DNA of 12,141 bases from Thermoprotei archaeon (lineage in GTDB: Archaea > Thermoproteota > Nitrososphaeria > Geothermarchaeales > JDFR-13). Where the stretch lies: the NCBI GenBank assembly GCA_015661745.1, contig DQVL01000033.1, forward strand, positions 1 through 12,141. Reading direction: 5' to 3'. Under the pieces are notes generated by a model that ran no database searches, was not told where the DNA came from, and worked only from the letters and a program-made list of their open reading frames with translations. A program made the translations under genes and the position numbers. Shown here piece after piece: positions 1 through 12,141 of this stretch (positions are counted from its first letter, which is position 1; each line of letters starts with the position of its first letter).

Positions 1-92
1 CGGTGAACCCCCCCAGACTCCCAGATGAAGTACTGGCGAGAAGCCAGCACGGAACGGGAGAACCACCGTCCATCAGGGCGGGGTAGTTCACG
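1..92 (+). repeat. Copy A (5'-truncated by the window edge) of the repeat family; tnpB-tail / IS200-IS605 right-end-like (omega-RNA-like) 3' module
   Basis: Aligns base for base with 4319-4409 and 10333-10425. Closing helix GTGAAC (3-8) pairs with GTTCAC (86-91). Internal hairpin CTGGC-GAGAA-GCCAG (33-47). One + frame reads ...GEPPSIRAG*, which resembles a decayed TnpB C-terminus. Confidence 0.7.
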
Positions 93-204
93 AGTTAAAG
101 ATAGTTGCAGAGGATATATTAATGGAGTTAACCCGGCGATATATGGAACGTGTAGGCGTGAGATCCCCAATAGGGGTGCTGCTTGCTGGGCTTGAGAATA
201 TAGC

Positions 205-416
205 CTATGGACCGGCCAAACTATATTCCTCATGCAAAAGCTCCTTTACAAGTTCTGGGTCAACATCTACTACTTTAGGCTTCAAGGCTTTTAAAAGAGT
301 CTATCCCCTGTAACCTCCACTATAACCTCGTCACCCTCATTAATACCCAATGCATCCCTCAGCTTCTTAGGTAAGATTATAATGCCTTTCCTACGGACTT
401 TTAAGACGATTCTCAT
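205..416 (-). pseudogene. AbrB/SpoVT (MazE/VapB-type) antitoxin, frameshifted
   Basis: Not in the ORF track. The minus strand from ATG 416 reads MRIVLKVRRKGIIILPKKLRDALGINEGDEVIVEVTGDRLF*, a classic AbrB looped-hinge-helix N-terminal domain. The expected C-terminal part LLKALKPKVVDVDPELVKELLHEEYSLAGP* continues in another frame across a T4A4 run (about 291-299). No PIN or other toxin ORF follows; repeat copy A lies where the toxin would be. Confidence 0.6.
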
Positions 417-476
417 ATATTCCCCTACCTAAGAATAGTATAACTATATATAATAGTTTAACCAAAGCATAATGGT

Positions 477-518
477 TTACAAACTATCGCTAAAAAAGCT
501 TATGAATTTATTTGAAGA
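477..518 (+). repeat. Solo IS200/IS605 left-end-like sequence (TTAC + LE core)
   Basis: 488-512 (CGCTAAAAAAGCTTATGAATTTATT) matches 5127-5151 in the left end of the resident IS at 24 of 25 positions. Both are preceded by TTAC (477-480 and 5117-5120). The 3' hairpin arm is degenerate here. Confidence 0.6.
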
Positions 519-570
519 GTGTAATATGCATTGCATCGAACAGTTATAATCTCCACTTTAAATATATTAT

Positions 571-1587
571 ATGGTGGATTCCGTGGCACCCCAGTGCTAC
601 ATTGAAGAGATAGATATACAGGAATTTAGGGGGATAAGGGGGCTCAAGAATCCTATAAAACTATCAAAGTATAATATCATAATAGGTAGGAATAATGTAG
701 GAAAGACGGCGCTTCTTGAGGCGCTATATCTACTCCCATCACCATATGATTCCATAAGAGGACAGCCCTTAATTGGAAGACATAGAATGCCATTAGTTAT
801 AAATCTCCATGGAGGAGACTGGACATCTTTAATATATGGTTATAGTGGCTACGCAAAGTTAAGCTATAAACTATCAACCAATGTAACACTTGAGTTTAAT
901 CTATCATATAAACCTGAGTATTTAAGGGTGGATGGTGAAGAGGCTGGAATAGATCTCTATATAGACTCTATATCTAAGTGCTTTAATATTAAAGAGGAGG
1001 ATGTTAGCCGCTTAACATTCTTAATTCCTAATGATACCCTATTCATTAAAGACCTACATGGAAGGCTACTAGAGGTATGGGATGCCATAGTTAAGGAGGG
1101 GTTGCATAGGGAGATTGTAAGTAGGTTGGTGAACCCTGTAGTTTATGATAAGTTTACGGAGATACTTATTGAGAGAAATCAACTTAAGTTACGTAATGAG
1201 GTTGGGGGTGATATTGGGCCATTGTATATCACGTTAACCGATTTAGGTGATGGTGTTGAGAAGGTCACCACTGTAGGGCTAGCATTAGAATACTTCAAAC
1301 CTAGAGTCGTTTTATGGGATGACCTCGAGGTCGCTATGCATCCAGGTTTAGTAAGGTCCATACTTAGATGGCTAACTTCGAGGGATTGGCAGGTGGTCAT
1401 ATCTACTCATAGTATAGACGTCCTCAATATATTTACTGATCTGGGTTTGAAGGATGGGAAGATAATATTGTTAAGGAAGACATCCGATGACTTCATAGAG
1501 GTATCCAGCTACACCCCAATGGAGATGGGGGATATCATAGAGAAGGGGATAGATATCAGGAAGATCATAGATATCTTGGAGCTATGA
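571..1587 (+). CDS. ABC/SMC-like P-loop ATPase (AAA_21/AAA_15-type, OLD/AbiLi/AriA-like ATPase domain only)
   Basis: N-terminal IEEIDIQEFRGI strand. Walker A GRNNVGKT (residues 39-46). Signature-like LTDLGDGVEKV. Walker B VVLWDDLE. H-loop VISTHS. No transmembrane or nuclease domain is evident. GTG at 583 is an alternative leaderless start, because TTTAAATA at 556-563 is very close to ATG 571. Confidence 0.8.
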   Translation: MVDSVAPQCYIEEIDIQEFRGIRGLKNPIKLSKYNIIIGRNNVGKTALLEALYLLPSPYDSIRGQPLIGRHRMPLVINLHGGDWTSLIYGYSGYAKLSYKLSTNVTLEFNLSYKPEYLRVDGEEAGIDLYIDSISKCFNIKEEDVSRLTFLIPNDTLFIKDLHGRLLEVWDAIVKEGLHREIVSRLVNPVVYDKFTEILIERNQLKLRNEVGGDIGPLYITLTDLGDGVEKVTTVGLALEYFKPRVVLWDDLEVAMHPGLVRSILRWLTSRDWQVVISTHSIDVLNIFTDLGLKDGKIILLRKTSDDFIEVSSYTPMEMGDIIEKGIDIRKIIDILEL

Positions 1588-1610
1588 AACTATATGAAGA
1601 GTGAGGCTAC

Positions 1611-2204
1611 ATGAAATTCTATGAAGGTGAAGTGGTAAGCACTGATGGCATAGTATTCCTTACCGGTGATGGTGGCCGTGAGAAGAGAGTGATTGAGGCA
1701 CTAGCTGAAAAGTATAACCATAAGAAGACGATTTTTAGACCAACATTCATTCCTCATAGAACGGGCCTCACCGGTGTGGTGGAGCAATTGGCAACCCTAA
1801 CTAATTTAAAAATTAGCGTTAAGTCTTATCTAATAGTAATTGATAAGGAGCATGTAAATAATTTTAGCCAGGTTGAGAGGAAGTTAGGTACCTATGGATT
1901 CGAGATACTTGAAAAAAAATTAGAAGAGGGGGCATGGATAGTAAAGTGTAGGAAGGGTGTTAAGGAGATAATGTTGTATTTGGCTGTGATGGGGGAGGAA
2001 AAGTGTATAGAAGAGAATTTAGCTAAGCTAATTAGGCTAAGGTTCGGTGAAGAAGTTGGACCGACAAAGAGAGAGTTAGATAAATGGCTGAAAAGTAGGG
2101 GGATGAATGAAAGAAGTATTATAGAGGGTGCAGGTGAGGATGTATTGAGAAAATCACTACCAAACCTTGTCACACTATTAGAAGAGATTAATATAACTCT
2201 TTAA
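1611..2204 (+). CDS. Uncharacterised 197-aa partner of the ATPase (possibly a degenerate TOPRIM/RloB/DUF4276-like protein)
   Basis: Same strand as the ATPase, 23-nt spacer, GTGAGG Shine-Dalgarno-like motif at 1601-1606. The motifs IVFLTGDGGRE and YLIVIDKEH sit where a TOPRIM Glu and DxD would lie, but the canonical Glu is absent. I recognise no family with confidence. Confidence 0.6.
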   Translation: MKFYEGEVVSTDGIVFLTGDGGREKRVIEALAEKYNHKKTIFRPTFIPHRTGLTGVVEQLATLTNLKISVKSYLIVIDKEHVNNFSQVERKLGTYGFEILEKKLEEGAWIVKCRKGVKEIMLYLAVMGEEKCIEENLAKLIRLRFGEEVGPTKRELDKWLKSRGMNERSIIEGAGEDVLRKSLPNLVTLLEEINITL

Positions 2205-2266
2205 AGATGAGAAGAAGCCGTATTTAGAACCTAGACAGAATATCCATAACCCTAAAAAACCTATAT

Positions 2267-2407
2267 AAAAAGTCGCTAGTAAATCAATTGAATTATCCCA
2301 TTTGATTCGATGGAGGCTATCTATAGATAATCCATAAACCCAAGATAAAGTATTGGTGTAAAGCCAGTATGGAATGGGGAGACCCCTGATTTTAGTTAGG
2401 GGGCCTG
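2267..2407 (+). repeat. Copy B: short chimeric element, IS-like left end plus repeat-family 3' module
   Basis: AAAAGTCGCTA (2268-2278) is identical to the start of the resident IS left end (5121-5131). 2338-2380 aligns with the 3' modules of copies A, C and D, including hairpin TTGGT-GTAAA-GCCAG (2353-2367). A terminal hairpin CCCCT-N10-AGGGG (2383-2402) follows. The element abuts the MNT stop codon. Confidence 0.5.
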
Positions 2408-2833
2408 CTAATCCAGATTGTACTGAGTTGATGGGGATAAGAATCTATCTTCATCAATGGATTTTAGGAGTAGCTTCTCCAGTAGTAGGGGTATCCTCTC
2501 TAGAATGACTCTACCCTCACTCAAAACCTTCTCTATATACCATGGGGGTGCATAGTTAAGTATCCTAGTATCTACTTTGTATCCTAGTTTATCCGTTAGA
2601 GCCTCATCCAGATCAAATTTATAGTCTAGTGGGTCGATCCCACCCCTTATATAGACCGCCACATCAATATCTCTAAATGGGTACTCCCTAAGGAATGACC
2701 CATATATAACAGCCAATAAAATCTCGTTACGCCTAGATAGTTCCACCCCCAACCTATTTATAACAATATCCTTCTCATCCCAAGAGAGCTGGTAGAATCT
2801 AAACCGCTCCCTAATCTCAATCTCCAGAGGCAT
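2408..2833 (-). CDS. mntA: Minimal nucleotidyltransferase (MNT) antitoxin of a HEPN-MNT pair
   Basis: NTase motif YGSFLREYPFRDIDVAVY (GS...DxD). The ORF-track start at 2851 is TTG. ATG 2833 is preceded by GAGGAGG and is the more likely start. Confidence 0.8.
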   Translation of the reverse strand: MPLEIEIRERFRFYQLSWDEKDIVINRLGVELSRRNEILLAVIYGSFLREYPFRDIDVAVYIRGGIDPLDYKFDLDEALTDKLGYKVDTRILNYAPPWYIEKVLSEGRVILERIPLLLEKLLLKSIDEDRFLSPSTQYNLD

Positions 2834-3239
2834 ATCTCTCAACCTCCTCAATAAATTTCTTGACAGCTTCTAACCCATTCCCCCTAGCTTCATCATAGAT
2901 TCTAGTGTCATCGACCACCCAATATCTATGTATTATAAGGTTTCTTAGGCGGGCTAGACGCATCATATTTTGACCTATCTCCCGTGATATAACACCCTTC
3001 TCCACCAACCTTCTAAATACCTCTATATAACCATCAAAATGTCTTTCACCTAGCTCCCTAAGTATATGTAGCCCTAATGATGTTGAAGCCTCAACCACCT
3101 CGATAATAGCGAGTCTAAGAGTGTATATATTTCTGATATCACTCAGGAAACTATTCAGATCCATCTCTACAATACCACCAGCTATATCTAATGAATACTC
3201 TATATCTCTTAATAGCTTCTTTAAAAGCTCTCTATCCAT
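2817..3239 (-). CDS. hepT: HEPN (DUF86) toxin
   Basis: Rx4-6H motif in LARLRNLIIHRYWVVD near the C-terminus. 140 aa. Overlaps the downstream MNT gene by 17 nt (35 nt if the TTG start is used). Confidence 0.8.
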   Translation of the reverse strand: MDRELLKKLLRDIEYSLDIAGGIVEMDLNSFLSDIRNIYTLRLAIIEVVEASTSLGLHILRELGERHFDGYIEVFRRLVEKGVISREIGQNMMRLARLRNLIIHRYWVVDDTRIYDEARGNGLEAVKKFIEEVERYASGD

Positions 3240-3423
3240 CCCCCTCAGTTAAACATTATAACAACCGAGTTAATATTTGCCATGAGATGTCGATGGAGAT
3301 TGTATGGAGTGGAGTAGGTATGGAGCGATGTCATCACATGGAGAAAACGATCTACTAAATGAGTATATAGTTTAACCTATTAAAGTTGGGAGAAAGCCAA
3401 ATACCACTCCTACTGGATATCAT

Positions 3424-3759
3424 TTAGAGAATGGTTAACTTAACATCCTCTATAACCGTTTTGATATATTTGAAGTGCTTATCCATCGTTATTATTTCAT
3501 ATCCATTATTATATCCTATAGCCATGATAATAAGGTCTACGGAAGGGAGGGGATTCCCCTTCTTCCTTAATTCTATCTGCCATCTAATAGCTGTATCATA
3601 ATCTTCTTTCGTAGGATATAAAATTTCACTGGCAGCCGTGAGTGCAGGGGGATATTCAATGACTGTATATATCGTTATATAGCCAGGTATTTTCTCAACC
3701 TTTTCTTTAGATATAAGCTTTATTACTGCGCTTGTGTCGTAGAGTCTAGGCGATTCCAC
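3424..3759 (-). CDS. vapC: PIN-domain toxin VapC
   Basis: Acidic residues in PIN spacing: LYDTS (D8), VIEYP, SVDLII, ITMDKHF. GTG start at 3759. Overlaps the upstream antitoxin by 37 nt. Confidence 0.75.
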   Translation of the reverse strand: MESPRLYDTSAVIKLISKEKVEKIPGYITIYTVIEYPPALTAASEILYPTKEDYDTAIRWQIELRKKGNPLPSVDLIIMAIGYNNGYEIITMDKHFKYIKTVIEDVKLTIL

Positions 3760-4013
3760 TCCCTCATCAACACCTCCCTATACAACCTTACCTCATCATT
3801 ATAGTCTAATGGCTTTAGATCCTCCATCTTAACTCCCTTCTCAACAAGCCTATTCAATAATGATTCGGAGGATTCAACCCTCTCCATCTCCTCCAGACGT
3901 TTCAGATGCTGGATAATACTCTCTCTAATGACCTGGCTCCAGTTAACATCCTTATACCGCCTCATAGCCTCCAGAATCTTTTTCGGGAGTCTCACCGTGA
4001 AATTGGCACTCAT
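3723..4013 (-). CDS. vapB: VapB-type antitoxin (RHH-like N-terminus)
   Basis: Starts MSANFTVRLPKKILEAMRRYKDVNWSQVIRE. Paralogous to the 4807-5037 product. The ORF-track start at 4058 lies inside the promoter palindrome, so ATG 4013 is preferred. Confidence 0.7.
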   Translation of the reverse strand: MSANFTVRLPKKILEAMRRYKDVNWSQVIRESIIQHLKRLEEMERVESSESLLNRLVEKGVKMEDLKPLDYNDEVRLYREVLMREWNRLDSTTQAQ

Positions 4014-4024
4014 CACATCCCCAT

Positions 4025-4078
4025 TATATTGTATGTATGTGCATGTATATATATACATATATATCCATACAATATAAA
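4025..4078 (-). promoter_or_regulatory. vapBC-1 promoter with nested palindromic operator
   Basis: An 11-bp perfect inverted repeat, TATATTGTATG (4025-4035) and CATACAATATA (4066-4076), is concentric with a perfect 16-bp palindrome ATGTATATATATACAT (4043-4058). On the minus strand TTTATATTGTAT (4067-4078) is a TATA-like box about 54 nt upstream of the ATG. Confidence 0.55.
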
Positions 4079-4163
4079 GCTATGTAACCAACTCCATGAG
4101 ACAGCGTAATTTAAAGTCCATATAAAATGAAGGATATAAAATGGGCTTAACCTAAATAGAATT

Positions 4164-4409
4164 TTATCTCCTTGTTGTCTGCAAACCCTCTTCCGAATGA
4201 ATAGAAAAGAGGCGATGGTTTTAAATATTCCTGTAAACATCGGATTTTCTGGGATTTTCCCATTGAGAATAGAGGCTTGAGTAGCCCATGCCTTATCGAG
4301 ATGTATGGGATGGGGGAGCTGTGAAACCCCGGAACTTCCAGATGGAGTATTGGTGAGAAGCCAGGATGGAACGGGAGAAACCACATCCATCAAGATGGGA
4401 CAGTTCACG
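4164..4409 (+). repeat. Copy C (full length) of the repeat family: internal promoter plus omega-RNA-like scaffold, no ORF
   Basis: Collinear with 10170-10425 over its whole length with small indels. The overlapping minus-strand ORFs change frame between copies, so it is non-coding. The left boundary is uncertain by about 10 nt. Confidence 0.75.
4220..4227 (+). promoter_or_regulatory. TATA box inside repeat copy C
   Basis: GCGATGGTTTTAAATATTCC resembles the resident IS left-end promoter ATCGATAAGTTTAAATATATCC. The predicted TSS is near 4250, about 160 nt upstream of the element's 3' end. Confidence 0.5.
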
Positions 4410-4424
4410 TTTGACATTTAGGTG

Positions 4425-4820
4425 TTATGGATGGACTTTAATACCAAGTTTTGTTGCTACTTTAGCCTGCTCATCATCCAGTGTTAGGAGTGTTCCACCC
4501 ATACTACGTGCCAATACAATATATAGTGAGTCATACACAGTTAACCTATTCTCTAAAGCGATCTTTAAAGCATCATCTATATACTCTATCTCGGGATATA
4601 AAGTTATGTTCCTACCTATCATAGATTTTAATATATTATATGCTTTTAACGCGTCATCAAAGCTTATATATTCTCTATAATATGCCTTCCATATAGCGTT
4701 AGAGACCTCCTTAAGAAGATGATCTATAGATACAGCCCTCACAAGATACTCTGCAATATCTCTCCATCCATCTTCACGGAGTATGAATGCTGTGAGAGCT
4801 GATGCATCAACTACTATCAC
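4425..4820 (-). CDS. vapC: PIN-domain toxin VapC
   Basis: Starts (GTG)IVVDASALTAFIL. Later acidic residues in LLKEVSN, VYDSLY and LTLDDEQ. GGAGG lies 5 nt upstream of the GTG. Overlaps vapB by 14 nt. Confidence 0.85.
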   Translation of the reverse strand: MIVVDASALTAFILREDGWRDIAEYLVRAVSIDHLLKEVSNAIWKAYYREYISFDDALKAYNILKSMIGRNITLYPEIEYIDDALKIALENRLTVYDSLYIVLARSMGGTLLTLDDEQAKVATKLGIKVHP

Positions 4821-5037
4821 GATCCTCCCTCACAGATGATGCGGAGAAACCTTTGGGTACCCTCCATCCGGCGTTGGAGAGGATCTCCATTACAGTTTTA
4901 AAGTTTTCTTCAGCCTCTAGCTCCCTAACCTTCTCTTCAACAAACCTTCTAAGTTCTTCACTCCAATTAATCCTATCCCTATACTTATCCATCAACTCCT
5001 TAATCTCCCTCCTAACCTTAAAACTGACAACACTCAT
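4807..5037 (-). CDS. vapB: VapB-type antitoxin
   Basis: Starts MSVVSFKVRREIKELMDKYRDRINWSEELRRF, paralogous to the 3723-4013 product. AGGGGT precedes ATG 5037. An upstream in-frame ATG at 5058 is possible. Confidence 0.7.
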   Translation of the reverse strand: MSVVSFKVRREIKELMDKYRDRINWSEELRRFVEEKVRELEAEENFKTVMEILSNAGWRVPKGFSASSVREDRDSS

Positions 5038-5191
5038 TAGACCCCTAAATAATACCATATAAACTACTAATTAATAATACCAGTAAGTATACAATATAAA
5101 ACCCCCCAGAAAATTCTTACAAAAGTCGCTAAGAAAGCTTATGAATTTATTCATGAGATGGATTAGGGGAGGTGGGTGGGTTATCGATAAG

Positions 5192-5199
5192 TTTAAATA
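5192..5199 (+). promoter_or_regulatory. TATA box of tnpA (leaderless)
   Basis: TTTAAATA is centred about 27 nt upstream of ATG 5224. Confidence 0.6.
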
Positions 5200-5223
5200 T
5201 ATCCACAACTTTAAAGTTGATAG

Positions 5224-5616
5224 ATGAATAACTATCAACATTCAAGGAATAAGGTGTATCTAATCCAGTATCATTTAGTCTGGTGTCCTAAGAGGAGAAA
5301 GCCTGTCTTAGTTGGGAAAATTAGGGAGAGATTGGAACAAATAATATATGAAGTTGCAGAGGAACTGGGAATTAAAGTCTTAAAACTTGCTATAAATCCA
5401 GACCATCTCCACTTATTCGTTTCAGCCTATCCAACAATTTCTGTCCACAAGATTGTGAAGAGAATTAAAGGTAGAAGCTCTCGCATTTTAAGGCAAGAAT
5501 TTCCAGAACTGCTTAAGCTTCCATCGCTATGGACTCATTCATACTTCGTTGCAACAATTGGAAGCGTTTCAAAGGAGATAATCGAAACATATATTGAGGC
5601 TCAGAAGGGGAGATAA
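5224..5616 (+). CDS. tnpA: IS200/IS605 Y1 (HUH) transposase TnpA
   Basis: HLVWCPKRRKPVL, HUH motif in NPDHLHLFV, catalytic Tyr region LWTHSYFVATIG. 130 aa. Confidence 0.9.
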   Translation: MNNYQHSRNKVYLIQYHLVWCPKRRKPVLVGKIRERLEQIIYEVAEELGIKVLKLAINPDHLHLFVSAYPTISVHKIVKRIKGRSSRILRQEFPELLKLPSLWTHSYFVATIGSVSKEIIETYIEAQKGR

Positions 5617-6725
5617 TGTTAGTTAGAAAGGTTATTAAGGCTAAGATATTGGATGAAACAAATAAAAGAAAGCTTGAAGTGTTGGAGAGAGAATACAATA
5701 ACTTCCAGAAAGCCTTGAAAGGAGAAGATGTTAAGCTTTATTCAGCGACAAAACAGCAAGCTGAGAGATTATTAATGAAAATTAAGAAGCAAAACGGTGG
5801 AAAACTTAGACGAAAAGAGTATCCATTAATTCTGAGGAACGATGTTTATAGAGTGTGGGATGTCAAAGTAACTGACAACAAGCTAACGAAATACTGGATT
5901 AAGATTCCTATTTATGGAATTAGAGGCGGTGTGAATCTACCAATTAGACCTCATTGTGAATTAGACATGAGCTGGAGATTTAAAGAGGCTAAAGTTATCA
6001 GAAAGAAAAATGGCTGGTTTGTGCACATAACGGTGGAGAAGGAAGTAGAAATTAAGAGAGAATACGACAACATTCTTGCTATTGATTTAGGAATAAAATG
6101 GATTGCCACAGTCGTTTCAACAGCTGATAATAGACCAAAATTCTATGGAAAAGAGCTAAGAAGAGTTAGGGGACATTATTTCTATCTTAGAAGAAAGCTC
6201 GGGAAACTAAAGAAGTTTAAAGCTATAAAGAAGATTGGAAACAAAGAAAGGAGAGTGGTTAATGACCTTCTACACAAGATTTCAAGAGAGATTGTTAACA
6301 GAGCCAAGAAGGAGAATGCTATGATAGTATTGGGTGATTTAAAAGGAATAAGAAATCAAGACAAGGGAAGGAGGTTTAACAGAAAGTTAAACTCATTTCC
6401 ATACTATCGATTATCTAAATTTATAGAATACAAAGCAGTTTGGGAGGGAATAGCAGTAATAAAAATCAATGAAGCTAACACATCGAAGCTATGCTCCCGT
6501 TGTGATTCTCAAGGTTTGAGGCACAACGGGAGATTTGTATGTCCAAAATGCGGAGTAGAGTTTAACGCAGATTATAACGGAGCTTTAAATATTTTGAAAC
6601 GAGCCCTTGGGTATATCTCAAGGGCAGGGGCTGGTTTGACACAGCCCATAACTCGGGAGGATGAGTGGAAGCCACGACAAACCGAGAATCTCCCGGCTTT
6701 AGCCGTGGAGAGTGTCAACTATTAA
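5616..6725 (+). CDS. tnpB: TnpB (IS605 OrfB) RNA-guided RuvC-like nuclease
   Basis: RuvC triad candidates in ILAIDLGIK, IEYKAVWEGI and FNADYNGALNI. Zinc finger CSRCDS...CPKCG. TAATG one-nt overlap with the tnpA stop. 369 aa, with an apparently intact catalytic set. Confidence 0.9.
   Translation: MLVRKVIKAKILDETNKRKLEVLEREYNNFQKALKGEDVKLYSATKQQAERLLMKIKKQNGGKLRRKEYPLILRNDVYRVWDVKVTDNKLTKYWIKIPIYGIRGGVNLPIRPHCELDMSWRFKEAKVIRKKNGWFVHITVEKEVEIKREYDNILAIDLGIKWIATVVSTADNRPKFYGKELRRVRGHYFYLRRKLGKLKKFKAIKKIGNKERRVVNDLLHKISREIVNRAKKENAMIVLGDLKGIRNQDKGRRFNRKLNSFPYYRLSKFIEYKAVWEGIAVIKINEANTSKLCSRCDSQGLRHNGRFVCPKCGVEFNADYNGALNILKRALGYISRAGAGLTQPITREDEWKPRQTENLPALAVESVNY
6604..6719 (+). ncRNA. Predicted 3' part of the TnpB omega-RNA (reRNA) scaffold
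   Basis: Hairpin CCCTTG (6604-6609) with CAAGGG (6619-6624). Hairpin GTGG-AAG-CCAC (6665-6675). Right-end hairpin at 6689-6711. Closing helix GTT(T)GACAC (6634-6642) with GTGTCAAC (6712-6719). The true 5' end is unknown and probably lies further upstream. Confidence 0.5.
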
Positions 6726-6883
6726 GAATTATATTTCCTGTGATGTGTTTAGATAGTTCTATTGGTTATATTGGTTTATTATGTTATGTTTGTAGATATG
6801 TGTTAAATGGAGTTGATGTATTGGTATATCCATTAAATTAGTATGTCTGAATCTAAATATCTATGAGTTTTGTAGGTGATTTT

Positions 6884-7804
6884 ATGAGGGTCTTGGTTAC
6901 TGGGGCAGCCGGCTTCATAGGCGCCTCCCTCTATATATACCTTATTGATAAGGGGTATGAGGTCGTCGGTATAGATTCTTATGAGAGACCTAGTGCACCC
7001 CTCCTATCTATACTTGAGAGGAGGTCTCTAGAGGTTTATAGAGTTGATGTATTGGATAGAGAAGGGCTTAAGAAGGTTTTGGGTGATGTGGATGGTGTAG
7101 TTCATCTCGCAGCCTATATAGATGTTGGGGAGAGTATGGTTCAACCATGGAAATATATTTATAATAATGTATTGGGTACAGCCTCTATATTGGATCTCTG
7201 TAGGGAGGTGGGTATCAATAGATTTATATTTATAAGTTCAGCCTCTGTATATGGTGATCCAGAGTATCTACCTATTGATGAGGAGCATCCCCTTAAACCA
7301 CTATCTCCATATGGATATAGTAAAGTTCTTGGGGAGTATATAGGGAAGATGTATTCAGAGGTTTATGGTATGGATGTTATTATACTGCGGTTGTTTAATG
7401 TATATGGTTTTGGACAGTCGAGTGAATATGCAGGTGTGATAGCGAAGTTTATCGATAGGGTTTTAGATGGTCTACCCCCAGTTATATATGGGGATGGACT
7501 GCAGACTAGAGACTTTATATATGTATATGATGTATGTGAAGCGATATCCCTAGCCCTTAGATATAGAGGGGGATATGAAATATTCAATATAGCATCTGGT
7601 AGGGATGTATCCATTAGGGATTTGGCATACCTAATTATCAACCTCTCGGGTCGGGATCTCAAGCCTATATATATGGAGGCTAGGGAGGGTGATATAAGAT
7701 ATAGTGTAGCGGATATATCGAGGGCTAGGGAGAGGCTTGGATTCACCGCTAAAACTGATTTAGAGGATGGTATAAAGAGTATGTTGAGTCAGTATATGGG
7801 ATGA
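6884..7804 (+). CDS. NAD-dependent epimerase/dehydratase (GalE-like SDR)
   Basis: Starts MRVLVTGAAGFIG (Rossmann fold). YxxxK in SPYGYSK. TATA-like CTAAATAT (6853-6860) sits about 27 nt upstream of ATG 6884, so the ORF-track ATG at 6863 is probably not used. Confidence 0.85.
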   Translation: MRVLVTGAAGFIGASLYIYLIDKGYEVVGIDSYERPSAPLLSILERRSLEVYRVDVLDREGLKKVLGDVDGVVHLAAYIDVGESMVQPWKYIYNNVLGTASILDLCREVGINRFIFISSASVYGDPEYLPIDEEHPLKPLSPYGYSKVLGEYIGKMYSEVYGMDVIILRLFNVYGFGQSSEYAGVIAKFIDRVLDGLPPVIYGDGLQTRDFIYVYDVCEAISLALRYRGGYEIFNIASGRDVSIRDLAYLIINLSGRDLKPIYMEAREGDIRYSVADISRARERLGFTAKTDLEDGIKSMLSQYMG

Positions 7805-7853
7805 TCAACCTCTATACAATATATAGTGAGTGATTACCCTATATCTATTTTCT

Positions 7854-8405
7854 TCATCCATGGCTTGATCTAACTAAATCTTTTATGGCTCTACCTATCT
7901 CCTCGGCCAACGTCTCTGGGTCGTCAAATATGTTTATCTTGGTCAGCCTCCTCCTATCTATATATGGGCTTAACAAACCAATTTTATCTGTTGAGTATCC
8001 CTTCCCAGTTAATATATAGATTGGTTTAGACTCTGTATATGCAGTTATAATCTCTAGTATAGAGCCTGCCTCTCCACCCAATGCTATAAATATGTCGGAG
8101 CTTCTAACCATCGGTATACTCCTCATCCTCATTGATAGTCCCAGCTTAAGAACTATGACGTCATGGGGATACTCTAGATCCTCCAGGTCTAGAGGTGGAA
8201 AAAGTATTATTTGACCACCCTTCTCCCTTATAACATCGACGATATCCCTCATTAACCCCCAGTATCCACCTAGGAGGAAAACTATCTCTCTATATCCATC
8301 TGTAAGTTTATACAGCTTCTCAAGGAACACCTTTATATCCTCCCTATCCTTCGGCTTTGGGTCTCCACTATATGCTGCGAAACATATTTTAATCATTATT
8401 ATCAC
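7854..8405 (-). CDS. TIGR00725 / LOG-like (SLOG superfamily) Rossmann-fold protein
   Basis: Motifs LLGGYWGLMRDIV and ALGGEAGSILEI. The start at 8405 is GTG; ATG 8396 (MIKICF...) is an alternative. Confidence 0.65.
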   Translation of the reverse strand: MIIMIKICFAAYSGDPKPKDREDIKVFLEKLYKLTDGYREIVFLLGGYWGLMRDIVDVIREKGGQIILFPPLDLEDLEYPHDVIVLKLGLSMRMRSIPMVRSSDIFIALGGEAGSILEIITAYTESKPIYILTGKGYSTDKIGLLSPYIDRRRLTKINIFDDPETLAEEIGRAIKDLVRSSHG

Positions 8406-8456
8406 ATTTAAACTATATAATCCCTATTTTAAGAATCGATATTAGATAGTATATAT

Positions 8457-9350
8457 ATGGATGTCTCCAGCCGTGTAATGATACCATTAGTTACACCTTT
8501 TAATAGGGATTATAGCCTTGATATCGAGTCTTTTAAACTACATGTAGAGAGGCTATATAACTCGGGGGTTAGATATTTCTTTCCATCATCATCAACGGGT
8601 GAGATGGATAGGCTTGGTATTGAGGAGGTAGCCCAACTAGTCAATGTTTTGAGGGAATGCCTAGGCGATATACATATATATCCAGGGATATTCTCCCATG
8701 GGGTTTCAGAGGCGCTTTCGAAGATTGAATATCTGGATAAGTCGTGTGATGTAGATGGCTATATAATACCTACACCATCATACTTCAAATATGGTTTGAA
8801 TTCACTCTATAAATTCTATTCAGAGATATTAGCCAATACTGAGAAGGAGGTTATAATATATGTTATACCATCTAATACCGGTATCCTTCCAGAGCCACAA
8901 CTATTTAGGATGCTTAGGGAGAGATATAGTAATTTGGCTGGTGTGAAGATTACATATAACGATATAACTTATCTAAGGGATGTACTAGATATTACATATG
9001 ATGGATTTAAAGTCTATGTAGGCTCTGATCTACTTAGCCTACCAAATCTTATGCTGGGGGGATATGGAGTAATTCCAGGGCTTGGAAATATCTTTCCAAA
9101 GTTATATATTGAGATGTATAGAAAATTTTATGGGAGTAGATATGGTGACGCCATAAATCTATATCGACTCTTAGCTAAAATCACTAATATATTTAAGATC
9201 CCCTATATGTTTCCAGCTGTAATTAAGTATACTCTTGAAGCTCTTGACCTAGGCATAAAAAGATTTGTTAGACCCCCGATGGAGGAGGTTGATGATAGAT
9301 ATAGAGATGAGATATTGGATGTGGTGAATATCTATGGAGGATATATTTAG
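8457..9350 (+). CDS. DapA/KdgA-family class I aldolase (dihydrodipicolinate synthase / 2-keto-3-deoxy-sugar-acid aldolase family)
   Basis: MIPLVTPF, SSSTGE (GTTGE equivalent), Schiff-base lysine context AGVKITY, C-terminal RPPMEEVDD resembling archaeal KDG aldolases. TATA-like ATTTTAAG lies about 27 nt upstream. Confidence 0.75.
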   Translation: MDVSSRVMIPLVTPFNRDYSLDIESFKLHVERLYNSGVRYFFPSSSTGEMDRLGIEEVAQLVNVLRECLGDIHIYPGIFSHGVSEALSKIEYLDKSCDVDGYIIPTPSYFKYGLNSLYKFYSEILANTEKEVIIYVIPSNTGILPEPQLFRMLRERYSNLAGVKITYNDITYLRDVLDITYDGFKVYVGSDLLSLPNLMLGGYGVIPGLGNIFPKLYIEMYRKFYGSRYGDAINLYRLLAKITNIFKIPYMFPAVIKYTLEALDLGIKRFVRPPMEEVDDRYRDEILDVVNIYGGYI

Positions 9351-10167
9351 GGTTAGGAAGATAGTTACCCATGGTGGGAATGCCCACCTAGATGATCTAT
9401 TGGGCTCCGCCCTCCTAGCATTTAAATATAATGTACCTATAGAGAGGGTATCCTCTGTAGATTCTTTTGAGGCTGAGACTATATATCTTGATATTGGAGG
9501 TCGTTATCAACCACCATATTTCTTGGATCATCATCAATCGATTGATATCCCATGTAGTCTCGTACTAGTTATTAGGCATCACTTTCCAGAGCTAGTTAAA
9601 TATGATATTCCAGATATTAGATATATTGATGTAAGGGATAGATATGGTATGATTAAATATATTAATTGTCTCCTCCCAAGTGAAATACTGTTTTTTGAGA
9701 GGATGTTTACTAGGTGGTTTGCATCGATAACATATATCTCTCCAGAGGATGATGAATATAGTATACTTGTATGGCTGGGAAAGAAGTTCTACAACTATAT
9801 CAGGAGTAGGAGTGAAGAGATTAAGAGGATTGATGATGTTCTATCGAAGGCAGATCGATATATCTATAACGATGTAAATATACTACTCCTCGACGAGGAT
9901 CTTCCACCCCATGAAGTAGCTCTTAGGATGAGGGATATCCATGTAGTTATACAGCCTAGTTCTAGAAATAGGGATCACTATAATATTATAAAGTTGGCTC
10001 CACACCAGGATTACATAAGTTTAGATGATGTTGCTGAATACCTTATGGAGAGGGGTAAACTAGTCTTCTACCATGCAAATAAATTTATGTTAGTATCTGA
10101 AGACCTTGAATCGGCTCTTGAGGCTATAAAGAAAATTAAATATGTAAATATATCCAGGGATAAATGA
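9334..10167 (+). CDS. MYG1/UPF0160-family metal-dependent hydrolase
   Basis: VTHGGNAHLDDLLGSALL and DIGGRYQPPYFLDHHQS match the MYG1 signature (THxGxFHxDE ... DxGGxYD...FDHHQ). Overlaps the upstream gene by 17 nt. Confidence 0.65.
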   Translation: MEDIFRVRKIVTHGGNAHLDDLLGSALLAFKYNVPIERVSSVDSFEAETIYLDIGGRYQPPYFLDHHQSIDIPCSLVLVIRHHFPELVKYDIPDIRYIDVRDRYGMIKYINCLLPSEILFFERMFTRWFASITYISPEDDEYSILVWLGKKFYNYIRSRSEEIKRIDDVLSKADRYIYNDVNILLLDEDLPPHEVALRMRDIHVVIQPSSRNRDHYNIIKLAPHQDYISLDDVAEYLMERGKLVFYHANKFMLVSEDLESALEAIKKIKYVNISRDK

Positions 10168-10169
10168 GG

Positions 10170-10425
10170 TTATCTCCTTGTTGCTCGCAAGACCCATTCC
10201 GAAAGGGAGGGGATAAGTAAGGGGAGCGATAGTTTTAAATATTCCTAAGAACCTAAAAATTTTCTGGGATGTTCCCATTAAGAATATGATCTGAATAGCC
10301 CATGCCTTAACGAGAGGCGTGGGAGGGAGGAGTTGTGAACCCCCCAAAACCCCCAGATGAAGTATTGGCGGGGAGCCAACATGGAATGGGAGAAGCCCCA
10401 TCCATCAATACGGGGGTAGTTTACA
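10170..10425 (+). repeat. Copy D (full length) of the repeat family
   Basis: Collinear with 4164-4409. It fills the whole gap between the MYG1-like stop codon (10165-10167) and the sirtuin GTG start (10426). Confidence 0.75.
10234..10241 (+). promoter_or_regulatory. TATA box inside repeat copy D, oriented toward the sirtuin gene
   Basis: AGCGATAGTTTTAAATATTCC is conserved with copy C. The predicted TSS is near 10264. Confidence 0.5.
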
Positions 10426-11181
10426 GTGTCTAATATAGATAATGAGCTTATTGTTAAGGCAGCTGAATACATATATAGAGCTAAGAACCTCATCGTCTTT
10501 ACAGGTGCTGGGATGAGTGCAGACTCTGGGATACCAACTTTTAGGGGGGAGGATGGGCTATGGAATAGATATAGGCCTGAGGATCTAGCGACTTTAGATG
10601 CATTCCTTAGTGATCCTGTGAAGGTTTGGAGATGGTATCTATGGAGGATATCGAGGCTTAAATCGGTTAAGCCTCATAAGGGATATAATGTATTGAGTAG
10701 ATGGTATCGAATTGGTATCCTTAAATATGTTATTACCCAGAATGTAGATGGACTCTTTATCGAATCCGGTATCGATAAAGTTATAGAGTTACATGGAAAT
10801 ATATTGAGGGCTAGATGTACATCATGTAGATATAGCTCTCCAATAGATAAATTGGATAGGTCTTCACTACCTATTATATGTCCTAGATGCTATGGACTTA
10901 TGAGACCAGATGTTGTATGGTTTGGTGAACCCCTCAACCCATCTATACTTGATAAGGCTTATCAATTGGCTAGGGAGTCGGATGTGATGCTCGTCATAGG
11001 TACTAGTGGGGTGGTATATCCAGCAGCTTATATACCATATATAGCTAAGGAGTCTGGCTCTAAAGTTATAGAGATTAATGTTGAGGAGTCTATGATTACA
11101 GAGATATCAGATATCTTTATAGGTCTTAGAGCTGCTGAGGCATTGACCTATATAGATAAATATTTAAGTAGGTATAGATAA
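10426..11181 (+). CDS. cobB: NAD-dependent protein deacylase (Sir2/CobB sirtuin)
   Basis: GAGMSADSGIPTFRG, QNVDGL, LHG, and zinc ribbon CTSC...CPRC. GTG start. Confidence 0.9.
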   Translation: MSNIDNELIVKAAEYIYRAKNLIVFTGAGMSADSGIPTFRGEDGLWNRYRPEDLATLDAFLSDPVKVWRWYLWRISRLKSVKPHKGYNVLSRWYRIGILKYVITQNVDGLFIESGIDKVIELHGNILRARCTSCRYSSPIDKLDRSSLPIICPRCYGLMRPDVVWFGEPLNPSILDKAYQLARESDVMLVIGTSGVVYPAAYIPYIAKESGSKVIEINVEESMITEISDIFIGLRAAEALTYIDKYLSRYR

Positions 11182-11196
11182 AAAGTGGTTAAGGGA

Positions 11197-12141
11197 TTAG
11201 GTGAAGTAGGCGCTGTAGAAGAAGAACATCTCTCCACCAGGATGTATGAATACCCCCTCAAGATTCTTGTTGACAGCCAATAGATTCTTCTGGGTATAGA
11301 GGAATATCCATGGTGCATCATCCCATATAATCTCTATAGCCCTCCTATAAAGCTCCTTCCGTCTCTCTGGATCGAGCTCCTTCATAGCCTGATCCAATAA
11401 CGTATCGACCTCCTCATTCATGTATCTAGCTATTCCAAGCCCATTTGGAATTGCTACGCTGCTATGGAACTGGGCATATAATGTAAAATGTGCATCAGCC
11501 ACTCCAGGACCCCATCCAACTAATACTAGGTCGAAGGTAGTCTCCTCTGTAGGCTTCAAGATTTCCGCTACAAAGGATGGCCAGTCCATCGTTATCAACT
11601 CTACCTCGATACCTATCTCCTGGAGATATGCCTGTACAGCCTCGGCAACCTGTTTATCCTGTAGATATCTCCCGGTTGGATGCATAAGTTTCAGAGTTAG
11701 TCCATCTCCATATCCAGCCTCCTCAAGTAGTTGCCTAGCCAGGTCAGGGTTATATTCATATACATCCATAGGTGTATAGCCGAAGAAATGTGGTGGTATC
11801 GGTGCATCGGCTACTACACCCAATCCATATAGGACCTTATCAACTATAGCCTCTTTATCCACTGCATAGTTTAGAGCCTTCCTAACCCTCTCATCTAGGA
11901 GTGGTCCCTTCGGCATCAATCCAATTAATAAGATTCTATTTGTGATTGGTGTATATAGCTTTACATTAGGGTCTTCCTCCAATCGATCCTTATCTGAGGC
12001 AGGTGGTAGGAACGCTACATCTACATCCCCAGCTAGGAGAGCCGCCTCTCTAGTGCCGGCTTCAGGTATTATCTTCCAGATAATCGTCTTTATCATTGGT
12101 TTATCACCCCAGTAGTTCTCGTTTCTCTCGAGGATTATCTC
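11197..12141 (-). CDS. ABC transporter substrate-binding protein, family 5 (peptide/nickel/oligosaccharide type), C-terminal part
   Basis: The frame stays open to the window edge and reads EIILERNENYWGDKPMIKTII..., so the Met at 12096 is internal. The N-terminus lies outside the window. Confidence 0.8.
   Translation of the reverse strand, partial: EIILERNENYWGDKPMIKTIIWKIIPEAGTREAALLAGDVDVAFLPPASDKDRLEEDPNVKLYTPITNRILLIGLMPKGPLLDERVRKALNYAVDKEAIVDKVLYGLGVVADAPIPPHFFGYTPMDVYEYNPDLARQLLEEAGYGDGLTLKLMHPTGRYLQDKQVAEAVQAYLQEIGIEVELITMDWPSFVAEILKPTEETTFDLVLVGWGPGVADAHFTLYAQFHSSVAIPNGLGIARYMNEEVDTLLDQAMKELDPERRKELYRRAIEIIWDDAPWIFLYTQKNLLAVNKNLEGVFIHPGGEMFFFYSAYFT

Follow-up and report, generated by a model that had tools for sequence, protein, structure and literature searches.

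Putative PATEs of an uncultured Thermoprotei archaeon that retain a tnpB promoter next to a predicted omega-RNA scaffold

The palindrome-associated transposable elements (PATEs) of haloarchaea, described in Haloquadratum, derive from IS1341/IS605-type elements by deletion of the core (Dyall-Smith et al. 2011, PMC3119063), and they span forms that keep C-terminal tnpB sequence to terminal-only forms of ~52 bp (PMC3119063). PATEs often encode omega-RNAs, which need to be used in trans (Meers et al. 2023, PMC10055086), and for IS200/IS605 elements in general it has been proposed that TnpB cuts the vacated site and that the element is thereby restored (PMC10055086). Stand-alone mobilised omega-RNAs work in trans, according to the summary of Altae-Tran 2021 that is given in PMC10691335. 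In Halobacterium salinarum, the PATE-derived noncoding RNA (ncRNA) VNG_R0052 is expressed, and sotRNAs overlap the 3' ends of tnpB genes (Gomes-Filho et al. 2015, PMC4615843), with no classical BRE/TATA promoter upstream of the sotRNAs (PMC4615843).

We analyzed a 12,141-nt stretch of archaeal DNA, hereafter the window, whose repeats are PATEs. These non-autonomous elements without genes derive from a tnpB-only IS of the IS1341 type, an IS200/IS605-family element that is widespread in thermophilic archaea. Like the haloarchaeal PATEs (PMC3119063), they lack genes and terminal inverted repeats and carry near-terminal hairpins homologous to those of a tnpB-bearing IS; they are likewise inserted next to a 4-5-nt target and form a size series, here from 241-251 nt down to 87 nt. 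Unlike them, the present family occurs in thermophilic Thermoprotei, Archaeoglobi and Korarchaeia, has other end sequences and a TTAT target, and its retained parts are explicitly assigned here to a promoter and a five-helix omega-RNA. With the stand-alone omega-RNAs and omega-RNA PATEs, the window copies share a mobilised locus without effector or transposase gene, a guide just outside the right end and a presumed dependence on the TnpB of another element. Those published loci are bacterial and some of them biochemically tested, whereas the present family is archaeal, and its predicted RNA is apparently driven by the tnpB promoter of the parent, juxtaposed by deletion. The sotRNAs, VNG_R0052 and HgcC resemble the predicted RNA in being archaeal ncRNAs over the 3' end of an IS1341-type tnpB, with a right-end hairpin and a tetraloop; in contrast to the sotRNAs, the present PATEs carry a clear TATA box, and an Rfam scan of all repeat copies returned no family matching at E<=1, HgcC (RF00062) included. 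Finally, the intact tnpB-only IS of the parent family (loci L022, L012, L019 and L045, together with the one encoding TnpB P0056) are homologous to the window copies in both ends, the scaffold, the TATA box, the leader hairpin and the TTAT target, whereas the window copies lack ~1.1 kb of tnpB and have a mutated start codon. The window elements show the testable defining features of both a "PATE" and an "omega-RNA locus". The novelty that a previous sequence-only reading of this DNA had attached to them was overrated, as the literature already contains both PATEs that encode omega-RNAs and stand-alone omega-RNAs that function in trans (PMC10055086, PMC10691335, PMC4615843, PMC3119063).

The DNA of the window, a contig of 12.1 kb, comes from an uncultured Thermoprotei archaeon (G+C of 39%; contig proteins HIQ12993-HIQ12999 of the NCBI MAG), and the ENA scaffold ANDE17-1 also carries its sequence. 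Its gene content includes toxin-antitoxin and defence-type genes plus one autonomous IS200/IS605 element, and an exact look-up of the protein encoded at 571-1587 returned no record. The miRNA-like Rfam matches at 4013-4096 correspond to an AT-rich palindrome. A 30-nt degenerate core pattern matched at 29-58, 2349-2378, 4346-4375 and 10361-10390, all on the + strand, with zero matches expected by chance, and the repeat families D1, D2, D7, D9 and D10 of the window repeat analysis also show the copies. Two full and two partial collinear copies had been proposed from the sequence; the core pattern, the repeat families and a covariance model (see below) all agree on them. Their limits had to be corrected, since the shared TTAT is the target and the elements terminate on the right (GTTCAC/GTTTAC) at 91, 4408 and 10424, in each case one base before the position previously given. 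No intact open reading frame (ORF) is present inside the elements, whose frames are interrupted by stop codons and frameshifts, and the ORFs overlapping them are not the same from copy to copy, in agreement with the earlier view that the repeats are noncoding.

Copy A (4168..4408, + strand, 241 nt) follows an insertion target TTAT (transposon-adjacent motif) at 4164..4167 of the + strand, which is host DNA outside the element, and consists of a left end fused to the putative omega-RNA scaffold and right end, collinear with positions ~7-115 and 1216-1316 of the IS of L022. Along its + strand we could distinguish a left-end subterminal hairpin, CCTCTTC...GAAAAGAGG (4187..4212), read off the sequence ~19 nt past TTAT; a TATA box, TTTAAATA (4220..4227), which at its conserved spacing corresponds to the tnpB promoter of the parent; a predicted leader (4251..4281), in which the hairpin GGGATTTTCCC at the predicted start, placed from the TATA spacing, is followed by a remnant of the first tnpB codons; and the scaffold (4282..4408), delimited by the covariance model, with helices P1-P5 (P5 being the right-end hairpin) and ending in GTTCAC. 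The leader is homologous to "...GGGATGTTTCCCATGAAGAAGG" at the tnpB start of L022 and L006, with the ATG mutated to ATT. The would-be guide flank, GTTTGACATTTAGGTGTTAT (4409..4428, + strand), is positioned according to the known TnpB/omega-RNA layout; similarity between the copies stops at 4408, and this flank overlaps the 3' end of a convergent PIN toxin gene.

Copy B (10174..10424, + strand, 251 nt) has the same composition of left end, scaffold and right end, again collinear with the IS of L022, after a TTAT at 10170..10173 (+ strand). Its hairpin lies at 10193-10212, its TATA box at 10234-10241, the motif GGGATGTTCCC at 10266-10276 and its scaffold at 10296-10424, all on the + strand. Copy B occupies the whole 258-nt gap between an MYG1-like gene (stop at 10167) and a SIR2 gene (start at 10426), and the GTG with which SIR2 begins falls within the would-be guide flank of the copy, AGTGTCTAATATAGATAATG (10425..10444, + strand). 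Over 190 nt, copies A and B share 78% identity; left-end hairpins equivalent to that of copy A, but of other sequence, occupy the corresponding position in copy B, L006, L010 and L022. The motif GCGAT(A/G)GTTTTAAATATTCC, which the sequence-only reading had described as conserved in both full copies, is indeed present at 4213-4231 and 10227-10245, and the ~160 nt that follow are, as it had also stated, richer in G+C (52-56% in the scaffolds against 39% in the window).

The other two copies, also on the + strand, are incomplete. Copy C (1..91) is cut by the window edge and runs from the end of P2 through P5 to GTTCAC at 91, followed by a would-be guide flank at 92-111; the frame resembling a TnpB C-terminus, GEPPSIRAG*, that had been pointed out before was read in this copy. 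Copy D (~2267..2412) is a shortened chimeric PATE in which a left end of the type of the resident IS, AAAAAGTCGCTAG..., with a hairpin AATCAA...TTGATT, is fused to P3-P5 only; repeat D14 pairs 2268-2294 with 5121-5147. It lacks P1-P2 and a clear TATA box, its final bases reach into the stop codon of a minus-strand nucleotidyltransferase gene, and analogous truncated relatives were found (L041_1330 and L033_3007).

A full-length tnpB with a matching 3' tail was sought and found in a metagenome locus (L022), which carries an intact 1,337-bp tnpB-only IS200/IS605-family element at 1477-2813, encoding a TnpB of 404 aa, with TTAT just before it. The 5' part of copies A and B aligns with positions 7-115 of this IS at 72% identity, and their 3' part with positions 1215-1318 at 84-85% identity. 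The window copies, whose 5' half shares homology with a tnpB-element left end and whose 3' half with a tnpB tail, thus amount to an L022-type element minus roughly positions 116-1214 (~1.1 kb), which bears out the earlier proposal of internal-deletion derivatives joining a left-end promoter to the scaffold and right end. The deletion spared the left end, including a subterminal hairpin, the TATA box and a few initial tnpB codons, together with the last ~130 nt, which comprise the putative omega-RNA scaffold and the right-end hairpin. On the 5' side, where a homologue at the left end of a tnpB element was checked for and found in both L022 and L006, the copies and the tnpB element have the same order of ~19 nt, hairpin, GGGGAT stretch, TATA box and an identical CTGGGATGTTCCCAT before the ATG, and the TATA box and GGGATGTTCCC before the tnpB ATG are collinear between the window copies and parent-type elements. 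On the 3' side, the half from TAGCCCATGCC to GTTCAC is collinear with the tnpB tails of L005 (a tnpB 3' half), L006 (a near-complete tnpB-only element) and L022, and similarity ends there; L007 is another orphan. Used as a profile, the frame-corrected translations of the copies match TnpB C-termini ending in "...NIAHALTRGMGWGSCEPPELPDEVLARRQDGTGEAPSVRAG" and "...CPKCGL.YNRDLNAAINIAHALTRGMGWGSCEPPELPDEVLARRQDGTGEAPSVRAG", as well as many short "hypothetical" ORFs of Archaeoglobi, Korarchaeia, Thermoproteota and Asgard archaea that start abruptly before "AHALTRG".

Whether the element is full-length or an orphan, the TATA box (TTTAAATA or CTTAAATA) begins 30-33 nt before the conserved hairpin motif GGATGTTCC, whose variants are GGGATGTTCCC or the compensated CTCGGATGTTCCGAG; in the window copies this distance is 31-32 nt, with 31 nt in copy A. 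Archaeal TATA boxes are centred near -26, and together with the spacing this rule places the predicted start at ~4251 in copy A and ~10266 in copy B. In the parent element, we infer, the same start would give a short-leader tnpB mRNA.

Copies A and B, the parent-type IS of L022 and L063 and nearly all related orphans have TTAT directly 5' of their left end. As it precedes the ends at unrelated sites, the shared TTAT is the insertion target and lies outside the element. There are no terminal inverted repeats, the flanks are not duplicated, and the right-end hairpin (P5) stands 8-10 nt before the end. The family layout, TTAT followed by ~19 nt, hairpin, TATA box, leader, scaffold and GCTCAC or GTTCAC, recurs in ~30 orphans. 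In IS608-type single-strand transposition, the target tetranucleotide lies ~19 nt 5' of the left hairpin and the right hairpin lies near the end; the geometry of ends and target observed here is as expected of such "peel-and-paste" transposition, which would be carried out by a Y1 TnpA in trans. Internally near-identical PATEs were found at many different TTAT sites in metagenomes (L010, L046, L036, L015, L050 and L029), and the presence of the same orphan at many sites suggests that the family transposes; the window itself contains three to four copies. Copy B is present in five related assemblies (L003, L073, L072, L074 and L004); an empty site was sought in these five through close homologues of the flanking SIR2 gene, and all were occupied by copy B.

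To describe the scaffold, we aligned 50 distinct relatives, tnpB-attached and orphan, over 128 positions and obtained a model of 31 pairs in five helices (P1-P5). This model pairs 97.5% of the cells; shuffled columns give 87.4%, and sliding the partners by 1-3 columns gives 45-59%. Double changes were counted in 152 cells with 48.6 expected, a number reached in none of 500 shuffles, and they fall in 10 pairs; the covarying pairs include three in P3 and five in P4. P1 is nearly invariant in the 50-member set, but two orphans that have lost the coding frame, L062 and L033, restore the helix with four compensatory pairs (GCCCGCAGG...CTGCGGG). These comparisons show a conserved scaffold structure supported by strong covariation. 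The covariance model built on it (R1) scored 108 bits for copy B (10296-10424) and 103 bits for copy A (4282-4408), both over model positions 1-128 and both copies being part of the model; copy C (4-91) scored 42.9 bits (E 5e-11), reported over positions 1-128 with 47 of them (P1-P2) skipped at the edge, and copy D (2336-2403) 22.4 bits, over positions 52-121 only (P3-P5), all on the + strand. The tail of the resident tnpB (6601-6718) was also recognized, at 29.7 bits (E 2e-7) over positions 1-128 and with the same helix order, so that the likeness to this tail noted in the sequence-only reading is real but distant; the search of the window gave no further copies. A few non-canonical pairs occur in each window scaffold. 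Single-sequence folding compared with shuffled sequences was no better for copy A (z = -0.4) and modestly better for copy B (z = -2.6), and folding of the minus strand of the copies gave nothing notable.

In order to survey the family, JGI metagenomes were scanned with a pattern of the P1-P2 helices, the most conserved stretch of the scaffold. This yielded 64 loci, ~25 of them attached to a full-length tnpB and the rest orphans. The junction that abuts P1 on its 5' side is kept in about 20 orphans, a count biased by a search pattern that favors copies keeping P1-P2. A pattern of the window subfamily gave only two chance bacterial matches in the genome collection and none in the JGI metagenomes. 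The bias was partly corrected by a covariance-model search of the flanks of the loci, which revealed eight further copies outside the pattern selection, all of them orphans and about a third with promoter and intact scaffold. These eight copies form a deletion series. It begins with promoter and full scaffold and passes through forms with P2 damaged or the TATA box lost; next come forms that, like copy D, join the left hairpin to P3, and the smallest member, of 87 bp, joins the left hairpin to the right hairpin. As such minimal PATEs without the RNA exist, a PATE can persist without the RNA module, although the module is frequently retained. Consequently, the label "orphan omega-RNA" given in the sequence-only reading fits the full copies but not the shorter relatives without RNA module, and copy D is of the truncated kind. 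Between close strains, copy B differs at 3/258 sites of the element and at 3/530 third-codon positions, a comparison of low power given the little divergence; it gives no sign of constraint on the element.

We then asked where a cognate TnpB might be encoded. None was seen in the window plus 7.7 kb of extra flank (L003), that is, ~20 kb of the MAG, and among 120 listed relatives of the cognate type none has Thermoprotei archaeon as its source name, most of them being without a name. The TnpB family itself is large, with 493 matches at E<=1e-30, and it includes intact genes and has members in Archaeoglobus veneficus, Thermococci, Asgard archaea, Methanodesulfokora and a Methanophagales virus; the TnpB of Archaeoglobus veneficus (P0056) is 86% identical to that of L022. 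The earlier suggestion that the cognate TnpB lies elsewhere therefore holds for other metagenomes and genomes, where intact genes occur, but none was found in the ~20 kb of this MAG, and the window copies may currently be idle in this genome. The putative guides, compared with the same ~20 kb (window and L003), matched only their own flanks, with no second targets. The resident autonomous IS200/IS605 element (5121..6719, + strand) follows TTAC (5117-5120) and encodes tnpA (5224-5616) and tnpB (5616-6725), with the Pfam domains Y1_Tnp, OrfB_IS605 and Cas12f1-like_TNB. Its left end and that of the PATEs have in common the 16-mer AGGGGAGGTGGGTGGG and TTTAAATAT, so that the resemblance reported in the sequence-only reading reflects genuine homology; its TnpB is only 34% identical to that of L022. 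The resident tnpA is 700 nt from copy A, while its own element uses TTAC and different hairpins. The resident IS is only distantly related to the PATE parent and may supply TnpA in trans.

Based on these results, we propose that the retained tnpB promoter would start + strand transcription at the GGGAUGUUCCC motif (~4251 in copy A and ~10266 in copy B). The predicted RNA of ~175-180 nt would comprise a ~30-nt leader, the ~128-nt scaffold and a guide taken from the 3' flank (16-20 nt past GTTCAC), and a compatible TnpB made elsewhere would trim and load it. Loaded TnpB would cut the empty site, TTAT plus flank, after excision, and recombination would restore the element. A Y1 TnpA in trans would move the PATEs, which may thus exploit both TnpA and TnpB while encoding neither.

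PATEs with a retained promoter and scaffold, whose predicted omega-RNA would be usable by a compatible TnpB elsewhere, are as a whole the explanation that we favor with good, though incomplete, confidence; here we infer from the sequence both that the omega-RNA is expressed and that a TnpB uses it. As the main alternative, it is possible, if rather unlikely, that the PATE origin is the same but the RNA module is a functionless passenger in this genome, the copies persisting only through TnpA-type transposition and drift and the scaffold being present because of where the founding deletion fell. The absence of a cognate tnpB from the window, L003 and the listed relatives would fit such a passenger, as would the strain divergence, which is no lower in the element than at third-codon positions, the several non-canonical pairs per copy, and the relatives with P2 damaged, TATA lost or the whole RNA module deleted, copy D without P1-P2 among them. 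Against it, copies A and B, despite 22% divergence, have each preserved nearly all 31 scaffold pairs as well as the TATA box and its spacing; P1 was compensated in L062 and L033 after loss of the frame; and the junction 5' of P1 is kept in the ~20 orphans, within the bias of that count. A further and less probable reading, which we regard as unlikely, goes beyond the predicted omega-RNA use: PATEs with promoter and scaffold would be selected as a "double parasite", depending on TnpA to move and on an unrelated or distant TnpB, maybe the resident one, loaded with a flank-derived guide for retention, or some copies (such as copy B at SIR2) would have been adopted by the host as RNA-guided or promoter-level regulators.

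Host exaptation taken on its own, in which copy B would act as a promoter or modulator of SIR2, copy A would give an antisense RNA to PIN, or the guides would serve a nuclease-dead TnpB-like repressor, seems to us very unlikely. Copy B fills the 258-nt gap between the MYG1-like and SIR2 genes with a promoter directed outward into SIR2, whose start lies 2 nt past the right end, and the arrangement is found in the five related assemblies; the flank of copy A overlaps the PIN 3' end on the opposite strand. However, any insertion at an intergenic TTAT would give the same arrangement, conservation among related strains that are <1% diverged is uninformative, the guides match nothing else in ~20 kb, and no gene for a TnpB-like repressor was seen nearby. 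Hardly credible is the reading of the copies as independently decayed tnpB 3' stumps, collinear throughout, in which the "TATA" would be RuvC-III codons ("NAAxNI", or "LNI" in copy A). Copy A does have a one-frame reading, "...LSPCC...EAMVLNI...AHALSRCMGWGSC...", that mimics a zinc finger and a RuvC-III motif. We rejected the stump because the part of the parent that aligns with the 5' half is its left end and 5' UTR, not its zinc-finger region, and includes the identical CTGGGATGTTCCCAT before the start codon. Moreover, "NAAINI" directly abuts "AHALTRG" in intact genes, so that the extra ~55 nt has no room, and copy B is bordered so closely by host genes on both sides that a decayed gene would not fit.

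In conclusion, current understanding is unchanged by these PATEs, as stand-alone omega-RNAs and PATEs had already been described; what is particular to those of the window is their lineage, the TTAT target and the promoter of the parent set beside the scaffold. They provide a mapped archaeal example in which one deletion appears to turn a tnpB element into a predicted mobile guide-RNA gene, with the promoter before the scaffold. If selection as a double parasite or uptake by the host were true, they would represent a natural system of guide-RNA genes spreading independently of the nuclease. Archaea of hot springs and hydrothermal sites widely carry the family, and its graded series could be used to ask what portion of the RNA module an element needs in order to persist. 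The covariation-supported model of five helices may be useful for mining compact thermostable RNA-guided nucleases, as may the TTAT target and the intact TnpB genes from thermophiles.

A dense island of defence and toxin-antitoxin genes occupies window positions 571-5058, comprising an AAA_21 ATPase gene and its DUF3226-like partner, a HepT/MNT pair and two genes for PIN-domain toxins that have small upstream partners. Interspersed among these genes are one autonomous IS, four PATE copies (gene-less derivatives of a tnpB-only IS, in which the left end is fused to the omega-RNA scaffold and right end) and one solo left end. A near-perfect AT-rich palindrome, TATATGTATGTGCATGTATATATACATATATA..., lies at 4013-4096, upstream of a putative antitoxin gene (3723-4058), where it probably serves the toxin-antitoxin pair as operator or promoter. 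Rfam matches to miRNA families at this palindrome were weak and were judged spurious.

The solo left end, a fragment of the resident-IS type, was observed at 477-570; here TTAC (477-480) is followed by AAACTATCGCTAAAAAAGCTTATGAATTTATT, which has 96% identity to window 5126-5151. There is a TTTAAATATAT box just 5' of the AAA_21 ATPase gene (571-1587), and this IS remnant may supply the promoter of that gene. Copy B of the PATE takes up the whole gap (window 10168-10426) that separates the stop codon of a MYG1-like gene (10167) from the SIR2 start codon, GTG, at 10426, and its promoter is oriented towards SIR2. At 2404-2412, copy D ends within the stop codon region of the nucleotidyltransferase (MNT) gene on the minus strand, its final bases overlapping that stop codon.

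The right end of the resident IS, GTCAAC, has its last base at 6719 and precedes the tnpB stop codon at 6723-6725 (window 6714-6725), so that flanking host DNA provides the final two codons of tnpB as well as its stop. Its left-end hairpin, CTTATGAAT..ATTCATGAG (5138-5157), is AT-rich and unlike the right-end hairpin, CTCCCGGC-TTTA-GCCGTGGAG (6690-6710), in contrast with related elements such as those at loci L010 and L023, where the two hairpins are alike. The right hairpin is identical to those of L045, L051 and L054, and the resident element could therefore be a mosaic. In independent assemblies of close strains (L003, L004, L072 and L074), contigs end either within copy B, at a distance of about 92 or 43 nt from SIR2, or precisely where the resident IS has its right end, and these breaks are consistent with both elements being multi-copy repeats in the close-strain genomes.

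A small hairpin, GGGAUGUUCCC, is conserved family-wide where transcription is predicted to start or in the tnpB 5' UTR, being found at window 4251-4261 and 10266-10276 and in the left ends of L006, L010 and the intact parent-type IS L022. A compensated variant, CUCGGAUGUUCCGAG, leaves the UGU loop unchanged, and translation control, binding of TnpB or TnpA, and a processing signal are candidate roles for the hairpin.

In one orphan, a copy that has no tnpB, found at L013 (minus strand, ~8000-8093) and L021 (32-125), the scaffold is broken after helices P2/P3 by a sequence resembling a tRNA 3' half, GGGCGCGTGGGTTCAAATCCCATTTCCGGCG, followed by a T-run, which may represent a tRNA gene junction or integration site. 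Scaffold variants at L031, L039, L052 and L061 have ~60 nt extra after P4 (…GGAACCTCGTG…CTTCCAGCAAAACGGGC…GAAAAAGCTGGAAGCTCC…) that appear to form an additional or duplicated stem.

At L007, in the region 1205-3500, one orphan adjoins D5-type primase and serine resolvase genes, neighbours that suggest a plasmid or an integrated element. The protein P0139, a TnpB of the cognate family with 66% identity to the L022 TnpB, is annotated in Methanophagales virus PBV299, so the family is carried by viruses and other mobile elements.
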